The translations under genes were made by a program, and so were the position numbers. This document shows positions 1 to 64,000 of a stretch of DNA of 64,000 nt, piece after piece. The notes beneath the pieces were generated by a model. The model worked only from the letters and a program-made list of their open reading frames with translations. It searched no databases and had not been told where the DNA came from. The stretch is from Salmonella phage vB_SenS-3. Location of the stretch: sequence record OR896822.1, one strand, 5' to 3'. Position 1 is the stretch's first letter; each line of letters starts with the position of its first letter.

Positions 1-90
1 TTGAGAGAATGTGCCAGGCAACTCCCTGTTATCTAGCACATATTTATTATATCTTGTTGTAATTACGGAATAATCACCTTCCTGCTCAAT

Positions 91-121
91 TGATACAAAC
101 GCCCGTAAAGCATATACGGGC
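91..121 (-). terminator. putative rho-independent terminator downstream of DNA polymerase gene
   Basis: 7-bp inverted repeat GCCCGTA/TACGGGC followed by T-rich run on minus strand, just after pol stop at 131. Confidence 0.4.
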
Positions 122-130
122 AATTTGAAA

Positions 131-2698
131 TCAAGCACCTAAAATCCTTTTCACATTATCCAGATCTTTACATACAGCAATAAACTTATCATCCTTGTAC
201 TTGCTGTGGTCTGGATGCTCTTTATCCATTGCAGCTAACTTCTTATACTCGAAATCTGCATCGAGTAATACACCCTTAACATAACGAGTATATTCATCAT
301 CATCAATACAAGCGATTGATGGGTGCTGTTTCTTCATCTTACCACAAGAGTAGTCGCGAGAACCACCTTTCTCAGAATCAGAATCAATACCGATTGGGCA
401 ACCAGGGATACTAATACCACGATCCTTCTGGATGTTACGAATCAGAATCTCGTTATACTGATCGATCAGATCTTCACGTACAATGGCAACCACGGAGTCG
501 TGAACCAACATGACGATCTTCATCTCTTTTCCTAGACCCAGTGACAGGATTTCTTCATCAGCATCAATAGCACCTAACAACAGGCTATCAGAAGATGCAG
601 ACTGAATGATTGCGTTAAATCCAGAACGGATTTCTTCACCTTGAACACCACGATCTTCGGAATGGATGTTGTGCAGACGACGCTTACGACCAAAGTGACT
701 ATAGATGAATCCAAAGTTCTTGATCTGATCGTGGCACTTATCAATCCAACGCTTAAGCTGAGGGAACTGACCGAAGTAAGTTTCGATATAGTCCTTAGCA
801 TCTGCAACGGTACATTCAACAAACGGTTCGCCTGTCTTAGCAGCCTGTTCCAGAAGAGCTTCGTTAACAGAATGAGCTACTTTCGCTGGGCCAGAACCAT
901 ACAGAATACCGAAGGTAATTGCCTTAGCAGCCTGACGCAGAGCTGGGAACAGCTTTTTAACATCACGTGGTTCACAGGTCAGTTTAAATACCATGTGTGC
1001 GATGTTTGAGTGGAAGTCAGGGTATTTATCCGGCTCATTCTTCATGTTGATAAATACTTGTTGCATGTTTCTGTCACCAGACAGTACAGCAGCGTAATAA
1101 ACTTCCGCAGTTGTTAAGTCCCATGCGATTACACGATATCCAGGGGGAGCTACTACACAACCCTTGATAATAGATTCATCACGTGGTAACTGTTGCAGGT
1201 TTAGCTTACCAGAAGAACTCAGACGACCAGAAGTAGTCATGTGTTCGTGGAAACCGGTACGAATGCAACCATCTGCATCGATGCTCAGAAGAATCTTCTC
1301 AACATAAGTAGAGATCAGCTTAGTCAGCTTACGAATCTCTAGCAGAGTTTTAGCAATCGGGTGCTGAGTAGCCAGTTCATTCAGAGCTTCTGCATTTGTA
1401 GAATCTGCACCTGTATCCGTCAGTTTACCAGTTGGAGTCAAACCAACATAATCAAACAGAAGAACACGGAGTTGCTTAACAGAGTTCGGGTTAAACGCCT
1501 CGTTCTGATTCTTCTCCAGCTGAACGACTTCTGGATAAGTATACAGCTTCTCACGAGCCATATTTAATCGATGTGTCAACTGATACTGAGCTTCTTTCAA
1601 GCGATCAACGGAAATCGGTACACCACGATCTTCAACACGTTGCAGGAATACACAACCAGGCATCAGAACTTCGTAGTATAGACTGCAAAGCTTTTCGTTC
1701 TTCTCAATTTTTGGTAAGAAGAAGTTATGCAGACGCAGAGTAGCATCGGTATCTTTTGCAGCATATGGCCACATAATATCAAAAGGAATCAGATCATAGC
1801 TGAAATCCTCTTTTTTGATCTTATGTGCCTTGCAATAATCATCCTTGAACTTATCCAGTTCAAAGTCATAATCGCCCATGTCAGTATACTTCATAGCCAG
1901 AGATTTCAAGCCGTGAGTACCACGACGTTCATCAAGAACATAGTGTTGCAACATGGTATCATGAAGTCTACGCTCTTTATGTGCTTTCTCGAAGGAAAGT
2001 CTTAGATGATAGGAGTAAAAGTGCATATCGAACTTCAAGTTATGAAAAACGATCTGATGATTCTTGCTATCCAGAATTTTCTGGAGATAATGTACAGCTA
2101 CTTCGGTAATGCTGTCAGAGTCAATATAGACACCCTGATACTCTTGGTGAGACATAGAAACACCAAGAAGATAACCATCACGAGCATACAGAGCTGAGGT
2201 TTCGGAGTCGAATGCGATAGGTCCGATAACCATGTTATACACCATCTTGATGTATTCTTCAGCTTCGTCTGGATCAGTAATAGGACGATAATCACCAGCT
2301 TTTGCAATCTTCTCACGACCATTAATAATGTCGTGAATACTTTCAACAGTAGCATCGAAAACTGGTTTCATTTCAGGTTTAAAGTGTAGCTGAGCTGGAC
2401 TAATACTTGCAATCCAGTTGGCATAGCCACCATGCTCTACACGTTTACCAGTATAATCACCGATACCTTTCTTACCTGCGAAGTACAGGAAAGGTTCAGC
2501 ACCGACTAGCACAACAAAATCGTAATCGTTCGGATCGAACGGGTTATCTGGAGTTCCGATTGTAATATGCTTTTTCAGCAAACGACCAGATAACTTCTCG
2601 TTACACATATGGAATACATCAACTTCCTCACCATAAAGCTGGAAGTGTTTATCATAACGAGTGTTATTTAGAGCTTTATCAACTACTGCAATTTTCAA
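131..2698 (-). CDS. DNA polymerase, family A (Pol I-like) with 3'-5' exonuclease domain
   Basis: 855 aa ORF; exo motif FDSETSALY; motif B RQAAKAITFGILYGSG; motif C VMLVHDSV. Confidence 0.9.
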   Translation of the reverse strand: MKIAVVDKALNNTRYDKHFQLYGEEVDVFHMCNEKLSGRLLKKHITIGTPDNPFDPNDYDFVVLVGAEPFLYFAGKKGIGDYTGKRVEHGGYANWIASISPAQLHFKPEMKPVFDATVESIHDIINGREKIAKAGDYRPITDPDEAEEYIKMVYNMVIGPIAFDSETSALYARDGYLLGVSMSHQEYQGVYIDSDSITEVAVHYLQKILDSKNHQIVFHNLKFDMHFYSYHLRLSFEKAHKERRLHDTMLQHYVLDERRGTHGLKSLAMKYTDMGDYDFELDKFKDDYCKAHKIKKEDFSYDLIPFDIMWPYAAKDTDATLRLHNFFLPKIEKNEKLCSLYYEVLMPGCVFLQRVEDRGVPISVDRLKEAQYQLTHRLNMAREKLYTYPEVVQLEKNQNEAFNPNSVKQLRVLLFDYVGLTPTGKLTDTGADSTNAEALNELATQHPIAKTLLEIRKLTKLISTYVEKILLSIDADGCIRTGFHEHMTTSGRLSSSGKLNLQQLPRDESIIKGCVVAPPGYRVIAWDLTTAEVYYAAVLSGDRNMQQVFINMKNEPDKYPDFHSNIAHMVFKLTCEPRDVKKLFPALRQAAKAITFGILYGSGPAKVAHSVNEALLEQAAKTGEPFVECTVADAKDYIETYFGQFPQLKRWIDKCHDQIKNFGFIYSHFGRKRRLHNIHSEDRGVQGEEIRSGFNAIIQSASSDSLLLGAIDADEEILSLGLGKEMKIVMLVHDSVVAIVREDLIDQYNEILIRNIQKDRGISIPGCPIGIDSDSEKGGSRDYSCGKMKKQHPSIACIDDDEYTRYVKGVLLDADFEYKKLAAMDKEHPDHSKYKDDKFIAVCKDLDNVKRILGA

Positions 2699-2760
2699 AT
2701 TTAGTCTCCTTTTGGTAAGTAAGTATAACTTCAGTGTTTCTTCTCTAACTTACCAATATA

Positions 2761-3651
2761 TTATACCAAATCTTTGAGCGATTCGGCAACTAAAATTTCA
2801 ATACGTTGAGCCAACATATCGATCTCTTCTTTATTTAAATCACCTGGGTCTTTGCCTTCTGGAAGAAGGAAGTTACCAACTATAGGTGTTAAACGTGTTT
2901 TTGTACGAATTAGCTTCGCTAGTGCTTGGGCAGCTTTATTACCAGAGGCATCATTATCTAGCAAGATAACAACTACTCTTACTCCAGCAATAATGTAAGG
3001 ACTAAACTTATCCGCAATGTTATCAGATGTAAACTGATGTGTACCAAAGCAGCAAGAAGCATAATCTACACCATTGTCTTCTAGATTTAACATATCAAAG
3101 ATACCTTCAACTAGAACAAGAACTGGTGTATTATATCGTACAGGGAAAATCGGTGGTGAAACTTGTTTTGGTTTTACTAAGTATTTAGGAGGGGCAGAAC
3201 TGTTTATAGAACGTCCCAGGAATAGGATATTGCGTCCAACAGCATCTGTTATTGGGAATACAATTCTGCCTTCCCAGTCTGCTTGATGTTGGAAAGCAAA
3301 ATATTTCTTCAAGGTCTTAGAACTGATACCTCGGAAATCACCTTCGAAAAGGTAAGCAGATTCAGGAATTGCAAGATTCGTAGATCCATTCCTAATCTCT
3401 GAAATCTTTTTACGTACTTGTGACAATCTTGGGGACTGTCTGTACTGAGTCTCATTAAAATAATGGTAAATGCTCGGTATTCCTCTACCGAAGCCACAGC
3501 TCAAGCAATGCATAATACCTGATTCAGGATCAATACGCAAGCTTGGGTGTTTATCATCATGATCTGGATTGAGACAACAGATGAGGATGTCCCCACCTGT
3601 GTCTTTGTATTCAATGCCTTTCAGATCAAGTAGTTCTGTTATTCTACTCAT
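2761..3651 (-). CDS. DNA primase (DnaG-like, zinc finger + TOPRIM)
   Basis: 296 aa; CxxC zinc-binding region (HCLSCGFGRG); TOPRIM motifs LVEGIFD and VVVILLDNDASG. Confidence 0.8.
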   Translation of the reverse strand: MSRITELLDLKGIEYKDTGGDILICCLNPDHDDKHPSLRIDPESGIMHCLSCGFGRGIPSIYHYFNETQYRQSPRLSQVRKKISEIRNGSTNLAIPESAYLFEGDFRGISSKTLKKYFAFQHQADWEGRIVFPITDAVGRNILFLGRSINSSAPPKYLVKPKQVSPPIFPVRYNTPVLVLVEGIFDMLNLEDNGVDYASCCFGTHQFTSDNIADKFSPYIIAGVRVVVILLDNDASGNKAAQALAKLIRTKTRLTPIVGNFLLPEGKDPGDLNKEEIDMLAQRIEILVAESLKDLV

Positions 3652-5120
3652 ATATCGCTGGCCTGTTCACCTGTTGAATTTTCAGCTTTGTCTTTCTTAG
3701 CACGTTTAGGTTGAGCTGGTTTATCCTTTTCAATAGGAATAACGAACTCAGCTTCCATTTGCGCAATATCTTCCATTGCTAGGTTGGTAGTGTTATCCAT
3801 TCGCAGAGTTTCCCAGTTCATCTTAGGCATAAACTTCACACTATCAGAGGAACGAGTCTTAACGAAGTCAAACATAATAGCACCTTGACCATTATCAGCT
3901 TTTGCAGCATTAAGATTAGCAGCCATATCTGCGGAATCAAGAATCCCTTTAGACATACGCGTTCTACCATCTTGGTCAATCTGATAAGGAGCAACACCAG
4001 CCACGTTATGTTTCTGGCAGATAGATTTGAAAGACGAACTAACAACCATCTGTTCTTTCCAGTCATACATGTCAATGGTCTTTGAATCTGGAAGTCTTGT
4101 TTGGTTAATATAGTCTAGAAGAGCTACAGTAACCTTATCACCATACTTAGCAACTAGTTTATTTAATTCTACGTCAACCGTCGTAATAGACAGTTCAGGA
4201 TCGTAAACGATGATCATAGGAGTGTGAAGTTCATAGCTTTCAAGGAGTTTACTTTCCATATCATAGAAGTCACTCATTTTAGCCATAGTGTACTGCTTAA
4301 CGAAACTATCGAAAAGCTCTTCACCACCATTAAACATTCTAGCCCTAGTTCTGGCTAATCTCAACAGAGCAGCACCTTCAAGAGTGTTATTACGCATTGC
4401 TAATGCAGATACTCCAGCTAACATAGCCAGATTACGTCTAAACACTTCGTGCTCTTTCATCTCAATTGAGAAATATGGAGCAATGTCTCCATTCAAATAT
4501 TGCTGAACCTGTATGTTTGAACAGATAATGGATTTACCAGTACCACGCCAACCACCAAGCAGTAACGTTTCTGTGCGAGCTAAACCAATTTGAGCGTCGA
4601 ACTCATTACAAATACCAAGAGCGATCAAGTTCAGTTTGGTATCTTCTTCTCTCTGGAAAATACGCATTGTGTCCGCGTTGAATACCTTTCCAGTATTCGT
4701 TACTTTCTCTTCTAATTTTAAGTGAAGGGAGGCAACTCGATTGAGAATTTCTCCCTGATCCAGCATTGTTAAATCTTGAAGCACGTCTGTTTCTAGAAGT
4801 TTCAGGAATAGATCCTGTGTATATTCAGCTTCTAGGACTTCAAGTGCCTGTTCCATGCTCACTTCTGGAATTTGAGTGTTAGCTAAGACGACAAGAGCTT
4901 GAGAAAGGCGGGCGTTCCTATTGGCCTCAAGCATCAGTGCGTCAATGGACGGCATTGCGTTATATTTCTTATAATAATTCTGGACGGCTTGGTAAATTGA
5001 GGAGAAAGCGTCATTAAAATGATCTTTATGCAGTTTTGAGAATGTTTCCAATGCTATTTGCTTCTGTTCAGAAGCGAGAAGCATCTTCAACACTACAGCT
5101 TGCACGTTAAACAAGGTCAT
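3648..5120 (-). CDS. replicative DNA helicase (DnaB-like)
   Basis: Walker A GGWRGTGKS; overlaps primase start by 4 nt; ATG at 5120 preceded by AAGGAG chosen over upstream ATG at 5171, which sits inside a terminator hairpin. Confidence 0.8.
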   Translation of the reverse strand: MTLFNVQAVVLKMLLASEQKQIALETFSKLHKDHFNDAFSSIYQAVQNYYKKYNAMPSIDALMLEANRNARLSQALVVLANTQIPEVSMEQALEVLEAEYTQDLFLKLLETDVLQDLTMLDQGEILNRVASLHLKLEEKVTNTGKVFNADTMRIFQREEDTKLNLIALGICNEFDAQIGLARTETLLLGGWRGTGKSIICSNIQVQQYLNGDIAPYFSIEMKEHEVFRRNLAMLAGVSALAMRNNTLEGAALLRLARTRARMFNGGEELFDSFVKQYTMAKMSDFYDMESKLLESYELHTPMIIVYDPELSITTVDVELNKLVAKYGDKVTVALLDYINQTRLPDSKTIDMYDWKEQMVVSSSFKSICQKHNVAGVAPYQIDQDGRTRMSKGILDSADMAANLNAAKADNGQGAIMFDFVKTRSSDSVKFMPKMNWETLRMDNTTNLAMEDIAQMEAEFVIPIEKDKPAQPKRAKKDKAENSTGEQASDI

Positions 5121-5155
5121 TCTCCTTTGCACGCTTTCGTGCCTTCTAAATGCAA

Positions 5156-5186
5156 AAAGGGGAAGGAGCATAGCCCCCTCCCCTTA
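5156..5186 (-). terminator. putative terminator between 5203..5970 gene and helicase gene
   Basis: AAGGGGA/TCCCCTT inverted repeat followed on minus strand by TTTTTGC. Confidence 0.4.
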
Positions 5187-5202
5187 GGTTTAATTTACCA
5201 GA

Positions 5203-5970
5203 TTATTCAGCAGCCGCAGCTTTTGCATCCAGTTTAGCACGCTTAGCGGCACCATCATAGTCCTTAGCAACCAGACCACGACGAGACAGCATAGATTTAA
5301 CACCGCGCTCAGACTTACCAGTTTTCTCAGCGATCTCAGCAACAGTCATGTTAGCCAGATCCAGACCTTCTAACAGATCTTCACGAGTTTTAGCACTTGA
5401 AGTTTCCTGTACCGGCATAGCAGCGATACGACCTTCACGAAGCAGGCTCAGAGCTTTACCACGGATCTGCTTAATATTGCGACCGAAGTGAGCAGCGATA
5501 GCTTCAATAGTAGCACCAGCAACAACCTGATTAACGAAATCAGTTTCTTCGTCAGGAGTGAAGGAACGAACAGCAGCAGTTTTTTCAGTTGGCTTAACAG
5601 AAGCAGTCATTTCCAGACTCAGGATCTTACCCTGTACCTGCTTAGCACCGAACTGACCACCAGCTACAGCAGCAGCGATTTCAGCGTAAGTATACTGACC
5701 AGCATGAGCGTTCAGGAAATCAACCAGTTCAGCTTCCTGTTCAGGAGTCCACGGGGATTTCTGTACTTCGTTAGCTTTCTGTACTTCGAAACCTTCTTTA
5801 CGCAGCTTAGAGCCAACAGAGCGAGCGGTAACGTCTTTACCAGTCTCGGTAGCCAGTTCAGCAGCGATAGCAGCTACTTGTTCTTGAGAGATTACAGCAA
5901 CACCCAGAGCAGTGGCTTTTGCTTTCAGAGACTCGGTTACACCTTCTACGTTCCAGTTCAGTTTAGACAT
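5203..5970 (-). CDS. putative DNA-binding protein with four tandem HTH-like repeats
   Basis: 255 aa, Ala-rich; four repeats of the pattern xEIAxxxGxxxxxxxGKxLSL; RBS present. Confidence 0.6.
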   Translation of the reverse strand: MSKLNWNVEGVTESLKAKATALGVAVISQEQVAAIAAELATETGKDVTARSVGSKLRKEGFEVQKANEVQKSPWTPEQEAELVDFLNAHAGQYTYAEIAAAVAGGQFGAKQVQGKILSLEMTASVKPTEKTAAVRSFTPDEETDFVNQVVAGATIEAIAAHFGRNIKQIRGKALSLLREGRIAAMPVQETSSAKTREDLLEGLDLANMTVAEIAEKTGKSERGVKSMLSRRGLVAKDYDGAAKRAKLDAKAAAAE

Positions 5971-6745
5971 TATTATTTTTCTCCAATAGTTCTTTAATCG
6001 ACAGGATTTCTATCCCATTCGTTTCGGCTTTCTTATAAGATGAGGAAGAACGTTTTGATTCATCCTCACAGATTAGGTATTTGACGTCTTTGGTAACGGA
6101 CTTCTTGACCGTATATCCTAGACTTTCTAAATAGTTTGTTGCATCCGTTCGATTTGCAAAATCTTGCAAAGATCCGGTAATACAGATCGTGATTCCATTT
6201 GGCTGGGCAACTAAATCATCCGTAATGATGATATCAGCTTTAGTACCTCGAATACCAGTTGAGAATTTCCATGGTAATTCAATAACATCCTTGCCTTGTG
6301 GGGAATTTAGCCAGGTTTTGTAATTTTCTCCAGCCTTGCCGTCAGCCTTCACATCGTGGAAGCTAGTGCAATTTTGGGACAGTTTCTTTGCTGCAACCTC
6401 TCCAATAAGAGGAATTCCTAAAGAACCGAGAACCGAACCAAAGTCAATGTCTCCGCGAACCTTAGTATTTAACTCGCTAATCAACTTAGCGGCAACCTTG
6501 CTACCAACAGCTCCGACCAAATCTTCTTCGGTCAGGTAAAACAGTTCTGAGATCTTAGTCAGTTCCAGCTTCTCAATAGTTTTCGGGCCAAAGCCCTTTA
6601 ACTTCATTTTTGTGCAGAAGTTCTCGATTAACTTACTTGATTGCGCTGGACAGTTGGACTTATTCCTACAGAATAATTGCCCGTTGACAAGATCTAGCTT
6701 AGAACCACAAGAGGGACATTGTGTTGGAATTTCGATTTTCATCAA
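5963..6745 (-). CDS. ligB: NAD-dependent DNA ligase, C-terminal part (Zn finger, HhH, BRCT)
   Basis: 260 aa; C4 zinc finger CPSCGSKLDLVNGQLFCRNKSNCPAQ; HhH-like GFGPKTIEKL; C-terminal BRCT-like region. Confidence 0.8.
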   Translation of the reverse strand: MMKIEIPTQCPSCGSKLDLVNGQLFCRNKSNCPAQSSKLIENFCTKMKLKGFGPKTIEKLELTKISELFYLTEEDLVGAVGSKVAAKLISELNTKVRGDIDFGSVLGSLGIPLIGEVAAKKLSQNCTSFHDVKADGKAGENYKTWLNSPQGKDVIELPWKFSTGIRGTKADIIITDDLVAQPNGITICITGSLQDFANRTDATNYLESLGYTVKKSVTKDVKYLICEDESKRSSSSYKKAETNGIEILSIKELLEKNNNV

Positions 6746-6771
6746 ATTTCTTCCTTATCAATTTATATAAA

Positions 6772-6800
6772 TATTATAGCAAGTATTTAAGCATTTAGCA
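6772..6800 (-). promoter_or_regulatory. sigma70-type promoter in the ligA-ligB gap
   Basis: minus-strand -35 TTGCTA, 17 bp spacer, -10 TATAAT, then conserved leader ATTTATATAAATTGATAAGG. Confidence 0.6.
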
Positions 6801-6944
6801 ACTACAATTTTAACTAACTTTGCTTACCCTCGCCATAACTTTCTATCCCTCAACTGAATGATAATAGTATATACCTAAGCGGCGAAAATGTCAATAACCA
6901 CTTTATAATTCCGACATGGTAAACGGGTAGCAAAGGGTTACGAA

Positions 6945-7919
6945 TTAGTCGTATACTCGCTCTACTATACAAGGGATTACACCACCAGCACGAATCACTC
7001 GAATCTGGCAACCGATCTCTAAATCGAGAGCGTTAATATAATCAACGTTATTAAGAGTTGCTTTAACGATTGTGGCATCATCAATAATCACCGGCTCGAA
7101 ATAACCAACTGGAGTTACTTTACCAGAAGCCCCTACTTGCCATTCAACTTTAACAAGTGTGGTAATTTCGCCTTCTTCATCCTCTTTAATAGCAAATGCA
7201 CCGCGAGGAAATTTATTAGTCCAACCTTCACGGAAGAATTTGTTGTTATCATTAATACGAACAACTTTACCATCCGTCGGAATCCACTTAAAGAAGGAAC
7301 GAACATTAACAACTGTCAAGAAGTTCTCATTCTCTAGCCAAAGCATATCTTTTAAATAGGCTTCTGTAATACCGACTGTTTCCGCTGAACACTGGATACC
7401 ATATGCAACGAAGATTAAACCACCTTCACCAATACGTTGCATGAAATCATCACTATCTTTCAGGTTAATAGCACCAGAAGCATAGTTACGTTTGTTCTCT
7501 ACTTCTTTAGTAATGAGAACTTCACCAGTGATTTGAGTTGGTACTTTTTGGGAAATAGTTTTGGGGATGTTCAGCATTTTAACATTATGCGTTACATCAT
7601 TCCCTAGAATACCGTTACCACGAGTTAACGCTTGAACAAACTCACCATTAATATATAATAGAGAAATCGCACAACCATCTAACTTATCAGTTTCAACCTG
7701 ACCAAGTGGGTTGAATGGAGCTTTATCACCACGATCGTAATAGACTTTCTGCAAAGAATACATACGATACAAATGAGGGATATCACCTTTCGGTCCGATT
7801 TCTTCCTCTAGTGGGAATCTTTTAATCAGACGATCATATTCTTCATCGGAAATAAGACTCATTCCCTGGTAGTACGCTTCTTGACAACGTTTAATAAAGT
7901 CTTTTACATTATTCATCAT
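6945..7919 (-). CDS. ligA: NAD-dependent DNA ligase, N-terminal part (adenylation + OB domain)
   Basis: 324 aa; adenylation motif KLDG (TDKLDGCAISLLY); separate ORF from the Zn-finger/BRCT part. Confidence 0.85.
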   Translation of the reverse strand: MMNNVKDFIKRCQEAYYQGMSLISDEEYDRLIKRFPLEEEIGPKGDIPHLYRMYSLQKVYYDRGDKAPFNPLGQVETDKLDGCAISLLYINGEFVQALTRGNGILGNDVTHNVKMLNIPKTISQKVPTQITGEVLITKEVENKRNYASGAINLKDSDDFMQRIGEGGLIFVAYGIQCSAETVGITEAYLKDMLWLENENFLTVVNVRSFFKWIPTDGKVVRINDNNKFFREGWTNKFPRGAFAIKEDEEGEITTLVKVEWQVGASGKVTPVGYFEPVIIDDATIVKATLNNVDYINALDLEIGCQIRVIRAGGVIPCIVERVYD

Positions 7920-8109
7920 CTGCGATTTCCATTTTGAGTTCTTTATTATACTGAGCAGCCATACCAGCTAAATCAGCAGCTTCTTTTAACCACGCATCTT
8001 TGTACGCTTTCTGGTTTGGAGTGCCAGTATTGTCCTGATAATTGATCTTTGCTATGGAAAGCAAATTAAGTTTTGCTTGAATCTTTGGAAGTGTTATTGT
8101 CATTGCCAT
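7909..8109 (-). CDS. hypothetical protein
   Basis: start set at internal ATG after RBS GAGAGGA in the conserved leader; overlaps ligA start by 11 nt. Confidence 0.5.
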   Translation of the reverse strand: MAMTITLPKIQAKLNLLSIAKINYQDNTGTPNQKAYKDAWLKEAADLAGMAAQYNKELKMEIADDE

Positions 8110-8138
8110 AATTGATCCTCTCATCAATTTATATAAAT

Positions 8139-8167
8139 ATTATATATGAAAACTGAGTCGAAAGCAA
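8139..8167 (-). promoter_or_regulatory. sigma70-type promoter
   Basis: minus-strand -35 TTGCTT, 17 bp, -10 TATAAT plus conserved ATATTTATATAAATTGATGAG leader. Confidence 0.6.
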
Positions 8168-8194
8168 GTACATTTATAAAGAAAAAGCCAAGAA

Positions 8195-8503
8195 CTAGGC
8201 ATTCTTGGCTTTGAGTTCTTCAGCTCGTTTCTGTACTTCATGCAAGACCTCGGATTCACTGAGGATTTGCGTAAAAGCGTAGAATAGCTGTGACGTAGTT
8301 TCTAGGGTATAAGGAAAAGAGAAGCCGGATTTCGTTGGAAACCACTCTCCAGTAATATCTTGGAGCCAGTAACGAATTCCCATGTATAGATTCCCACGAA
8401 ATTCAGATACGGTTAGTCTTACTTGTTCTCCCTCCTTCTCCCAAAGCATGATGGACTGGTCGTCAACGTGTCCTTCATAGTTTTGATTTACCTGATCGCT
8501 CAT
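8195..8503 (-). CDS. hypothetical protein
   Basis: 102 aa ORF, coding-like composition, co-oriented with neighbours. Confidence 0.55.
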   Translation of the reverse strand: MSDQVNQNYEGHVDDQSIMLWEKEGEQVRLTVSEFRGNLYMGIRYWLQDITGEWFPTKSGFSFPYTLETTSQLFYAFTQILSESEVLHEVQKRAEELKAKNA

Positions 8504-8519
8504 TTACATATCCCAAATA

Positions 8520-8543
8520 CACAAAAAGCCCCATATAGGGGCT
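8520..8543 (-). terminator. putative rho-independent terminator
   Basis: AGCCCC/GGGGCT hairpin with T-run on minus strand, immediately downstream of gene 8554..8850. Confidence 0.5.
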
Positions 8544-8553
8544 AATTGGTTTC

Positions 8554-8850
8554 TTATCGGCCTACTGGAGAAGCACGATCTAACTCTGACTGGAGGCTCG
8601 TCACACGGCGAACTTTCGCAACAGGAATGAAACGGAAGCTATCATTAGTACGAGAGAAAACGAGGATTTCATCTTCTTTCGGCTTACGGATGCGCTCACG
8701 TTTAATACGCTCAGCCAGGTATTTATCCTGAGCTGGATCAAATTCCATCGTACCCTGAAGGTACGTGGTTCCTTTCTGACGAAGTTTTTCGTAATGAAGA
8801 TAAAACTCACCAAATTTTTCGCATTGAGCAATAATTTCAGCTTTATTCAT
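8554..8850 (-). CDS. hypothetical protein
   Basis: 98 aa ORF; followed by terminator hairpin. Confidence 0.55.
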   Translation of the reverse strand: MNKAEIIAQCEKFGEFYLHYEKLRQKGTTYLQGTMEFDPAQDKYLAERIKRERIRKPKEDEILVFSRTNDSFRFIPVAKVRRVTSLQSELDRASPVGR

Positions 8851-8886
8851 AACTGTATTCCTTGTGTTGGTGGATTTATCTAAGAA

Positions 8887-9297
8887 TTACTTAGTGATAG
8901 CTCGGATAGCTTCTGCCAGATGAGCAGCTGCTTTACCGGTCAGCTTGTCGATGATTGCGTAGTCCAGGAAGTCCGGGGCTAAGCCAGCATCAGAGAATGC
9001 AGAGCGAAGATCGGAGTGAGCCTGAGCTTTGGAAGTACGAGAACCACCAGAAGCTTTTTCTCCAGTAGATGCGCTTGATTTAGAAGTAGAGCCAGCAGCT
9101 TTCTTGATATACAGACCTGCTTTGGTCAGCTTCATACGAAAACCGTTCGGAGTTACACCATTTTCCTGAGCAATTTCGCTAACAATTTCCATGCTAACGC
9201 CCGGACGCTCATCCTCTGGGAATTGCTCCATACGAGCAACGTAGTCGGAAGACATTTTTTCGAACAGTTCATCAGTCCACTGAGTTGGAGTAGTCAT
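8887..9297 (-). CDS. hypothetical protein
   Basis: 136 aa ORF downstream of minus-strand promoter at 9356..9384. Confidence 0.55.
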   Translation of the reverse strand: MTTPTQWTDELFEKMSSDYVARMEQFPEDERPGVSMEIVSEIAQENGVTPNGFRMKLTKAGLYIKKAAGSTSKSSASTGEKASGGSRTSKAQAHSDLRSAFSDAGLAPDFLDYAIIDKLTGKAAAHLAEAIRAITK

Positions 9298-9355
9298 ATT
9301 TTTCGATTTCCTTAATTAAGAATTAAACAGAATAGTTCTTTCAAACTATGAGAAT

Positions 9356-9384
9356 ATTATATCAATAATTACAGGATTAAGCAA
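9356..9384 (-). promoter_or_regulatory. sigma70-type promoter
   Basis: minus-strand -35 TTGCTT, 17 bp, -10 TATAAT. Confidence 0.55.
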
Positions 9385-9404
9385 CTGAAATTTTTCAGTA
9401 ACTG

Positions 9405-9650
9405 CTACACATCTAGTTCAACGATCTCCCAATCGTCAGCCAGGGCTTCGTCTAGGGAGAGTTCTACCTCTTGCTTATACGCTCGCTTTACATCCTCAGC
9501 CGTATCGTTAGGTAATGGCACAAACCTTTTAACAGTATCGGCATCAACGTTAAACTCGAAAAGCATAGTAAATGTTTTACTATTTTCCCAGCAATCTCGC
9601 TGGAGATATTTTACGTCTCCAGCTTTTAACAGATCAGTTAGTTTACTCAC
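9405..9650 (-). CDS. hypothetical protein
   Basis: 81 aa acidic ORF; overlaps upstream gene end by 8 nt. Confidence 0.55.
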   Translation of the reverse strand: MSKLTDLLKAGDVKYLQRDCWENSKTFTMLFEFNVDADTVKRFVPLPNDTAEDVKRAYKQEVELSLDEALADDWEIVELDV

Positions 9651-10347
9651 GGCGTTTTCCTTTCTCTTTATCGAGTTTTAGGGCAGCTTTAACAGCTTCA
9701 TTAACCAACGTGATAACTTCTTCACGACTCCATTTAAAGCCCAGAGCCTTAACATCAACTCCCAGCTTTTCCAGATGTTTAACAGAGGCTAATTCGTAGT
9801 GCATATAGTGAACGTTCTGTTGTTTACCTTCTGATAACAACCAAACACGATAGCAACCAACTGGATTAGTCATTGCTTTCTTGATTTCACCAATACACTG
9901 ATAGCCAGGAACCCAAACAAGTTCACCAACTTCAAATTCTTCTGCCATCGCATCATCAGGAATCAGCGGTGGATTCAATGGATCAACAATATCGTTTAAA
10001 CGAAGCAAAGCACCATAACGTTCCAGAACAGATTTAATCATCGCTACAGAACGATAATTACGATCTGCGATTTCTTCAAAAGAATCACCAGAAAGATACT
10101 GTTCAATTACGTTTGCAAGCTCAACACCTTCAATCAGTGTTCCACGCTTCTTCTTTTTCATTTCCGCAACCTGAACCTGACGATCTCTCCATTCTTCAAT
10201 CATTCGTTCCATAGTTGGGTTAGAAGAAACACCGAGCATTTCACATGCTGCTTTCTTAGTACCACCATTCTCTAGATGTTCAATAACCTTTTTAAAGGTT
10301 TCATCAGGGATTTCATGGATAAGTTTCTTTCTACGAGAACCAGCCAT
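9643..10347 (-). CDS. hypothetical protein with N-terminal HTH-like segment
   Basis: 234 aa; N-terminal TKKAACEMLGVSSNPTMERMIEEW resembles a helix-turn-helix. Confidence 0.6.
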   Translation of the reverse strand: MAGSRRKKLIHEIPDETFKKVIEHLENGGTKKAACEMLGVSSNPTMERMIEEWRDRQVQVAEMKKKKRGTLIEGVELANVIEQYLSGDSFEEIADRNYRSVAMIKSVLERYGALLRLNDIVDPLNPPLIPDDAMAEEFEVGELVWVPGYQCIGEIKKAMTNPVGCYRVWLLSEGKQQNVHYMHYELASVKHLEKLGVDVKALGFKWSREEVITLVNEAVKAALKLDKEKGKRRE

Positions 10348-10378
10348 ATTTAAACTCCTCTCTCAAATTTATGAATCT

Positions 10379-10407
10379 ATTATACAGAAAAATTTTCCTG
10401 AAAGCAA
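10379..10407 (-). promoter_or_regulatory. sigma70-type promoter
   Basis: minus-strand -35 TTGCTT, 17 bp, -10 TATAAT, conserved ATTCATAAATTTGAGAGG leader. Confidence 0.6.
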
Positions 10408-10415
10408 ATAAATTT

Positions 10416-10874
10416 TTAAGCTGGATATAGCTCGGCTTTGAAAGCAGCTCTAACTTCTATGGCCTCTTCTAACGAATTGCATTGTTGGTACTTACGAGTA
10501 TTTCCTTTTTGCATAAGTACACAGTATTTTTCACCGCGCATATAGATATTAGATTCTCCTAACTTATTGTCCTTTCTCACATCTATATTATGCATTTGAT
10601 CAGATCTATTGGAATCTTCTAGATTCTCTATGAAATTACAATCCTTAATTCTGTTATTATGGTCTATCTCTTCAGGAATATATCCTTTATGATACAGAAA
10701 GACTAACTGATGTTCTCCCCATTTCTTGCCTTTGAAACCAATCCTGATATACCCTTTGTGCTTCCCACCCGCAAACTGCCCTATTAACCTCTTTTGGTTA
10801 GTTTTCCTCCATTTGAGGTGGCCAGTTTCTGAATCATATTCAAAGGCTTCTCTAACCTCTTCTTGAGTTATCAT
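10416..10874 (-). CDS. HNH homing endonuclease with AP2-like DNA-binding domain
   Basis: 152 aa; HNH motif EIDHNNRIKDCNFIENLEDSNRSDQMHN; C-terminal AP2-like region. Confidence 0.75.
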   Translation of the reverse strand: MITQEEVREAFEYDSETGHLKWRKTNQKRLIGQFAGGKHKGYIRIGFKGKKWGEHQLVFLYHKGYIPEEIDHNNRIKDCNFIENLEDSNRSDQMHNIDVRKDNKLGESNIYMRGEKYCVLMQKGNTRKYQQCNSLEEAIEVRAAFKAELYPA

Positions 10875-11103
10875 CTTCTTTAATTAATTCTCCTAATTCC
10901 TTATAAACACGTTCTAACTCAAAAGGGATACGTAAGGATATTCGTACCTTACGTTGTTTTAACAGCCATATAGATACGTTCGGAATACCAGCCAATCTGG
11001 GAGGGACCACTCGGCATAGTTTCTCCGCAGTATCGTAAACAGAAGTTTTCCGTTCTTTTACTGAAAACTTCCTTGTTTCCCACTTTTTATTCTTCGCTGT
11101 CAT
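10852..11103 (-). CDS. hypothetical protein
   Basis: ORF overlapping 3' end of helicase gene; start trimmed to internal ATG; basic protein. Confidence 0.4.
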   Translation of the reverse strand: MTAKNKKWETRKFSVKERKTSVYDTAEKLCRVVPPRLAGIPNVSIWLLKQRKVRISLRIPFELERVYKELGELIKEDDNSRRG

Positions 11104-13876
11104 TTCTAGCCCCCAATTCAGCAAGAGCTTCCTCATGCATCTGACGTTCTTCATCTGTCATAAACTTAACTGGAATCGGCATACATTCGATCTTACAGTA
11201 AGTTCTGTACCAGTCCACAATCTTTTCCGTATCCAGATCTTTACCGATACCCATCATGCCAAGATACATACGAGCATATTTTGGGTTAGCGCTCTGACCT
11301 GTCTTAAGGAAGAAATCCTTCTTCTTATTCTTAAGAGCTTCGATAAACGGTTTGATTGTTACGTTTGAACACTTTTTAATATCTTCCCAGAACATGTCGT
11401 GCATCTTATGGAAGAATGCAGCTCTATCGTTTGGTTTATCCTTGATATACTGTTCAACGTGTTCCACTGTTACATCTTTAATAGAATCCAGATGATAATA
11501 GCGAACCAGAAGTAACTTGGCTTCATAGGCATCTGCATGACGTGGTGCACAATATTCAGGAGTTGAGTGCAAAATAGCTTTGATTCGCTCTTCTGTATAC
11601 TCTTTGCCTGCACCTTCGATAGTCCCCCAGCTTTCACTGAAGATATCAATAGTTGCACCTTGATCGAGAAGATAATAACGCAAAGTACTGGTATAGTTTC
11701 TAGATTCCAGCTCACGACGGCGTGCGTACAGTTGCTGAGCTAACTCAATCCAACCCTCGTCAATATTATATTGCTCGGAACCAGCAGAGAATCCACTCGT
11801 AGATTTATCAATAAAATAATAAATGTTCTGAGCACCACGGTCGCGCCTGATTGCTTGAAAACGCATGTTTGGCGCTTGGTTTGAGGTTCTAGTGATTACG
11901 AATACGTTATCAAAATAGTTAAAGTCAACACCACTCGTTACAGATGGACTACATAACAAACAATCAATCTGTTGATCAATTAGCTCATTAGTTGTATAAT
12001 CCAGAATACGTCGGATATCTACATCAGACGTAGAGTTTGAGTGAATTTCTTTAACTAACGCACCAGTATTACGACGTAATGCCATTCCCTTCTCATTCAG
12101 TTCATCCGGGCCACAGTCAGATACTAGGATTGATTTCTCCCCCATCTCTAAAGATGTTTGAAGTGCAACCCAAATACTGGATTCATCAGGGAACTCATAT
12201 GCATGAGCTTTTGCCAGCATTTTACGGTGATGATTATAGAACGCGACCGGTTTATCAAAATCAATCAAAGAACCATAGGCTTCAATCGTTTCTGCACTGA
12301 TATCACCATCAGATAAGATAACCGTTTTTGCAGTAATAAGAATATCGCGAAGAACCTGAATACATTCACGACGGTTTTTAACAACCGGGGCGAATAACAG
12401 ATCATTCATTACTGCGTCACATTCATCAATAAAGATCGTATCAATCTGACCCACAAAGCTCTTGAACTTATGGATAGAGTGAATAGTTGAAGACATACGA
12501 TCAATAGCACCACGTTTGAAGTTCAGCATATCAACTGACTTATCATACTGACCAGCACCGAATTTCTTCGCGTTTGAAGATACAAGTGCCCTAGTATTTG
12601 TGATTGCAATAAAGTTTCCTGGAAGAACACCTGCATCTAGCCACTTAGTTACTGCTGTGGTTTTACCTGTACCAAGACTTGCCTTAACAAATGTTAAATG
12701 TCCTTTTGGGGGTACAATGTTAATCTTCAAGTATGGAACTTCTGGCGGTGAATCTGTGTCCAGACGCTTTAGTGGTACACCTTTTAAGTTGGGTGGAATC
12801 TCACGTTTGGAGTTATTCACAAAGGCTTTTAGAGCCTGCTTACGACCGTTATTAAAGTAATCTTGAATATTACGACTATTATCTTTAGTTGCAATATATT
12901 CAGATAAAGCTGGTTTAATCTCACGTTCTAACCACGTAAAGTCAACACCATCTTCTAACGCTCTGTGATAAAGTTTTGGGATAATACGCAGGTACACCCC
13001 ATCCTCAGCTTCTTCTAGTTCGCTGATGGTTTCTTCCACTTTATCAGATGCAGCTTTCTTGCCTTTAATTTGGTCAAGTAAGGAGTAGAATTCTTCTTTA
13101 AACTCACCTCTAGTTGTTTCAAAGTCAACTAGGTTATTGGGTAGATTCACTTTCGAACCCTTAACATACACAAGACGTGGTTTATTCTCCGCTTTAAACG
13201 GATCGACTATACCATCATCAAACAAGGGATCTGCGAAATAGTGAAGCTGAACAGAAGAATAATAAGCTAAGTCAGCAATATCAAAGCCATACTTTTGCTT
13301 ACTACTGTCATTGATAGATGTAAATAAGAACTTTAACTGTCCCTGCGTTACCTTGACATTAGATTCTAGCATTAAGTGCATTCGGATACCTGGTTTTAAT
13401 CCAGCCGAAGACGATGCATGGGCAATAAACCCTGCATCAAGAGGAAACATATCCTCACTAATACTATTCAACATCTTAATAATATGACGTGCCATGCCAA
13501 CAAGATTAAACTTGTCATAGCCACCAGTATCTACAATACCATCCACGTCCATAGCGATAATATGACTAGGATTGGATACGTTAAAGTTTCCTCTGGTACG
13601 ACGCACATTATCTTTTGGAGCTAGACATTTACCACGAATAGCTACAATATGCGGGTCTTTGGTAAGACGACGCATGATAGATAACATTTCAGCAAGGTTT
13701 TGCGGGTCAAGTTCTTCAAGTACATCAAATTTGAAGGGCATGGAAGCTGGTTTACCTTCTGGATGCTCTTTAGAGAATCGCTTTGCAAAGGTATAATCTT
13801 CCACTTTGATCTCTTTCCAGATGCCAGTGGCTTTATCTCTGGAAAATCCTGCGTGACCTTGTAGGATTGAGAACAC
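11087..13876 (-). CDS. large P-loop NTPase / superfamily helicase (putative replication origin-binding or primase-helicase type)
   Basis: Walker A SLGTGKTTAV mid-protein; six-frame ORF extends to 13999, but a GTG at 13876 follows RBS AGGAG and the upstream N-terminus looks non-coding. Confidence 0.75.
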   Translation of the reverse strand: MFSILQGHAGFSRDKATGIWKEIKVEDYTFAKRFSKEHPEGKPASMPFKFDVLEELDPQNLAEMLSIMRRLTKDPHIVAIRGKCLAPKDNVRRTRGNFNVSNPSHIIAMDVDGIVDTGGYDKFNLVGMARHIIKMLNSISEDMFPLDAGFIAHASSSAGLKPGIRMHLMLESNVKVTQGQLKFLFTSINDSSKQKYGFDIADLAYYSSVQLHYFADPLFDDGIVDPFKAENKPRLVYVKGSKVNLPNNLVDFETTRGEFKEEFYSLLDQIKGKKAASDKVEETISELEEAEDGVYLRIIPKLYHRALEDGVDFTWLEREIKPALSEYIATKDNSRNIQDYFNNGRKQALKAFVNNSKREIPPNLKGVPLKRLDTDSPPEVPYLKINIVPPKGHLTFVKASLGTGKTTAVTKWLDAGVLPGNFIAITNTRALVSSNAKKFGAGQYDKSVDMLNFKRGAIDRMSSTIHSIHKFKSFVGQIDTIFIDECDAVMNDLLFAPVVKNRRECIQVLRDILITAKTVILSDGDISAETIEAYGSLIDFDKPVAFYNHHRKMLAKAHAYEFPDESSIWVALQTSLEMGEKSILVSDCGPDELNEKGMALRRNTGALVKEIHSNSTSDVDIRRILDYTTNELIDQQIDCLLCSPSVTSGVDFNYFDNVFVITRTSNQAPNMRFQAIRRDRGAQNIYYFIDKSTSGFSAGSEQYNIDEGWIELAQQLYARRRELESRNYTSTLRYYLLDQGATIDIFSESWGTIEGAGKEYTEERIKAILHSTPEYCAPRHADAYEAKLLLVRYYHLDSIKDVTVEHVEQYIKDKPNDRAAFFHKMHDMFWEDIKKCSNVTIKPFIEALKNKKKDFFLKTGQSANPKYARMYLGMMGIGKDLDTEKIVDWYRTYCKIECMPIPVKFMTDEERQMHEEALAELGARNDSEE

Positions 13877-14372
13877 AACAATACTCCTATGTTGGTTATT
13901 CGAATATCTTTCTTTAGGACTATTCAAAAGAATAGAACAACTATTACTACCATTTACACAAACATTAATCATCATCAAGCAGTATGAATAAGTTATCATA
14001 CCTCAGTGCTGCGCTCTCTTAACTCTTATCCAGATCAGAACCTAGGTCATTGGCCGCTAAGCCGATTCTGATTGCCCTCACTATCCTATTGGTAGGTGGC
14101 TACTGGACGTGTCACCATTCGCTGCTCTTTTCGTTCGCACCCCCATATAAAGCTCTGCCTATATAACGAGCTAAATATGCACGGTTTGGATTTACCTTTC
14201 CGAATTCAGGGTACGCAGATCACTTAATTGATAATTAACTAATGCAGTATAAACACTAGTAATAGTTAAAACAACCCTTAATGGGGCAGCCTAACTGTTC
14301 CGTATTGCGGACTGTAAACAAGAAAAATTAGCAAAATCAATTTTTACTAATGTCTCTCAATTCAATATAAAT

Positions 14373-14401
14373 ATTATATCAAGATTTTGAGCATCCTGCA
14401 A
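14373..14401 (-). promoter_or_regulatory. sigma70-type promoter reading into the ORF-free region 13877..14372
   Basis: minus-strand -35 TTGCAG, 17 bp, -10 TATAAT, conserved ATTTATATTGAATTGAGAG leader. Confidence 0.55.
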
Positions 14402-14440
14402 GTAAAATTTTTCCGAAGGTGCTATCAGTGTCCTTGAGCA

Positions 14441-14468
14441 CAGAGAAAACCGAGTCAAAATGACTCGG
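14441..14468 (-). terminator. putative terminator downstream of gene 14493..14816
   Basis: 9-bp perfect hairpin ACCGAGTCA/TGACTCGGT followed by TTTCTCT on minus strand. Confidence 0.5.
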
Positions 14469-14492
14469 TAATCAGGATTGAGCTAATGAAAA

Positions 14493-14816
14493 TCAATCAT
14501 CATTTAGGCCTGGGACATAGATTCCAATGCGATTTAATTGACCTTTAGCTTCTTCGAGAATATCTTCGGTGTACTCCCAAATATCATCTTCTACTTGCAA
14601 AAGATAAGGGGATTCACCAGTTTCGGGCTCACGTGTAATGGCTAAGCCACGTGGATGGAATATAGAGAAGTTGAGGGCAACAATCAAGCCCATGCTGGAC
14701 AATTCATTCCAGTCAGCTTCCCAGCCATCATCTTCATCTTCGTCCACAAATACACCTACACTAGGGTCTGTTACAGAAGTAAACGGAAATGTTACACTAA
14801 CCTTGTCAACCCCCAA
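14493..14816 (-). CDS. hypothetical protein, paralog of 14898..15326
   Basis: 107 aa; shares DW-EL-MGL-ALN ... TGE-P ... PGL pattern with the adjacent ORF. Confidence 0.6.
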   Translation of the reverse strand: MGVDKVSVTFPFTSVTDPSVGVFVDEDEDDGWEADWNELSSMGLIVALNFSIFHPRGLAITREPETGESPYLLQVEDDIWEYTEDILEEAKGQLNRIGIYVPGLNDD

Positions 14817-14897
14817 CCAACGTGCAAGGAGCCCCTCAGCACGCTATACCAAACTAGGATCTATCTGACGCCAAAATACTTGTTCCATTCTGCCTCC

Positions 14898-15326
14898 TTA
14901 AGCAGTTAAACCTGGGATCATATACCCGAAACGACGAAGTTTCTGAATCCCCTCATTTACTTCCTCGGGCGAATATGACCAGCCCTCACGTTCATTTACC
15001 TGGAAAGCAGGAGCTTCACCAGTGCGATAGTTTACAATAAGACGGTGATTTGCAGGCATAAACAGCTTATGGTTCAAGGCAAAAACCAGACCCATTTCAT
15101 CGAGTTCTTTCCAGTCTACAATTTCTTCTACTCCCCCACCTAAATCCACGCTAACTCCAATACACGGAGCTTCCTCTAGTGGGCCTTTAAAAGACAGGAA
15201 GATATCGTTATTCTCACACCAAATCTTAAGCAGATTGATGGTTTCATTGTACATACCATTAGGGAGAGAACGCCAGAAGTTGAGGAGCATAGGATTTACC
15301 TCTTTCATGAAAATATTATTGAACAT
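14898..15326 (-). CDS. hypothetical protein, paralog of 14493..14816
   Basis: 142 aa; C-terminal region alignable to neighbouring 107 aa ORF. Confidence 0.6.
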   Translation of the reverse strand: MFNNIFMKEVNPMLLNFWRSLPNGMYNETINLLKIWCENNDIFLSFKGPLEEAPCIGVSVDLGGGVEEIVDWKELDEMGLVFALNHKLFMPANHRLIVNYRTGEAPAFQVNEREGWSYSPEEVNEGIQKLRRFGYMIPGLTA

Positions 15327-15328
15327 GC

Positions 15329-15868
15329 TTATACCTTAAGTTTCTGAAGAGCCTTACACATTTCAAGATCTGGACTAAATTCCAGCATATAGCTTATAGC
15401 ATTTAAATCTTGAAGGTTTATTCCAGTCCTGCCATTTACAATAACAGTAGGAAATTGGTACATCATAGCACCAGCATCATCTAGGACGCACCAATGCTTG
15501 AGCTTATGTTTTTCTACGAAACGTAAGACAGAATTACCTCGAGATAAACCACCTCCAGTAAAATCTGTTGTACCAAGAAAACGATCGATCAAACCGAGTC
15601 CGGTCATAATCTGAACGTTCTCCATTTCATTTCGTACAGAAAACCATGAAGATACCCCAACAATCATTATTGGGGATGGCTTAAGAAAGTTCTGAAAAGC
15701 CTGGAGTAATGGCTTGTAAACCCAATCACCACCAAAGAATAGCTTTTCACTATCTGGAGCATGATGGTGAGAGATGCTCGAATTGAGCACCCCATCAATA
15801 TCCGGGAAAATCACAGGAGTATTACTTATTTCCACCAGTAGCATCCCACGTCCAGACTTTAACTTCAT
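15329..15868 (-). CDS. HAD-superfamily hydrolase-like protein (putative phosphatase/nucleotidase)
   Basis: 179 aa; N-terminal IFPDIDGVL resembles HAD motif I (DxDG); VLDDAG near C-terminus. Confidence 0.5.
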   Translation of the reverse strand: MKLKSGRGMLLVEISNTPVIFPDIDGVLNSSISHHHAPDSEKLFFGGDWVYKPLLQAFQNFLKPSPIMIVGVSSWFSVRNEMENVQIMTGLGLIDRFLGTTDFTGGGLSRGNSVLRFVEKHKLKHWCVLDDAGAMMYQFPTVIVNGRTGINLQDLNAISYMLEFSPDLEMCKALQKLKV

Positions 15869-16007
15869 CAGTAAAAGGAACTGGAACCTTCAATTCACCT
15901 TTACCCCACATAACAGATAGGAACAGAGAATAAATGGTAATCATACCGATTAGGTTGACAAACCATACTAGACCTTTCCAGATACCCTTAAAAATCTTCT
16001 TCACCAT
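15822..16007 (-). CDS. small membrane protein
   Basis: start set at ATG after RBS AGGAGGG; one hydrophobic helix (LVWFVNLIGMITIYSLFLSVMW). Confidence 0.4.
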   Translation of the reverse strand: MVKKIFKGIWKGLVWFVNLIGMITIYSLFLSVMWGKGELKVPVPFTDEVKVWTWDATGGNK

Positions 16008-16170
16008 ATTCTCCCTCCTTAATAAGGAACTCTTTCCATTCTGCTGTATCCTCATAGATAACGCAGAAATCATCACTCTTCCATGAGAAGTCATCAGTAG
16101 CAAATTCGAAACGGTAGCACCAACTACCGTCTGGCCATACTAAAAGATCACACATGCTTTTCTGGGACAT
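15988..16170 (-). CDS. hypothetical protein
   Basis: start trimmed to ATG after RBS GGAGGG; acidic C-terminus. Confidence 0.4.
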   Translation of the reverse strand: MSQKSMCDLLVWPDGSWCYRFEFATDDFSWKSDDFCVIYEDTAEWKEFLIKEGEYGEEDF

Positions 16171-16999
16171 AAATATTTCCCTCCATAAAAGCTTCAACTT
16201 GATCAATAAAGTGTTTATTACCAAAAACTTCGGCAGCTCCAGCACGCCATACAGTAACACCACGTTTCTCATATTCAAGCTGTTCATCATAGCGAACTTG
16301 AGGGTTAACAACCATCATCTTAGTTCCACGACATACAGCAGGGAATAGTTCCCAGTTGAAGTCAATCACTTGGTTGCTACAACCTACTACAATAACCATA
16401 TCATTGCTAGTAAGTGTATCAAACAGGTTAATCTGACCCATATACCACGGAGCCGTCTCACCAAAGAATGTTACGTTTGGTTTTACCCATTCGTAATCTT
16501 CAGGAACAATTGCAGTGTATCCAACATCTTCGATGATTTGATTGCGACCCCGACGATAGATCACCTCTTTCAAGTACCCGTGAGCGTGAATGATTTCATC
16601 ACGAGGGATACCAGCACGTTCCAGAAGGTCATCAACGTTAGTAGTGAAGTTCTTCACGCTATCCGCACCATAACGCTGGAACCATTCTGCAATTCGCAGA
16701 TGGGCAATGTTAGGCTCAACAGTCTGTAATTCCTGACGACGCATGTTGTAGAACTCATGAGTCTTGAGATACAGATCGTTACCCTCTTCATCAATGCCAG
16801 GGAAACGAGCACTGAAGTAGTTAGGATCATCTTCACCACAGAAGCGACGGAAGCCAGCTTCAAAGTTAGGCAAGCTACATACTTCCTCTAGATCGTACTC
16901 ATCCCACAAAGATTTTCCACTAGCAGTATCAGTACGGAAAGCACGAACACCACTATCAACACTTAAACCAGCACCACTAACAATGATTAGTCTACGCAT
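16148..16999 (-). CDS. Sir2-family (sirtuin-like) NAD-dependent protein
   Basis: 283 aa; sirtuin-like motifs SGAGLSVDSGVRAFR, TTNVDDL, IHAHG, VTFFGE. Confidence 0.75.
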   Translation of the reverse strand: MRRLIIVSGAGLSVDSGVRAFRTDTASGKSLWDEYDLEEVCSLPNFEAGFRRFCGEDDPNYFSARFPGIDEEGNDLYLKTHEFYNMRRQELQTVEPNIAHLRIAEWFQRYGADSVKNFTTNVDDLLERAGIPRDEIIHAHGYLKEVIYRRGRNQIIEDVGYTAIVPEDYEWVKPNVTFFGETAPWYMGQINLFDTLTSNDMVIVVGCSNQVIDFNWELFPAVCRGTKMMVVNPQVRYDEQLEYEKRGVTVWRAGAAEVFGNKHFIDQVEAFMEGNIYVPEKHV

Positions 17000-17193
17000 T
17001 ATACGATTCCTTGCTTGAATCCTTCGATGATATTTTGGAGCAGAATTGCTTCTTCTGGGCGAACCTTCTCTTGCTTAATAAGCATATCCAAACCAGCAAT
17101 ACAGGTAGCTACTCCAGCATTATACCCAGCATTCCACTGCTCCATAAGCATATTTTCTAAATTACTTTTTAGATTCTGATTCAAGAAGTCCAT
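16999..17193 (-). CDS. hypothetical protein
   Basis: start set at internal ATG (MDFLNQ...) with RBS GGAGG; upstream part of the six-frame ORF looks non-coding. Confidence 0.45.
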   Translation of the reverse strand: MDFLNQNLKSNLENMLMEQWNAGYNAGVATCIAGLDMLIKQEKVRPEEAILLQNIIEGFKQGIV

Positions 17194-17365
17194 AAAGTTT
17201 TTCCTCCAATTCCATAATACGATTTTCGTAAGAAGCACGCAGCTTCTCGATGGACAAAGCACGAACTGTAACTTCATCTGAATTGATCGCTAGCTGAGCT
17301 AGATCTTCTGTTTCCATACGTCCGTTGTAAATTAAGCGATATTTAAGATGTTTTACGTTTTTCAT
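17162..17365 (-). CDS. hypothetical protein
   Basis: 67 aa ORF with coiled-coil-like composition. Confidence 0.5.
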   Translation of the reverse strand: MKNVKHLKYRLIYNGRMETEDLAQLAINSDEVTVRALSIEKLRASYENRIMELEEKLYGLLESESKK

Positions 17366-17374
17366 TCTTGTTCC

Positions 17375-17656
17375 TTAGTTCTGTACTGTAAATTCATTCT
17401 TATCACAGTGAGCATAATAATACCCATACATACGATAAATTTTCACAGCCTTAGTAGACCCCTTCGATTCTTCATAATCAATCCAGAGCCACTTGTCTTT
17501 ACCTACATAATGTACCCGAAACTTCTTAACTTTCTTATCATTCCATGTTGCAACAACACGACGATAATCAAATCCGCCCAACCAATCTAGAGCCTTACGT
17601 TCTTCACTAGGCTCTCCAAGATGGGAAACATCTACTTTCGGAAGCAATTCGCTCAT
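17375..17656 (-). CDS. hypothetical protein
   Basis: 93 aa ORF directly downstream of minus-strand promoter 17684..17712. Confidence 0.55.
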   Translation of the reverse strand: MSELLPKVDVSHLGEPSEERKALDWLGGFDYRRVVATWNDKKVKKFRVHYVGKDKWLWIDYEESKGSTKAVKIYRMYGYYYAHCDKNEFTVQN

Positions 17657-17683
17657 AGCTTTCTCCTCTCAAATTTATAAATC

Positions 17684-17712
17684 AATTATACATAAGTTTT
17701 AGCTCGAAAGCA
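17684..17712 (-). promoter_or_regulatory. sigma70-type promoter
   Basis: minus-strand -35 TTGCTT, 17 bp, -10 TATAAT, conserved leader TGATTTATAAATTTGAGAGG. Confidence 0.6.
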
Positions 17713-17746
17713 AATAAAATAAAAGCCAGGTCGACTAGCAACCTGG
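17711..17746 (-). terminator. putative terminator downstream of nrdD
   Basis: GCCAGG/CCTGGC stem with T-rich tract on minus strand, just after nrdD stop. Confidence 0.45.
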
Positions 17747-17754
17747 CTGATTCA

Positions 17755-19629
17755 TTATTTAGCGCGAATGTCTTGATGTTTCACTCGACCCATAACCTCA
17801 TGTTGTTTACCTGGGTTAAACGGACGAGCACCTGGATTTCCAAGATATCCACAAACTCGACGAGTTACCTCAAGAGTCTCAGGATCATGATTGCCACAAA
17901 TTGGGCATTTGAAACCATCCTCAGAAGCTATAGTTTCACCCAAGAACCCACATTCCCCACAAGAGTCTACTGGAGTATTAATACCGAAGTAATGAACTTT
18001 ACTTGCAGCATAGTTAATAACCCATTCCAGTGCATCAGGGAATCGTTTCATATCAGGCAATTCCACATAGGAAATGCACCCACCAGAAGCAATTGGGGTA
18101 AAGTTAGACTCATAATCGAACTTCACGTTCGGAGCAACCTTACGCTCCACATCAAGGTGATGAGAGTTAGTGTAATATCCTTTAACCAGAATATCTTCAT
18201 GCTCTGGGAAATACTCACGATCTAGACGACAGAAGCGATCACATAGAGATTCAGATGGTGTAGCATACAGACTATACCCTAATTGAGTCTCTTCCTTCTT
18301 CTGATCAGCACGATCACGCATGTATTGTAGCACACGTTGAACGAACTTGATACAGGATTCAGACATTGTATCTACATCTTTACCAAACATGAACTGTAAC
18401 ATTTCGTGGCAGCCAATATATCCTAGAGATACAGAAGCACGCTTGTAGAAATGATCAAATACATATTCATCTGGCCCCAGACGTAATCCAAAGGCTCCTG
18501 ACATATAGAGGATGGGCGCAGCTTTAGCTTGAATGTACTTTAAGCGATCAACCCTCCACTCCAATGCTTTTAACGCGGTATCCACACGCAGCTCAAGCAG
18601 ATCGAAGAATAGATCAATATTACCTTCCGCTTCGATAGCAATTCGAGGTAGGTTTACAGAAACAACGCCTAAGTTGTTACGACCAGAAGTTTCACCATCT
18701 TCCGCAGCAGCCAGGAATGAACGACAGCCCATAGAGACTTTGTAGTCTCCCGTAACTTCTACAACCTTATCATAACTGATGTAGTCAGGATACATACGTT
18801 CAGCAGTACATTTCATAGCTAACTTCTTGATATCATAGTTAACATCACCAGGTTTCATGTTTACGCCATCACGCAAAACAAATACCAGTTTAGGGAAGAT
18901 AGCTGTACGTTTATTGATACCCAAACCATCCATACGCACTTCTAGGATTGCTTTCTGTACAAGACGTGCTTCCCAAGAAGTTCCTAGACCAAACCCAAAG
19001 GTAATAAACGGACTTTGACCATTAGAGTTGAACATCGTATTGATTTCATACTCCAGGCCCTGACAGGCATCGTAAACTTCTTTCTCAGTCATTTCCGTAG
19101 CCATTACAGATGCTTTAGCTTCATCCTTAGTCCAACGCTTTGCAAACGCATGATTCTTATCATAAGACTTACGAACATAAGGAGCCAATACTTCATCTAA
19201 TCGGTCTACAGAAGTACCCCCATATTGATGTGAACTAACCTGAGTGATAATCTGAGCTGTGATAGCAGCCGCAGTAGTAATAGAGTTTGGTGTACTGATT
19301 TCAGCATTACCAACCTTCATACCATTCTTCAACATATCTTCCAAAGCAACCAGGCAACAGTTAGTCATACCTAACGCAGCGTAATCAGCATCATGGAAGT
19401 GAATATCACCAATCATGTGAGCATTTCGAATCTGGATTGGCATTTCTTCCAGAATCAGATGTTTACTCAATTCCCCTGCAAGCATGTCCCTTTGTGTAGG
19501 GAAACGTTCGCTTGGTTTGTTCGCATTATTAAAGAGTAGCTCTTCATCTGCTGATCCTTCGATAATTTCTTTGCAGTTTCGAATTAAGGACTGCACTCCT
19601 TTATACTTTAGTTCTTCATTGCGATTCAT
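17755..19629 (-). CDS. nrdD: anaerobic ribonucleoside-triphosphate reductase (class III RNR)
   Basis: 624 aa; C-terminal glycyl-radical motif RRVCGYLGNP and Cys-rich zinc ribbon CGECGF...CPICG. Confidence 0.9.
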   Translation of the reverse strand: MNRNEELKYKGVQSLIRNCKEIIEGSADEELLFNNANKPSERFPTQRDMLAGELSKHLILEEMPIQIRNAHMIGDIHFHDADYAALGMTNCCLVALEDMLKNGMKVGNAEISTPNSITTAAAITAQIITQVSSHQYGGTSVDRLDEVLAPYVRKSYDKNHAFAKRWTKDEAKASVMATEMTEKEVYDACQGLEYEINTMFNSNGQSPFITFGFGLGTSWEARLVQKAILEVRMDGLGINKRTAIFPKLVFVLRDGVNMKPGDVNYDIKKLAMKCTAERMYPDYISYDKVVEVTGDYKVSMGCRSFLAAAEDGETSGRNNLGVVSVNLPRIAIEAEGNIDLFFDLLELRVDTALKALEWRVDRLKYIQAKAAPILYMSGAFGLRLGPDEYVFDHFYKRASVSLGYIGCHEMLQFMFGKDVDTMSESCIKFVQRVLQYMRDRADQKKEETQLGYSLYATPSESLCDRFCRLDREYFPEHEDILVKGYYTNSHHLDVERKVAPNVKFDYESNFTPIASGGCISYVELPDMKRFPDALEWVINYAASKVHYFGINTPVDSCGECGFLGETIASEDGFKCPICGNHDPETLEVTRRVCGYLGNPGARPFNPGKQHEVMGRVKHQDIRAK

Positions 19630-19879
19630 TACACCCTCCTTCTCTAATTAAGACTACTATTATAACTCATTCGAAGGCGGATGTCAACAATATTTTACCA
19701 TAAAGTTCTGTAACATGATCTGAGTCAAAAAATTTTATTTGCCAACCTCTATTAAAAATAGTATAATCACACGCCCGTGTACGCGATATAAAATGATTAT
19801 CTAGTACCATACATCTCCCAATAAAAGCAAGTAAATTTTTTATTTAAAAGCAATATCATGGGTTTATTTAAAATTATAC

Positions 19880-19908
19880 TTGCTTTTTGCTGTAAACCTT
19901 GTTATAAT
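19880..19908 (+). promoter_or_regulatory. sigma70-type early promoter
   Basis: -35 TTGCTT, 17 bp, -10 TATAAT upstream of phoH. Confidence 0.6.
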
Positions 19909-19984
19909 ATATTTGTAAGTTGATAAACAAGATCTCTTTGTTGATCCTCTGTTAGAAGCGAAGTACACTATAGGAGTGTTATTT

Positions 19985-20737
19985 ATGGGAAAAGCACGTC
20001 AAAAAAGAGAGAACCGCAATGGTTCAAGAAAGCGTGGCAACAAGTATGATAGTAACGTAATTCAAGCAGATTTCTCTGGTGATTACGCCAATCCAGTTGC
20101 TAAATCCCTAGTTGGTAAAAACCGTGAGCAAAAATCATATATCAATATGATCAAGAACAACACAGTGACTGTTGGTATTGGTGAACCAGGTACTGGTAAA
20201 ACCTTTATTCCGTCCGTTCTTGCAGCTCAGGAACTCGTAGACATTCACTCAGATATTGAGCAAGTGATCCTCGTGCGTCCGAACGAACCTCTAGGTAAAT
20301 CTCTTGGTATGCTCCCAGGTGATCTGGCAGAAAAGCTAGAGCCTTGGTTGGAACCAATAGCCGATGGCATGAAATGGGCAATCGGTGATCACGCCTACAA
20401 AGGATATGTCGAACGTCAGAAAATTAAATTCCTGGCTATCGAACATGCCCGTGGCCGAACTTTCAACAACTCCTATGTAATTGTCGATGAAGCTCAGAAT
20501 ATCTCCGTTGAAGCAATGATCTGTCTCCTGACTCGTGTAGGACAAGATTGTCGTTTAATTATCTGTGGGGATATAGCGCAGAAAGACATCAAGGGTGATT
20601 CAGGTCTAGCACTTCTTATGGAAGTCTATGAGAAGTATGAAAACTCTCCTTTCTCTATGATCGAACTGATCGACAACGTTCGCTCACCAGAGTCTAAAGC
20701 ATTCTACGATATCTTTAAGGATATGGGGAAGGTGTAA
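19985..20737 (+). CDS. phoH: PhoH-like ATPase
   Basis: Walker A GEPGTGKT; ATG at 19985 preceded by RBS TAGGAG (listed ORF starts at GTG 19976). Confidence 0.85.
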   Translation: MGKARQKRENRNGSRKRGNKYDSNVIQADFSGDYANPVAKSLVGKNREQKSYINMIKNNTVTVGIGEPGTGKTFIPSVLAAQELVDIHSDIEQVILVRPNEPLGKSLGMLPGDLAEKLEPWLEPIADGMKWAIGDHAYKGYVERQKIKFLAIEHARGRTFNNSYVIVDEAQNISVEAMICLLTRVGQDCRLIICGDIAQKDIKGDSGLALLMEVYEKYENSPFSMIELIDNVRSPESKAFYDIFKDMGKV

Positions 20738-20738
20738 T

Positions 20739-20981
20739 ATGGGAAACGTCGTACATCTGCACCGCAAAACTAAGATTCACCGTACTTCACTGAGTGCTGC
20801 TAATATGATTACACGTAAGGAAGGGGAAGAAAGTCCTAAGACTACCCTAGCGTGGAAAATTGTAGCCTCTAATCCAAATCGGCCTTTTAATTATAACGAA
20901 TTGAGTACTTCTATAGACATTCTTATGGCTAAGGAAATACGACAGAAACTAACTGATATGACCGATAAACTTAAATGGTAA
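20739..20981 (+). CDS. hypothetical protein
   Basis: 80 aa ORF immediately after phoH. Confidence 0.5.
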   Translation: MGNVVHLHRKTKIHRTSLSAANMITRKEGEESPKTTLAWKIVASNPNRPFNYNELSTSIDILMAKEIRQKLTDMTDKLKW

Positions 20982-20989
20982 GACAGACG

Positions 20990-21022
20990 AGCCTGGGTAT
21001 GAAAATATCCGGGCTCTTTTTA
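20990..21022 (+). terminator. putative rho-independent terminator
   Basis: GAGCC...GGCTC hairpin followed by TTTTT. Confidence 0.5.
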
Positions 21023-21037
21023 TCTGTAAAATTGTAC

Positions 21038-21066
21038 TTGCAAAATGACCCAAAACAAAGTAGAAT
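21038..21066 (+). promoter_or_regulatory. sigma70-type promoter upstream of nrdA
   Basis: -35 TTGCAA, 17 bp, -10 TAGAAT. Confidence 0.5.
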
Positions 21067-21104
21067 ATTTCCTAAATCCTGATAACTACAAAAAGGAAAG
21101 CCAA

Positions 21105-23435
21105 ATGAGCCATCGCATCGAAAAAGTAATTAAACGTGACGGTACTGTTCAGGACTTTGCTCCTGAAAAACTCAATGATTGGGCTGCATGGGCATGTAAA
21201 GATACTGACGTAAGTTGGTCTGCCGTAGTTATGGCTGCCCTGAAAAATCTACCCAAAGGTGTTGTAGACTCCGATACACTCCAAGATGTGTTAATTAAAG
21301 CCGCTGAAGGTCTTATCAAAGACAACCCAGCATATGATACTGTAGCAAAGGAATTACGTCTTGCGCAGATGCGTAAACGCCTATATGATTCCTTTGAACC
21401 TCCTTCTCTGCGTTTCTTCCACGATCATATGATTCGTGTTGGCGCCTGGGAAGACATGAGTGCATGGATTAGCGATGATCAGTTTGATGCTCTGAATCAA
21501 GTTATTGATCATGATCGCGATCGTTTATTCACCAGTGGTGGACTGAAACAGTTCTTCGACAAGTATTCCCGTCGTAATATTGCAACTGGTGAAATTTATG
21601 AAACCCCGCAGTTTGCCTACATGGGTATGGCAATGGCGATGTTATCTCAACCTAACTGGACAATTCTCGATGCAATCGACCTCTACAACGCAATGTCACT
21701 CCATAAAATCAACGTGCCGACTCCACCTCTCGTGGGTCTTAGGAGCAGCGACCGCGGTTTTGCTTCTTGTTGTCTTGTTGATAGTACTGATACCCTCGAT
21801 TCAATCGACACAGCCGAGCACATCGTCTTCAAAATGGTCGCAGCCAGAGCGGGAATCGGGTATCATCTTGAAAGCCGATCAATTGCTGATCCGGTGCGAA
21901 ATGGGGCATTCCCGCATTCCGGAAAACTGCCATATTATCGACACATTGACCGATCAGTAAAAGCTAACACTCAGCAAACCCGTGGTGGTTCTGCTACTGT
22001 GTCTTACCCATACTTCGATCCTGAAATCATTCAGTTGATGCAGGTTAAGCAGCAACGTGCTACAGACGAGAATAAAATCGATAAGATGGATTACTCTCTG
22101 AGCTTTAACAACCTTCTGTTAAAACGTTACCTGAAAAATGAAGATATTACGCTAATGTCCTACTTCTACGCACCAGAAGTTCATGAAGCGTTTTATGGCG
22201 AAGATGAGGCTAAGTTTGAAGAAATCTACGTGGCAGCGGAGAAACGTGTGGCATCTCTTACAAAGATCGACCACGAAGGAAAAACAATTCCAGCAGCTCC
22301 TAGAATCTCTGCAAAAGAAATCCTAGATACTTGGTTACGTATCCGTATGGAAACAGGGCGTATGTATGCTCATCACATTGGTGAATCTAACCGTCATGGT
22401 AACTTCCTTGACCCGATTCGTATGACCAACCTTTGTGTTGAAATTACTCAGCCAACCCGTCCATTCCATCACATTACGGAGCTGTATAAGACCCAAGATC
22501 AGTTAGACGATATGCGTCCAGAAGATATTGGTGAAGTATCTCTGTGTAACTTAGGTGGTGTTGTACTAGGTCGTATGGAATCTCTGGCTGAATGGGAGAA
22601 AACTTGCTACATTCTTCTGAAATTCGTTGATACAATCATCGAGATTCAGGATTACCCATTCCCAACTATGGAGTACACGGCTAAGAAACGTCGTAACGTT
22701 GGTATTGGTCTGATGAACGCAGCAGGTGCAATGGCAGCAGAAGGTTTGGCTTACGAAGGTGTTGAAGCCCGTAACTGGATTCACCGTGAAGCTGAAAAGC
22801 TGTCCTACTTCCTACATAAAGCCTCTGTACGTCTGGCTAAAGAACAAGGTGCATGTGACTGGTTTAATCGTACTAAGCCTTCGCAAGGAACTCTGGTAAT
22901 CGACACGTACAAGAAAACTGTTGATGAACTGGTAACTGTAGGTCTAGAAATGGATTGGGAATCTCTGCGTGCAGATATTCTGAAATATGGTATGCGCAAC
23001 TCTGTTCTGACTGCTCAGATGCCAGGTGAAAGTTCCTCTGTACTGCTAGGTGTTACTAACTCTATCGAACCGCCCCGTAAGATCGTATCTATCAAGGGTA
23101 GTGCAGTGAATAAAGTAATTGCAATTGCTCCAGGTGCAACTGATTGGGATACATTAATGAGCTATAAACTGGCTTATGATGTAGATCGTATCGAGTGGAT
23201 CAAATGGGTAGCAACCATGCAGAAATTATTCAGCCAGTCTATCAGTACGAATATGTACTATGACTACACCAAGTTCGAGAATGAAATCATTCCCGGCCCA
23301 GTAGTAGTTCGTGACTTTATGACTGCTGTTAAGTACGGTTGGAAAACTTGGTACTACGCTAACTTCAACACTGAAAATGGTGGTGGAGCTGGTGAAGAAG
23401 CAGCAGGTTGTGCATCAGGTGGTTGTAACCTATAA
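21105..23435 (+). CDS. nrdA: ribonucleoside-diphosphate reductase large subunit (class Ia)
   Basis: N-terminal ATP-cone-like region; catalytic-site motif NLCVEI; start set at ATG 21105 after RBS AAGGAAAG. Confidence 0.9.
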   Translation: MSHRIEKVIKRDGTVQDFAPEKLNDWAAWACKDTDVSWSAVVMAALKNLPKGVVDSDTLQDVLIKAAEGLIKDNPAYDTVAKELRLAQMRKRLYDSFEPPSLRFFHDHMIRVGAWEDMSAWISDDQFDALNQVIDHDRDRLFTSGGLKQFFDKYSRRNIATGEIYETPQFAYMGMAMAMLSQPNWTILDAIDLYNAMSLHKINVPTPPLVGLRSSDRGFASCCLVDSTDTLDSIDTAEHIVFKMVAARAGIGYHLESRSIADPVRNGAFPHSGKLPYYRHIDRSVKANTQQTRGGSATVSYPYFDPEIIQLMQVKQQRATDENKIDKMDYSLSFNNLLLKRYLKNEDITLMSYFYAPEVHEAFYGEDEAKFEEIYVAAEKRVASLTKIDHEGKTIPAAPRISAKEILDTWLRIRMETGRMYAHHIGESNRHGNFLDPIRMTNLCVEITQPTRPFHHITELYKTQDQLDDMRPEDIGEVSLCNLGGVVLGRMESLAEWEKTCYILLKFVDTIIEIQDYPFPTMEYTAKKRRNVGIGLMNAAGAMAAEGLAYEGVEARNWIHREAEKLSYFLHKASVRLAKEQGACDWFNRTKPSQGTLVIDTYKKTVDELVTVGLEMDWESLRADILKYGMRNSVLTAQMPGESSSVLLGVTNSIEPPRKIVSIKGSAVNKVIAIAPGATDWDTLMSYKLAYDVDRIEWIKWVATMQKLFSQSISTNMYYDYTKFENEIIPGPVVVRDFMTAVKYGWKTWYYANFNTENGGGAGEEAAGCASGGCNL

Positions 23436-23444
23436 TAAAAACAA

Positions 23445-23470
23445 GGAGATCTTCGGGTCTCCTTTTTTCT
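23445..23470 (+). terminator. rho-independent terminator after nrdA
   Basis: GGAGATC-TTCG-GGTCTCC hairpin followed by TTTTTTCTTT. Confidence 0.6.
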
Positions 23471-23482
23471 TTGAAATTTTAC

Positions 23483-23511
23483 TTGCTAATCTCTACCAGA
23501 TTTGCTATAAT
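23483..23511 (+). promoter_or_regulatory. sigma70-type early promoter
   Basis: -35 TTGCTA, 17 bp, -10 TATAAT. Confidence 0.6.
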
Positions 23512-23542
23512 ATTCCTGAAATAGTGAGAAAGAGGAAAATCA

Positions 23543-24688
23543 ATGACTACTTTACTAAACCTGAATTGGGATCATACTAACGCTGACCTTTTCCTGGGCG
23601 ATTCTCTTGGTATCGCAGATTACGTTCGTGTAGCACATCCTGAACTTGAGCGTCTAGCACTTCTGCAACGTTCTCAATTTTGGACTGAAACTGAAATCAG
23701 TCTGGAAGCTGATAAGAAACAATGGCCAAACCTCCCGCGTGATATCCAGGAAATTACTCTCCTGAACTTAGCATGGCAAACTCAAACAGATTCTTTCATT
23801 AGTCGTGCTCCTGAGGCAGCTATTATGCCACTTGTAAGCCGTCCTGAATTGGAAGGTATGCTCAAGCAGTGGAGCTACTTCGAAGATCTACATAGCCGTG
23901 CGTATAGTAACATTATTCGTAACGTTCTGACTGACCCAGCAGAATTTATTGATTCTGTAACTAAAAACCAAGAAGCATTTGCACGTATCGCAGATTCTGT
24001 TGAACTGTTTGATGAATTGTATCTGTTAGGTCAGTATTTCCTTGCAGTACGTGATCATCGTGGTGATAATACTTATCCAGAAACTGAGTTCCCTGAAGTT
24101 AAACGTGAAACTCAGGCTAAACTGTTAGACGCTTACTTTGCAATCTACGGTCTGGAAGCAATGCAGTTCTACGCATCCTTTGCATGTACCTTTGCTCTAG
24201 CAGAGAACGATATTCTGCAAGGTATTGCTAAGAACCTGCAATTAATCGCTAAAGATGAAGCTCTACATACTCAAATGTCTAAAGCTATCATCCAGATTAT
24301 GTTCCAGCAGTTTGATAAAGATCTGGTAGATGAAGCATTAGCTAAAGCACCAGCACAACTCCTAAAAACTCTGAAAACTGAGATTGAATGGGGCCACTTT
24401 ATCTTTAAAGGCCGCAGTCTGATTGGTTTGAACGCAGAATTGCTTGAAGAATACCTTTACTTTGTAGGACGTAACGCATTTATGCACATTGGTGTAGAAT
24501 GGCCAAGCCACTTACCTGTAATTACTAAGAACCCTATTCCGTGGATTATGAACTGGTTGGATACTACATCTTTACAACCTGCTCCACAAGAGATTCAGAT
24601 TGGTGCAGCGTACCGTGTAGGTCAAGTAACTGAAACCTCTGCTGATACTCTGAAAGATCTTGGCAACGAATTTGAGGATATGTTCTAA
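23543..24688 (+). CDS. nrdB: ribonucleoside-diphosphate reductase small subunit
   Basis: 381 aa; di-iron ligand motifs (ExxH) and tyrosyl-radical region. Confidence 0.9.
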   Translation: MTTLLNLNWDHTNADLFLGDSLGIADYVRVAHPELERLALLQRSQFWTETEISLEADKKQWPNLPRDIQEITLLNLAWQTQTDSFISRAPEAAIMPLVSRPELEGMLKQWSYFEDLHSRAYSNIIRNVLTDPAEFIDSVTKNQEAFARIADSVELFDELYLLGQYFLAVRDHRGDNTYPETEFPEVKRETQAKLLDAYFAIYGLEAMQFYASFACTFALAENDILQGIAKNLQLIAKDEALHTQMSKAIIQIMFQQFDKDLVDEALAKAPAQLLKTLKTEIEWGHFIFKGRSLIGLNAELLEEYLYFVGRNAFMHIGVEWPSHLPVITKNPIPWIMNWLDTTSLQPAPQEIQIGAAYRVGQVTETSADTLKDLGNEFEDMF

Positions 24689-25218
24689 TGATAGCAGCAA
24701 TCTATGCAACTGGGCCGAATGGGGAGTTCGGCCTCAATGGTAAGCTCCCCTGGGGTTCTTTCAAAGAAGAACTAGATATCTTCTATGCTACATTGGATTC
24801 TCTGGCACCTGACAATATTATTGTAGGAGCAGGAACTTGGTTAGCATTCCCTGAGACTCTGCAAAAAAGAATACTAGGAGATTCTGACCTATTTATTTAT
24901 GCAAATAGACCACTACCGAACTCTATAAGATCAGCTACACGCATAAGCAACATTGGATACCGTCTGCCTGATTTTCTCAAGGAAGAGGTAACTGTAGTAT
25001 TAGGGGGAGCAACTCTGCTTCTTGAAATGTATGTCAAAAATCATCTAGATATGGCGTATATCTCTACTGTTACTTCAGCCACACCATTATCTGCTGATGT
25101 ACATCTGCATCATCATATTACTTTAACTAATTCAATGGCAACTAGAATGGACTATGTGGCAGGACAGAATGCAGATAAAACGCTTTCATTCTTACAAGAA
25201 TTGGTGATATTTAAATGA
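24688..25218 (+). CDS. folA: dihydrofolate reductase
   Basis: 176 aa; N-terminal [18 protein letters not shown] matches the DHFR signature; start overlaps nrdB stop. Confidence 0.85.
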
Positions 25219-26069
25219 AGCAATATATTGAAACTGGAAAACGTATTCTTGAAGAGGGTGTATGGGTAACGAATCCTAGAACAGGGGTTCGTTGCCTAAC
25301 CATTATTGATGCAGACTTTACCTTTAACGTAGGAGCAGGAGAACTGCCGCTAGTAACTACTCGTAAAGCATTTGCTAAACAAGCAATAATGGAAATGATC
25401 GGATATCTACGTGGGTACGACTCAGCAGCACAATTCCGCGCTATTGGTGTTAATACATGGAATGCTAATGCAAATGAAAATATTGCCTGGCTAGGTAATC
25501 CATTCCGTAAAGGCGAGGATGATATGGGACGAGTCTATGGTGTTCAAGGACGTCATTGGACTAATTCTGATGGTATGGTATTTGATCAGTTAGCCAAAGT
25601 CTACCATAATTTGAAAAGAGGGATTGACGATCGTGGAGAAATTTTAACTTTTTGGAACCCTGGGGAATTTCGTAAAGGATGCCTACGTCCGTGTATGCAT
25701 ACCCATCAATTCTCTATTTTAGGTGATACACTATACCTAAACTCTTTCCAGAGGTCTAATGATTTCTTGCTGGGCCAAGTATTTAATATGGTGCAATGCT
25801 ATGCACTTCTAGCTATTATGGCACAGATTACAGGTCTTAAGCCAGGTATTGCTCGTCAAAAGATTATTAATCTTCATATCTATGAAGATCAGTATAATGT
25901 TCTGATGGAGCACAAGCAATTCGATCGTGAACCTTTTGCACCTCCTACTTTAGAAATCAATCCAAATATTAGAACTTTGGATGATGTATTAACGTGGGTA
26001 AGTAAGGATGATTTTACTGTTCGTGGCTATGAACACCATCCTGCTATTGCATATCCATTTACGGTGTAA
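25215..26069 (+). CDS. thyA: thymidylate synthase
   Basis: 284 aa; ThyA-family active-site region LRPCMH and conserved FQ/RSND segments; overlaps DHFR stop by 4 nt. Confidence 0.85.
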
Positions 26070-26072
26070 CAT

Positions 26073-26426
26073 ATGTTAATTATACTATTATTTGTCATAT
26101 TCTTTCTAAAACATTTTATGGCCGATTATCCACTCCAAACACCATATATGCTAAGAAAGACGCATAAAATAGGGTGGAAACTTCCATTATTAACCCATTC
26201 GCTAGTACATGCTGGATTAACATTTGCAATTCTAATCCTATTCACATCACCAGGAATGTCTATAGCTTTAGCTATTATGGAATTAATTCTACACTTTATT
26301 ATAGATTATTGGAAAGCACAACGCTGTAAATACGCTATAAGCGATGCTAAGTTTTGGATAGCTTTAGGATTTGATCAGTTACTGCATTATCTGACATACG
26401 CCCTAATAATCTTGATTATAATCTAA
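26073..26426 (+). CDS. small membrane protein
   Basis: 117 aa with about three hydrophobic helices. Confidence 0.55.
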   Translation: MLIILLFVIFFLKHFMADYPLQTPYMLRKTHKIGWKLPLLTHSLVHAGLTFAILILFTSPGMSIALAIMELILHFIIDYWKAQRCKYAISDAKFWIALGFDQLLHYLTYALIILIII

Positions 26427-26430
26427 TTCA

Positions 26431-26456
26431 AATAGCCCTTCGGGGCTATTATATTT
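26431..26456 (+). terminator. rho-independent terminator
   Basis: AATAGCCC-TTCG-GGGCTATT hairpin followed by AT-rich run. Confidence 0.55.
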
Positions 26457-26465
26457 AAATTTCAT

Positions 26466-26494
26466 TTGCTTACTGAGTGAAATTCAAATATAAT
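26466..26494 (+). promoter_or_regulatory. sigma70-type early promoter
   Basis: -35 TTGCTT, 17 bp, -10 TATAAT. Confidence 0.55.
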
Positions 26495-26524
26495 ATACTT
26501 CTAATTTGACAGAAGGATTTAATA

Positions 26525-27103
26525 ATGACAGCCATAGTAGCATTTAAATATAAAGATAAAGTATACTTAGCTGGTGATCGTATGGGTTCTAATGGCTATA
26601 CGAAACTGCTGGTTAAAAATCCGAAAGTATTCAAAATCTCTGATGATTTGTACTTCGGATACACTAGTTCCTTCTACATGGGACAATTACTAGAGCATAG
26701 CTTTACTGTACCACCACGTTTAGCAGATATTTCCGATGATAAATATTTATATACGGAAATAGTACCTAAATTACGTGATATGTTTAACCAGAAAGATTTT
26801 GGCGAAAAGAAAAATGAAAAATATGCTGAACCTAATCTGGGACAATTTATTATGCTCTACAAAGGAAGAATCTTTATTTTCCAATCTAATGCTTCTATTC
26901 TAGAAGTTGAATATGCCGGTGTAGGCTGTGGAGGAGAAGATGTACTTTCCAGTATTCGTACAGGTTTAGCTATTGCGGATTGTCGAGCCACAGATTTAGA
27001 TGTAGATGATATATTTGAAATCATTGATCTGGCTTTTACGCATTGTGCAGATTATATGTGTGGTGTATCTTCCCAACATGATGTTTTAGTAATTGGAGAA
27101 TAA
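26525..27103 (+). CDS. hypothetical protein
   Basis: 192 aa ORF with RBS. Confidence 0.55.
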   Translation: MTAIVAFKYKDKVYLAGDRMGSNGYTKLLVKNPKVFKISDDLYFGYTSSFYMGQLLEHSFTVPPRLADISDDKYLYTEIVPKLRDMFNQKDFGEKKNEKYAEPNLGQFIMLYKGRIFIFQSNASILEVEYAGVGCGGEDVLSSIRTGLAIADCRATDLDVDDIFEIIDLAFTHCADYMCGVSSQHDVLVIGE

Positions 27104-27105
27104 AT

Positions 27106-27375
27106 ATGTCTATTCTTTTATCTGCTTTAGAAGCAAAACAAAATACTATTGCTAGCATTAAAAAGGAAGTAATTGACCTAGAATCACTTATTGCCGTAGA
27201 GATTGACAAAGCTATTAAAGATAAAGAATTTAACTGTCACATCCAGGGATTAACTGAATACTCAGAAAACGCTAGAAATAGCGTCATGCAAAAACTTAGC
27301 AAACTAGGTTATGTTGTAGAAGCTAAGTATGAACAGCGTGAAGGTTTTTGGCTTGAAATTGATTGGAGCAAATAA
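27106..27375 (+). CDS. hypothetical protein
   Basis: 89 aa ORF. Confidence 0.5.
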   Translation: MSILLSALEAKQNTIASIKKEVIDLESLIAVEIDKAIKDKEFNCHIQGLTEYSENARNSVMQKLSKLGYVVEAKYEQREGFWLEIDWSK

Positions 27376-27851
27376 TGTCGGTTTTCCACATATATACAGA
27401 TGGTGCATGTAAGGGCAATCCTGGTTTAGGTGCGTGGGGATTCGTTGTCTATAATGATAATGATGATCGTATTGGCTCTAAATCTGGCTTCAGCCATAAA
27501 ACTACTAATAACGAAATGGAACTTACTGCAATTGTTGAAGTTCTTCGTTGGTCTACTAAGAAAGATAATCGTCCAGTAATTATCTACACTGATTCTGCTT
27601 ACTGCAAAAATGGTATGGAAAGCTGGATGTGGTCTTGGCAGAAGAAAGGATGGAAGAAAGGAGATGGTGAAACTCCTCTTAATCTAGAACTCTGGCAAGA
27701 AGCGTTTAAACTAACTCAACAGTATATTAATTTCCATGATACTAACCCAACCTTTGTTAAGGTTAAAGGTCACTCAGGTATTCGTGGTAATGAAGAAGTT
27801 GATGCTCTATGCAATACTGTAATTACTGAGCAAGAACTTGCTGAGATGTAA
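27363..27851 (+). CDS. rnhA: ribonuclease H (RNase HI-like)
   Basis: 162 aa; N-terminal HIYTDGACKGNPGLGAWG and HSG...NEEVD motifs typical of RNase HI. Confidence 0.85.
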   Translation: MEQIMSVFHIYTDGACKGNPGLGAWGFVVYNDNDDRIGSKSGFSHKTTNNEMELTAIVEVLRWSTKKDNRPVIIYTDSAYCKNGMESWMWSWQKKGWKKGDGETPLNLELWQEAFKLTQQYINFHDTNPTFVKVKGHSGIRGNEEVDALCNTVITEQELAEM

Positions 27852-27871
27852 TAAATAAATTAAAAATTCAC

Positions 27872-27900
27872 TTGCTTAAAGCCCTCGAATTTATTATAAT
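27872..27900 (+). promoter_or_regulatory. sigma70-type early promoter
   Basis: -35 TTGCTT, 17 bp, -10 TATAAT. Confidence 0.6.
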
Positions 27901-27927
27901 ATTCGTATTGAAAGTGAGGAGGGCTTT

Positions 27928-28206
27928 ATGCGAATTTACAACTCAAATTCATTAGGATTTAAACCTTTGAGAAAACGCGCACAATCTCCGCGTCAGATCA
28001 GAAAGGCAAATATTGGTGAGCCAGAAACTAGGCTTCCACCACCTCCGGAGCAACGTCTAGTTTACTTAGACGAAGAATTAGCCGAAAGGGAACGTAAAGC
28101 TCAAGAAGAAATTGAGCGTAAGAAACTGTGTACTGCTCCTGCATATAATAAGGGTGGTTATCAGTACGTTTCCAGTGAGGAACAAGCTAAGATGATCGGC
28201 AGATAA
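27928..28206 (+). CDS. hypothetical protein
   Basis: 92 aa ORF with RBS GAGGAGG. Confidence 0.5.
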   Translation: MRIYNSNSLGFKPLRKRAQSPRQIRKANIGEPETRLPPPPEQRLVYLDEELAERERKAQEEIERKKLCTAPAYNKGGYQYVSSEEQAKMIGR

Positions 28207-28222
28207 TTTTTAAAAAATTCAT

Positions 28223-28251
28223 TTGCTAAACGCTTCAAAATTTCGTATAAT
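28223..28251 (+). promoter_or_regulatory. sigma70-type early promoter
   Basis: -35 TTGCTA, 17 bp, -10 TATAAT, conserved leader. Confidence 0.6.
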
Positions 28252-28289
28252 ATATCTCATAAATTGATCAACAAAAAGGAAAACAAATA

Positions 28290-28805
28290 ATGGCTAAGCA
28301 GAAAAACGCAAAAACTCAGGCAGCTCCGGCAGTTAAAACTTTCGCTCAGACCGAAGCCAATCGTAAGGCTCGTCTGGAACGTCATCTGCGTAAGCATCCT
28401 ACTGATGCTCAGGCTCAGACTGCCCTGAAGTCTGCGGCTCCGGTTCGCCAGAAGCCGAAGGCCAAGAACTCTACTCGCGCAACTGCTAAGCAGGTTGTGT
28501 TCATCAAGGGTGAAGGTCATAAGTCTGTACCGGTAACTCTGAGCTTTAACGGTGGTGCTGAGATGTTCGCCCGCAACGGTATGGCTCTGAAAGACTACGA
28601 AAAAGCAGTCAATCAGAAGCGTAAGCCAATGGCTGACGTAATGCGTGAATCGCGTGGACAGTTTGGCTCCGTTAAACCGAATATCTTCGGTGTAGAGTAC
28701 AGCCGTGACAACGTTCGCGCTCTGTGCTACGGTATCGGTATTAAGTTTACTGGTGCTTCTGATCGTAAATCCGCTAAACCTACTCGTAAGCGTAAAGCGA
28801 AGTAA
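28290..28805 (+). CDS. highly basic hypothetical protein
   Basis: 171 aa, Lys/Arg/Ala-rich; opposite-strand ORF 28257..28829 judged spurious. Confidence 0.55.
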   Translation: MAKQKNAKTQAAPAVKTFAQTEANRKARLERHLRKHPTDAQAQTALKSAAPVRQKPKAKNSTRATAKQVVFIKGEGHKSVPVTLSFNGGAEMFARNGMALKDYEKAVNQKRKPMADVMRESRGQFGSVKPNIFGVEYSRDNVRALCYGIGIKFTGASDRKSAKPTRKRKAK

Positions 28806-28866
28806 TGATTGATGGGGCGAAAGCCCCATATACTAACTCTTTCTCTGACTAATCAAGGATATTTTT

Positions 28867-29082
28867 ATGTTCTCTAAGAAACCACGTTCCGTTACTGAAA
28901 TCGTTGCTTCCTTTACCACTATTACTGATGAACTTCAAGCTCGTATTGAAGCTGACCAGAAAACTGCTGCTGATATTCAGAAACAGCAGGAAGAACTCGC
29001 TCTGAAACTGGCTGAAACCAATAAGAGTGAAAAATCTGCTCAAACTATTAAGGAAAATATCCTTAAACTGCTGGGCAAGTAA
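28867..29082 (+). CDS. hypothetical protein
   Basis: 71 aa ORF. Confidence 0.5.
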   Translation: MFSKKPRSVTEIVASFTTITDELQARIEADQKTAADIQKQQEELALKLAETNKSEKSAQTIKENILKLLGK

Positions 29083-29091
29083 TTTAAATCA

Positions 29092-29114
29092 GGGGGCGAA
29101 AGCCCCTCTTATTT
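29092..29114 (+). terminator. rho-independent terminator
   Basis: GGGGC-GAAA-GCCCC hairpin followed by TCTTATTT. Confidence 0.5.
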
Positions 29115-29123
29115 GGAGAAACT

Positions 29124-29336
29124 ATGCGTAACTTCGTTGCAAAGAATGATTTTAACCGTGCTAGCACTCACAAGTCTGCTAGAGACTACACTCGTCTTTC
29201 TAAACATGAGCTTCTAGAAGAAATCATGGAAGAAAACTGGGATGTTAGTGAAAATGGAACAGACCTGTTTGAAGAAGAGGAACTTCCTCTGAAAGACCCC
29301 AAACAGTGGGAGTCTATTAAAGAGACAGCTCTTTAA
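29124..29336 (+). CDS. hypothetical protein
   Basis: 70 aa acidic ORF. Confidence 0.5.
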   Translation: MRNFVAKNDFNRASTHKSARDYTRLSKHELLEEIMEENWDVSENGTDLFEEEELPLKDPKQWESIKETAL

Positions 29337-29366
29337 TAGTTTTCTACAACAATAAAGGACATAATT

Positions 29367-30068
29367 ATGAAATTCAAGCCCTTTGGTATGCTGGACATTG
29401 AATCTCTAGGTACTCCAGGAAATTGCGGTACTACTCATATTGCAATGCCTTCTTTCGCTTTTGTAGCGATGCACGGAATTGATAAAGATCCTGATCTGGT
29501 ATTCGTTACTCTAGACGTTCAAGATCAGCTTAATGCGGGTGCTAAGGTAACTGCCTCTACTATTGCATTCTGGATGGATCAAGCTAAAAACAGTCCATCT
29601 GCGCTCCATATTATGGAGGCTCTAAATGGTCGTAATCCTAAACTGATTGCCTTCCGTGATGGTAAGCATCACTGCACTAATGACGTAGGCTCTAATTATG
29701 CTGCCTTCTCTATGGCTCAGAACATTATGGAATTGTCTCTAGGAGATAATGCTCTGTATTATGGCAATGGCCCAGAGTTTGATATGACAATCTACTCTGC
29801 AAATACGTTCCATGCCGGAACCCATGAAGAAATAGTTCCGTGGAAATTCTGGAACTTAGGTAACGTTCGATCTTTCCGTAATCAGTGGATGCAAGCTGGT
29901 TATAGCTATAAAGATCTAGAAGCCGAAGGTGCTAGCTGGGCAAAAGCTAAAATGGAAAAGATGGACACCATTCGTTATGGAATCTATCCTGTGAAGCATG
30001 ATCCAGCATTCGATGCTTTAGTTGAAAGTTATTGTGTAGCCGTCATGATCGAAAAAATCAAAATTTGA
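29367..30068 (+). CDS. hypothetical protein (possible DEDD-type exonuclease-like fold)
   Basis: 233 aa; N-terminal LDIESLG weakly resembles exonuclease motif I; assignment tentative. Confidence 0.5.
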   Translation: MKFKPFGMLDIESLGTPGNCGTTHIAMPSFAFVAMHGIDKDPDLVFVTLDVQDQLNAGAKVTASTIAFWMDQAKNSPSALHIMEALNGRNPKLIAFRDGKHHCTNDVGSNYAAFSMAQNIMELSLGDNALYYGNGPEFDMTIYSANTFHAGTHEEIVPWKFWNLGNVRSFRNQWMQAGYSYKDLEAEGASWAKAKMEKMDTIRYGIYPVKHDPAFDALVESYCVAVMIEKIKI

Positions 30069-30069
30069 T

Positions 30070-30098
30070 TTGCTTTCAGCTCCAAAATTCTGTATAAT
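30070..30098 (+). promoter_or_regulatory. sigma70-type early promoter
   Basis: -35 TTGCTT, 17 bp, -10 TATAAT, conserved leader. Confidence 0.6.
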
Positions 30099-30138
30099 AT
30101 ATTCATAAATTTGAGAGAACAACAAAAGGAAAATAATT

Positions 30139-30321
30139 ATGCCAGTATCTAAAAACGTCCGTAAAAATGGTAAAGTAGCAAAACGTAACCTGGGTCTGCG
30201 TCGTATGGCTGAGCGTCAGTCCGGCATCCAGAAAATCTTTAATGTGCTGAATCGCGCCAACCCGAATATTGATAACAGTTCTGATACTGTTCTGCGCACT
30301 CTGCTGGCAATCGGTCTGTAA
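30139..30321 (+). CDS. hypothetical basic protein
   Basis: 60 aa ORF downstream of promoter. Confidence 0.45.
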   Translation: MPVSKNVRKNGKVAKRNLGLRRMAERQSGIQKIFNVLNRANPNIDNSSDTVLRTLLAIGL

Positions 30322-30374
30322 TAGACCATTTTTAAAACAAATTCAAATCTCAAACTTCATATAAGGAAGAAATA

Positions 30375-31013
30375 ATGACTACTCGTATCTCTAAAACTCG
30401 TGCTCTGGCAACTATCAAGTCTCTAGAAGCTAAAATCCGTAAAGCTACTGAACAACAGCTTTTGATTGCTGTTGGTGAAGGTAAGGATAAGAACCAAGTT
30501 GTAGTTGGCGCTGCAATCGAAGTAGATGCTCTGTCTACTCGTATTAAGACTGATTTCCAGTCTCTGTTGGATATGATGTCCCAGCGTGATCATCTGAAAG
30601 CAGCGCTGATCAAGAGCAATGCTGAAACTGTTGTAGAGATCGGTTCCCGATCTATGACTGTTGCGGAAGCAATCGAAGCTAAGCGTTCTATGGAACTCAA
30701 AGCTCAGTTGCTGGCTAACATGCGTAAGCAGTTCCATGCTGCTACTGTTAAGTTTAACACTCAGAAGGCTCAGTTTGATAACAAGTATGAGCGTTTGCAG
30801 GATACCATGGCTACCCGCGACAAGAAGACTTCTGAGGATGAAGTTAAGATGCAGCTTAACCTGCTGGAACTCAAGAACACTCCGTTCCTGATCGATCCGC
30901 TGGAGCTGGAAAAGCTGATCAAGCAACACGACGAAGAATACCAGGATTTTGCAACCAACGTTGACTTTGTTATGTCTGAGTCCAACGCCTCTACTTTTAT
31001 CGAAGTAGAGTAA
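30375..31013 (+). CDS. hypothetical protein
   Basis: 212 aa, coiled-coil-like composition. Confidence 0.55.
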   Translation: MTTRISKTRALATIKSLEAKIRKATEQQLLIAVGEGKDKNQVVVGAAIEVDALSTRIKTDFQSLLDMMSQRDHLKAALIKSNAETVVEIGSRSMTVAEAIEAKRSMELKAQLLANMRKQFHAATVKFNTQKAQFDNKYERLQDTMATRDKKTSEDEVKMQLNLLELKNTPFLIDPLELEKLIKQHDEEYQDFATNVDFVMSESNASTFIEVE

Positions 31014-31403
31014 TGATTTAAAAGACTAGTAAATCGGTAGACGAAAGCCCAAGCATCTTACCTCGCAGCAGCGGTTGAAATACGAGGTTAAATAAGACCG
31101 CTGACCATACTATAAAGTATAATCTATTGGAGATTATCTTAATTTATTTTTCGGCAGATGTTGCATCTGTCAAAATAAAACAAGACGTCGTTGGTAGTAC
31201 CAACACAACTTCAAAGATCAACGCTCAAGTATGAAAGCTGAAAAGTTAAAAGCACTCAAACTTCTAACCTTCTAAAGCTAAAAGATGCAAAGTATTCGTT
31301 GATGATTCAAACCCTAGATCAAAGGTACATGGCTCATAAGATATGGCCTGTGGCGCCTCTAGGCTATTTATCGGTTTACTAGTTTCACAATTTAAAAATG
31401 TAT

Positions 31404-31432
31404 TTGCTAATTAGTTTAGTTTTCTGTATAAT
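31404..31432 (+). promoter_or_regulatory. sigma70-type early promoter
   Basis: -35 TTGCTA, 17 bp, -10 TATAAT. Confidence 0.6.
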
Positions 31433-31462
31433 ATATTTTTAAATTGATGAGACGAGGCTATT

Positions 31463-31780
31463 ATGATTTTTCATATTCTTATTGATGATGTGCGTAACCT
31501 TCATGGAATGGACATTATAATTCGAACCCCCGAAGCCGCTGTTGAGTTTCTGAATAAAACCGATACCACAGGTCATTTCGTTTATATGGATAACGATCTG
31601 GCTGTAGATGATATGGAAGGTTATCAAATTCTTCGTTTACTCCTAGAATTTGGTCAGAGACCCAAGAAAGTGGTACTAGTAACCTCGAACCCAGTAGCTA
31701 AAGAGACCATGCGTAATGATCTCTTAGACGAAGGGTATCAAGAAAGCCCTAATCGTATTGAGTACGATTGGCCGGAGTAA
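31463..31780 (+). CDS. CheY-like receiver (REC) domain protein
   Basis: 105 aa; ILIDD acidic pair, YMDNDL putative phosphoacceptor region, VVLVTSNP and downstream Lys follow CheY spacing. Confidence 0.5.
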   Translation: MIFHILIDDVRNLHGMDIIIRTPEAAVEFLNKTDTTGHFVYMDNDLAVDDMEGYQILRLLLEFGQRPKKVVLVTSNPVAKETMRNDLLDEGYQESPNRIEYDWPE

Positions 31781-31785
31781 ATAAA

Positions 31786-32235
31786 ATGAAGGCAGCTTTG
31801 CTTTTAATAGCTGCCCTAACCTATAGCTTCAATAGTCATGCTACCTACGACGCTAAACAGATTGATTGCATTGCAAAAAATGTCTATTTTGAGAGCCGAG
31901 GTGAGGGCACGAAGGGAATGGTTGCAGTTGCACAGGTCACCAAAAACCGTGTTAACTCTGGTACATTCCCGGATTCTTACTGTAAAGTAGTATATCAGTC
32001 TAACCAGTTCTCTTGGGTATCTAAGAGACCAAAAGTTGATAAAACCGATGCGGCTTGGCAAACTGCTAAGAATGTAGCTAGAGTGATATACTACGTTGAT
32101 TTACCCCATGATCCAACATATGGAGCGTTATACTTCCATAGTGGTAAAGAAAAGCCGTACTGGACGAAAACGTTCAAGAAAACAACTAAAATTCAAGGCC
32201 ACACGTTCTATAAGCCTGTGACTAAGAAAATTTAA
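31786..32235 (+). CDS. secreted SleB-like cell wall hydrolase domain protein
   Basis: signal peptide MKAALLLIAALTYSFNSHA; Hydrolase_2-like NVYFESRGEG...VAQVTKNR; ATG 31786 with RBS GGAG. Confidence 0.65.
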   Translation: MKAALLLIAALTYSFNSHATYDAKQIDCIAKNVYFESRGEGTKGMVAVAQVTKNRVNSGTFPDSYCKVVYQSNQFSWVSKRPKVDKTDAAWQTAKNVARVIYYVDLPHDPTYGALYFHSGKEKPYWTKTFKKTTKIQGHTFYKPVTKKI

Positions 32236-32243
32236 AAATTCAA

Positions 32244-32272
32244 TTGCTTTAAGCCTTAAAATTCTGTATAAT
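32244..32272 (+). promoter_or_regulatory. sigma70-type early promoter
   Basis: -35 TTGCTT, 17 bp, -10 TATAAT. Confidence 0.6.
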
Positions 32273-32304
32273 AACTGTATAAATTGATGAGAGGAAAGCG
32301 AACA

Positions 32305-32475
32305 ATGAAAACCTTAGTAATTATTGGTGTTAATACTCATGGTATTCGTACTACGAAAACAGTTAAAACTACTAACATTGCTGAAATTACTACAAATCCT
32401 AAGAAGTTTGATTTCGCCAAAGTCTCAGCAGTTATGACAGAACAATCTTTTAACCAAGCACTGGGAATTAAATAA
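32305..32475 (+). CDS. hypothetical protein
   Basis: start set at ATG after RBS GAGAGGAAAG within the conserved leader. Confidence 0.45.
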   Translation: MKTLVIIGVNTHGIRTTKTVKTTNIAEITTNPKKFDFAKVSAVMTEQSFNQALGIK

Positions 32476-32918
32476 TGGAAGAGAATATTCTAGATGTTTT
32501 GCGTAGGGCTTTGCAGGAATCCAAGTTTGATGGTTCTGATAAAGAAGTAGCTAAAAGCTACCAGACCATAATCGGAGATCTTCAGCGTGTTGATAAAGAC
32601 TTCATTACTTCTGAACAGTTTATATCTTATCTAAAAGCTCAACTGAAAAGCATTAATCAGACGAAAGCTAAACTTCACAGTCAAGATCTTGATAATTATA
32701 GCTTGCAGTCTGCTCAGTATGAATATATACTGAACAAATGGTTACAGCAGTATTTGCCTCCTCAGCTATCTGATTCTGAGATTCGCAAATACTTCGCAGA
32801 ATTAGTTAAGCTGAATCCTGGGATTACAAAGGGTATGCTGATGAAAGCGATTAAGGAAGAGTTTCCTGGTCGTTACGACGGTGGCATTGCTGCTCAGGTT
32901 GCTGGCGAATTTAATTAA
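32475..32918 (+). CDS. GatB/YqeY-like domain protein
   Basis: 147 aa; N- and C-terminal segments resemble the YqeY family. Confidence 0.55.
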   Translation: MEENILDVLRRALQESKFDGSDKEVAKSYQTIIGDLQRVDKDFITSEQFISYLKAQLKSINQTKAKLHSQDLDNYSLQSAQYEYILNKWLQQYLPPQLSDSEIRKYFAELVKLNPGITKGMLMKAIKEEFPGRYDGGIAAQVAGEFN

Positions 32919-32927
32919 AAATTAATT

Positions 32928-32956
32928 TGCTAAACGCTTCAAAATTCTGTATAATA
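32928..32956 (+). promoter_or_regulatory. sigma70-type early promoter directly abutting the HNH endonuclease ORF
   Basis: -35 TTGCTA, 17 bp, -10 TATAAT; ATG of 32962 lies 6 nt after the -10 with no RBS. Confidence 0.6.
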
Positions 32957-32961
32957 TATTC

Positions 32962-33444
32962 ATGAAAAGGAAAGAATACCCTACTAAAGAAATACTTGAA
33001 AAATATTTTGTAGCTGATCCTGATAATGGGATACTATATAGGAAAACAAAGAAAGGTTTGAAAGAGTGTTGTGCCAATAATAAGAAATCACATCCAGATG
33101 TGGGATTTCAGGGCGACACCTATCAACTGCATGTCTTATTATTTATTATGTACTATGGATATATGCCTGAAGAAGTAGATCATAAGGATACTAATCCTAG
33201 AAATAATAGGAAAAATAATCTAAGGGACGCCTCTAGATCGCAAAATAATGCGAATAGAAACCAACAATGCAATAATACTTCTTGGTACAAAGGAGTAAGT
33301 TGGGAAGGCTCTTCCTTGAGATACCAAGTAAGACATGAAGGAAAAAATTACAGTAAAAGAGGGTTTAAAACTGCGGAAGAGGCTTTCGAGGCCTCTAAGA
33401 TATTAAGAGAATCCTTACATAAAGAATTTACTAACTTTGGTTAG
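32962..33444 (+). CDS. HNH homing endonuclease with AP2 domain
   Basis: 160 aa; HNH core EEVDHKDTNPRNNRKNNL...N; AP2-like WYKGVSWEGSSLRYQVRHEGKNYSKRGFKTAEEA. Confidence 0.75.
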   Translation: MKRKEYPTKEILEKYFVADPDNGILYRKTKKGLKECCANNKKSHPDVGFQGDTYQLHVLLFIMYYGYMPEEVDHKDTNPRNNRKNNLRDASRSQNNANRNQQCNNTSWYKGVSWEGSSLRYQVRHEGKNYSKRGFKTAEEAFEASKILRESLHKEFTNFG

Positions 33445-34074
33445 TAATAGTGGGGTGCCGAAACCACTTATGTAACAACACTGCCGTCCTAGTATAATAG
33501 GTATTATTAGGGCTTCACCGCCTGAAGATGTGGGTTCGAGTCCCACGGTCGGAAAGAGTTGGATAACTGGTGCTTCTAATGGCGAAGCAATCGCAGGCAG
33601 TTGCGCACTGCCAAAACCACGCGGTAGTTGGTTCCAGGCTAACCAACCACTCTTGAAAAGTATATACTACGGTTTTGCTTGTTCAGGAAGCTTCGCATCG
33701 AAAATCGGAGGTGCGATTTTATCAGACCGCGTGGAGGACGTCTCTCCGTTAAGTGACGAAAAGTGGGACGATTCAGGTAGAGCTGGATATGGAACACCTA
33801 TACATATGCGGAGTGCGCACAAAGCATATTGCGGTGGTACTAAACGAAATTAGGAGTCATGACCTGCACAAGTTTAGTATGTCATAACCGATGTACATTC
33901 AGTACAAAAACCACTGAAGCTAAGATAGATAGTCACCTTGACTTAAACTGGAAGATATTGTCTGACGGAAGGGCTGCAGAGCTTAATCTGAGGGGGCTGA
34001 CCCTACCTACCGTCGGGTATCTTTAAGAGTTCTTACGAGAACTCTTAAAGATACCTAAACATTAAGGAATACTG

Positions 34075-34584
34075 ATGAATCTAGGAACTACTTGTATATT
34101 TGATCACAGAGAAATGTGTTGCCCACATATTCTGTATGTAGTTCACTTTGCAGAACGTCTTACTCTGGATGAAGCTCGTGAGAAAATGGGTGGAATTACT
34201 GGATATGATTTCCGTGAAGGTGAATACTTTAGCATTGCTCTTGATTACATTGACAATACCCGTCTCTATCATCTAGTGCAGCTAGGGGAAGAAACTGATG
34301 AAGTGAAAATGGCGAAAGATACTCTACGTCGTTATCGTCCTCAGATTCTAGAACGTACACTTCGTGGAGAACGTAGTGACCCATTGTTCTTGAAGTGCTA
34401 TGACGCAGATGTTAATGAGTATCTAGGACAGCAACGGTTTTACACTGAAATCAAAGAGTTTGTTCGTGAAAAATACGACGCTCTACTAATTGATTCCAGA
34501 GCACGACGTGCAGCTAAAAATGCTGAGAAATCTGCTAAAGCAGCACTAGAAAGCCAAACCAAACTGAACGAAATCGTTAAGTGA
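34075..34584 (+). CDS. hypothetical protein
   Basis: 169 aa ORF ending 8 nt before tRNA-Arg. Confidence 0.55.
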   Translation: MNLGTTCIFDHREMCCPHILYVVHFAERLTLDEAREKMGGITGYDFREGEYFSIALDYIDNTRLYHLVQLGEETDEVKMAKDTLRRYRPQILERTLRGERSDPLFLKCYDADVNEYLGQQRFYTEIKEFVREKYDALLIDSRARRAAKNAEKSAKAALESQTKLNEIVK

Positions 34585-34592
34585 TCTAATTT

Positions 34593-34667
34593 CGGGGTGT
34601 AGTCTAAGGGATAGGCAGGAGTCTTCTAAATTCCTTTATGCAGGTTCGAATCCTGTCACCTCGGCCA
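34593..34667 (+). tRNA. tRNA-Arg (anticodon TCT)
   Basis: hand-folded cloverleaf: acceptor CGGGGTG/CACCTCG, anticodon loop CTTCTAA, T-loop TTCGAAT, CCA encoded. Confidence 0.75.
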
Positions 34668-34693
34668 ATCTTATTACCTGTTAGGAAAATAAA

Positions 34694-34894
34694 ATGAAAA
34701 CACGATATATAGTAAAAGTAGTAGGTGAACATTCGCAAGTAAATACCACGGATGTTACAGCACTAGCATTTGAGGTAGTCTCCGGTATAGTCATATTTCA
34801 TAATGGGGATATCAAAGCTCCTGAATTTGCTGTGGATGCTGGCCTGTTTATTTCTGCAACTAAAGTAACTGTAGTAGCTAACTCTTCTAAATAA
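34694..34894 (+). CDS. hypothetical protein
   Basis: 66 aa ORF with RBS AGGAAA. Confidence 0.45.
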   Translation: MKTRYIVKVVGEHSQVNTTDVTALAFEVVSGIVIFHNGDIKAPEFAVDAGLFISATKVTVVANSSK

Positions 34895-34905
34895 TAAGGA
34901 AATAT

Positions 34906-35850
34906 ATGTTTACTAAAAACACTAAAGAACTGACTTCTGAGCAAAAAGTAATTCGTACTATTAAACGTTGGGGTGTTGGTGCTGCTATTAGTCTTGGTGC
35001 TCTTATTCTGGCTCTCAATTCCTATACAGTTGTTCAGGATGGTACTGTTAAGACCCAAACCTTCCTGGGTAAAGTTAGCCCTAATCCTGTATTGCCAGGC
35101 TTCCATATTGTTAACCCATTTGCTTCTTTTGATACTTTTAGTACGAAAGATATTTCCATGAAACTGGATAAACTTCAGGTTCCTAGCCAGGATAAGTTTA
35201 AGTCCACTGTTGACATTACCGTTATGTTGCAGTTTGATGGTGCTAAAGCTCCTATGAACCGTGTTAACGCAGGTACTCAGGATCAAGCTCTGAACAAGTA
35301 CGTTGAAGAGAAGATGCTGTCTACGATTCGTGAGTTTGGTAAGTCTGTACCAAAAGCACAAGATCTGTTCGACGCTAAGATTCAGGCTCAACTGCAAACC
35401 GCTATTCAGCAAGAAGTAGAAGAGTATGCGCGTCCTTATGGTTACACCGTTAAGCAAGTATTCCTTCAGGATATTACTCTGCCACCGGTAATCATGGAAC
35501 AGGTACAGAACACCAAAGTTCGTGAAGAACAAGTTAACGCTGCAAAAGCTGAACTGGCTCGTGTTGAACAAGAAGCACAGCAGAAAGTTAAGCAAGCTGA
35601 GGCGGATCGTTCCGCTCGTGAAAACATGGCAGTAGCTAACGAACGTGACGCAGATGCTAAACTGTACGCAGCTAAGAAAGAAGCTGAAGCTAACGCCGCT
35701 CTGCAACGTACCATTACTCCTGAAATGATTCGTTGGAAGCAGCTGGAAGTTGAAATGCTTCGTGCTGAAAAATACCAAGGTGGTGTACCACAGACTGTTG
35801 TCGGTACTGGCTACGATGGTCAAATGATCATGGATATGCGTAACAAGTAA
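34906..35850 (+). CDS. SPFH/band-7 (prohibitin/HflC-like) membrane protein
   Basis: 314 aa; N-terminal TM helix, SPFH-like core, C-terminal Ala/Glu-rich coiled coil. Confidence 0.7.
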   Translation: MFTKNTKELTSEQKVIRTIKRWGVGAAISLGALILALNSYTVVQDGTVKTQTFLGKVSPNPVLPGFHIVNPFASFDTFSTKDISMKLDKLQVPSQDKFKSTVDITVMLQFDGAKAPMNRVNAGTQDQALNKYVEEKMLSTIREFGKSVPKAQDLFDAKIQAQLQTAIQQEVEEYARPYGYTVKQVFLQDITLPPVIMEQVQNTKVREEQVNAAKAELARVEQEAQQKVKQAEADRSARENMAVANERDADAKLYAAKKEAEANAALQRTITPEMIRWKQLEVEMLRAEKYQGGVPQTVVGTGYDGQMIMDMRNK

Positions 35851-35873
35851 TAGTTACACGTAATCTTCGAACC

Positions 35874-35908
35874 AAGCCCGCGTTTCCTTCGAGAGCGCGG
35901 GCTTTTCT
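35874..35908 (+). terminator. rho-independent terminator after SPFH gene
   Basis: AAGCCCGCG...CGCGGGCTT hairpin followed by TTCTGT. Confidence 0.55.
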
Positions 35909-36054
35909 GTATTTAAGGCAAAAGAAAAAGCCCATAAGTTATTCAACTAAGGTCTTTAGTATTTAATTCTTTAGAATCATATACTATTATTGCAGCAACA
36001 ACGTGCTAACCTTAAGTGCCCTGCGATTTTCCTCTAAAAAGTTAAAAAATTCGA

Positions 36055-36083
36055 TTGCTTGAATGCTAAATTCTCTGTATAAT
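36055..36083 (+). promoter_or_regulatory. sigma70-type early promoter
   Basis: -35 TTGCTT, 17 bp, -10 TATAAT, conserved leader TATAAATTTGAGAGAGGAATCAAAT. Confidence 0.6.
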
Positions 36084-36113
36084 ATATTTATAAATTTGAG
36101 AGAGGAATCAAAT

Positions 36114-37169
36114 ATGATTAAGACTGGTCTAGTAATTGGTAAGTTCGCACCATTAACGCGTGGTCATATTAACCTAATAAACACAGCAGCAACTATGTGT
36201 GAACGAGTTATTGTTGTAGTTAGTCATGATAATCGTTGGCTGGATAAGCAGAACACACGTGATAAGGAAGTATTACAGTTAAAGAATCGACTTCGTTGGT
36301 TAGAACAAACTTACGCGGATATTGAGCACATTTCGGTAGAGTACATTATTGAAGATGATATTCCTGAATATCCGAATGGTTGGCCGGAATATGCTAGAAT
36401 CCTTAATGAAAATTACGGACATTTGCCTGAGATCACCGTTTTCTCTAGCGAACTAGACTATGATGCAGAATATAAGAAATATCTGCCGAAGTTTGGTCAT
36501 TATATTGTAGATTCTGATCGGACTCGTGTTCCAATCTCAGCTACAATGATTCGTAATGATCTTATGAAGTATTGGGAGTTTCTTCCTAGCGTAGTTCGTA
36601 AAGATTACGTGCGTAAGGTTGTAATCATTGGGACTGAAAGCTCGGGAAAGACTACTTTAACAAAATACCTTGCGAAGCTATACAACACTTCGTGGGTAGA
36701 AGAATATGGTCGAACGTATTGTGAAGTTGATCTAGTTGGTAACGAAAATCTGCTTACCAGCGAAGATTATAGTAAAATTGCGTTCAGACACAAAGAGCTA
36801 GAGTTTGAAGCAGAACGTACTGCAAATAAGATCATGTTTGTGGATACAAATGCTTTTATTACTGAGTTCTACCACAGACTTTATGAACATAGTAAGAATC
36901 CTGTGGTTACAGCAATTGCAAAAGAAGAACATTATGATTTAGTAATTGTTCTAGCGCCTACTGTCAAGTGGGTAGATGATGGTTTACGTATTAACTCCGA
37001 TCGTTCAATTACTTCTGAACTATTCGAGCAGATGAAGAAAGAATTTCCAAATCAGTTCCCTGAAGGGCGTACTGTTTACATCGACTCTCCGGACTACAAA
37101 GTTCGTATGGACGAAGCAGTAAACGCAGTAGACTGGCTGATTCATCACTTTAACGTTGGAGAGTTTTAA
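36114..37169 (+). CDS. nadR: NadR-like bifunctional NMN adenylyltransferase / ribosylnicotinamide kinase
   Basis: N-terminal GKFAPLTRGHINLI (nucleotidyltransferase HxGH-type); C-terminal Walker A GTESSGKTT; ATG 36114 after conserved leader RBS. Confidence 0.8.
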   Translation: MIKTGLVIGKFAPLTRGHINLINTAATMCERVIVVVSHDNRWLDKQNTRDKEVLQLKNRLRWLEQTYADIEHISVEYIIEDDIPEYPNGWPEYARILNENYGHLPEITVFSSELDYDAEYKKYLPKFGHYIVDSDRTRVPISATMIRNDLMKYWEFLPSVVRKDYVRKVVIIGTESSGKTTLTKYLAKLYNTSWVEEYGRTYCEVDLVGNENLLTSEDYSKIAFRHKELEFEAERTANKIMFVDTNAFITEFYHRLYEHSKNPVVTAIAKEEHYDLVIVLAPTVKWVDDGLRINSDRSITSELFEQMKKEFPNQFPEGRTVYIDSPDYKVRMDEAVNAVDWLIHHFNVGEF

Positions 37170-37170
37170 T

Positions 37171-37827
37171 ATGACTAACTATCTCGTAAATGACTTTAAA
37201 AACTGGAAACCTCTGGAATATCTGTGGCTGTTCATAGCGGTTGTCTTCATTAGTTTAGCAAACTATAATGGTACAGCTCTAGATTGGGCTACTGCAATAA
37301 CCAATGTGGTTTGTGTTATTCTGGTTGCAAAAGGACGTATTTCCAACTATATTTGGGGCTTAGTGGGTGTTCTTACATATGGTATTACAGCTTTAAACGC
37401 AGATCTTTATGGTAACGCTGCACTAAACCTGCTATACTACGTTCCTATGCAGTTTTATGGAATGTACTTATGGCATAAAAATAAGCCAAGTAATCTGCCA
37501 GATGTTCCAACTAAGGTTCTGACTAAAGCCCAAGCTCTGCTGACTCTAGGGATTCTAGCAGTAGCCACGTTAGGGTATGGTAGTTTCTTAGCTACTACGG
37601 CTGATCCATTTCCAATGTTGGATGCATTTACTGCTGTAGGTAGTGTGATCGCTATGTGGCTTATGGTTAAGCAATATGCCGAGCAGTGGCTGATCTGGAT
37701 TGCTATTAACATTGGTACTGTGTACATTTGGCTTGTAACTGCTCAATCTACAGGTGCATCTTATGCAATCCTAGCAATGTGGCTAGTATTCTTAGGTAAC
37801 TCTATTATAGGAGCCTATAAAGGATAA
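37171..37827 (+). CDS. pnuC: PnuC-like nicotinamide riboside transporter
   Basis: polytopic membrane protein with W/G-rich helices; adjacent and co-oriented with nadR; ATG 37171 after RBS GGAGAG. Confidence 0.7.
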   Translation: MTNYLVNDFKNWKPLEYLWLFIAVVFISLANYNGTALDWATAITNVVCVILVAKGRISNYIWGLVGVLTYGITALNADLYGNAALNLLYYVPMQFYGMYLWHKNKPSNLPDVPTKVLTKAQALLTLGILAVATLGYGSFLATTADPFPMLDAFTAVGSVIAMWLMVKQYAEQWLIWIAINIGTVYIWLVTAQSTGASYAILAMWLVFLGNSIIGAYKG

Positions 37828-37854
37828 TTTGTACGCGTTAACAAATAAAGTAGT

Positions 37855-37878
37855 TATAGCCCTCGCTTAGAGGGCTAT
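37855..37878 (+). terminator. putative terminator hairpin after pnuC
   Basis: ATAGCCCTC-GCTTA-GAGGGCTAT perfect 9-bp hairpin; weak T-run. Confidence 0.45.
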
Positions 37879-37895
37879 TATACAGAAATTTTCAC

Positions 37896-37924
37896 TTGCT
37901 TAATATAGAAAATTTCTGTATAAT
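37896..37924 (+). promoter_or_regulatory. sigma70-type early promoter
   Basis: -35 TTGCTT, 17 bp, -10 TATAAT; leader identical to the nadR promoter leader. Confidence 0.6.
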
Positions 37925-37954
37925 ATATTTATAAATTTGAGAGAGGAATCAAAT

Positions 37955-38251
37955 ATGAAACGCATTGTACTTGCATTGACTCTAGTATCTACTTCTGTAT
38001 TTGCTGCTCCACAACAGGAACTTTGTCAAGTTCAAGTTTGTAATAAGCTAGAACGATTTACTCTAGACATTTGGTCCCACATTAAAGATAATATGGGTGA
38101 ACAGTGTTTTGATATTGTTCTGCCAAAAGAACAAGCTGTTCCTGGGGCTGTTCTCAGCTCAGAATCACGTTGGTGGCAAGGTTCTTCTATCAACCCAACT
38201 AAGAAGTCAGTGACACGTATCAAACAAGTATATCAGTGCAACGTTCAGTAA
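37955..38251 (+). CDS. secreted hypothetical protein
   Basis: signal peptide MKRIVLALTLVSTSVFAAP; paired cysteines. Confidence 0.5.
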   Translation: MKRIVLALTLVSTSVFAAPQQELCQVQVCNKLERFTLDIWSHIKDNMGEQCFDIVLPKEQAVPGAVLSSESRWWQGSSINPTKKSVTRIKQVYQCNVQ

Positions 38252-38259
38252 AATTTCAC

Positions 38260-38288
38260 TTGCTTAATGCCTAAATTTTCTGTATAAT
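38260..38288 (+). promoter_or_regulatory. sigma70-type early promoter
   Basis: -35 TTGCTT, 17 bp, -10 TATAAT. Confidence 0.6.
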
Positions 38289-38321
38289 ATATTCATAAAT
38301 TTGGAAGATTAGGAACTATTT

Positions 38322-38831
38322 ATGTTAGACTATGAGTCTATACTTTATAGATTCCGTTTAGAAGATGGTGTACTGGTGTGGAATCCGCTCTCCGGAAACT
38401 CCAGAGAGGAGAAGATATTTAATACTAAGTTTGCCAATAAACCTGCGGGATCTTTGCACAAAAGCTCTGGGTATATCAGAGTTAACGTTGATCACCAAGA
38501 TTACTTAGCTCATATCATAGTATTTATACTATATTATGGGTATAGGCCGGAAATGGTTGATCATAAAGACTGCAATAAGTTAAATATACATCCTTTAAAT
38601 TTAAGAGCAGCGGATAGTACCACTAATACTCATAATGCTAGTAAATCTTCTAGGAATACTAGCGGATTTAAGGGAGTATCCTACCACAAAGCATCTGGTC
38701 AGTGGCAGGGTAGAATAATGTTTAAAGGTAAGTCATACTCCGCAGGGCTGCACAGTACTCCTGAAGCAGCAAATGAAGCTCTAATTCAACTGAGAGAGAA
38801 ACTTCATGGGGAATATGCCCGAAATAATTAA
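38322..38831 (+). CDS. HNH homing endonuclease with AP2 domain
   Basis: 169 aa; HNH core PEMVDHKDCNKLNIHPLNL; AP2-like GFKGVSYHKASGQWQGRIMFKGKSY; stop abuts tRNA-Ser. Confidence 0.75.
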   Translation: MLDYESILYRFRLEDGVLVWNPLSGNSREEKIFNTKFANKPAGSLHKSSGYIRVNVDHQDYLAHIIVFILYYGYRPEMVDHKDCNKLNIHPLNLRAADSTTNTHNASKSSRNTSGFKGVSYHKASGQWQGRIMFKGKSYSAGLHSTPEAANEALIQLREKLHGEYARNN

Positions 38832-38920
38832 GGAAGAATAGCATAACGGTATTGCAGCAGATTGCTAATCTGTCGGTTTGAAACATAGCCTTGTGGGTTC
38901 GATTCCCACTTCTTCCGCCA
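38832..38920 (+). tRNA. tRNA-Ser (anticodon GCT), long variable arm
   Basis: acceptor GGAAGAA/TTCTTCC perfect; anticodon loop TTGCTAA; T-arm GTGGG-TTCGATT-CCCAC; CCA encoded. Confidence 0.8.
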
Positions 38921-38925
38921 AATTT

Positions 38926-39003
38926 GGTTCTCAAGCTCATTTGGTATGAGCCGTCGCCTCATAAGCGAAAGGTAGGTAGGTTCGAATCCTCCGGGAGCCA
39001 CCA
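38926..39003 (+). tRNA. tRNA with CAT anticodon (Met or Ile2)
   Basis: acceptor GGTTCTC/GGGAGCC with G-U pairs; D-stem GCTC/GAGC; anticodon loop CTCATAA; CCA encoded. Confidence 0.7.
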
Positions 39004-39152
39004 GATAACTAGGAGACTTTATGTCACGCTTTCACGAAATTAAGCAAGAACTAGAAGAATGTATGTGTACTGAATGTTGGGGTTCTGGCACTTAATGTTC
39101 CAGTGACTGGATTCCCTGATTGGCTGCAAGGTTACGAACTCTAACAAAATTT

Positions 39153-39238
39153 GGATCTGTGGTGGAATTGGCAATACACACCATGCTTAAAACGTGGCGC
39201 TTAAATGATTGAGGGTTCGAGCCCCTCCAGATCCACCA
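39153..39238 (+). tRNA. tRNA-Leu (anticodon TAA), long variable arm
   Basis: acceptor GGATCTG/CAGATCC perfect; anticodon stem CCATG/CGTGG, loop CTTAAAA; T-arm GAGGG-TTCGAGC-CCCTC; CCA encoded. Confidence 0.8.
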
Positions 39239-39399
39239 AATTAAGGAAGTAAAAATGAAATCTATTAAGAAAGCTATTCGTGAACTTATCCGTTGTCGCT
39301 TCCATAGCATCAAGGCTTCAACTAATGGTACTACTTACGATCGCTACGATCGCTATGATCCTAAGTTTGGCTTACATTCTAAATAACTGGAGAAAACAA

Positions 39400-39606
39400 A
39401 TGGCTAATCCTGAAATTACGGCACAACGTTTTATGCTGAAAGGAATTATTGCTGAAGCAGGCGTGACACAAGAAGTGGAAGATTTCCATAAGCAGTTCCT
39501 AAATATTCTCACTCAAGCCAAAGAGCTAGGAGAGAAAGAACATGGCGCGGCTATTATGGCAATCACATTGGTTGGGCTTGATCTGGCAGAAGAATCAGGA
39601 GTTTAA
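39400..39606 (+). CDS. hypothetical protein
   Basis: start set at internal ATG (MANPEITAQ...) with RBS; upstream part of the listed ORF overlaps tRNA-Leu. Confidence 0.4.
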   Translation: MANPEITAQRFMLKGIIAEAGVTQEVEDFHKQFLNILTQAKELGEKEHGAAIMAITLVGLDLAEESGV

Positions 39607-39636
39607 CTTCTCCAAGCAGAAATTTTAAAAATGTAC

Positions 39637-39666
39637 TTGCTTTTTACTTAAGATTTCTGCTATAAT
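39637..39666 (+). promoter_or_regulatory. sigma70-type early promoter
   Basis: -35 TTGCTT, 18 bp, -10 TATAAT. Confidence 0.55.
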
Positions 39667-39695
39667 AGTTATATAAGTTGATGAGAGGAATCAGA

Positions 39696-39971
39696 ATGTT
39701 AAAACGTTTTGCAGCAACTGGTATTGAAAGCTCAGTATGTAAATCCTGGGGTGGTTGGGAAGGTGAGATCGAGTGGCTTTATTTCTACAATGTAGAACTT
39801 CTTCCAGAGATCAAAGCTCAATGTATTAAGGCTGGTATGGCTCCTGATGCTACGGCTGATGTTGAAATCAGCATGAATAAGCTAGAGGGTCGAGTAGTCA
39901 CTGTTACTGATGAAGGTGAAGAGGTATTCGAACTTCCATTCACTTTGAAAGTCACTCCTTCATTTGATTAA
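39696..39971 (+). CDS. hypothetical protein
   Basis: start at ATG after conserved leader RBS GAGAGGAATCAGA. Confidence 0.5.
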   Translation: MLKRFAATGIESSVCKSWGGWEGEIEWLYFYNVELLPEIKAQCIKAGMAPDATADVEISMNKLEGRVVTVTDEGEEVFELPFTLKVTPSFD

Positions 39972-40008
39972 CTGATACAGCACTTGAGCAAGTTCTTTAA
40001 AATTTGAC

Positions 40009-40038
40009 TTGCTCAAGTGCCTTAAAACTTGATATAAT
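40009..40038 (+). promoter_or_regulatory. sigma70-type promoter heading a tRNA transcription unit
   Basis: -35 TTGCTC, 18 bp, -10 TATAAT; about 120 nt leader then tRNA-Tyr. Confidence 0.55.
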
Positions 40039-40162
40039 AGTTACCTAATTTGGAAACATATCTGAATGAGAAGTAATTAAGCGAGTTGCTTTGAGGGATA
40101 AAGTCAGGATAGCCGGAAATATTCCACCTTGAGTTTAACCGACTTACTTTTCATTCAAATAT

Positions 40163-40243
40163 GGGGGATTGGCTCAGTGGCGACGGCGCCTGGCTGTAGA
40201 CCGGGTATATCACGCGGAGGTTCGAGTCCTCCATCCCCCACCA
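40163..40243 (+). tRNA. tRNA-Tyr (anticodon GTA), long variable arm
   Basis: acceptor GGGGGAT/ATCCCCC perfect; anticodon stem CCTGG/CCGGG, loop CTGTAGA; T-arm GGAGG-TTCGAGT-CCTCC; CCA encoded. Confidence 0.75.
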
Positions 40244-40251
40244 AAATTAAT

Positions 40252-40326
40252 GCACCTATCGTCTAATGGTTAGGACATCAGGATTTCAATCTGAGAATTG
40301 AACTCCGATTCTCCGTGGGTGTGCCA
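40252..40326 (+). tRNA. tRNA-Glu (anticodon TTC)
   Basis: acceptor GCACCTA/TGGGTGT; D-stem GTCT/GGAC; anticodon stem TCAGG/TCTGA, loop ATTTCAA; atypical T-arm; CCA encoded. Confidence 0.6.
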
Positions 40327-40335
40327 ATTAATAAT

Positions 40336-40406
40336 TGGGGTACGCATAGGTTGCTAGTGGGCCTCCAAAACCCATGAAAAGGTTTCGAATACCTTTACCC
40401 CTGCCA
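40336..40406 (+). tRNA. tRNA-Trp (anticodon CCA), atypical
   Basis: T-arm AAGGT-TTCGAAT-ACCTT perfect; acceptor 6 bp with U1/U72 mismatch; anticodon loop CTCCAAA; CCA encoded. Confidence 0.55.
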
Positions 40407-40412
40407 ATATTT

Positions 40413-40487
40413 GCACCTTTAGCTGAGATGGATTAGCGCTTGCCTGAAGAGCTTGAGAGGTTCGTTCAATTCGAACAGGGTGCACCA
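40413..40487 (+). tRNA. tRNA, probable Phe (anticodon GAA); anticodon stem imperfect
   Basis: acceptor GCACCTT/AGGGTGC; T-arm GTTCG-TTCAATT-CGAAC perfect; loop CTGAAGA fits Phe but stem has two U-U mismatches; CCA encoded. Confidence 0.55.
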
Positions 40488-40504
40488 ATTTGAAGGAGAT
40501 GCTG

Positions 40505-40777
40505 ATGCATCCTGAAAACTTCTTTATATACTGTACTAGTCCTTTGCTTAAACGCCGGATTAATAAAGTATATCACTACAGAGCTAGTCAACAGCCTTAT
40601 GTTTATGATTCTAGTGGAGATCATATTCCACTTGAGCAACTAGGGACTGATTATATGGTTTTGAAGCACTTTAATGAGGCGAAGATCTCTAGCGTTCATA
40701 ACCGACAAAACTCTAAAACGTGGTGGCATAAGAAGCGTAAGAAAGGCATCAAATTTCTTAAAAATGTAGTTGCTTAA
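40505..40777 (+). CDS. hypothetical basic protein
   Basis: ATG 40505 six nt after RBS AAGGAG, immediately downstream of the tRNA cluster. Confidence 0.45.
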   Translation: MHPENFFIYCTSPLLKRRINKVYHYRASQQPYVYDSSGDHIPLEQLGTDYMVLKHFNEAKISSVHNRQNSKTWWHKKRKKGIKFLKNVVA

Positions 40778-40798
40778 ATCCTTAAAGTTCTGTATAAT
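40770..40798 (+). promoter_or_regulatory. sigma70-type early promoter
   Basis: -35 TTGCTT, 17 bp, -10 TATAAT; -35 overlaps stop region of 40505..40777. Confidence 0.6.
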
Positions 40799-40826
40799 TA
40801 TTACATAAATTGAACTGGAGAACTAG

Positions 40827-41015
40827 ATGAAAGCACCTAAACCGAAATTAGTTAAGTTCGACTGCTGTGATACTGAAATCTTATTTACTAAGTTTGGTGA
40901 ATTTAAGATGTGTGAATGTGGAACATGTGGTTACGATCATGGTGATGGATATTATTGCAGAACCCTAGGGCCTTCTGAACTAATCCACTTCTCATGGCCG
41001 GAAAGTAAAGAATAA
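40827..41015 (+). CDS. small Cys-rich (zinc-ribbon-like) protein
   Basis: 62 aa; CC...CEC..CGYDH..YC cysteine pattern. Confidence 0.45.
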   Translation: MKAPKPKLVKFDCCDTEILFTKFGEFKMCECGTCGYDHGDGYYCRTLGPSELIHFSWPESKE

Positions 41016-41083
41016 TACGACCGTTGGCTGAATGGCTTAGGCGGAGGCCTGCAAAACCTCCTTATGTGAGTTCGAATCTCATG
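41008..41083 (+). tRNA. tRNA-Cys (anticodon GCA)
   Basis: acceptor CGACCGT/GCGGTCG; anticodon loop CTGCAAA; T-arm GTGAG-TTCGAAT-CTCAT; CCA encoded; 5' end overlaps stop of 40827..41015. Confidence 0.7.
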
Positions 41084-41235
41084 CGGTCGTCCAATTTGCT
41101 GAAAGAATTGTTAAATCAATTCAGGCACGCGTAGGAACACTGCCTCAGTAATTGAAAGATGAGGCACGGTTTGGAGAGGTATGCCGCTACACGCTACGGT
41201 GCTAACTCCGTCTAGGTGAAAATCCTAGTCAGCAA

Positions 41236-41318
41236 TATAAATTTAGGGTCGTTAGCCAAGCGGTTTGGCGGTGGACTGTTAATCCATGTCGAAAGACAAC
41301 GTAGGTTCGAATCCTACA
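41236..41318 (+). tRNA. tRNA with GTT anticodon (Asn-like) and 13-nt variable arm
   Basis: acceptor GGGTCGT/ACGGCCC; anticodon stem GTGGA/TCCAT, loop CTGTTAA; T-arm GTAGG-TTCGAAT-CCTAC perfect; CCA encoded. Confidence 0.6.
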
Positions 41319-41431
41319 CGGCCCGCCATATTCTATGTAGGATTAAGTAAACCGGTAGCCAACCAGCTATCATTACTGATATCGAATTCAGTCACAGATA
41401 CCATTTTTCACTAACAACTGAGGAAATAGAT

Positions 41432-41617
41432 ATGACAACTCGTGCAATTGCTCGACTAGAAGCTGATCGTGATAATCTGATTAATAATATTAAGGTTCGT
41501 GGTAATATTATTAAGGCTCTGAAAGCTGAACTTCTTGAAGAACTTCAAGGTCAAGTAGAGCGTCGTGAAGCTCTAAAAGAGGTTGAGGAAGCTATCGAAA
41601 AACTCAAGGCTGAATAA
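41432..41617 (+). CDS. hypothetical coiled-coil protein
   Basis: 61 aa ORF with RBS GAGGAAA. Confidence 0.45.
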   Translation: MTTRAIARLEADRDNLINNIKVRGNIIKALKAELLEELQGQVERREALKEVEEAIEKLKAE

Positions 41618-41620
41618 ATT

Positions 41621-42202
41621 ATGCACGGAATATCCTTACCCATTCCAGGGTTTGAGGAGTACTTAGTAAGTTTGGATGGGTTAGTATTTAGTATCAAATC
41701 AAACAAAATACTAACCCCAATAACCAGTAATTACGGATACTTATCTATACGTCTCCATAAAAATGGTCAACAGAGAAATACCGGTGTACATAGGATTTTA
41801 GCATGTGCATTTAAGAAATTACCAAGTCTAGACTCTGAACTAGAAGTTGACCATATTAACACAGACATTACTTATTGGGGTCTTAATAACTTACAAGTGC
41901 TCACAAAAGAGCAGCATCTAGAAAAGACTTTAAAAGATAAAGGATTTAGTAAACTAAACCATGATAATTGTTGTAAGGATTGTGGTAAAGCTATTTCTTT
42001 AAAAGCTGAAAAATGTCAGGAGTGCTCTTCACATAAACCAAAAGATATCTCTATAACTAAAGAAATAATCGAGGTTACAGTAAGAGAGCTAGGCTGGTCA
42101 GGTGCAGGGAGAAAGTTAAATTATTCAGATAATGGGTTGCGTAAAAGATACACTTCTTTAGGAGGCAATCCTAAAGAACTTAAAAAGTTAAAGGTACTAT
42201 AG
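41621..42202 (+). CDS. HNH homing endonuclease (NUMOD-like N-terminus)
   Basis: 193 aa; motifs HRILACAF...VDHINTD...NNLQ; Cys-rich C-terminal region; stop codon overlaps 5' end of tRNA-Asp. Confidence 0.7.
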   Translation: MHGISLPIPGFEEYLVSLDGLVFSIKSNKILTPITSNYGYLSIRLHKNGQQRNTGVHRILACAFKKLPSLDSELEVDHINTDITYWGLNNLQVLTKEQHLEKTLKDKGFSKLNHDNCCKDCGKAISLKAEKCQECSSHKPKDISITKEIIEVTVRELGWSGAGRKLNYSDNGLRKRYTSLGGNPKELKKLKVL

Positions 42203-42267
42203 TCTAACGGTTAGGATACTCCCCTGTCACGGGAGAGGTAGGGTTTCGATTACCCTTAGTACCGCCA
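42193..42267 (+). tRNA. tRNA-Asp (anticodon GTC)
   Basis: acceptor GGTACTA/TAGTACC perfect; anticodon stem CTCCC/GGGAG, loop CTGTCAC; T-arm AGGGT-TTCGATT-ACCCT; CCA encoded. Confidence 0.85.
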
Positions 42268-42273
42268 AATTAT

Positions 42274-42350
42274 ACATCCATAGCTCAACTGGTCAGAGCT
42301 ACCGCCTCTTAAGCGGAGGGTTGAAGGTTCAAGTCCTTCTGGGAGTACCA
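42274..42350 (+). tRNA. tRNA-Lys (anticodon CTT)
   Basis: D-stem GCTC/GAGC; anticodon loop CTCTTAA; T-arm GAAGG-TTCAAGT-CCTTC; acceptor with one A-A mismatch; CCA encoded. Confidence 0.65.
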
Positions 42351-42553
42351 AACAAATAGAGTAAAGGCTACAGTAGGTGCACCCTTACGGACTGCTACAC
42401 CGGACTCTATTCATTAACAAACATTCTAGCGTGGTGGAGAGGGGACACCAGCTGTGCGAGGGTAGAAGCTTGTTCGATTCAAGTGAAAGAATGGTTCTCG
42501 TAAATCCGCAGCAGTGATAGTAGGTTCAAGTCCTACCTAGATTGACTTATTAT

Positions 42554-42627
42554 GCGTTCGTAGTTAAAAGGTATAATTTTTGGTTGCCAACCAGAAGTTG
42601 AGGGTTCGATTCCCTCCGACCGCACCA
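42554..42627 (+). tRNA. tRNA-Gly (anticodon GCC)
   Basis: T-arm GAGGG-TTCGATT-CCCTC; acceptor GCGTTCG/CGACCGC (one mismatch); anticodon stem TTTGG/CCAGA, loop TTGCCAA; CCA encoded. Confidence 0.65.
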
Positions 42628-42878
42628 AATTTAGGTTTCTGCTTCCTAGAGAACGGACTCCTAGATAAACAAGGCGATGAGTTTCCGGCCGGTTCTAGTC
42701 GCTGAAAATCCTCCCGACCAGGTAGGTGTAGGTAAACGAAAGTTTACTTATTGAGTAGGTTCCGATAGATCGGCGGATCTATTCTGGCATTTAAGAGAAG
42801 TCTCGCAAACTTCTTTGTCAGCAGAGCGTTTGAAGCGTGAGGTGGCCTACACAATAAGTAAATTTATTAAAAACTCAT

Positions 42879-42907
42879 TTGCTATTTCACTTAATTCTCT
42901 TTATAAT
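42879..42907 (+). promoter_or_regulatory. sigma70-type promoter heading a tRNA transcription unit
   Basis: -35 TTGCTA, 17 bp, -10 TATAAT; tRNA-Pro begins about 33 nt downstream. Confidence 0.6.
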
Positions 42908-42939
42908 ATATCTTATAAAGTGAGTTAACAAAGAATATT

Positions 42940-43017
42940 CTCCGTGTAGCTCAGTTTGGCCAGAGCGTTCCGTTTGGGGCGGTAGGGTCGGGGGTTCAAA
43001 TCCTCCCACGGAGACCA
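42940..43017 (+). tRNA. tRNA-Pro (anticodon TGG)
   Basis: acceptor CTCCGTG/CACGGAG perfect; D-stem GCTC/GAGC; anticodon loop TTTGGGG; T-arm GGGGG-TTCAAAT-CCTCC; CCA encoded. Confidence 0.8.
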
Positions 43018-43023
43018 AACAAT

Positions 43024-43101
43024 TGCGGGTTAGATCTCTGGTAGAGATCGCTAGTCTCATAAGCTAGAAAGAGGTAGGTTAGATTCCTACACCCGCTTCC
43101 A
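43024..43101 (+). tRNA. tRNA with CAT anticodon (Met or Ile2), U1/U72 mismatch
   Basis: D-stem GATC/GATC; anticodon stem CTAGT/GCTAG, loop CTCATAA; T-arm GTAGG-TTAGATT-CCTAC; CCA encoded. Confidence 0.7.
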
Positions 43102-43120
43102 ATTTAATAGAGGATACGAA

Positions 43121-43285
43121 ATGAAATTATTTCGATTGGTAGTAAGTGATAGACGGTCTAGCAAAGATCGTTCGAAGTATACCTTAGCCCATTATGGGAA
43201 AGATGAAAATGAAGTAATGGCTGAATTTGGTATTAATCATCGCTACTTAGAAGTTTACTCTATTAAGGAAGTTTATCCGTATTAA
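43121..43285 (+). CDS. small hypothetical protein (54 aa) between tRNAs
   Basis: ATG-initiated ORF found by eye (not in the six-frame list, under 60 aa); ends at the nucleotide before tRNA-Lys. Confidence 0.3.
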   Translation: MKLFRLVVSDRRSSKDRSKYTLAHYGKDENEVMAEFGINHRYLEVYSIKEVYPY

Positions 43286-43363
43286 GGGTCGTTAGCTCAA
43301 TTGGTTAGTAGCACTTGCCTTTTAAGCAATAGGTTGAAGGTTCGAGTCCTTCACGACCCACCA
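43286..43363 (+). tRNA. tRNA-Lys (anticodon TTT)
   Basis: acceptor GGGTCGT/ACGACCC perfect; anticodon loop CTTTTAA; T-arm GAAGG-TTCGAGT-CCTTC; CCA encoded. Confidence 0.8.
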
Positions 43364-43372
43364 AATTACTTT

Positions 43373-43446
43373 GCTCGGTTAGTTTAATGGGAGAACCCCG
43401 TCTTTACACGGCGGTTGCGATAGTTCGATTCTATCACCGAGTACCA
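43373..43446 (+). tRNA. tRNA-Val (anticodon TAC)
   Basis: acceptor GCTCGGT/ACCGAGT; anticodon stem CCGTC/GGCGG, loop TTTACAC; T-arm GATAG-TTCGATT-CTATC; CCA encoded. Confidence 0.75.
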
Positions 43447-43471
43447 ATTAACTCAAAATAAGGAATTGCAA

Positions 43472-43825
43472 ATGCAATTATCAAGCAAGATTCAAGGCTA
43501 TTTTGGTCATGTAACAATGGAGTTCGCTATCTCTAAAGGTTGGGATTTCGAGCAAGATCTAGCTGAGTTCTACAAAGATATTGATCTGAACGTACCATAC
43601 ATGGGACTCTCCACTGGTCAAGAGATCACAGAAGGCGATGTGTTCAAGGCAAGTCAAGGTGAGGTAACACCTAGTTTTGCCAAGTTCTGGTTAGGACTTA
43701 CTTTGAAGGAAGATGCACCAGAGGATGGTGTGGTTATGCAGAGTATGCACTCTGGAAGCTCTGATTACCTTTTCGTTAGCGACGTTAAGGAACTACAAGA
43801 AATCGCTAAAAATGTACTTGCTTGA
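43472..43825 (+). CDS. hypothetical protein
   Basis: ATG 43472 after RBS AAGGAA (listed ORF starts at TTG 43466); acidic protein. Confidence 0.5.
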   Translation: MQLSSKIQGYFGHVTMEFAISKGWDFEQDLAEFYKDIDLNVPYMGLSTGQEITEGDVFKASQGEVTPSFAKFWLGLTLKEDAPEDGVVMQSMHSGSSDYLFVSDVKELQEIAKNVLA

Positions 43826-43846
43826 TGCTTAATTTCTTGTTATAAT
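43818..43846 (+). promoter_or_regulatory. sigma70-type promoter overlapping the 3' end of CDS 43472..43825
   Basis: -35 TTGCTT, 17 bp, -10 TATAAT; leader then forms an 8-bp hairpin GATGAGGA/TCCTCATC. Confidence 0.55.
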
Positions 43847-44108
43847 ATTTATATAAATTGATGAGGAGAAATCCTCATCAAAGTTCACTAAGGTATTAGC
43901 TCGACCTAGGGCTGGCTGCCAAAAAGCACAATTGCAATTAGACCCCTAATGGCGGGGGATACTTTGCAATAAGTTCTAGATTAGTCCACTAGATTCAGTG
44001 GCAACTGAATAGTGTATCGGGTTTGTGAAGAGCGGTTATCCTCTACTGGCTAATGTCTGAGGGTAATACGCACACCGAGCTAATAGCCTTAGTAAACTTA
44101 AAGATTTT

Positions 44109-44187
44109 GGGGAATGGGTCTGCTTGGAGTGGACACCTCGCTTGCACCGAGGATATCAGAAGAGTTCGAATCTCTTATTCTCCACCA
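44109..44187 (+). tRNA. tRNA-Ala (anticodon TGC), copy 1
   Basis: acceptor with G3-U70 wobble pair (Ala identity element); anticodon stem CCTCG/CGAGG, loop CTTGCAC; CCA encoded. Confidence 0.65.
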
Positions 44188-44192
44188 AATTC

Positions 44193-44268
44193 GGGGTCAT
44201 AGGTTATTTGGTTAAACTTACTGCCTTGCAAGCAGTGGAACTCAGTTCAATTCTGAGTGACTCCACCA
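44193..44268 (+). tRNA. tRNA-Ala (anticodon TGC), copy 2
   Basis: acceptor GGGGTCA/TGACTCC with G3-U70; anticodon stem ACTGC/GCAGT, loop CTTGCAA; T-arm CTCAG-TTCAATT-CTGAG; CCA encoded. Confidence 0.75.
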
Positions 44269-44287
44269 AACAAATTAAGGAAATAAT

Positions 44288-44506
44288 ATGGTATTCTTAG
44301 CAGCCTCTGTAGTTCTTGCAGCTTTAGCACTAGCTATCTATTTTAGAACTATTAAAGATTTAGCTAAAGAAAAGAAAACTTTCTTTACTGATTATTCTTG
44401 GGGCGCTCCATATAACGTCCGCTTTATCAGCTTAGAAGCTATGCTGATAATGGTATTCAGTGGCATAGGTTCCATTGTTGCAGGGTTACTATTTATTTCT
44501 AACTAA
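44288..44506 (+). CDS. small membrane protein
   Basis: 72 aa with two hydrophobic helices. Confidence 0.45.
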   Translation: MVFLAASVVLAALALAIYFRTIKDLAKEKKTFFTDYSWGAPYNVRFISLEAMLIMVFSGIGSIVAGLLFISN

Positions 44507-44513
44507 ATAAAAT

Positions 44514-44594
44514 GGGGATGTGGCGAAATTGGCAGACGCGCTAGATTTAGGTTCTAGTCTTCGGGTGTGGGTTCGAGTCCCTCCATCCCTACCA
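44514..44594 (+). tRNA. tRNA-Leu (anticodon TAG), long variable arm
   Basis: acceptor GGGGATG/CATCCCT; anticodon stem CTAGA/TCTAG perfect, loop TTTAGGT; T-loop TTCGAGT; CCA encoded. Confidence 0.7.
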
Positions 44595-44768
44595 AACATT
44601 GGATTAACTCATGATGAAAACTCCTATAACTGATATCTGGTTAGCTGTTAATACATCAACTAAAGAGTATGTGTTTATAGAGTATGGTCAGAGGTATGAC
44701 CAAAAGATGTATAATCTCATACTTCCAGTATCTGCTAATGAAGTTTATGATTTAATCCTGAGATCTAC

Positions 44769-44861
44769 GGAAGAGCAAATCGATTAGGTGACGAAAACCG
44801 CTTGGAAAGTGGCTGACTTGTTAAAGCAGGCTTGAGAATTCGAATCTCTCTTCTTCCGCCA
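44769..44861 (+). tRNA. tRNA-Ser (anticodon GGA), long variable arm
   Basis: acceptor GGAAGAG/TTCTTCC; anticodon loop TTGGAAA; T-loop TTCGAAT; CCA encoded; 93 nt. Confidence 0.6.
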
Positions 44862-44882
44862 AACAACTAATAGGGAATATAA

Positions 44883-45125
44883 ATGAAAGTCAAGATTATG
44901 ATGTTGGATTTAGCTAATGATAAGTTTTTCTTGCGTCATACATTCCCTAGTAAGCAAGCTTTAGAGTTTCATATCAAGTACGCAATAGGCATGAAACTTC
45001 CTGAGCGAGAAATATTTGATAAAGCATGTGATACTGGAGTTATTTATGTATGGCAAACAACCTATCATGATAATCCAGAAGATCTTCGAAAAGAAGTAGA
45101 ACAAATACTAGAAGATAGGACGTAG
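44883..45125 (+). CDS. hypothetical protein
   Basis: 80 aa ORF; 3' end overlaps the start of tRNA-Ser(TGA). Confidence 0.5.
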   Translation: MKVKIMMLDLANDKFFLRHTFPSKQALEFHIKYAIGMKLPEREIFDKACDTGVIYVWQTTYHDNPEDLRKEVEQILEDRT

Positions 45126-45199
45126 TGGTATGTAACCGGTCTTGAAAACCGGCCCGCTGTAGTGATACGGTGATGGTTCGACTCCATTATCTTCTGCCA
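45109..45199 (+). tRNA. tRNA-Ser (anticodon TGA), long variable arm
   Basis: acceptor AGAAGAT/ATCTTCT perfect; anticodon stem CCGGT/ACCGG perfect, loop CTTGAAA; T-arm GATGG-TTCGACT-CCATT; CCA encoded. Confidence 0.75.
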
Positions 45200-45524
45200 A
45201 ATCTTGAAGTATGCCGGAATCGGTAGACGGGGCTTCCTAAAGGGCGTAAGGGGAACATCCACTCCTCATAAGATACCCGAAAACGAGGCTGAGATAACTG
45301 GTCTATCTCGTGAAGGTTCGAGTCCTTCTGCTTCTTGATATTCATCAATGGCTCAAAGTGTAACGGTGCTATTTGATGCTCTTAGTAAGACTTTCCCGAC
45401 ATGCGTTCGGGAGTAAGCTGCTAAGGCTAGAGTAGAAGAGTTTCGGAGAGCCGCCACAATTGAAGTCTTTAGAATGGGTATCGCCCTTTAGCCCCTCCGA
45501 AAGGGATAACTAGAGATTTCAATT

Positions 45525-45601
45525 GTGGTTATATCATAATTGGTTAATGATCCTGATTGTGAATCAGGCCTATGTGGATTCGAATTCCACTAACCACCCC
45601 A
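45525..45601 (+). tRNA. tRNA-His (anticodon GTG)
   Basis: acceptor GTGGTTA/TAACCAC perfect; D-stem TCAT/ATGA; anticodon stem CCTGA/TCAGG, loop TTGTGAA; T-arm GTGGA-TTCGAAT-TCCAC; CCA encoded. Confidence 0.85.
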
Positions 45602-45607
45602 AATATT

Positions 45608-45682
45608 GCGTCCTTATTTCAATGGAAAGAATGTAAAGCTACGAACTTTACGATCGGGGTTCGATTCCCTGAGGATGCACCA
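45608..45682 (+). tRNA. tRNA-Arg (anticodon ACG)
   Basis: acceptor GCGTCCT/AGGATGC; anticodon stem TAAAG/CTTTA perfect, loop CTACGAA; T-loop TTCGATT; CCA encoded. Confidence 0.75.
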
Positions 45683-45706
45683 ATTAACTTATACAGGAAC
45701 TAAAAT

Positions 45707-45907
45707 ATGGCTGATTTCTGCAAAGAATGCTCTATCGATATGTGGGGCAAAGATACTGGTGATCTTTCTGGTCTGATTACAGAAGCCGAAGTTAAAGAAG
45801 GCTATGGTGCTGTTGTAATCTGTGAAGGTTGTGGTATTATTCGTGTTGACCATAATGGTAAACGTCTAGAAGAACCAGATCCAATTGCCACGGTTCCTGT
45901 AGAATAA
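45707..45907 (+). CDS. small Cys-rich protein
   Basis: 66 aa; CKEC...CEGC cysteine pairs (zinc-ribbon-like). Confidence 0.45.
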   Translation: MADFCKECSIDMWGKDTGDLSGLITEAEVKEGYGAVVICEGCGIIRVDHNGKRLEEPDPIATVPVE

Positions 45908-45914
45908 AAATTAT

Positions 45915-45990
45915 TGGGATGTAGATCAATTGGCAGATCGTCGGCCTCTGACTCCGAAGGTTCCACGTTCGATCCGTGGCATCCCAGCCA
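45915..45990 (+). tRNA. tRNA-Gln (anticodon CTG)
   Basis: acceptor TGGGATG/CATCCCA perfect; D-stem GATC/GATC; anticodon loop CTCTGAC; T-arm CCACG-TTCGATC-CGTGG; CCA encoded. Confidence 0.7.
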
Positions 45991-45996
45991 AACAAT

Positions 45997-46072
45997 TGGA
46001 GAGTAGTGTAACGGTTAGCACAACGGCCTTTGACTCCGTTAATGGTAGGTTCGATTCCTCCTTCTCCAGCCA
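45997..46072 (+). tRNA. tRNA-Gln (anticodon TTG)
   Basis: acceptor TGGAGAG/TTCTCCA; anticodon stem ACGGC/TCCGT, loop CTTTGAC; T-loop TTCGATT; CCA encoded. Confidence 0.65.
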
Positions 46073-46078
46073 ATTTAT

Positions 46079-46153
46079 GCGTGATTAGTTCAGTGGCTAG
46101 AATAACTGGCTTCCAACCAGTAGACACGAGTTCGACTCTCGTATCCCGCACCA
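46079..46153 (+). tRNA. tRNA-Gly (anticodon TCC)
   Basis: anticodon stem ACTGG/CCAGT perfect, loop CTTCCAA; T-arm ACGAG-TTCGACT-CTCGT perfect; CCA encoded. Confidence 0.75.
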
Positions 46154-46169
46154 AATATAAGGAAACGTT

Positions 46170-46391
46170 ATGGACGTTTTTGAGTTTCGTAATAAAAACC
46201 CCAATAGACGAGTTTTAATTATTGGTGAAACATATAGAGCTTATGAGCAAGAAGATGGTTCGGTTTTATTAAATGATGAAAAACAAGGCTATAGCTTTCA
46301 TCCAGAAGAAACATATGAAGAATTTCGTACTAAGTTTCTTTTACCAGACTGGCTAGCAATAGCTGAGCAAAGAGAATCCAAAGATGGCTGA
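46170..46391 (+). CDS. hypothetical protein
   Basis: 73 aa ORF with RBS AAGGAAA. Confidence 0.45.
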   Translation: MDVFEFRNKNPNRRVLIIGETYRAYEQEDGSVLLNDEKQGYSFHPEETYEEFRTKFLLPDWLAIAEQRESKDG

Positions 46392-46535
46392 TAATCTAAA
46401 GCTAAAAGTAGATAAACGAATGAAGTGCGTTGAGGTTGAGTTGGGTGAAGAACGTTTAAAACTCTCCTTCGAATTCTTACAGCAGTTGGCTATGACAGTA
46501 ATGTCTGATAAGTCTCCTGTATTTGAAAAAGAAAT

Positions 46536-46558
46536 CCCGTTGAAATAACGGGTTTATT
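46536..46558 (+). terminator. putative terminator hairpin just upstream of tRNA-Thr
   Basis: CCCGTT-GAAATA-AACGGG hairpin followed by TTTATT. Confidence 0.45.
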
Positions 46559-46632
46559 GCTCCTAAAGCATTGCTGGCGATGCAGTTGCCTTGTAAGCAT
46601 CTGAACCGGGTTCGATTCCTGGTGGGAGCACC
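46559..46632 (+). tRNA. tRNA-Thr (anticodon TGT)
   Basis: acceptor GCTCCTA/TGGGAGC; D-stem GCAT/ATGC; anticodon loop CTTGTAA; T-arm CCGGG-TTCGATT-CCTGG; CCA encoded. Confidence 0.75.
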
Positions 46633-46647
46633 AAATTTAAAAATTCA

Positions 46648-46677
46648 TTTGCCTTCTCTCTTATTTCTTGTTATAAT
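46648..46677 (+). promoter_or_regulatory. sigma70-type early promoter
   Basis: -35 TTGCCT, 18 bp, -10 TATAAT, conserved leader. Confidence 0.55.
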
Positions 46678-46707
46678 ATTTATATAAATTAATGAGAGGG
46701 AAACCAA

Positions 46708-47001
46708 ATGAAACGTTATCTTTCTGTCGTATTCCAAACGGGTGGTCAACGCTACACTTATGAATTTCCTGAGTCCTGGAAAATTAAAGAAGGTGATCAA
46801 GTTGTTGTATTAACACCTCGTGAAGGCTTCAAAGTAGTAACGGTTAAACAAGTATTTCCAAAAGATCACGAACCATCTAAGTCTATTCAGTACAAGATGA
46901 TTCATGGTCTAGTTCGTAAAGTACCACGAACTGAGGTAGAAGTAGATAAGACTGGTGAAGCTAAATACCAGTATACTTCTTACTTAGACGAGTTGTTATA
47001 A
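46708..47001 (+). CDS. hypothetical protein
   Basis: 97 aa ORF with conserved leader RBS. Confidence 0.5.
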   Translation: MKRYLSVVFQTGGQRYTYEFPESWKIKEGDQVVVLTPREGFKVVTVKQVFPKDHEPSKSIQYKMIHGLVRKVPRTEVEVDKTGEAKYQYTSYLDELL

Positions 47002-47207
47002 TGAGAATTACTTTCACAGAAAAGATTATGGGCAATGGTGTTATGATCATTACCGCATGGGATGGTAATCAGTGGTGTAGTGTTTCAGGTATTAAGCCTG
47101 AAGAACAAACACTAGAAAATATCTCAAAGATTAAGCGAAGAATGGCAGAACGTGCACGACTTCCAGGTGCTCCTAGAAATGGTAAACGTTCTGCAATTAA
47201 ATGTTAA
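47001..47207 (+). CDS. hypothetical protein
   Basis: 68 aa ORF; start overlaps previous stop (ATGA). Confidence 0.45.
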   Translation: MRITFTEKIMGNGVMIITAWDGNQWCSVSGIKPEEQTLENISKIKRRMAERARLPGAPRNGKRSAIKC

Positions 47208-47208
47208 T

Positions 47209-47285
47209 GCTTCGGTAGCTTAGCGATCTAAAGCACTCGGCTGATAACCGAGAGATCGGGGGTTTAAATCCCTCCCGGAGTACCA
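47209..47285 (+). tRNA. tRNA-Ile (anticodon GAT)
   Basis: acceptor GCTTCGG/CCGGAGT with G-U pairs; D-stem GCTT/AAGC; anticodon stem CTCGG/CCGAG perfect, loop CTGATAA; CCA encoded. Confidence 0.75.
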
Positions 47286-47381
47286 AATTTAGGAAGTAAG
47301 ACTATGCGTCCAGGAAAGTTTAAAAAAGCTAATTGGTCTAAAGAGTATAAAGAATACTTACTTAGTCTAGTAAAACATAAT

Positions 47382-47454
47382 AGTTAGTTGGCAGAGAGGT
47401 TATGCACCTCCTTCATACGGAGCGCCTACAGTGGTTCAAATCCACTACTAACTA
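47382..47454 (+). tRNA. tRNA with CAT anticodon (Met or Ile2)
   Basis: acceptor AGTTAGT/ACTAACT perfect; anticodon loop TTCATAC; T-arm AGTGG-TTCAAAT-CCACT perfect; CCA not encoded. Confidence 0.65.
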
Positions 47455-47821
47455 CTAAACAGAGGATCAGATCATTGTACCAGATCCTGCTGAGAAGAGA
47501 GTCCACATTCTATAAATGGCCGGGCGTGACAGCAGGAAGTAGACTGCAACTCCATGCTATACAGGAGTATAAATGTAGAAGCTAGGGCTTTAGATAGCCA
47601 TTGTCTTAGCGTGAGCAATCACGTAGTTGCAACAGACCAGGGGATAGCAACGTTAAAATCAAAGCTCCTGTGCTTATTAAACTGAATGGGACTATCAATC
47701 CACAAGCCGGACTACGAGCGATTATCGGGTATTCACTTAATAAGCAAGCCTGCCTTCCAGTTTTTATCTTGCTTCTGGGTTAACAAAAAGCTGAGCCAAA
47801 TTCTAGCATCAGGGAGATCTA

Positions 47822-48190
47822 ATGAAAGCATATCAAAGTCTTAAGTCTGGCGTAATTAACCTTGTTCATAACAATCAGATCATTCAACTATATTCTAAAG
47901 ATGGTGAACTTAAACAGAAAGTTCTAGTCGAAGATCTAGAAGGTATCACACCTCACTTTGACCCTGAGGCCTTTCGCATTGTAGATGTGGAAGTGATTCC
48001 TCAAGTCGAGGGTGGTCAGCACCTAAATGTCAACGTGTTAAGCCGTGATCAGCTTTTGGATGCACAGAAACATCCTGAAAAATATCCTCAGTTGACCATC
48101 CGTGTCTCTGGATATGCTGTTCGATTTAACGCATTGACGCGTGAACAACAGAACGACGTTATTAGTCGTACATTTACTCAGGCGATATAA
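47822..48190 (+). CDS. grcA: GrcA/YfiD-like autonomous glycyl radical cofactor protein
   Basis: C-terminal [12 protein letters not shown]...[37 protein letters not shown] closely matches E. coli GrcA and the PFL C-terminal glycyl-radical domain. Confidence 0.8.
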
Positions 48191-48271
48191 TGGGGTTTGG
48201 ATATGATTTCTCCCAGCTACGCAAGGTAGTCGAGCAAACTCCATTTATCTCCCAAGTTTTAGGAGAAATGT

Positions 48272-48571
48272 GTGGATCGAGCATTAAGACGCCATCACCG
48301 GCAACGTGTGAAAAACAATCGCAAAAAGTATTGGACAGTCTTCCCACATGAAGAAAGTCCTAAGCGGTTAGGCATTATCACTACCACTCCTTGCATCTGT
48401 TCTTGTTGGATGTGTGGGAATCCTCGCAAATACTATAAGAATAGTAAAGCAGGTATGAAAATCTCGGAGATTAAAAAGATGGATGCAATGATTATGGGCA
48501 TCACCTTTACAGGCGGTATCTCTGATGAATTCGACGGTTTTGTAACTCAGGATATTGTCGAAATTATCTAA
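48272..48571 (+). CDS. hypothetical protein
   Basis: 99 aa ORF, basic N-terminus. Confidence 0.45.
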   Translation: MDRALRRHHRQRVKNNRKKYWTVFPHEESPKRLGIITTTPCICSCWMCGNPRKYYKNSKAGMKISEIKKMDAMIMGITFTGGISDEFDGFVTQDIVEII

Positions 48572-48582
48572 TTAATAATAAA

Positions 48583-48616
48583 CCCCAGCTATTGAATAGG
48601 TAGTCTGGGGTTTTCT
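48583..48616 (+). terminator. rho-independent terminator
   Basis: CCCCAG...CTGGGG hairpin followed by TTTTCTTG. Confidence 0.55.
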
Positions 48617-48638
48617 TGTAGTATGTAGGATTTTCGAA

Positions 48639-48824
48639 ATGAAAATTTTTAAAGTGAACTATAGCGGCCTGTGGTTAGGTGGTACAGCTATTGTCGTTGC
48701 AGAAACTGCAGAAGAAGCAATCGAACTGGCTAGAAACCATAGAAGTTCTATAGAATTCGAGGATGTGACAGTAGAAGAACTCCCGAGCAGTGGGGTAGTA
48801 TACAACGACAACGGAGATTACTGA
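48639..48824 (+). CDS. hypothetical protein
   Basis: 61 aa ORF. Confidence 0.4.
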   Translation: MKIFKVNYSGLWLGGTAIVVAETAEEAIELARNHRSSIEFEDVTVEELPSSGVVYNDNGDY

Positions 48825-48882
48825 TGTTATATTTTGAAGTTCGCCCACATTAAGTTAATTTAAAAGACTTAATGGAGGTAAT

Positions 48883-49278
48883 ATGAGCCGTACATATCGT
48901 AAACAATCTGGTGATCGTCACTGGCGTGATGCACATCGTTCTACTTATAATTTTCATAGCACTAATATCCGTATTCCGTATATCTACACGGATAGGGATG
49001 GTAGGCAGTGGAAGTATTATCAAGTTCGATCCAATGAAGCATGGGCTAAAACTTGGGATGAAATTGAGAAGGAGATTCAGGAAAATATCATCCGTAACGA
49101 GAAGAAAGATGGGCACTGGTGGGATTCTGTTAGTAGGAATGTTAAGTGGCATTCTAACAAAATGGTTCGTCAGGGAAACCGTCGCGAACTTCATCGTGTG
49201 ATGAAAGATCCAGAAAATTACGACTATAATCGCGATCATGATCTGCGTAAGCGTGGGTTATGGTGGTGCTACGACTAA
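48883..49278 (+). CDS. hypothetical protein
   Basis: 131 aa, Arg/Trp-rich; RBS GGAGG. Confidence 0.5.
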   Translation: MSRTYRKQSGDRHWRDAHRSTYNFHSTNIRIPYIYTDRDGRQWKYYQVRSNEAWAKTWDEIEKEIQENIIRNEKKDGHWWDSVSRNVKWHSNKMVRQGNRRELHRVMKDPENYDYNRDHDLRKRGLWWCYD

Positions 49279-49295
49279 TTTCATAAATAATTCAT

Positions 49296-49324
49296 TTGCT
49301 AAAACCCTCTCCTTTTGATATAAT
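49296..49324 (+). promoter_or_regulatory. sigma70-type early promoter
   Basis: -35 TTGCTA, 17 bp, -10 TATAAT, conserved leader. Confidence 0.6.
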
Positions 49325-49354
49325 ATTTATATAAATTGATGAGAGGGCTTTGAA

Positions 49355-49627
49355 ATGAAAGAAGCAGAAATTAATGAAATGGCTAGAATATTCATCGTTT
49401 CCTATATGCAAGGCAGTTGCAATAGTTTATTCGAGTCTGCTATAGTATTTCAGGAAATGTTAGCCGAGAAAGGCGTACATATGGAAGATACTGAAATTGA
49501 AGATCTTCTAATGGAAACTTGTAGTAGTGCTGAAGTCTTCCAGTGTGGTAACTGTAATTGGTGGTGTCCAGAGCATGATCGTTCTGAAGAAGGTTCCTAC
49601 TGTTCCGATTGTGAAGGAGAAGAATAA
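49355..49627 (+). CDS. hypothetical Cys-rich protein
   Basis: 90 aa; CGNCNWWC and CSDC motifs. Confidence 0.5.
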   Translation: MKEAEINEMARIFIVSYMQGSCNSLFESAIVFQEMLAEKGVHMEDTEIEDLLMETCSSAEVFQCGNCNWWCPEHDRSEEGSYCSDCEGEE

Positions 49628-49926
49628 TGAATAAGTTTATTATTGCTCTAGTAATTTCAGCAGTTAGTTTCGGTTCTCTGGCATCTACCAAAGTTTCTAT
49701 GAAAAATGGTAATGTTAAAGTTCAGCAGAATGGCATTACCACCGAATATGGTAAAGTACGTGATGTAAAAGAACGTAATGGCAAAGTAGAAATATATACT
49801 AATAAAAACTTCTCTACTCCGGCTGTTACTGTTAGTAAACGTGGTGAAATCACTACTCAACGTACTAATAGTTCTGATTCTTTTACTTGCCGTTATGACT
49901 GCGGCTTTGAAGGTGAAGATGAGTAA
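49627..49926 (+). CDS. secreted hypothetical protein
   Basis: 99 aa with N-terminal signal peptide. Confidence 0.5.
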   Translation: MNKFIIALVISAVSFGSLASTKVSMKNGNVKVQQNGITTEYGKVRDVKERNGKVEIYTNKNFSTPAVTVSKRGEITTQRTNSSDSFTCRYDCGFEGEDE

Positions 49927-50338
49927 TTTAGACCCTAGAATTAAACATGCAGTTGAAGAAATCCAAGATCAAATCGATGAGGATTTCACTGTTTGGTCAA
50001 GATTTGGTAATGGTGAAGGTTGTCAGCTTTATAGCATGAAAATGGGTATCTCGATTGAACTTAGTATCAATCCCGAGGGTAACGTAGAAGCCCAACCCAT
50101 GTTCAGTGTTCCAGGCTTCTCTGGATTTGTTATGGGCATGAAACTATGTCTACCAAATAAACATCTTTACCGCGTTATCTGTCAGCTAGAAACAATTAAA
50201 CATTTCTTACCAGAAGATAACATTAATGACTACTATCATGAAGTTGTAGCAGCTTACATGATGAAAGAACGCAAACGTCGGAGAGCAGAACGTGAAAGAG
50301 CTAAATCTCAACAGTCTAGTACAGATTCCAGCAACTGA
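49919..50338 (+). CDS. hypothetical protein
   Basis: start set at ATG overlapping previous stop (GATGAGTAA); upstream extension of the listed ORF unlikely. Confidence 0.5.
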   Translation: MSNLDPRIKHAVEEIQDQIDEDFTVWSRFGNGEGCQLYSMKMGISIELSINPEGNVEAQPMFSVPGFSGFVMGMKLCLPNKHLYRVICQLETIKHFLPEDNINDYYHEVVAAYMMKERKRRRAERERAKSQQSSTDSSN

Positions 50339-50588
50339 TGCTGTACTAGACTTCCCCAAGCAGGAACATATTAAGTTCTGGACTAACTATGCAGAACAGT
50401 ACGAAGAAACTTCTAGTGCAATAACATTCGCGGATAAACGAATAGCTGAGTATACAGATCCTAGAGTTAAAAATGGTATGATTACCTTACCACTTTGGGA
50501 TGTAATGGAAAAGTTTGGTAAAGATTTGTGCCCAGGTTGTATACCATTGTTTGTTACTATTCTAATTGACGAAAAGGATCTTAAATGA
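50292..50588 (+). CDS. hypothetical protein
   Basis: 98 aa ORF; 5' overlap with the previous gene makes the start uncertain. Confidence 0.4.
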   Translation: MKELNLNSLVQIPATDAVLDFPKQEHIKFWTNYAEQYEETSSAITFADKRIAEYTDPRVKNGMITLPLWDVMEKFGKDLCPGCIPLFVTILIDEKDLK

Positions 50589-50869
50589 TTATCTCTCCAT
50601 TTGCTTTGTGGTTTGTTATTGGTGCAGTTGTCGCGATTTACAGTCTGATTGATGATCTGTATATCTCTAAAAATAAAGATGTTATTCTTTATGTTATAAA
50701 CAAATATCGTCCGCCAGAATTAACAGAATTTGACGATGAAAAGATGTTCAAATTCATTATGTCAGGTATGCTTATTATGGATACCTTGTTCGGGCCAGTA
50801 GCTACTTATTTCTTCTTCCGTAAAACTCGTAAGATGAAAAAGTTCCGTGCTGAAATGCAGAGCAAGTAA
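50585..50869 (+). CDS. small membrane protein
   Basis: 94 aa with two hydrophobic helices. Confidence 0.45.
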   Translation: MIISPFALWFVIGAVVAIYSLIDDLYISKNKDVILYVINKYRPPELTEFDDEKMFKFIMSGMLIMDTLFGPVATYFFFRKTRKMKKFRAEMQSK

Positions 50870-50985
50870 AGAACTCGCGTAGGACCGAGTTGCGTCACCT
50901 GCAACTGTTACGGATAAGGGAGTCGTGCCCCTTAGTGCGGTAAGTGGTGAGTTGGTCGCTGACCTCAACTTTAACTGGAGATATC

Positions 50986-51333
50986 ATGAGCTTTATTTTA
51001 TTCATTGTAGCAGCATGGTTTATTATTGGTTTAGGCTATGCTATTGCAGTTATTCGTCATCTGGATGAATATTCTGCTGAATGGTTTATTAAGTACCTAC
51101 GTTTAGACGATCAAGAACACGAGTTCGACAGTGCTGAGGAAAGACAGGCTGTCCAGTCAATGACTCCCAAAGAATGCTTGCTTTACATGCGTGTAATTGG
51201 TTTCTTTGGACTGTTGGTAGCGGGGCCGCTAGGTCTTACTATTGCTCCCTACAAAGAAGTTGTTGACGACATTAAACTATGGAGAACCGCTGGATCGCTA
51301 CGTCGTGCTAGAGAATTAAGTAAACAAGAGTGA
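50986..51333 (+). CDS. small membrane protein
   Basis: ATG 50986 after RBS GGAG (listed ORF starts at GTG 50944); two hydrophobic helices. Confidence 0.45.
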   Translation: MSFILFIVAAWFIIGLGYAIAVIRHLDEYSAEWFIKYLRLDDQEHEFDSAEERQAVQSMTPKECLLYMRVIGFFGLLVAGPLGLTIAPYKEVVDDIKLWRTAGSLRRARELSKQE

Positions 51334-51368
51334 TGATAATCACCTCCTAGCAAGAATAATAATGACAA

Positions 51369-51402
51369 AGCCCAGCCTGCAATTTTGCGACTGGGCTATT
51401 TT
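51369..51402 (+). terminator. rho-independent terminator
   Basis: AGCCCAG...CTGGGCT hairpin followed by ATTTTTG. Confidence 0.55.
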
Positions 51403-51418
51403 TGTAATAAAATTTCAG

Positions 51419-51447
51419 TTGCTCAGATGCCACAAGTATTGTATAAT
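51419..51447 (+). promoter_or_regulatory. sigma70-type early promoter
   Basis: -35 TTGCTC, 17 bp, -10 TATAAT. Confidence 0.6.
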
Positions 51448-51478
51448 ATGTTTATAGATTGAGGCAAAAGGATAATTT

Positions 51479-52177
51479 ATGAGAATCATTTCAAAGTTCA
51501 ATGATGTATACGATTTGCAGAATAGTTTATTTGATCCAGATCGTGTCTGGGAGCGTAAAACTGAAGAGCTGCTAGTAAAAGTAACTGACGATGTAGAAAA
51601 GAATATCGTTCATAATCGTCAGGTGTTTCGTGAGGGTTCCTTATCCTTCCGTGGTGACTTCGAATACTCAGTAAATCCACTGTTTATTGCAGGTGAAGTT
51701 TACTGGTTACATGAACTGTCCTGCTGGCATCCAGCATTCAGTTTCAAAACGTTCAACATCGATGCTGTGTTCGATAAAATGGAAGAAATGGGATTACATG
51801 CCCGTTCTTACTTACTAGATAAGAATCGTGGTGATGTTCGTGAAACCATGCGAGATATGTTGGTTGAAGCAAAACCTAAAGCAGAACGTATCTTATCTGA
51901 ACTGCGCGTACCAATTGCATATGTGAAAGGTATTAAGAAGAACGATAACGATGATGTTCGTAACTTCGTAATTCAGACAAACATTCGTTTCCATCAGTCA
52001 GGTATTCCGTGGCAGGAAATTGAAAGTAACTTATACCGTTTACACCAAGTTCTCGAACAGTATATTTTCGGTGTACTAGGAACTGGTGAGCCTGATATGA
52101 TTACCGTATCAGATAAAGACAGGTTAGCAGCACATGGATTTGATACAAAAACTTCTTTCAGGAATATGGCAAGGTAA
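51479..52177 (+). CDS. hypothetical protein
   Basis: 232 aa ORF downstream of promoter. Confidence 0.55.
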   Translation: MRIISKFNDVYDLQNSLFDPDRVWERKTEELLVKVTDDVEKNIVHNRQVFREGSLSFRGDFEYSVNPLFIAGEVYWLHELSCWHPAFSFKTFNIDAVFDKMEEMGLHARSYLLDKNRGDVRETMRDMLVEAKPKAERILSELRVPIAYVKGIKKNDNDDVRNFVIQTNIRFHQSGIPWQEIESNLYRLHQVLEQYIFGVLGTGEPDMITVSDKDRLAAHGFDTKTSFRNMAR

Positions 52178-52583
52178 GTGGTATATCCTGGGAGCTGGTC
52201 TTGCGATAGGTATCGGATTCGGTGCTTATCACTTAGTAAATAAGGTTGAAACTCTAGCTGGGGATCTTGCAGTTGCGGCTAAAAAGATCTCCACTCTAGA
52301 GACTTCCCTTAATAAGGTGAAAACTGAAAGTGAACTTCGGGAGACTCGAATGAACCAGTATTTCACAATGAATAATATTTCGCAAGCAGATCTAGACAAA
52401 AAGATTAAGCAGTTAGATAAAGCTCTTAATCGTCAAGATGTTATCGCTGCAAAGCCTGGATTGGTAACATTAATTGCTAAAAAGCAGAATAAAGAGTTCG
52501 AGGAAAGATTAGCGTGTTTAACTGGAAACTTGGAGTACTGCTCGCAGCCGCAATCACAATCACAGGCTGTGCAGAAGAAATAA
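52134..52583 (+). CDS. putative i-spanin (Rz-like)
   Basis: N-terminal TM helix YILGAGLAIGIGFGAY followed by coiled-coil region; overlaps lipoprotein ORF. Confidence 0.5.
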   Translation: MDLIQKLLSGIWQGKWYILGAGLAIGIGFGAYHLVNKVETLAGDLAVAAKKISTLETSLNKVKTESELRETRMNQYFTMNNISQADLDKKIKQLDKALNRQDVIAAKPGLVTLIAKKQNKEFEERLACLTGNLEYCSQPQSQSQAVQKK

Positions 52584-52867
52584 AACCAGAGCCATCCCAT
52601 GAGTTAAAGCAAGCTCATATCGATTGGCCTAAAGGACTTCAGCCTTGTAGTTTTGATTTCAAATTCGAAAAGAAATTAGCTACAAATGGTGAAGATGGCG
52701 TAGTAGTTGTTGTACCTTACAAAGATTGGAATGCAAAAGCAAAATGCGAGGAAGCAGTTTACTCTTACATTTCACGACTGACCGGTATGGTTTGCTTCTA
52801 TCGTCAGGATTTACAAGAAAAACGTTGCTTAGTTTATTATCCACCCATTACAAATAGGAAAGATTAA
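52514..52867 (+). CDS. putative o-spanin (Rz1-like outer membrane lipoprotein)
   Basis: GTG start with RBS AGGAAAG; lipobox-like LAAAITITGC; overlaps the i-spanin candidate out of frame. Confidence 0.5.
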   Translation: MFNWKLGVLLAAAITITGCAEEIKPEPSHELKQAHIDWPKGLQPCSFDFKFEKKLATNGEDGVVVVVPYKDWNAKAKCEEAVYSYISRLTGMVCFYRQDLQEKRCLVYYPPITNRKD

Positions 52868-53619
52868 TGTCAGTATTAGTCGGTTTACATGGTGAGGCTG
52901 GTGCGGGAAAAGATACTGTTGCAAAATTAATGATTGACTGGTGTAATGACACGTTCCCAACGTGTTTATCCCGTCGTTATAGTTTTGCTAAACCCGTTTA
53001 CGAACTTGCATCCGTAATCCTCGGGGTAACTCCAGAGTTTCTGGGAGAGCGCAGGAGAAAAGAGATTGACCAATGGTTTACGATCACACAATCTCAATTG
53101 GAGCGAGCTAGAGACGTATGGTTTAAGTATGGTATCGATAAGTTTGAGGACTTCTCGTACGTTTGGCCGATTTTTGAAGGAAAATACCTTGATCCTCAGC
53201 AGTTAATTGGGCAAGCTGATGATGCGCTGTATAGCGTGTTTATCTCCCCAAGAAAAATGCTACAGCTTGTAGGTACTGAGTTAGGAAGGCAGCTGGTGCA
53301 TGAACGCATTTGGCTCATAATTCTGGAGCAATCCATCGATAAAGACGACCCAGACGTCGCAATCGTTACCGATGTGCGTTTCCCCAATGAGGGAGAGCTA
53401 ATCATGGAAACCAATACTCTAGATATGGATTCCATGCTTATTAAGGTTGAATCTGGTATTACTAATAAGTATCGCATCGAGACAGATCATCCGTCTGAAA
53501 GCGGTATTCCTGAAAAATACATTTCTCATAAATTTGAGAATACCTTCAACGGACTTGATGCACTTCGTACCGATGTGTACCACTTCTGTGACTTAGAGCT
53601 AGAACCACTAGTTGGATAA
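52867..53619 (+). CDS. P-loop nucleotide kinase, likely deoxynucleoside monophosphate kinase
   Basis: N-terminal Walker A GLHGEAGAGKDT. Confidence 0.65.
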   Translation: MSVLVGLHGEAGAGKDTVAKLMIDWCNDTFPTCLSRRYSFAKPVYELASVILGVTPEFLGERRRKEIDQWFTITQSQLERARDVWFKYGIDKFEDFSYVWPIFEGKYLDPQQLIGQADDALYSVFISPRKMLQLVGTELGRQLVHERIWLIILEQSIDKDDPDVAIVTDVRFPNEGELIMETNTLDMDSMLIKVESGITNKYRIETDHPSESGIPEKYISHKFENTFNGLDALRTDVYHFCDLELEPLVG

Positions 53620-53631
53620 TTAAGGATCACT

Positions 53632-54231
53632 ATGACTAATAAGAAAGAAGAAAAGACTAACTTGTTTCACACTGTTCGCCAATCTAACGAATATACCTTT
53701 TTCTTTGATGAAGAATTAGGCTCACCGGATGAGTATCGTGACCTATCCATGATACTTATGCAGGCTGGTGAAGAAGATGAAATTAATCTGATGATTAATG
53801 GGCCTGGTGGTTACGTTGATACTGCTGCACAACTATCTAACCTAATCGCTAACTGTCGTGGAACGGTTATTGGACACCTGCTCGGTCCTAGTGCTTCTGC
53901 TTACTGTACAATCTTCCTGTCTTGCCACGGTTGGGTTGTACATCCACATGCTACGCTTATGGGACATACGTTCTCTGGCGGATTCTGCGAGAAAGGTCAA
54001 GAAATCAAGAAAGCCTATGAATCCTACAACCAGTTTGTAGAAGATATGATGCTAGATATTTACTTTCCGTTCTTCTCTGTCGACGAAATCGAGGATATGG
54101 TAAAAGAGAATAAGAATATCTATCTCAACAGCAAAGAAATCAATAAGCGTATTGAAATTTTGGCGAATTATCGTAAAGAGCAGTGTAGTAAAGCTCAAGC
54201 CCCGCATCCAGAAGAACATGGAGAAGTGTAA
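53632..54231 (+). CDS. ClpP-like serine protease family protein
   Basis: 199 aa; INLMINGPGGYVDTAAQL, GPSASAYCTIFL and HPHATLMGH segments align with the ClpP Ser/His region. Confidence 0.6.
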   Translation: MTNKKEEKTNLFHTVRQSNEYTFFFDEELGSPDEYRDLSMILMQAGEEDEINLMINGPGGYVDTAAQLSNLIANCRGTVIGHLLGPSASAYCTIFLSCHGWVVHPHATLMGHTFSGGFCEKGQEIKKAYESYNQFVEDMMLDIYFPFFSVDEIEDMVKENKNIYLNSKEINKRIEILANYRKEQCSKAQAPHPEEHGEV

Positions 54232-54239
54232 GTAGTTTT

Positions 54240-54270
54240 AAGCCAGAGTTTAACGACTCTGGCTTTTCTT
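54240..54270 (+). terminator. rho-independent terminator
   Basis: AGCCAGAGT-TTAACG-ACTCTGGCT hairpin followed by TTTTCTTTTG. Confidence 0.6.
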
Positions 54271-54333
54271 TTGCCTAAAATTCTTCTTGACAACGACAAA
54301 AAATTGTGCTCCAGAAGTGATCTTAAAAAACAC

Positions 54334-54362
54334 ATTGTAATTTTACTCTAGAATTAGTATAA
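54334..54362 (+). promoter_or_regulatory. sigma70-type promoter upstream of holin (distinct -35)
   Basis: -35 TTGTAA, 17 bp, -10 TATAAT; lacks the conserved early leader. Confidence 0.45.
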
Positions 54363-54387
54363 TGGTAGTGGTTAGAGGAGGTTACAA

Positions 54388-55044
54388 GTGGAAAAGTTTA
54401 TACAACTATTAACGATACTGCTACAAGAAGCGAAAGATCCAGCTTCGCTACTAAAACGTCTGCTAACTATCTTAGTTGCTGTCATTATTTTCTTGTTTAT
54501 AAGTAACACTAGCGAGGTGATGTCATTTTTAAAGACTTTCTCCACGTCTTCGGTTTTACAGGATGTTCAAACCCAAAGGATAGATAACTTTCCTAATGTA
54601 GCACGAGAAAAGAGTATGGTTCTTTTCTCCCAGACTGGTGCGGATGCCGTTTTTGTAGTAAAGTATAAACCAGATGCTATAAATGATTATTCAAACATTA
54701 TTGCATGGGAAAGCAATGCGCAATTGGATAGGGCTGACTTGGCAGATAAAGCAGTAAACAAGACGTCTGAACTTTATAGACGTCACCTGGAAGGCTTTAA
54801 CTATGCTGCGGATTTAAGTGTAAAAGTAAATAAATATACGGGGTCAAATATACCAGCGTTTAAGAACATTACTTTTAATTACGTCTACACTTGTCCATAT
54901 TTCAACCTAAATAATATCTATGCTGGATACATAGGTATTGCATGGAAGGATAAACCCGTAGATACAGCTGATTCGGAACAATTTAATGAGTACTTAGCAA
55001 AGCTCTGTTCCCCACAACGGAGATCATTAGGTAGATCTATATGA
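54388..55044 (+). CDS. putative holin
   Basis: 218 aa; GTG start with RBS AGAGGAGG; N-terminal TM helix LTILVAVIIFLFI; immediately upstream of and overlapping the endolysin gene. Confidence 0.6.
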   Translation: MEKFIQLLTILLQEAKDPASLLKRLLTILVAVIIFLFISNTSEVMSFLKTFSTSSVLQDVQTQRIDNFPNVAREKSMVLFSQTGADAVFVVKYKPDAINDYSNIIAWESNAQLDRADLADKAVNKTSELYRRHLEGFNYAADLSVKVNKYTGSNIPAFKNITFNYVYTCPYFNLNNIYAGYIGIAWKDKPVDTADSEQFNEYLAKLCSPQRRSLGRSI

Positions 55045-55454
55045 GTTTTAAATTTGGTAAAAATAGCGAAAAACAATTAGCAACTGTTAAGCCCGAGCTA
55101 CAGAAGGTAGCTCGTAGGGCTTTAGAATTATCTCCATATGATTTCACAATCGTACAGGGTATTCGTACAGTAGCACAAAGTGCCCAAAACATTGCTAATG
55201 GTACTTCATTTTTGAAAGACCCTAGCAAAAGTAAGCATGTAACTGGAGACGCTATCGATTTTGCACCATATATTAATGGTAAGATTGATTGGAAAGATCT
55301 GGAAGCATTTTGGGCTGTTAAGAAGGCTTTTGAACAAGCTGGTAAGGAACTTGGTGTCAAACTTCGTTTTGGTGCCGACTGGAATAGTTCTGGTGATTAT
55401 CATGATGAGATCGATCGTGGTACTTACGACGGTGGTCACGTAGAATTAGTCTGA
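55041..55454 (+). CDS. endolysin, L-alanyl-D-glutamate peptidase (peptidase M15 family)
   Basis: 137 aa; zinc-ligand motifs HVTGDAIDF and DGGHVEL; start overlaps holin stop. Confidence 0.85.
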   Translation: MSFKFGKNSEKQLATVKPELQKVARRALELSPYDFTIVQGIRTVAQSAQNIANGTSFLKDPSKSKHVTGDAIDFAPYINGKIDWKDLEAFWAVKKAFEQAGKELGVKLRFGADWNSSGDYHDEIDRGTYDGGHVELV

Positions 55455-55463
55455 TAATAAATC

Positions 55464-55488
55464 AAGGCGGGGTAATTCCCGCCTTTTA
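55464..55488 (+). terminator. rho-independent terminator after endolysin
   Basis: AAGGCGGG-GTAATT-CCCGCCTT hairpin followed by TTAAA. Confidence 0.55.
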
Positions 55489-55529
55489 AAGCAAAGGGGG
55501 CTTTAAAAACTTAATGATAGGAGAAAGCC

Positions 55530-55946
55530 ATGTTTGCAGAACTATTCACCATGATATTACTAGGAATATGGAAAATAAGCCTAGTAGTTTTCATCTTAAT
55601 GATAATTCTCACTGTTGTCGCACTAGTTACCCAAAATGATACATTAAAGAAAGTCGTTCATGGGCTAGAGTATATAATTATGGGCACATTCGGCGTTTGC
55701 AAATGCAACTGCCAGAGGAATACGAAATATTGTTGGCTTTGGATGGAGTTAGAGAACTGCATCACAGTAGCCTTGGCTGTCTCATTCGGTATGATTCTTA
55801 TGGCCCTTACTCTAGCATTGATACCACTAATGTTAGCTGGGGGAGTCACGGCTTATTTCACCCTTTTCTCCCCTATACTTATGTATTCAATATACCCAAT
55901 AACTATGTACTTAGTTAGGAAGAGATTCCCACATCAAGCACACTAA
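55530..55946 (+). CDS. membrane protein
   Basis: 138 aa, multiple hydrophobic helices, Cys cluster CKCNCQ. Confidence 0.5.
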   Translation: MFAELFTMILLGIWKISLVVFILMIILTVVALVTQNDTLKKVVHGLEYIIMGTFGVCKCNCQRNTKYCWLWMELENCITVALAVSFGMILMALTLALIPLMLAGGVTAYFTLFSPILMYSIYPITMYLVRKRFPHQAH

Positions 55947-55959
55947 TATAAAAAAGTAG

Positions 55960-55988
55960 TTGACTTTCCGCTGAAATTTTTATATAAT
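55960..55988 (+). promoter_or_regulatory. sigma70-type early promoter
   Basis: -35 TTGACT, 17 bp, -10 TATAAT. Confidence 0.6.
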
Positions 55989-56021
55989 ATTTGTATAAAT
56001 TGAATCAGAGGAGTTTCACAA

Positions 56022-56432
56022 ATGTCAGATCGTTACTATACTCAGATGGCTAACCATTACAATATGGCTCCGTATGAATTGAACATCGCATTACGTGACC
56101 TAGATTCACCAGAGCGTGCAAAACTTGAGAAAAAGGCGGGAATTCGTATGTCTAGCAAGGGCAAGAAACTTACTCGTATTGACTTAAATACCATGCTAAT
56201 GGAAGAGCTTGGCGTGAATATTGAAGGTCAGAAGTTGCCTCTCAATGTTCTTGAAACGATGCTGGATAAAGTCAAGAAGAAAACCTATAAGAAAGTACAA
56301 GTACCGGAAGGCAGGCTAAAAGCCCCTTATCAAGCTGCTGTATCCGAGTGCTTAGGTGCTACCTTAGATCTTAGCACTGCAACTGTCAAGGTAATGAAAG
56401 GCTTTTTGGAGGCCATTAATAAACATGAGTAA
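56022..56432 (+). CDS. hypothetical protein
   Basis: 136 aa ORF with RBS. Confidence 0.5.
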   Translation: MSDRYYTQMANHYNMAPYELNIALRDLDSPERAKLEKKAGIRMSSKGKKLTRIDLNTMLMEELGVNIEGQKLPLNVLETMLDKVKKKTYKKVQVPEGRLKAPYQAAVSECLGATLDLSTATVKVMKGFLEAINKHE

Positions 56433-56715
56433 ATTAATATATCTATTAAAAGGTTCCACTTGCAACCCATGTAAACTTTTCGAGCCTGTATTCGATAAAG
56501 TAGTACAGGGCTACAGTCTAGAAGTTCATAAAGAGACTGATAATACAGAACTTATGCAGAAGTTCGGTGTTAGACAAGTTCCTGTAGTAGTTCTAGCAGA
56601 TCGTCTACCGAATGGTCGTGTGGAAGCCAACCACATTCTGATTGATCGTCAGCTTCGTAAGGAAACTATGCACGATGCAATCAAAAACTTCCTGGAAGAT
56701 AATCCAGAAGATTAA
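56425..56715 (+). CDS. thioredoxin/glutaredoxin-like (CxxC) protein
   Basis: 96 aa; CNPC redox motif near N-terminus. Confidence 0.55.
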   Translation: MSKLIYLLKGSTCNPCKLFEPVFDKVVQGYSLEVHKETDNTELMQKFGVRQVPVVVLADRLPNGRVEANHILIDRQLRKETMHDAIKNFLEDNPED

Positions 56716-56724
56716 TAAATCCAA

Positions 56725-56752
56725 CCCAGATCTTAGCTGATCTGGGTTTTTC
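56725..56752 (+). terminator. rho-independent terminator
   Basis: CCCAGATC-TTAGCT-GATCTGGG hairpin followed by TTTTTCTTT. Confidence 0.6.
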
Positions 56753-56756
56753 TTTA

Positions 56757-56785
56757 TTTGCTAAACGCTTAAAATTTTGATATAA
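56757..56785 (+). promoter_or_regulatory. sigma70-type early promoter
   Basis: -35 TTGCTA, 17 bp, -10 TATAAT. Confidence 0.6.
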
Positions 56786-56817
56786 TATACCTATAAACTT
56801 GAGAAAGGAACCAGATA

Positions 56818-57681
56818 ATGAAAAAAGAATTTAACCTGCATGAAATGTTAGTAGTACCAGACGATGTTAACCTGTTCTTCGTAGGAGATATTCACGGCTG
56901 TAATGATATGCTGGAAGATGCTCTTAAACTAGCAGGATATAAAGAGAAGCGTGACTATGTTGTCTGTGTTGGCGACTTAATTGACCGTGGCCCGCAGAAC
57001 TTACAGGTTCTAGCCAAATTCTTATATAACCCACGCTTCCGCAGCGTTCGTGGCAACCATGATCAGTTTATGATTGCTGGTGACTACGCCAACTGGATGT
57101 ATAATGGTGGAATGTGGGCAATGAATGATCTAGATACCGATACAATTAAAGGTATCGCAGAAGATATGGCAGTTAAAATGCCAGTATTCATGACTGTACT
57201 CCATCGTGGCAAGAAATATGGTGTTGTTCATGGTGGAATACCATTCCAATATAAAGATGCGGGATTCGATGTACATACACCTAATTGGGATGATATTATT
57301 GATCATATCGCTGCAAGTGAAAATGATCCTAATGATCATCCTAGTTATTACATTGAGCCATATCTATGGGATCGTGATGTAATTCAGGAAATTGGTTTTC
57401 ATCTGTCTAAGCAAGGTGCAGAGCACCCCTATTTCCAGCGTTATGCAGGATTTAAAGATGAATTGACGGTGGAAGTACCAGAAGTTGAAAGTGTGGATTT
57501 CGTATTCCACGGCCACACTGGTGTTCCTTACCCGATTCTATATAAGAACCGTGTTTATCTTGATACTGGCGGTGTTTTCAACGGGCAGTTGACGGTTGCG
57601 CAAGTTAATGATGAAGCCGGTAAAATCATGACATTTACCACAGATAAAAATGATAGCTGTGGTGTACAGAGGATTCTATAA
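56818..57681 (+). CDS. Ser/Thr protein phosphatase (calcineurin-like, lambda PPase type)
   Basis: 287 aa; motifs GDIHG, GDLIDRG, RGNHD. Confidence 0.85.
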   Translation: MKKEFNLHEMLVVPDDVNLFFVGDIHGCNDMLEDALKLAGYKEKRDYVVCVGDLIDRGPQNLQVLAKFLYNPRFRSVRGNHDQFMIAGDYANWMYNGGMWAMNDLDTDTIKGIAEDMAVKMPVFMTVLHRGKKYGVVHGGIPFQYKDAGFDVHTPNWDDIIDHIAASENDPNDHPSYYIEPYLWDRDVIQEIGFHLSKQGAEHPYFQRYAGFKDELTVEVPEVESVDFVFHGHTGVPYPILYKNRVYLDTGGVFNGQLTVAQVNDEAGKIMTFTTDKNDSCGVQRIL

Positions 57682-58049
57682 TGGAACGTGAAGAACGTTA
57701 TGTAGTAATAAAGTTGTCTGATATTGAGAAAGCCCTAGAATTAGGGCATATCACTCAAAGCAACTTTACCACTTTGGAACATATCTTATCCAAACTGTGG
57801 TATAGTCGAGCACAACGTGGAAAAGAGGATCTCAAAACCGTTGTGGTAGAGCATGACTGGCCAGAGTATGAAGAAGTCTGGAAAATGCTAGAGAATCGTG
57901 TTGATTTTGAGCAAGCACGACAAGAAGAACTTGACAAAGGATATCAAGAAGCAAAAGAACATCATGAGATTCATGATGAAATATTCAAACTTCGTGGTAT
58001 TAGTAGTTATTGTCAGGGTTGGAATAAATATGCGGAGGAAGTTCTGTAA
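57681..58049 (+). CDS. hypothetical protein
   Basis: 122 aa acidic ORF. Confidence 0.5.
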   Translation: MEREERYVVIKLSDIEKALELGHITQSNFTTLEHILSKLWYSRAQRGKEDLKTVVVEHDWPEYEEVWKMLENRVDFEQARQEELDKGYQEAKEHHEIHDEIFKLRGISSYCQGWNKYAEEVL

Positions 58050-58567
58050 TGAAAGTTTATTTTTGGAGCGACCTACACTTAGGGCATGTTAATATCCCTA
58101 AGTTTCGAACTATGTTCTCTAGTATGGAAGAGCACGACGAATTTATCATGGATACTATTACGTCTATGAAGGATAAACGTACTGTATTTTTCATTTTAGG
58201 GGACGCATTTGTATCTAGAAAGGGTCTGGAGAAGTTTGAAAAACTATTTAGCAATGTTAGGACTACTTTAGTTCTGGGAAACCACGATTTGGAACGAGAA
58301 GGCTTATCTTTTACAGACTTAGTAGGTGTAGTAGATAATGTGCAGTCTTTAGTTAAATATAAGAACTTCTGGCTTTCTCATGCCCCCGTGCACCCAGGAG
58401 AGTTAAGGGGTAAAAAGAATTTACATGGGCATACTCACTTTGAATTAATGGGAGATCCACGTTACATTAACGTTTGTGTTGAGTATGCAAAGTCGCCTGT
58501 ACGATTAGAAGATATTATGAGTGGTAAGTATACTTCTCATGATAAAACTAGCTGGATGTTGGAATGA
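58049..58567 (+). CDS. metallophosphoesterase
   Basis: 172 aa; motifs SDLHLGH, GNHD, GHTH. Confidence 0.7.
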   Translation: MKVYFWSDLHLGHVNIPKFRTMFSSMEEHDEFIMDTITSMKDKRTVFFILGDAFVSRKGLEKFEKLFSNVRTTLVLGNHDLEREGLSFTDLVGVVDNVQSLVKYKNFWLSHAPVHPGELRGKKNLHGHTHFELMGDPRYINVCVEYAKSPVRLEDIMSGKYTSHDKTSWMLE

Positions 58568-59031
58568 TATGGATACAAATTACAGAATATCCTAACTATG
58601 CTGTATCAGAAGATGGTGAAGTTAAGAATATATCACGAGGTAGACTTTTAACTCCCCATATAGATAGAGATGGATATGTTATTTATACACTATATAACAA
58701 GGGTAAACCTAAAAAGTTAAAAGCCCATAGATTAGTCGCGCAATACCATCTAGATTTACCAGATAACTGGGAAAACCTACCTGTTAATCACAAGGATGGG
58801 GATAAGCAGAATAACCATAAATCTAATGTAGAATGGTCTACTATACTGGAAAATAATAGACATACTAGAATTAATGGGTTAACTACAGATGCGCTTACAG
58901 TAGAACAAGTATGGGAAATTAGAAGTCTGCTTATACAAGGCAGATCTAATACCGAAATTGCCAAAATCTATAAAGTAGATCAGTCTACTATCAGTAATAT
59001 AAAGACAGGAAGAACGTGGAATTATGTTTGA
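58564..59031 (+). CDS. HNH homing endonuclease (NUMOD-like N-terminus, C-terminal HTH)
   Basis: 155 aa; HNH_3-like AHRLVAQYH...VNHKDGDKQNNH..N; C-terminal NTEIAKIYKVDQSTISNI HTH. Confidence 0.7.
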   Translation: MIWIQITEYPNYAVSEDGEVKNISRGRLLTPHIDRDGYVIYTLYNKGKPKKLKAHRLVAQYHLDLPDNWENLPVNHKDGDKQNNHKSNVEWSTILENNRHTRINGLTTDALTVEQVWEIRSLLIQGRSNTEIAKIYKVDQSTISNIKTGRTWNYV

Positions 59032-59133
59032 TTTTGATGGCATGGCTCGTGAGATATTTATAGCAATAGGGATAGTAGTTCTTATCTCTTTCTTTACGGG
59101 CCTAGGCTTAGGCCTTTTATTTTAAAACTTCAT

Positions 59134-59162
59134 TTGCTAAAATGCTTAGTTTTCTGTATAAT
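59134..59162 (+). promoter_or_regulatory. sigma70-type early promoter
   Basis: -35 TTGCTA, 17 bp, -10 TATAAT. Confidence 0.6.
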
Positions 59163-59193
59163 TACTTTATAAATTGATGAGAAGGAATCAAAA

Positions 59194-59625
59194 ATGCAAA
59201 AGATTGATAAAGCACTTTTAATCGCAACAGCAGATAAGTTTGAGCAAGTTAAAACTACTTTTAAGGCAGTCTTTCAGTCCTATGTTCAAGACAAATCGAA
59301 CCCGATTTCTGAGCGTTTGATGATGTGGGAATGTTTTACTTGCAATGCTCTGCTAATTTCCGATTATAGGGGAGAAGTATCTGAGGAATTGCAGGAGATC
59401 TTTATTAATGAAGATACTACACGCTATCAGTTAGTGAACTTCCAGGATCTAGCCGAGCAAGTTATTCCAGATGATCTTTGGGACAAGTATTACGGTGATC
59501 CTGAAGAAGATGGTATGGAACCTGAGAAGTGCATCGAACTGATCTGTAAGGATTATCCTGAAATTGCTGAGAAATTTGAGTTAGTATTTGCTTCGGAGTT
59601 CTCAGGTTTCGTTAACGATTGGTAA
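59194..59625 (+). CDS. hypothetical protein
   Basis: 143 aa acidic ORF. Confidence 0.5.
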   Translation: MQKIDKALLIATADKFEQVKTTFKAVFQSYVQDKSNPISERLMMWECFTCNALLISDYRGEVSEELQEIFINEDTTRYQLVNFQDLAEQVIPDDLWDKYYGDPEEDGMEPEKCIELICKDYPEIAEKFELVFASEFSGFVNDW

Positions 59626-59638
59626 ATAAATAATTTAC

Positions 59639-59667
59639 TTGCTAAATGTCCAGAAATCTTATATAAT
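59639..59667 (+). promoter_or_regulatory. sigma70-type early promoter
   Basis: -35 TTGCTA, 17 bp, -10 TATAAT. Confidence 0.6.
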
Positions 59668-59699
59668 ATATTTATAAATTAATGAGAGAGGAAGTTCAA

Positions 59700-59960
59700 A
59701 TGGAAAACATGACTAAAACTGAAATGGCAAACGTATTGGCTATCCTGCTGGACATGCAAGGGTTTGAAGGTCAGCTCATGAAGATGTCTATTCCGGCAAT
59801 GAAAAAGATGTATGATTCTCTGAACAAGAATGCTATGGCATTCAACCTAGCAAAACAGGAAGCACGTTTTGCGAAAGAGCATCAGGCAACTGCCGAACGT
59901 CGTGCAGCATCTTTTGAGCGTGAAGTTAAGCAACTGAAAGGTAAGAAAAATGGAAGCTAA
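59700..59960 (+). CDS. hypothetical protein
   Basis: start set at ATG after leader RBS GAGAGAGGAAG. Confidence 0.5.
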   Translation: MENMTKTEMANVLAILLDMQGFEGQLMKMSIPAMKKMYDSLNKNAMAFNLAKQEARFAKEHQATAERRAASFEREVKQLKGKKNGS

Positions 59961-60092
59961 ACTAGCTATATTAGTAGTATTAGCTTTCCAAGCAATGGTA
60001 TTAGGATTTATTCATGGTAAAGTGTCCCATTTAGAGAATTCAGTGAAGGAATTAAAAGTAGAAATGTGCAAAAATATCCCAGATAATGAAAA

Positions 60093-60389
60093 ATGCAGGA
60101 GCACTTAATGATTATAGAAATTTTAATTGGATTGCTGGTTCTTACTACTTTAGCAGCAATTGGAGGAATCATTGGCATTCTTAATGCTAGTAAAAATATG
60201 GAAGCAATGAAGGCTACCAACAATGCGCTTTGGGAAAAATATATAGCTGCGGAAAAAGATATCGAGGACACACAAAGACGTTCAGATCTTCTTAAAGAAA
60301 AGCTAAAGAATGTTGAAACTCTTGTTGGTAACACTAAACTTCCTATTAAAGTCCTGCGCGCTCAGGTAATCACGGAGATTAAGAAATGA
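60093..60389 (+). CDS. small membrane protein
   Basis: 98 aa; N-terminal TM helix; opposite-strand ORF 60008..60334 judged spurious. Confidence 0.45.
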   Translation: MQEHLMIIEILIGLLVLTTLAAIGGIIGILNASKNMEAMKATNNALWEKYIAAEKDIEDTQRRSDLLKEKLKNVETLVGNTKLPIKVLRAQVITEIKK

Positions 60390-60631
60390 TGTTAATTATC
60401 TTAGCTTTTTATCTGGTTATTGTTGGTGTTCTGGTTACTAAGTATCACACCTGGACTCCGAAGAACGTTGGTAAAGTAGCACTGTTTGTTCTGCCAGTTC
60501 CTATCATCATCGTTGCAATGCTGTTCACGATGTTGGCCGGTAAAGTGACAAAAACTGACGTTAAACGCATTGTAGACGAACTACAGCAATCTTCTGACAT
60601 GATCGAGGATATTCTGAAAGATGAAGCTTAA
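60386..60631 (+). CDS. small membrane protein
   Basis: 81 aa, two hydrophobic helices; overlaps previous stop. Confidence 0.45.
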   Translation: MMLIILAFYLVIVGVLVTKYHTWTPKNVGKVALFVLPVPIIIVAMLFTMLAGKVTKTDVKRIVDELQQSSDMIEDILKDEA

Positions 60632-60953
60632 TTTTAGTGAATTAACCCTGCTGGACGAGTTTCTAGGTTTTGTTACTGAACGTGGGTTTATTAACGTAGA
60701 CCACCAGACACTAGAAGTCCTTCAATCTATCCAGAATAAAACTAAAACAGATCTGGAAGACTTATGGCGACCGCTTTCTGAGTTAACTCCTCTTAATATG
60801 AAAGTGATTATTAAAAATATTGAAACTGGTGAAGAACGTGAGATGGTTCGTAAAGAACTGGCTAATAGTTATTCTCCAGAGTCCCTAGTGATGCATCATG
60901 ACGATGAACCAGAAACACTTTGGACAGCCCATTATATTTGGCGTCTGCCTTGA
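60621..60953 (+). CDS. hypothetical protein
   Basis: 110 aa ORF. Confidence 0.5.
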   Translation: MKLNFSELTLLDEFLGFVTERGFINVDHQTLEVLQSIQNKTKTDLEDLWRPLSELTPLNMKVIIKNIETGEEREMVRKELANSYSPESLVMHHDDEPETLWTAHYIWRLP

Positions 60954-61052
60954 TTGATTTAACAACTGTTACGGCAATCTTAATCTTCGGTTTAGTGGTT
61001 GCAGTTTTCATAATCGTTGAGCAGGCCAAAGTAATACGGAGACTTAAAAACA

Positions 61053-61253
61053 ATGCTAAGACTTCTTAGTTCCAAGCTCTCCCAATCCATTTGGGAGTAT
61101 TTTATAATTCTACCAGCTTTTATGTTAAGTTGTGCAATCATTAACATTATGTATCAAGAAGCTGGTTGGACAGTCCAAGATTTCCACATTTCACAAGTTC
61201 TTCCCTTCATGTATGAAGGCGTTATCGCAGCAATAAATGGAGTTCGTAAATGA
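61053..61253 (+). CDS. small membrane protein
   Basis: 66 aa with a hydrophobic helix. Confidence 0.4.
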   Translation: MLRLLSSKLSQSIWEYFIILPAFMLSCAIINIMYQEAGWTVQDFHISQVLPFMYEGVIAAINGVRK

Positions 61254-61717
61254 CAGCACTGCAAAGATTACAAAATTACTGGTTTGATGGCCAATTTAAT
61301 GATTTATTCATCCAGTTGTTTGTCGAAACGAATGGACGCTTTAACTACCGCTTCTTTAATACCTTCCATGAAACGAAGTTCTCACATACAGAGATTAATG
61401 CGGCGATTCAAGATCTCACCGGTTCTAAGGTAGTTCCTTATCGTGATGTAGATTTTGCACCTGACTGTTTTGGTTTTGAACTGTTCAAGAAAGCATATAA
61501 GTTCGGTAAGTTTGAAAATGCACGACATTGGGTTCATGACTTCTGGTATAATACCGATATCGTTCCTAGCCGTGTACTGATCCTCAACTGGATTGCTAAA
61601 CAACATCCGCCGAAAGCACAATCGGCATTCCTTCCAACTGATACAGGAAACCTTTACCATGACACAAAAGAAAAATCCAGTGCTAGAGCAGATGAAGCAG
61701 TTGGAGAAGCAGATTGA
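61250..61717 (+). CDS. hypothetical protein
   Basis: 155 aa; start overlaps previous stop. Confidence 0.5.
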   Translation: MTALQRLQNYWFDGQFNDLFIQLFVETNGRFNYRFFNTFHETKFSHTEINAAIQDLTGSKVVPYRDVDFAPDCFGFELFKKAYKFGKFENARHWVHDFWYNTDIVPSRVLILNWIAKQHPPKAQSAFLPTDTGNLYHDTKEKSSARADEAVGEAD

Positions 61718-62042
61718 GGAAGGAAGCGTTGATGGGCAGTCAATTGTCAATCATGCTTTCGATCTTACAGTAGGATGTGCTAATCCGCTGGTGGCAGGTG
61801 AAACAACAGATATTCTTGGGCTTTTAATGGCTGTTGGCCAGTTAATTGAGATTACCAAAGAAGAGTTAGACAAGGATGAAGAAGTAACTGTTCATGATGT
61901 TCTTGGTGCTCTAGATCTGATTGTTAATGCTTATGCCTATAAACGCCGCCACTCAATTGATGAATATCTAGTTTCTCGAGAGATTACCGAATCTCTTCTG
62001 GAAACCGCTGATATGGCCTTAAACGGCAAGCAACTTCACTAA
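61659..62042 (+). CDS. hypothetical protein
   Basis: start set at internal ATG (MTQKKNP...) after RBS AGGAAA. Confidence 0.45.
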   Translation: MTQKKNPVLEQMKQLEKQIEEGSVDGQSIVNHAFDLTVGCANPLVAGETTDILGLLMAVGQLIEITKEELDKDEEVTVHDVLGALDLIVNAYAYKRRHSIDEYLVSREITESLLETADMALNGKQLH

Positions 62043-62048
62043 TCCTAG

Positions 62049-62077
62049 AGGCCAGGACTTAATTGTTCTGGCCTTTC
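62049..62077 (+). terminator. putative terminator
   Basis: AGGCCAG...CTGGCCT hairpin followed by TTCG/T-rich. Confidence 0.45.
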
Positions 62078-62605
62078 GTGTATGCTATGAGAGATAAAAT
62101 AAACGAATTACTTTATGAGGAAGCATTACAATTCCCCATAAATAGCTTCACTAAATCAGATGGATCTATTAATAGAACTAAGCTCAAACAACTTCATCCA
62201 GACTTCCAGCAAGACGCACTTAATCTTATCTTTATCAGGAGAGCTGTAGAAGCACATGGTAAGTTCTTTGGATATGAAAGAGTTAAGTATAGAACTATGC
62301 AGCAGCAGGTTGAGATCTATTGCCCAGATCACGATGGTTACTTCTTGCAAACTGCACGGTCTCACTTAGAAGGACATGGTTGCCGATTATGCGCTCATAA
62401 AGTTGTGACACGCTTAACAGAGTATGGAGTGTACACCGTACCAGCACCTTTCCACAAATTTGTAGTTGACGGTGAGCATATAATTTGGTATAATAAAGAT
62501 CAAAAGTTAAAACAGGAGTTAAAGAAAGATGGAGTACGTAGTCTGGTCAAACCCATTAGCTCTACTCTCCCACAAACTGTTCAAGACGACGTGGGGAAGG
62601 CATGA
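62063..62605 (+). CDS. hypothetical protein
   Basis: 180 aa; Cys/His cluster CPDHDG...HGCRLCAH. Confidence 0.5.
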   Translation: MFWPFVYAMRDKINELLYEEALQFPINSFTKSDGSINRTKLKQLHPDFQQDALNLIFIRRAVEAHGKFFGYERVKYRTMQQQVEIYCPDHDGYFLQTARSHLEGHGCRLCAHKVVTRLTEYGVYTVPAPFHKFVVDGEHIIWYNKDQKLKQELKKDGVRSLVKPISSTLPQTVQDDVGKA

Positions 62606-62813
62606 AGTCTTTATAGATACAAATCCTTATCCAAATAGCCCTCCATTAGTTCCTACATTATTTAAGGTAAAAATTGATGGTAAAGAATATTTACTAGATT
62701 CTTTTGGGCATGAGTTTGTAATAGAAGCTGTAGAAAATAATAGTATCTCTATGCGTGAAGTAATTAATAGAGTAGCCACCTTTGATAAGAGTTGGATGTT
62801 AATCTGGGGTTAA
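62529..62813 (+). CDS. hypothetical protein
   Basis: 94 aa ORF overlapping previous gene by 77 nt; start uncertain. Confidence 0.35.
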   Translation: MEYVVWSNPLALLSHKLFKTTWGRHEVFIDTNPYPNSPPLVPTLFKVKIDGKEYLLDSFGHEFVIEAVENNSISMREVINRVATFDKSWMLIWG

Positions 62814-63039
62814 TATGGAAATTATAGTAAGTGTCTTAGTAGTTATGTTATTCATCGTAATACTCGTATCTTTCGCTATTATGCGTAGAACTAGCAGCAG
62901 ATCTAACAAAGTTACGTGGCGAAGTAGCTGGTTTTAAACTACAACGTGAAGCTCTCAAGTTATTCGTGGCTCAAGGTAGCCTAGAACATAAAGCGGAAGA
63001 CTTTATCGTATATCTTAAACATTACATGGGAATCAAATA

Positions 63040-63225
63040 ATGGAAACATTACTTCTTGTATTACTAGGCGGCTCACTCTTAACCATCCTAGGCTTGATAA
63101 TTGTGTGCAGTCGCCTCAATACTAAGAATCTAGAGTTAATCTGTGAGAATGAAATTCTCAATAATGAACTCTTTCAATATAACATCGCAGCTCATAAACT
63201 GTTAGACAAACTGGAGAATATATAA
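63040..63225 (+). CDS. small membrane protein
   Basis: 61 aa, N-terminal TM helix. Confidence 0.4.
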   Translation: METLLLVLLGGSLLTILGLIIVCSRLNTKNLELICENEILNNELFQYNIAAHKLLDKLENI

Positions 63226-63830
63226 TGTTTACACAACAACCTATTCAAGTAGTACCGGATCATGAACTGAACACATGGGATTATAGCTTTAAAGATTTAA
63301 CTGCTACTGTACAATTCAAATCTATGAAGCTAACATTTGCACACAATGACCTTAGAGCATGTAAAGATCTTGAGGGTAAGCTCGAAGATGCTCGCAAGAT
63401 TTTTGGTAAGGCCCGCATCCCGGCGGATAATCTGATTAATGCACTGATCGATGCAGGATACAAACTCGTGAAGACTGAGGTGAACCGCCCGAGTACTACA
63501 ACTATTCCTCGTAATGACCCTTGGCATATTACTGCACTGACTAATTCTGATAAAAGATTAATGTCTGATATGCACAATGTTCCTTGTGGTGGCGTGGTAA
63601 GCAATACGCAATCATATAAGTTTGGGGAGGATTGCAGTCCTTCTGTACAATTGAAACATACTCAAGAAGCTCTTGAATCTGATATGCGAAGCGTAGCACC
63701 AGCGGATACTGGAGTTTCTAGGAACTCATACACCATTCATCTGAGTACACCATCTAGTAGAAATGAGAGCTTTGCTGATGCAGTTATGGAAGCTCTTGTT
63801 GATCTGACTAATAGTAAGGGTTTTAATTAA
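63225..63830 (+). CDS. hypothetical protein
   Basis: 201 aa; start overlaps previous stop. Confidence 0.5.
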   Translation: MFTQQPIQVVPDHELNTWDYSFKDLTATVQFKSMKLTFAHNDLRACKDLEGKLEDARKIFGKARIPADNLINALIDAGYKLVKTEVNRPSTTTIPRNDPWHITALTNSDKRLMSDMHNVPCGGVVSNTQSYKFGEDCSPSVQLKHTQEALESDMRSVAPADTGVSRNSYTIHLSTPSSRNESFADAVMEALVDLTNSKGFN

Positions 63831-64000
63831 TGGAACTAGTTACTGAATTTACTATAGGCCACTGCAAGGTGGCTTTTCTCAATGAAAAGTCTTTTAATAA
63901 CGAAGAAACTATTGGGATCTTTGAAATTAAGGAGGATGAATATGAACGTGTGGAAAGGCTAGCGTATTTATTCTTTGCTGATGGTCATTTAATGAATGAT

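What the first reader, a model, noticed from the sequence alone, without database searches (positions are those of the whole stretch)
5963..7919. NAD-dependent DNA ligase split into two genes with an internal promoter in the 200-bp gap
The adenylation/OB part (6945..7919) and the Zn-finger/HhH/BRCT part (5963..6745) are separate ORFs with a 199-bp ORF-free gap that contains a consensus minus-strand promoter (6772..6800). A functional ligase would need to assemble from two polypeptides expressed from different promoters. The gap may be the remnant of an excised or decayed mobile insertion.
Basis: partly seen in the sequence, partly recalled or inferred. Interest (0 to 1): 0.5.

Follow-up and report, generated by a model that had tools for sequence, protein, structure and literature searches.

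The report
Known two-subunit T5-phage DNA ligase
This is the well-known two-gene (ligA/ligB) NAD-dependent DNA ligase of T5-like phages, whose 200-bp spacer holds two conserved, already named promoters; it is real and functional but not new.

Summary
On the minus strand a 324-aa ORF (6945..7919; domain Ia, adenylation and OB domains) and a 259-aa ORF (5963..6742; Zn finger, HhH, BRCT) are separated by about 200 bp. The window is a T5-like phage, 100% identical here to Salmonella phages S147 and vaffelhjerte. [quoted passage not shown] The T5 split ligase was reported with the T5 genome in 2005. The T5 RefSeq record annotates two promoters in this gap, P-K28b and P-K28a, and the window's gap is identical to T5 across both. 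The homologous pair from T5-like phage PR1 is deposited in the PDB as a "heterodimeric DNA ligase in complex with nicked DNA" (9HU3, 9I5I; released 2026). The split falls at the same residue in every Demerecviridae lineage sampled and in 80 environmental T5-like contigs. The promoter block is more conserved than the flanking coding DNA. I found no intron, intein or homing-endonuclease remnant in this gap. In relatives, the slot between the ligA stop and the promoters does hold homing endonucleases or other small genes. Verdict: real, functional, already known, low interest. Minor additions are minimal 51-nt gaps in environmental relatives and rare fused forms.

The parts
6945..7919 (-). [quoted passage not shown] It ends immediately after the OB domain (...GGVIPCIVERVYD*).
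   Evidence: ORF. Pfam PF01653 and PF03120. PHROG 3359 at E=2.9e-176. PDB 9HU3 chain A at E=1.2e-106. AF2 model with pLDDT 85.6 matches 9I5I/9HU3 at TM 0.76.
6743..6944 (-). 202-nt intergenic spacer between the ligA stop and the ligB ATG. The first ~50 nt are variable and the last ~152 nt form a conserved promoter block.
   Evidence: 98% identical to the T5 gap, and 100% identical from the distal promoter to the ligB ATG. The promoter block is 97-99% identical to phages whose flanking CDS are 80-91% identical. No Rfam match falls in it on the coding strand.
6866..6894 (-). Distal sigma-70 promoter, TTGACA-17-TATACT. Homologue of T5 promoter P-K28b.
   Evidence: Scan (11/12). Position matches the NC_005859 feature 'promoter P-K 28b'. 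Its -10 lies about 122-126 nt before the ligB ATG in most lineages sampled (97 nt before the annotated GTG start in My1).
6773..6801 (-). Proximal sigma-70 promoter, TTGCTA-17-TATAAT with extended-10 TG. Homologue of T5 promoter P-K28a.
   Evidence: Scan (10/12). NC_005859 feature 'promoter P-K 28a'. It is one of 25 TTGCT-N18-TATAAT sites in the window against 0.14 expected. A promoter sits at the same distance (-10 ending 26-31 nt before the ligB start) in most cultured members and in each of the 10 environmental loci printed.
6750..6756 (-). Ribosome-binding site AAGGAAG, 7 nt upstream of the ligB ATG.
   Evidence: Read directly from the sequence. Conserved in the gap alignment.
5963..6742 (-). 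ligB: NAD-dependent DNA ligase subunit B (259 aa). It starts directly at the Cys4 zinc finger (MKIEIPTQCPSCGS...C...C), followed by the HhH domain and BRCT domain.
   Evidence: ORF. Pfam BRCT and HHH_2. PHROG 3498 at E=6.1e-137. PDB 9HU3 chain B 'DNA ligase subunit B' at E=9.2e-80, and E. coli LigA 2OWO residues 402-666.
5203..5970 (-). D5 DNA-binding protein gene, overlapping the ligB stop by 8 nt. Probably co-transcribed with ligB.
   Evidence: ORF. Annotated 'D5 protein'. D5 matches found in 71 of 80 environmental loci, directly downstream of ligB in all 9 loci printed.
5157..5185 (-). Strong terminator-like hairpin (13-bp stem, T run) just after D5. Likely end of the ligB-D5 transcription unit.
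8139..8167 (-). T5-type promoter upstream of the small ORF 7909..8127 and ligA. Likely the promoter of the ligA transcription unit.
   Evidence: Pattern match. A terminator-like site at 8212..8184 lies just upstream. The small ORF overlaps the ligA start.

Best explanation
This is the ligA/ligB locus of a T5-like phage (Demerecviridae): a compact NAD-dependent DNA ligase encoded as two polypeptides. Subunit A (Ia, adenylation, OB) carries the catalytic lysine and the NAD site. Subunit B (Zn finger, HhH, BRCT) supplies the DNA-clamping half. The two associate non-covalently into a heterodimer that seals nicks, as deposited for the PR1 homologue on nicked DNA. No RNA or protein splicing is involved. 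The break lies in the naturally variable OB-Zn linker, with no residues lost or added. The spacer is a working regulatory region. Two tandem sigma-70 promoters (homologues of T5 P-K28b and P-K28a) and a ribosome-binding site start a new transcription unit, ligB-D5, which ends at the terminator at 5185..5157. ligA is the last gene of the preceding unit. No terminator-like site is seen in the gap, so ligB probably also receives read-through transcripts. Shown here: gene structure, domain content, breakpoint, identity with the annotated T5 promoters, family-wide conservation, and homology to a solved heterodimer. Inferred: promoter activity in this particular phage, the operon boundaries, read-through, and different dosing of the two subunits.
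For: The region is 100% identical to Salmonella phages S147 and vaffelhjerte. [quoted passage not shown] T5 RefSeq annotates ligA (T5.116), ligB (T5.117) and promoters P-K28b and P-K28a in the gap, and the window's gap is identical across both. [quoted passage not shown] 2005 (PMC1684257), and names ligA AAU05253 and ligB AAU05254 (PMC3632103). PDB 9HU3/9I5I, 'PR1 phage heterodimeric DNA ligase in complex with 21-mer nicked DNA', matches the two halves at E=1e-106 and E=9e-80. The breakpoint is identical in 13 cultured lineages, and all 80 environmental contigs have a stand-alone 307-343 aa LigA ORF and a separate LigB match. Promoter positions are conserved in most lineages. The promoter block is more conserved than the coding flanks. 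Alignment to fused relatives and to E. coli LigA shows the split sits in the OB-Zn linker with nothing missing. A C-terminally truncated NAD ligase (LigN-deltaC) adenylates itself but cannot ligate, so the B-type half is needed after adenylation (PMC1684257).
Against: No experiment on this exact phage is available here. I found no paper describing the PR1 structure or T5 ligase biochemistry in the held library. Promoter activity rests on the T5 record's annotation and on conservation; no transcript data were found. The generic promoter scan is not enriched in this region overall (8 found against 9.2 expected), so the case rests on the specific T5-type pattern and positional conservation. PR1's annotators predict a terminator after ligA, so read-through in the window is uncertain.
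Confidence: 0.92

Rival explanations
1. The gap is the scar of a mobile element, such as a free-standing homing endonuclease gene. On this reading the element once inserted into a single-chain ligase gene, split it, and was later lost or decayed, as in the 'genes in pieces' created by mobE in phage Aeh1 nrdA.
For: The slot between the ligA stop and the distal promoter holds a GIY-YIG homing endonuclease in Klebsiella phage AmPh_EK80. It holds a T5orf172/zinc-finger endonuclease in vB_Kpn24-P3, while the close relatives VAC51 and vB_Kpn24-P2 lack them. Other lineages carry unrelated small genes there, or a DprA-like gene. Single-chain compact relatives exist, one of them in T5-like synteny. A precedent is described in PMC3045599.
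Against: The window's gap has no detectable remnant. tblastn of all inserted ORFs gives only chance hits, Rfam finds nothing, and there are no added protein tails. About 150 of the 202 nt are a promoter block under stronger conservation than the coding flanks. The smallest gaps in environmental relatives are 51 nt and consist of little more than one promoter and an RBS. The inserted genes differ between lineages and lie upstream of the promoters, which looks like later, independent acquisitions. A historical origin by insertion cannot be excluded, but it is not what the present sequence shows.
Confidence: 0.15
2. The split is a sequencing or assembly frameshift, or a pseudogene, and the real phage has one continuous ligase ORF.
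For: Single-chain NAD ligases are the norm in bacteria. One relative, GSW6, does show a 1-nt insertion frameshift inside ligB that looks like an error or pseudogene.
Against: The same stop, 200-nt spacer and restart are present in 429 of 456 matching phage records from many laboratories. They occur in every Demerecviridae lineage sampled and in 80 environmental contigs. The gap is 202 nt with stops in all frames, not a single frameshift. The two-chain protein from PR1 was expressed and solved.
Confidence: 0.01
3. The two halves are rejoined after expression, either by a split intein (protein trans-splicing) or by a group I intron or other RNA-level mechanism, giving a single-chain ligase.
For: Phage replication genes are frequent hosts of inteins and introns, and 'fractured genes' with split inteins flanking an endonuclease are known (PMC2677866).
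Against: Neither half has a Hint/intein domain in Pfam. Subunit A ends right at the OB domain and subunit B starts right at the zinc finger, with no extra residues relative to fused relatives or E. coli LigA. No intron family matches in Rfam at E up to 10. The PR1 entry has separate A and B chains.
Confidence: 0.01
4. Subunit B has diverged into an independent DNA-binding or BRCT scaffold protein that works mainly with D5 and the replisome, with ligase assembly only a secondary role. On this reading the separate promoters reflect a separate function.
For: ligB is the first gene of a promoter-driven unit with D5, and their ORFs overlap. It probably receives transcription from three promoters against one for ligA. 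BRCT domains are protein-interaction modules (general knowledge).
Against: All four zinc-finger cysteines, the HhH motif and BRCT are conserved as in bona fide LigA. The PR1 B subunit is deposited as part of the ligase on nicked DNA. ligA and ligB are adjacent in all genomes examined. No data point to a second function.
Confidence: 0.06

Closest known systems
Bacteriophage T5 ligA/ligB (T5.116/T5.117; AAU05253/AAU05254) with promoters P-K28b and P-K28a (NC_005859; Wang et al. 2005, cited in PMC1684257)
   Same: Same genes, same breakpoint, same 202-nt gap, both promoters and the RBS identical base for base. Same synteny: regulator, small ORF, ligA, ligB, D5, helicase, primase.
   Different: Different genus (Epseptimavirus rather than Tequintavirus). 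A few substitutions in the first ~50 nt of the gap, and Tequintavirus relatives are about 91-92% identical across the locus.
Providencia phage PR1 heterodimeric DNA ligase, PDB 9HU3 and 9I5I (complex with 21-mer nicked DNA; released January and February 2026)
   Same: Two-chain ligase with the same domain split. Chain A is 54-55% identical to the window's subunit A in the structure alignment (E=1e-106; TM 0.76 to the model). Chain B matches subunit B at E=9e-80. Tandem promoters sit at the same distances in its 192-nt gap.
   Different: Different genus (Priunavirus). Its annotators also predict a terminator right after ligA, whereas none is detected in the window.
Single-chain bacterial LigA (E. 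coli LigA, PDB 2OWO; T. filiformis 1DGS/1V9P)
   Same: Same domain order (Ia, adenylation, OB, Zn, HhH, BRCT), KxDG motif and four zinc cysteines.
   Different: One polypeptide of about 670 aa, against 324 + 259 aa here. The phage enzyme is more compact and is broken in the OB-Zn linker.
Aeromonas phage Aeh1 NrdA-a/NrdA-b, split by the homing endonuclease gene mobE (PMC3045599)
   Same: A replication-related enzyme encoded as two adjacent genes whose products assemble without splicing. In some T5-like relatives a homing endonuclease gene occupies the split.
   Different: In Aeh1 the endonuclease is resident and insertion-derived tails are essential for assembly. Here there is no endonuclease and no added tails, and the spacer is a conserved promoter block.
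'Fractured genes' with split inteins and a free-standing endonuclease (PMC2677866)
   Same: Gene in two pieces in a phage-like context.
   Different: No intein halves at the junction, so there is no protein splicing.

Membership tests
NAD-dependent DNA ligase (LigA family, EC 6.5.1.2) | Adenylation (nucleotidyltransferase) domain with motif I KxDG | tested here: met
   PF01653 at E=1.3e-23. KLDG at residues 79-82 is invariant in alignments A2 and A4.
NAD-dependent DNA ligase (LigA family, EC 6.5.1.2) | N-terminal domain Ia that specifies NAD+ (conserved Tyr and Asp residues) | tested here: met
   Residues 2-43 align to domain Ia of T. filiformis ligase (YY...D..YD). Y16, D25 and D29 are invariant. 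Cofactor use itself was not tested.
NAD-dependent DNA ligase (LigA family, EC 6.5.1.2) | OB-fold domain following the adenylation domain | tested here: met
   PF03120 at E=9.4e-22, residues 253-322. It aligns to 2OWO residues 284-390.
NAD-dependent DNA ligase (LigA family, EC 6.5.1.2) | Cys4 zinc finger, HhH domain and BRCT domain C-terminal to the OB domain | tested here: met
   All are present, but on the second polypeptide. It aligns to 2OWO residues 402-529 and 585-666. The four Cys are invariant. BRCT PF00533 at E=7.5e-9; HHH_2 at 21.6 bits, below the 27-bit cutoff.
NAD-dependent DNA ligase (LigA family, EC 6.5.1.2) | Single polypeptide chain | tested here: not met
   Stop at 6945-6947, then a 202-nt spacer with stops in all frames and a new start at 6742. 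This is the known exception that defines the T5-type two-subunit form.
T5-type two-subunit (heterodimeric) NAD ligase, ligA/ligB of Demerecviridae | Subunit A ends after the OB domain and subunit B starts at the zinc finger, at the family's fixed breakpoint | tested here: met
   ...IPCIVERVYD* and MKIEIPTQCPSCGS are the same as in T5, and equivalent in 12 other lineages. PHROG 3359 and 3498 are matched end to end.
T5-type two-subunit (heterodimeric) NAD ligase, ligA/ligB of Demerecviridae | Adjacent genes in conserved synteny (regulator, ligA, ligB, D5, DnaB-like helicase, primase) | tested here: met
   The same order holds in the environmental loci examined.
T5-type two-subunit (heterodimeric) NAD ligase, ligA/ligB of Demerecviridae | Promoter(s) directly upstream of ligB (T5 P-K28b and P-K28a) | tested here: met
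   Sequence identical to the annotated T5 promoters. Promoter activity in vivo was not tested here.
T5-type two-subunit (heterodimeric) NAD ligase, ligA/ligB of Demerecviridae | The two polypeptides form a heterodimer that seals nicked DNA | not testable with these tools
   Inferred from homology to PDB 9HU3/9I5I, 'PR1 phage heterodimeric DNA ligase in complex with nicked DNA'.
Split-intein 'fractured gene' | Intein (Hint) halves at the C-terminus of piece 1 and the N-terminus of piece 2 | tested here: not met
   No Hint-family hit. No extra residues at either end relative to fused relatives.
Group I/II intron-interrupted gene | Structured intron RNA between the exons | tested here: not met
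   No intron family in Rfam at E up to 10 over 5800..8100. The gap is only 202 nt and mostly promoter.
Homing-endonuclease-fragmented gene (Aeh1 nrdA/mobE type) | Free-standing homing endonuclease gene, or a recognisable remnant, between the two halves | tested here: not met
   No credible ORF in the gap and no tblastn trace of the relatives' inserted genes. It is met in some relatives: AmPh_EK80 (GIY-YIG) and vB_Kpn24-P3 (T5orf172).

The most novel reading that the evidence does not exclude
The split may be an adaptive operon boundary rather than a scar. On this reading, a strong promoter arose or was placed inside the OB-Zn linker of a single-chain ligase in an ancestor of T5-like phages. 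The DNA-binding half (ligB) then became the first gene of a ligB-D5 unit and could be dosed or timed independently of the catalytic half. The minimal 51-105-nt gaps of environmental T5-like viruses, mostly in frame and consisting of little more than one promoter plus an RBS, would be close to the original state. The second promoter and the endonuclease or small-gene cargo would be later additions, and the rare fused forms (for example P0036 in T5-like synteny) would be either ancestral survivors or re-fusions.
Probability: 0.25. Interest if true: 0.4.

Novelty: already known. Interest (0 to 1): 0.15.

Why it matters
For the scan it matters mainly as a calibration case. The comparative picture built here adds modest context. 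The break point is fixed across cultured Demerecviridae and 80 environmental relatives. The spacer is a conserved promoter region rather than junk. The site immediately after ligA is a recurrent landing place for homing endonucleases and small accessory genes. Single-chain versions survive or re-emerge rarely. This could interest people studying how essential enzymes tolerate fission and how phage promoters shape gene boundaries. It does not open a new question.

Tried and rejected
- Rfam scan of 5800..8100 at E up to 10: only chance-level hits and no intron family.
- Intein or extra-residue check against PDB LigA chains and fused relatives: nothing extra at the junction.
- tblastn of every gene inserted in relatives against the whole window: chance hits only, none in the gap.
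- Pfam and PHROG scans of the Vibrio, Proteus and bastian inserted ORFs: no endonuclease. Two are DprA-like and the rest unknown.
- Literature search for the gap's promoter sequences as text: no hits.
- Searches for PDB codes 9HU3/9I5I and for 'split' or 'heterodimeric DNA ligase': no relevant paper in the held library.
- Search for T5 transcriptome data: nothing relevant.
- Attempts to find the contig of the fused relative P0036 in viral contigs and metagenome contigs: nothing. P0038 gave only more split loci. The contig was finally reached through the search for homologous proteins and the look-up of encoding contigs.
- The frame bias in environmental relatives (LigA and LigB in the same frame in 76 of 80) was considered as evidence for stop-codon read-through. 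I rejected this because the gaps contain further in-frame stops.
- I also did not treat the bias as strong evidence of origin, because the anchors lie within coding tails and the loci are related.
- The NJ tree has no support values and long terminal branches, so I do not rely on it for the direction of change.
Full report
**What is there.** On the minus strand, ORF 6945..7919 (324 aa) is followed by a spacer and then ORF 5963..6745/6742 (260/259 aa).
- The first ORF carries the NAD-ligase adenylation domain (PF01653, E=1.3e-23) and the ligase OB domain (PF03120, E=9.4e-22).
- The second carries BRCT (E=7.5e-9) and a sub-threshold HhH match.
- The second ORF opens directly with a four-cysteine zinc finger, MKIEIPTQCPSCGS...C.....C.
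- PHROG families 3359 and 3498, both named NAD-dependent DNA ligase, are matched end to end. The two ORFs map to positions 9-381 and 388-654 of the single-chain phage ligase family phrog_3869.

- Public records start ligB at the ATG at 6742, behind an AAGGAAG ribosome-binding site at 6750..6756, which makes the gap 202 nt.
- A second, stronger promoter-like site lies at 6894..6866.

**Identity of the window.** The 2.3-kb region is 100% identical to Salmonella phages S147, vaffelhjerte and PMBT36 (Epseptimavirus, Demerecviridae). It matches 456 phage records at megablast level, 429 of them over at least 80% of the query. [quoted passage not shown]

**Already described.**
- The T5 RefSeq record NC_005859 annotates ligA (T5.116) and ligB (T5.117). 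Between them it annotates two regulatory features, 'promoter P-K 28b' and 'promoter P-K 28a'.
- The window's gap aligns to the T5 gap at 98% overall. It is identical from just upstream of the distal -35 box to the ligB start codon. The two promoter-like sites in the window are therefore the homologues of P-K28b (distal) and P-K28a (proximal).
[quoted passage not shown] 2005 (PMC1684257). [quoted passage not shown]
- The PDB holds two-chain entries 9HU3 and 9I5I whose chains match the window's halves at E=1.2e-106 and E=9.2e-80.
- Chain A is 100% identical to the ligA product of Providencia phage vB_PreS_PR1, another member of Demerecviridae.
- An AlphaFold model of the window's subunit A (mean pLDDT 85.6) retrieves these entries first (TM 0.76). 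Their titles are 'PR1 phage heterodimeric DNA ligase in complex with 21-mer nicked DNA containing phage nick sequence' (released 2026-01-14) and the random-sequence version (released 2026-02-18).
- I could not find the corresponding paper in the held library.

**Breakpoint.**
- Against E. coli LigA (2OWO), subunit A aligns up to about residue 390, the end of the OB domain. Subunit B aligns from residue 402, just before the zinc-finger CxxC.
- Against five single-chain compact relatives of 557-586 aa, the concatenated A+B sequence aligns continuously. The stop and restart fall inside a linker whose length varies among the fused proteins. No residues are missing or added.
- There is no Hint/intein domain and no intron-like RNA.
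- The break is at the same residue in all cultured lineages examined: T5, Epseptimavirus, Sugarlandvirus, Priunavirus, Myunavirus, Novosibvirus and three Vibrio-phage genera. This points to a single ancient fission.

**The gap is a regulatory region, not debris.**
- In most cultured lineages sampled, a TTGACA/TTGACG-17-TATACT/TATAAT promoter has its -10 ending about 122-126 nt before the annotated ligB start (97 nt before My1's annotated GTG start).
- In most of them a TTGCTA/TTGCCA-17-TATAAT promoter ends 28-31 nt before the start. My scan did not call the proximal promoter in VAC51, My1 or Chester.
- The 152-nt promoter block is more conserved than the coding DNA on either side:

| Phage compared | Promoter block | ligA CDS | ligB CDS |
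|---|---|---|---|
| GSW6 | 99.3% | 84.8% | 91.3% |
| phiR2-01 | 97.4% | 80.4% | 87.9% |
| Klebsiella VAC51 | 77.6% | 68.0% | 66.5% |

- The proximal promoter belongs to a family of 25 TTGCT-N18-TATAAT sites in the window, against 0.14 expected by chance. All 25 are oriented with local transcription. About 60 nt around it resemble a dozen other sites in the window.
- No terminator-like site is found in the gap. Strong ones lie at 8212..8184 and 5185..5157.
- My reading of the units, which is an inference: promoter 8167..8139 drives a small ORF and ligA. P-K28b and P-K28a drive ligB and D5 up to the terminator after D5, and ligA transcripts probably read through.

**The 'mobile element' idea.** The window's gap shows no remnant of any inserted gene. 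The position immediately after the ligA stop, upstream of the promoters, is nevertheless variable across the family.

| Phage | Cargo after the ligA stop |
|---|---|
| bastian (same genus as the window) | 156-bp insertion with a 64-aa ORF |
| Proteus RP7 | 55-aa ORF |
| Vibrio D117 | two small ORFs |
| Vibrio JSF10 | small ORF plus a DprA-like gene |
| Vibrio Chester | three ORFs, one of them DprA-like |
| Serratia Kamaji | 204-aa ORF with no family match |
| Klebsiella AmPh_EK80 | GIY-YIG homing endonuclease |
| Klebsiella vB_Kpn24-P3 | T5orf172/zinc-finger endonuclease |

- The close relatives VAC51 and vB_Kpn24-P2 lack the endonucleases.
- The small ORFs are unrelated to one another.
- This pattern looks like repeated, independent acquisition at an operon boundary.
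- It resembles endonuclease-fragmented 'genes in pieces' such as Aeh1 nrdA/mobE (PMC3045599). Unlike that case, there are no insertion-derived tails and, in this phage, no endonuclease.
- An insertional origin of the original fission cannot be excluded, but the present sequence gives no evidence for it.

**Wider distribution (new context, modest).**
- Among 50%-identity cluster representatives, about 55 of the nearest relatives of subunit A are stand-alone proteins of 305-340 aa. Single-chain compact forms of 555-586 aa begin at about 45% identity.
- A scan of IMG/VR returned 80 contigs. Most show matches to the T5 neighbour genes D3, regulator, D5 and helicase (64-75 of 80 loci), and all are split.
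- Their gaps are only 51-105 nt. Each of the 10 loci printed holds a single near-consensus promoter whose -10 ends 26-29 nt before the ligB start in nine of them. In the 51-nt gaps the -35 box overlaps the end of ligA.
- LigA and LigB are in the same frame in 76 of 80 contigs. Nine of ten anchor-distance classes are multiples of three. The gaps contain further in-frame stops, the anchors lie in coding tails and the contigs are related, so I treat this only as a weak hint of an in-frame origin.
- One fused protein (P0036, 557 aa) is a singleton whose 119 nearest homologues are all split A subunits. Its contig has T5-like synteny.
- A quick neighbour-joining tree without support values places several fused forms basally and a few among split forms. 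The direction and number of state changes remain open.

**Mechanism, with its basis.**
- Shown by sequence and homology: two polypeptides that together contain every LigA domain, with the catalytic KxDG lysine and the NAD-specifying domain Ia on subunit A, and the zinc finger, HhH and BRCT on subunit B.
- Established for other NAD ligases: the Ia-adenylation-OB part self-adenylates, but nick sealing needs the C-terminal DNA-binding part. One example is LigN-deltaC, which was made explicitly because of the T5 split (PMC1684257).
- Established for the PR1 homologue by its PDB entry: the two chains form a heterodimer on nicked DNA.
- Inferred for this phage: the same assembly, and separate transcriptional input to the two halves.

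**Verdict.** It is the textbook ligA/ligB arrangement of T5-like phages, with named promoters in the spacer and a solved homologous heterodimer. Novelty: already known. Interest is low (0.15).

Noticed in passing
window, 25 sites, e.g. 8139..8167(-), 10379..10407(-), 32927..32955(+), 59134..59162(+): TTGCT-N18-TATAAT occurs 25 times against 0.14 expected. All sites up to 17.7 kb are on the minus strand and all from 19.9 kb on the plus strand, which marks a divergent transcription switch between about 17.7 and 19.9 kb. The site at 10379..10407 (TTGCTTTCAGGAAAATTTTTCTGTATAAT) looks, from memory only, like the core of the classical T5 PN25 promoter used in expression vectors. I did not verify this.
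   Followed up: partly
window 6810..6836 (-), between the two gap promoters: An 8-codon mini-ORF (ATG GCG AGG GTA AGC AAA GTT AGT TAA) follows a GAGGGA Shine-Dalgarno-like element. It would lie in the leader of the distal-promoter transcript and ends just before the proximal -35 box. Comparable short ORFs occur at the same place in PR1 (9 codons) and RP7 (7 codons, TTG start), and less clearly in VAC51. It could be chance or a leader peptide.
   Followed up: no
L017-L096 (IMG/VR contigs), ligA/ligB junctions: Environmental T5-like viruses have the same split with gaps of only 51-105 nt. Each of the 10 loci printed holds one near-perfect sigma-70 promoter, and in the 51-nt gaps the -35 box overlaps the 3' end of ligA. 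LigA and LigB are in the same reading frame in 76 of 80 contigs.
   Followed up: partly
L099 6001..7674 (JGI contig Ga0502775_0003803): A single-chain 557-aa compact ligase (P0036) sits in T5-like synteny (PC4-like regulator, ligase, 237-aa gene, DnaB helicase, primase). It is a singleton whose nearest 119 homologues are all split A subunits, so it is either a rare ancestral survivor or a re-fusion.
   Followed up: partly
L014 1559..2257; L016 1559..2218; L015 1670..2284: Klebsiella phages vB_Kpn24-P3 and AmPh_EK80 carry two different endonuclease genes (T5orf172 with a treble-clef zinc finger; GIY-YIG) in the same slot right after ligA. Their close relatives lack them. Serratia phage Kamaji has a 204-aa ORF there with no family match.
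   Followed up: partly
L002 3755..4315; L003 3344..3916: Vibrio T5-like phages Chester and JSF10 carry a DprA-like recombination-mediator gene (phrog_768; 44% identical to each other) between ligA and ligB. JSF10 also has a 73-aa ORF labelled 'DNA ligase' (phrog_13916) that shows no similarity to ligase domains in Pfam.
   Followed up: partly
L008 1967..1998 (rokbiter ligB); L009 about 2030 (GSW6 ligB): In rokbiter, ligB has an in-frame 24-nt expansion of a GACATT hexanucleotide repeat, which adds DIDIDIDI in the HhH region. The window has 1.5 copies of the repeat at the same place. In GSW6, ligB is annotated as two CDS because of a single extra T, which is a likely sequencing error or pseudogene.
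   Followed up: yes
window 7909..7919 and 5963..5970 (-): The small upstream ORF overlaps the ligA start by 11 nt (ATGATGAATAA), and ligB overlaps the D5 start by 8 nt (ATGTCTAA). Both arrangements are typical of translational coupling within each transcription unit.
   Followed up: no
window 5157..5185 (-): The strong terminator-like hairpin after D5 overlaps the ATG at 5171 that the ORF listing and one public record use as the start of the DnaB-like helicase. T5 annotates a start five codons shorter, so the helicase start in this phage may be mis-set.
   Followed up: no

What the first reader, a model, noticed from the sequence alone, without database searches (positions are those of the whole stretch)
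5203..5970. Protein built from four tandem HTH-like repeats
The 255 aa Ala-rich protein contains four about 40-residue repeats of the pattern xEIAxxxGxxxxxxxGKxLSL, reminiscent of sigma-70 region 4 or Sigma70_r4-like helix-turn-helix units. Its position between helicase and ligase suggests a replication- or late-transcription-associated DNA-binding protein with multivalent DNA contacts.
Basis: seen in the sequence. Interest (0 to 1): 0.45.

Follow-up and report, generated by a model that had tools for sequence, protein, structure and literature searches.

The report
Phage T5 D5 DNA-binding protein
This gene encodes the long-known D5 DNA-binding protein of T5-like phages.

Summary
The ORF at 5203-5970 (minus strand, 255 aa, 17% Ala) is real. 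It is 98% identical (251/255) to bacteriophage T5 D5 (YP_006946.1), annotated as a DNA-binding protein required for DNA replication and late transcription. The window is a T5-like Salmonella phage, 100% identical over this stretch to phage S147 and others.

The four-repeat observation holds:
- Units lie at residues about 2-66, 70-128, 133-187 and 189-243.
- All six unit-versus-unit profile comparisons beat every column-shuffled control. Units 2 and 3 are clearly duplicated (E 3e-9).
- The period is 55-68 residues, not about 40.
- Unit 4 has lost a confident first helix.

An AlphaFold2 model (pLDDT 91.7) shows three clean three-helix HTH domains, a degenerate fourth, and a C-terminal helix. The recognition helix is the best-conserved element of every unit.

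Most likely mechanism: an abundant monomer that lays four HTH modules along duplex DNA. The protein is already known. The four-module, GcrA/Myb-like anatomy is a modest refinement.

The parts
5203..5970 (-). D5 gene (255 aa plus stop), orthologue of T5 D5 / T5.118
   Evidence: ORF list. PHROG 323 'transcriptional regulator, D5-like', E 3.3e-71, residues 1-253. 251/255 identical to T5 YP_006946.1. 100% nucleotide identity to Salmonella phages S147, vB_SenS-3 and others, annotated 'D5 protein'.
5773..5967 (-). Unit 1 (residues 2-66): W6 anchor; helices 11-22, 29-43, 49-58; small beta bridges at 26-27 and 62-63; recognition helix with invariant R50, K55, R57
   Evidence: Model secondary structure. 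hhalign vs the GcrA N-terminal family E 4.8e-6, z 9.2. Conservation table.
5587..5763 (-). Unit 2 (residues 70-128): W74 anchor; helices 76-88, 95-101, 109-118; invariant T94, E97, Q113, G114, K115, L117
   Evidence: U2-U3 hhalign E 3e-9. The isolated-unit model has pLDDT 87.6 with three helices. Subthreshold Pfam Myb hit at 71-100.
5410..5574 (-). Unit 3 (residues 133-187): invariant R135 arm; F/Y137 anchor; helices 139-150, 155-162, 166-178; invariant G171, K172
   Evidence: hhalign vs the GcrA family E 8.8e-7, z 16.9. Pfam HTH_23 at 151-184, subthreshold.
5242..5406 (-). Unit 4 (residues 189-243): degenerate. No aromatic anchor and helix 1 not confidently predicted. HTH helices 210-217 and 221-231, with invariant G223, L228, R230, R231
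   Evidence: Pfam Sigma70_r4_2 29.1 bits (cut-off 25.7) on 204-230. hhalign U3-U4 E 4e-5 and U1-U4 2.6e-4.
5209..5253 (-). C-terminal amphipathic helix (residues 240-254), preceded by the conserved DYDG motif. Role unknown; possibly a protein-protein or cooperativity element (inference).
   Evidence: Helix 240-254 in the model. D237, G240 and K246 are conserved in at least 90% of 34 homologues.
5963..6745 (-). NAD-dependent DNA ligase subunit B. Its stop overlaps the D5 ATG by 8 nt, suggesting a co-transcribed and probably translationally coupled unit.
   Evidence: The same overlap occurs in marine relatives (L003 genes 5238-6014 and 6001-6726).
6773..6894 (-). Two strong sigma-70 promoter-like sites upstream of ligB-D5. 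They match T5 early promoters P-K28b and P-K28a by position and sequence.
   Evidence: Consensus scan gives 11/12 and 10/12 matches. The spacer is 98% identical to the T5 region annotated with promoters P-K 28b/28a.
5157..5185 (-). GC-rich hairpin (13 bp stem) with a U-run, directly after the D5 stop. It is terminator-like and also encloses the predicted helicase start codon.
   Evidence: Terminator scan. RNA fold -25.6 kcal/mol, z -2.66.

Best explanation
The ORF is the D5 protein of a T5-like (Demerecviridae) Salmonella phage. It is an abundant early protein that binds duplex DNA and is needed for phage DNA replication, early-gene shut-off and late transcription.

Anatomy. A single 27 kDa chain strings four three-helix HTH modules on short, partly conserved linkers and ends in a C-terminal helix. 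Units 2 and 3 arose by internal duplication. Units 1 and 4 are more distant copies of the same module type.

Proposed mechanism.
- Shown elsewhere for T5 D5: it binds DNA, it is a monomer, it is toxic when expressed in E. coli, and it remodels a retron complex that carries msDNA.
- Inferred here: each module places its conserved third helix in a major groove, using mainly backbone contacts (a Thr/Ser N-cap and an invariant Lys). One monomer would then occupy several successive grooves, and many monomers would coat the phage DNA stoichiometrically.
- Inferred consequence: coating excludes RNA polymerase from early promoters and limits polymerase access at nicks, so templates are channelled to replication and late expression.
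For: Identity:
- PHROG 323, E 3.3e-71.
- 98% identity to T5 D5, whose record note reads 'DNA-binding protein; required for DNA replication and late transcription; also is involved in shutoff...'.
- The order ligA-ligB-D5-DnaB-primase-PolA is conserved in T5, Sepoy and 53%-identical marine contigs.
- 900 of 902 phage records with a match cover at least 80% of the protein. All records listed are genomes of about 104-128 kb (one is a 4 kb fragment).

Architecture:
- Model pLDDT 91.7, with helices arranged 3+3+3+2 plus a tail.
- Inter-unit profile scores exceed all shuffles.
- Pooled-unit profile vs GcrA N-terminal profile: E 3e-9, 96% probability, z 16.

All four units look functional. The third helix is the most conserved element of each unit (0.87, 0.86, 0.71, 0.78, against 0.48-0.61 for the first helices). 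The equivalent of GcrA's backbone-contacting K39 is invariant in units 1-3, and the T32 equivalent is Thr/Ser in most homologues of each unit.

Abundance: codon use is extreme (Ala 39/44 GCT, Leu 17/19 CTG), unlike the neighbouring genes. The gene sits behind two strong early promoters.

From the bioRxiv preprint 10.64898/2026.07.11.737809 on T5 D5:
- D5 runs at 26 kDa in mass photometry.
- It is toxic when expressed alone.
- It depletes the higher-order retron-Kva2 complex in a concentration-dependent way.
- Escape substitutions G53D, V149I and G232D fall in units 1, 3 and 4. The W74 stop falls at the anchor residue of unit 2.
Against: - Nothing here measures DNA binding. The footprint, cooperativity and lack of sequence specificity are inferred, or rest on 1970s-80s biochemistry that I recall but could not retrieve (PMC353123 is not held).
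- pTM is only 0.49, so the relative placement of the four modules is unknown.
- The protein is nearly neutral overall (pI 6.8, 34 K+R vs 34 D+E), which is unusual for a coating protein.
- Each unit has its own strongly conserved recognition-helix surface. This could instead mean sequence- or structure-specific recognition.
- The D5-msDNA interface in the preprint is an AlphaFold3 prediction, not a solved structure.
Confidence: 0.72

Rival explanations
1. D5 is a sequence-specific late-gene transcription factor or sigma-like co-factor. One or more HTH units read late-promoter DNA, and the protein contacts sigma-70 RNA polymerase, as GcrA or sigma region 4 does.
For: - Several phage records annotate it 'late gene transcription factor' or 'transcription factor D5'.
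- Sigma70_r4_2 scores above its Pfam cut-off on unit 4.
- The closest solved domain belongs to GcrA, a sigma-70 co-factor.
- Recognition helices are conserved in a unit-specific way.
- The T5 early-to-late switch is still unexplained (PMC7472727).
Against: - There is no sigma region 2 or 3. TIGR02937 scores 15 bits against a cut-off of 42.9.
- D5 has no cysteine, so it cannot carry GcrA's CCCH sigma-interacting zinc finger.
- GcrA's base-reading residues R33, N34, H41 and R42 are not retained.
- The RNAP-associated T5 proteins listed in PMC7472727 are 60, 11, 90 and 15 kDa plus gpT5.026, not a protein of about 27-29 kDa.
- Codon bias points to stoichiometric rather than regulatory amounts.
Confidence: 0.15
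2. D5 is chiefly a replisome accessory or structure-specific DNA binder. It would recognise nicks, forks or hairpins in T5's naturally nicked genome, and its transcription phenotypes would be secondary to the replication defect.
For: - The gene is embedded in, and co-transcribed with, the replication module (ligase, helicase, primase, polymerase), also in distant relatives.
- The preprint predicts binding to an msDNA stem-loop and shows remodelling of the retron complex.
- From my own recollection, not retrieved: Fujimura and Roop (1983) reported that gpD5 bound to duplex DNA modulates T5 polymerase at nicks.
Against: - HTH modules of this class typically bind B-form major grooves (GcrA-DBD complex).
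- No domain typical of fork, nick or ssDNA recognition was found.
- The stem-loop interaction is a model only.
Confidence: 0.1
3. The 'repeats' are not products of duplication. They would be four unrelated HTH domains that look alike only because all HTH domains do.
For: - U2-U4 and U1-U2 similarities are weak (E 0.01 and 2.9e-3).
- Different units hit different Pfam HTH families (Sigma70_r4_2, HTH_23, Myb).
- Foldseek on unit 2 alone ranks Myb-type domains, not GcrA, and none is significant.
Against: - U2-U3 has E 3e-9 with 35% identity over 49 columns, and in-register DNA traces remain.
- All six pairs beat all column shuffles in one common register.
- All four units align end to end with the same GcrA template.
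- They share T/S-x-x-E-I-A in helix 2 and a basic residue at position 2 of helix 3.
Confidence: 0.03

Closest known systems
Bacteriophage T5 D5 protein (T5.118, YP_006946.1; PHROG 323)
   Same: 251/255 residues are identical, with the same length and the same position between ligB and the D6 helicase. It is the same protein in a sister phage.
   Different: Four substitutions (A25D, T41A, T131A, A206V relative to T5), none in a recognition helix.
N-terminal DNA-binding domain of Caulobacter crescentus GcrA (PDB 5yiu/5yiv; Pfam PF07750)
   Different: - GcrA has one such domain followed by a linker and a CCCH zinc-finger sigma-70-binding domain. D5 has four domains, no Cys and no such domain.
- GcrA's base-reading residues R33, N34, H41 and R42 are not conserved in D5.
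- Pfam's GcrA model is not among the hits at E up to 10.
- Unit 2 alone looks at least as Myb-like.
Sigma-70 region 4 (Pfam PF08281 / PF04545)
   Same: The HTH core of unit 4 (residues 204-230) scores above the Pfam cut-off for Sigma70_r4_2. 36 of 136 unit sequences match that family at E up to 1.
   Different: - The match covers only 27 of 54 profile positions.
- No other sigma regions are present.
- hhalign of the pooled unit vs E. coli region 4 gives E 4.6e-3, against 4.6e-8 for GcrA.
Tandem Myb/SANT or homeodomain-like repeat proteins (c-Myb R1-R3, Timeless DNA-binding domain, Tc3/Mos1 bipartite domains, POU)
   Different: The Myb signature of three spaced Trp is absent. Pfam Myb scores are subthreshold (17.8 vs 24.4 bits). 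Those proteins are eukaryotic and sequence-specific.
Cbp1, the archaeal CRISPR-repeat-binding protein built of tandem HTH modules (PDB 2lvs; NCBIfam NF040595)
   Different: It is archaeal. By my recollection it has three modules rather than four. No significant sequence match to D5 was found; NF040595 hit only the neighbouring D2 protein, weakly.

Membership tests
T5 D5 protein family (PHROG 323) | Full-length sequence match to the family profile and to the type protein | tested here: met
   PHROG 323 E 3.3e-71 over residues 1-253. 98% identity to T5 YP_006946.1.
T5 D5 protein family (PHROG 323) | Position in the early replication operon, directly after ligB and before the DnaB-like helicase D6 | tested here: met
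   Window ORFs. Same order in T5, Sepoy and marine contigs.
T5 D5 protein family (PHROG 323) | Binds DNA; required for replication, early shut-off and late transcription | not testable with these tools
   Taken from the T5 record note and from the title of McCorquodale 1979 as cited in PMC12630848.
GcrA family (Pfam PF07750) | N-terminal three-helix DNA-binding domain | tested here: met
GcrA family (Pfam PF07750) | C-terminal sigma-70-interacting domain with a CCCH zinc finger | tested here: not met
   D5 contains no cysteine (composition). The feature is defined in PMC5887438.
GcrA family (Pfam PF07750) | Base-reading residues R33, N34, H41, R42 that give the preference for methylated GANTC | tested here: not met
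   Equivalents are A49/R50/R57/K58, A109/K110/L117/S118, I166/K167/L174/S175 and E221/R222/S229/R230.
GcrA family (Pfam PF07750) | Match to the Pfam GcrA model | tested here: not met
   PF07750 is not among 22 families listed at E up to 10 for the whole protein. It is also not among the 25 most frequent families for the 136 unit sequences.
Sigma-70 family (region 4) | Region 4 HTH match above the curated threshold | tested here: met
   PF08281, 29.1 bits vs 25.7, residues 204-230, profile positions 23-49 of 54. This is a partial, HTH-core-only match.
Sigma-70 family (region 4) | Presence of sigma region 2 (and 3); whole-protein sigma model | tested here: not met
   There is no Sigma70_r2 hit. 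Sigma70_r3 is subthreshold on the same HTH. TIGR02937 scores 15 bits vs 42.9.
Myb/SANT domain (Pfam PF00249) | Pfam match above threshold; three regularly spaced aromatic residues | tested here: not met
   17.8 bits vs 24.4 on residues 71-100. Only one Trp per unit. The fold is nonetheless Myb-like: TM about 0.67 to PHR1/PHR2 MYB domains, not significant.
Winged-helix (as proposed in the retron-Kva2 preprint) | Beta-hairpin wing after the recognition helix | tested here: inconclusive
   The model shows only isolated beta bridges at 26-27/62-63 and 233/239, and no clear hairpin. The preprint reports 1.3 Å RMSD to the retron WH protein.

The most novel reading that the evidence does not exclude
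D5 is a covalent array of four GcrA/Myb-type modules that acts as phage-encoded 'chromatin'. By coating or reading the state of T5 DNA (replicated, nicked or otherwise marked), it would itself be the unexplained early-to-late transcription switch of T5-like phages. Its kinship with the sigma-70 co-factor GcrA would reflect a shared origin of phage and alphaproteobacterial regulators. D3, and possibly D2, would carry single or double copies of the same module and work with it.
Probability: 0.1. Interest if true: 0.55.

Novelty: already known. Interest (0 to 1): 0.22.

Why it matters
D5 is one of the classic but mechanistically unresolved T5 proteins. The early-to-late switch in T5 is still described as unknown (PMC7472727). 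D5 has also just been reported as the trigger of a type IX retron (bioRxiv 10.64898/2026.07.11.737809). That preprint speaks of 'a helix-turn-helix motif' and does not contain the words tandem, repeats or GcrA.

Recognising four modules, each with its own conserved recognition helix, gives a concrete map for mutagenesis and footprinting. It also helps interpret the escape mutations, which fall in all four units. For genome annotation, the finding is simply a correct call on a known gene.

Tried and rejected
- Foldseek of the whole model against the PDB gave nothing at E <= 0.001. The domain arrangement is arbitrary (pTM 0.49).
- Foldseek of isolated unit 2 gave no hit better than E 0.77. Myb-type domains ranked first and GcrA was not in the top 50, so the GcrA claim is kept at 'closest solved relative', not membership.
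- HMMER of the family profile and of the pooled-unit profile against PDB sequences gave only weak, mixed HTH hits. Designed coiled coils among them are spurious. GcrA had E 0.074, though over its full length.
- NCBIfam gave nothing meaningful.
- PF26822, listed for some homologues in the precomputed table, did not appear when three of those homologues were scanned against the local Pfam copy, so I could not identify it.
- The DRT4 paper's 'phage-encoded DNA-binding protein' turned out to be T5 ORF55, not D5.
- McCorquodale 1979 (PMC353123) is not held. A phrase search for other D5 biochemistry papers found only one citing paper.
- The search terms 'protein D5' and 'gpD5' mostly returned tumour protein D52 papers.
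- The D2 similarity to units 3+4 seen with hhalign was not confirmed with HMMER (E 0.54).

Full report
**What is there.** The finding's coordinates match an ORF on the minus strand, 5203..5970: 255 aa, ATG start, 44 alanines. Transcription runs from high to low coordinates:
- NAD-ligase subunit A (6945-7919; Pfam DNA_ligase_aden and OB)
- ligase subunit B (5963-6745; BRCT)
- this ORF
- a DnaB-like helicase (3648-5171)
- primase (2761-3651)
- DNA polymerase (131-2698)

**Identity.**
- The stretch 4800-6400 is 100% identical to Salmonella phages S147, vB_SenS-3, vaffelhjerte, gmork and others. 516 phage records match, and the gene is annotated 'D5 protein', 'transcription factor D5' or 'late gene transcription factor'.
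- The protein matches PHROG 323 ('transcriptional regulator, D5-like') end to end, E 3.3e-71.
- It is 251/255 identical to T5 D5 (T5.118, YP_006946.1). That record's note reads 'DNA-binding protein; required for DNA replication and late transcription; also is involved in shutoff of expression...'.
- The classic reference is McCorquodale et al. [quoted passage not shown] I could see it only as a citation in PMC12630848, because the paper itself is not held.
- A tblastn search finds the protein in 902 phage records, 900 of them covering at least 80% of it. Apart from one 4 kb fragment, the listed records are genomes of about 104-128 kb from Salmonella, Escherichia, Klebsiella, Proteus, Vibrio, Aeromonas and Pectobacterium phages.
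- Marine metagenomic relatives at 53% identity keep the order PC4-like, ligA, ligB, D5, DnaB, primase, PolA. They also keep the ligB/D5 overlap.

**Are the repeats real?** Yes.
- On the single sequence, the best off-diagonal local alignment (residues 73-135 vs 137-194) scores 61. 200 shuffles gave mean 34.8 and max 57.
- I aligned 34 homologues that are 50-80% identical to the query, cut the alignment into four segments and compared the profiles.
  - U2-U3: E 3e-9, 96% probability, 49 columns.
  - U3-U4: 4e-5. U1-U4: 2.6e-4. U1-U3: 1.8e-3. U1-U2: 2.9e-3. U2-U4: 0.01.
  - All alignments are in one register.
- Against 48 column-shuffled versions of the partner profile, all six observed scores exceed every shuffle, with z from 3.9 to 19.4.
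- Short in-register DNA similarities remain, for example 30 nt at 73% identity, 63 codons apart.
- A pooled-unit HMM places exactly four non-overlapping, nearly full-length matches on the protein. This is circular, but it shows the tiling.
- The units are residues 2-66, 70-128, 133-187 and 189-243. The period is 55-68 residues, not about 40.
- The written motif fits units 2 and 3 literally, and units 1 and 4 only loosely.

**Structure.** AlphaFold2 with the 34-sequence alignment gives mean pLDDT 91.7. pTM is only 0.49, so the domains are confident but their mutual arrangement is not.

| Unit | Helices |
|---|---|
| 1 | 11-22, 29-43, 49-58 |
| 2 | 76-88, 95-101, 109-118 |
| 3 | 139-150, 155-162, 166-178 |
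| 4 | short 205-207, then 210-217, 221-231 |
| C-terminal tail | 240-254 |

- Units 1-3 are clean three-helix HTH domains. Unit 4 keeps the HTH but has no confident first helix and lacks the aromatic anchor.
- In every unit the third (recognition) helix is the best-conserved element: mean column identity 0.87, 0.86, 0.71 and 0.78, against 0.48-0.61 for the first helices. This argues that all four are used.
- The linkers also carry conserved residues: V125, K126, R135, P186, Q188 and D198.

**What kind of HTH?**
- Pfam gives only one hit above threshold: Sigma70_r4_2 on residues 204-230, 29.1 vs 25.7 bits, covering profile positions 23-49 of 54. There are subthreshold hits of HTH_23 (unit 3), Myb (unit 2) and HTH_33/Tc3 (unit 1).
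- Across the 136 unit sequences the commonest families are Sigma70_r4_2 (36), HTH_23 (28) and Myb (about 20).
The pooled unit matches GcrA at E 4.6e-8. The others score 1.8e-3 (c-Myb R2), 4.6e-3 (sigma-70 region 4), 5.2e-3 (engrailed) and 0.22 (Tc3).
- With a profile of 120 GcrA-family N-termini (low diversity), the pooled unit gives E 3e-9, 96% probability and 44 columns. Individual units give U1 4.8e-6, U3 8.8e-7, U2 3.6e-4 and U4 1e-3. All beat the column shuffles.
- Caveats:
  - HMMER against PDB sequences ranks GcrA only at E 0.074, among other weak HTH hits.
  - Foldseek on an isolated unit-2 model (pLDDT 87.6) gives no significant hit and ranks Myb-type domains first.
  - Unit 2 matches c-Myb R2 about as well as it matches GcrA.
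- I therefore describe the modules as GcrA-DBD/Myb-like three-helix HTH domains, with GcrA as the closest solved relative. D5 is not a GcrA family member.

**Residue-level comparison with GcrA.** PMC5887438 lists the GcrA contacts: bases via R33, N34, I37, G38, H41 and R42; backbone via M1, W3, W15, S20-S22, T32, K39, H41 and R42. Mapping them through the hhalign register shows:
- The structural core is shared: W3 with W6/W74/F137; L11; I24-A25 with the 'IA' of each unit; V36.
- The backbone-contacting K39 is invariant in units 1-3 (K55, K115, K172). The T32 N-cap position is Thr/Ser in most homologues of each unit.
- The GcrA N34 position is basic in most homologues of units 1, 2 and 4 (R50, K110, R222) and in the window's unit 3 (K167, variable among homologues).
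- The residues that give GcrA its methyl-GANTC specificity are not retained.
- D5 has no cysteine, so it cannot carry GcrA's CCCH sigma-70-interacting domain.
- This pattern fits groove binding dominated by backbone contacts. No inference about methylation sensing is justified.

**Expression context.**
- The ligA-ligB spacer is 98% identical to the T5 region annotated with early promoters P-K28b and P-K28a. It contains two strong sigma-70 consensus matches at 6894-6866 and 6801-6773.
- The ligB stop overlaps the D5 ATG by 8 nt.
- D5 codon use is extreme (Ala 39/44 GCT; Leu 17/19 CTG), whereas its neighbours use mixed codons. Its higher G+C (0.475 vs about 0.39) lies in codon positions 1-2, so it reflects amino-acid composition.
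- A 13 bp GC-rich hairpin with a U-run follows the stop: -25.6 kcal/mol, z -2.66.
- Together these point to very high expression, consistent with a stoichiometric DNA-binding role.

**Recent literature.** A July 2026 preprint (bioRxiv 10.64898/2026.07.11.737809) identifies T5 D5 as the trigger of the type IX retron-Kva2.
- D5 is 26 kDa (monomer) in mass photometry.
- It is toxic when expressed alone.
- It depletes the higher-order retron complex in a concentration-dependent manner.
- AlphaFold3 predicts that it binds the msDNA stem-loop through 'a helix-turn-helix motif'.
- The escape phage carried G53D, W74*, V149I and G232D. In my map these fall in units 1, 2, 3 and 4 respectively: the recognition helix of unit 1, the anchor Trp of unit 2, the helix-1 core of unit 3 and the end of the recognition helix of unit 4.
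- The preprint does not contain the words tandem, repeats or GcrA. No paper in the library combines GcrA with T5 terms.
- PMC7472727 states that the mechanism of the T5 transcription class switch remains unknown.

**Mechanism.**
- Most likely (confidence about 0.7 overall; identity about 0.97): an abundant monomer lays four HTH modules along duplex DNA and coats it. This would shut off early promoters and condition the template for replication and late expression.
- Shown, for the T5 orthologue and by others: DNA binding, genetic requirement, monomer state, toxicity and retron remodelling.
- Inferred here: that all four modules contact DNA, the extended footprint and the low sequence specificity.
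- Points against: the near-neutral net charge (pI 6.8), the unit-specific conservation of recognition surfaces and the unknown inter-domain geometry.
- Rivals: a sequence-specific late activator or sigma co-factor (0.15), a structure-specific replisome accessory (0.1), and convergent unrelated HTH domains (0.03).

**Verdict.** The added value is anatomical: four modules, a U2/U3 duplication, a degenerate fourth unit, a conserved C-terminal helix, and GcrA-DBD rather than sigma region 4 as the nearest solved relative. Novelty is 'already known' and interest is low to moderate.

Noticed in passing
window 8887-9297 (-), D3 protein, 136 aa: Residues about 31-68 resemble the HTH core of D5 unit 1 (VSMEIVSEIAQENGVTPNGFRMKLTKAGLYIKKA). 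hhalign vs the D5 family gives E 5.5e-4. The pooled-unit HMM gives E 0.0024 among 611 window ORFs, the only hit besides D5. Its G+C is also raised (0.485). D3 was also mutated in a T5 retron-Kva2 escaper.
   Followed up: partly
window 9643-10347 (-), D2 protein, 234 aa: D2 aligns with D5 units 3+4 over 91 columns (hhalign E 5.4e-5), which suggests two similarly spaced HTH modules. HMMER with the pooled-unit profile does not confirm this (E 0.54). Pfam gives only a subthreshold HTH_28 hit. The T5 record calls it 'helicase', which the sequence does not obviously support.
   Followed up: partly
window 5157-5185 (-): A GC-rich hairpin (13 bp stem) followed by a U-run sits directly after the D5 stop (-25.6 kcal/mol, z -2.66). 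The predicted ATG of the D6 helicase (5171) lies in its loop, and the SD-like AAGGGGAGG lies in its 5' arm. It could attenuate transcription, or limit helicase translation relative to D5. T5's D6 is annotated 5 codons shorter.
   Followed up: partly
window 5203-5970 (-): Codon usage of D5 is strikingly biased (Ala 39/44 GCT, Leu 17/19 CTG) compared with neighbouring replication genes. This is the pattern of very highly expressed genes.
   Followed up: yes
window 8195-8503 (-): This 102-aa ORF carries a PC4-type ssDNA-binding domain (Pfam PC4, 1.5e-8). The same gene precedes ligA in marine relatives.
   Followed up: no
proteins P0020 and P0039: Partial proteins 98-99% identical to this D5 are deposited at NCBI as 'Enterococcus faecalis' hypothetical proteins. 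This probably reflects phage contamination of those assemblies.
   Followed up: no
literature: PMC8624392 (Yersinia phage phiR2-01): The D5 homologue (Gp110) was among the most abundant proteins in purified virion preparations, unlike in T5. Either it is carried over on DNA or it is packaged.
   Followed up: no
L003-L006, genes at about 8144-8509: Marine D5-carrying contigs encode a SET-domain protein (PF00856) between the DnaB helicase and the primase. That position holds an HNH endonuclease in T5.
   Followed up: no
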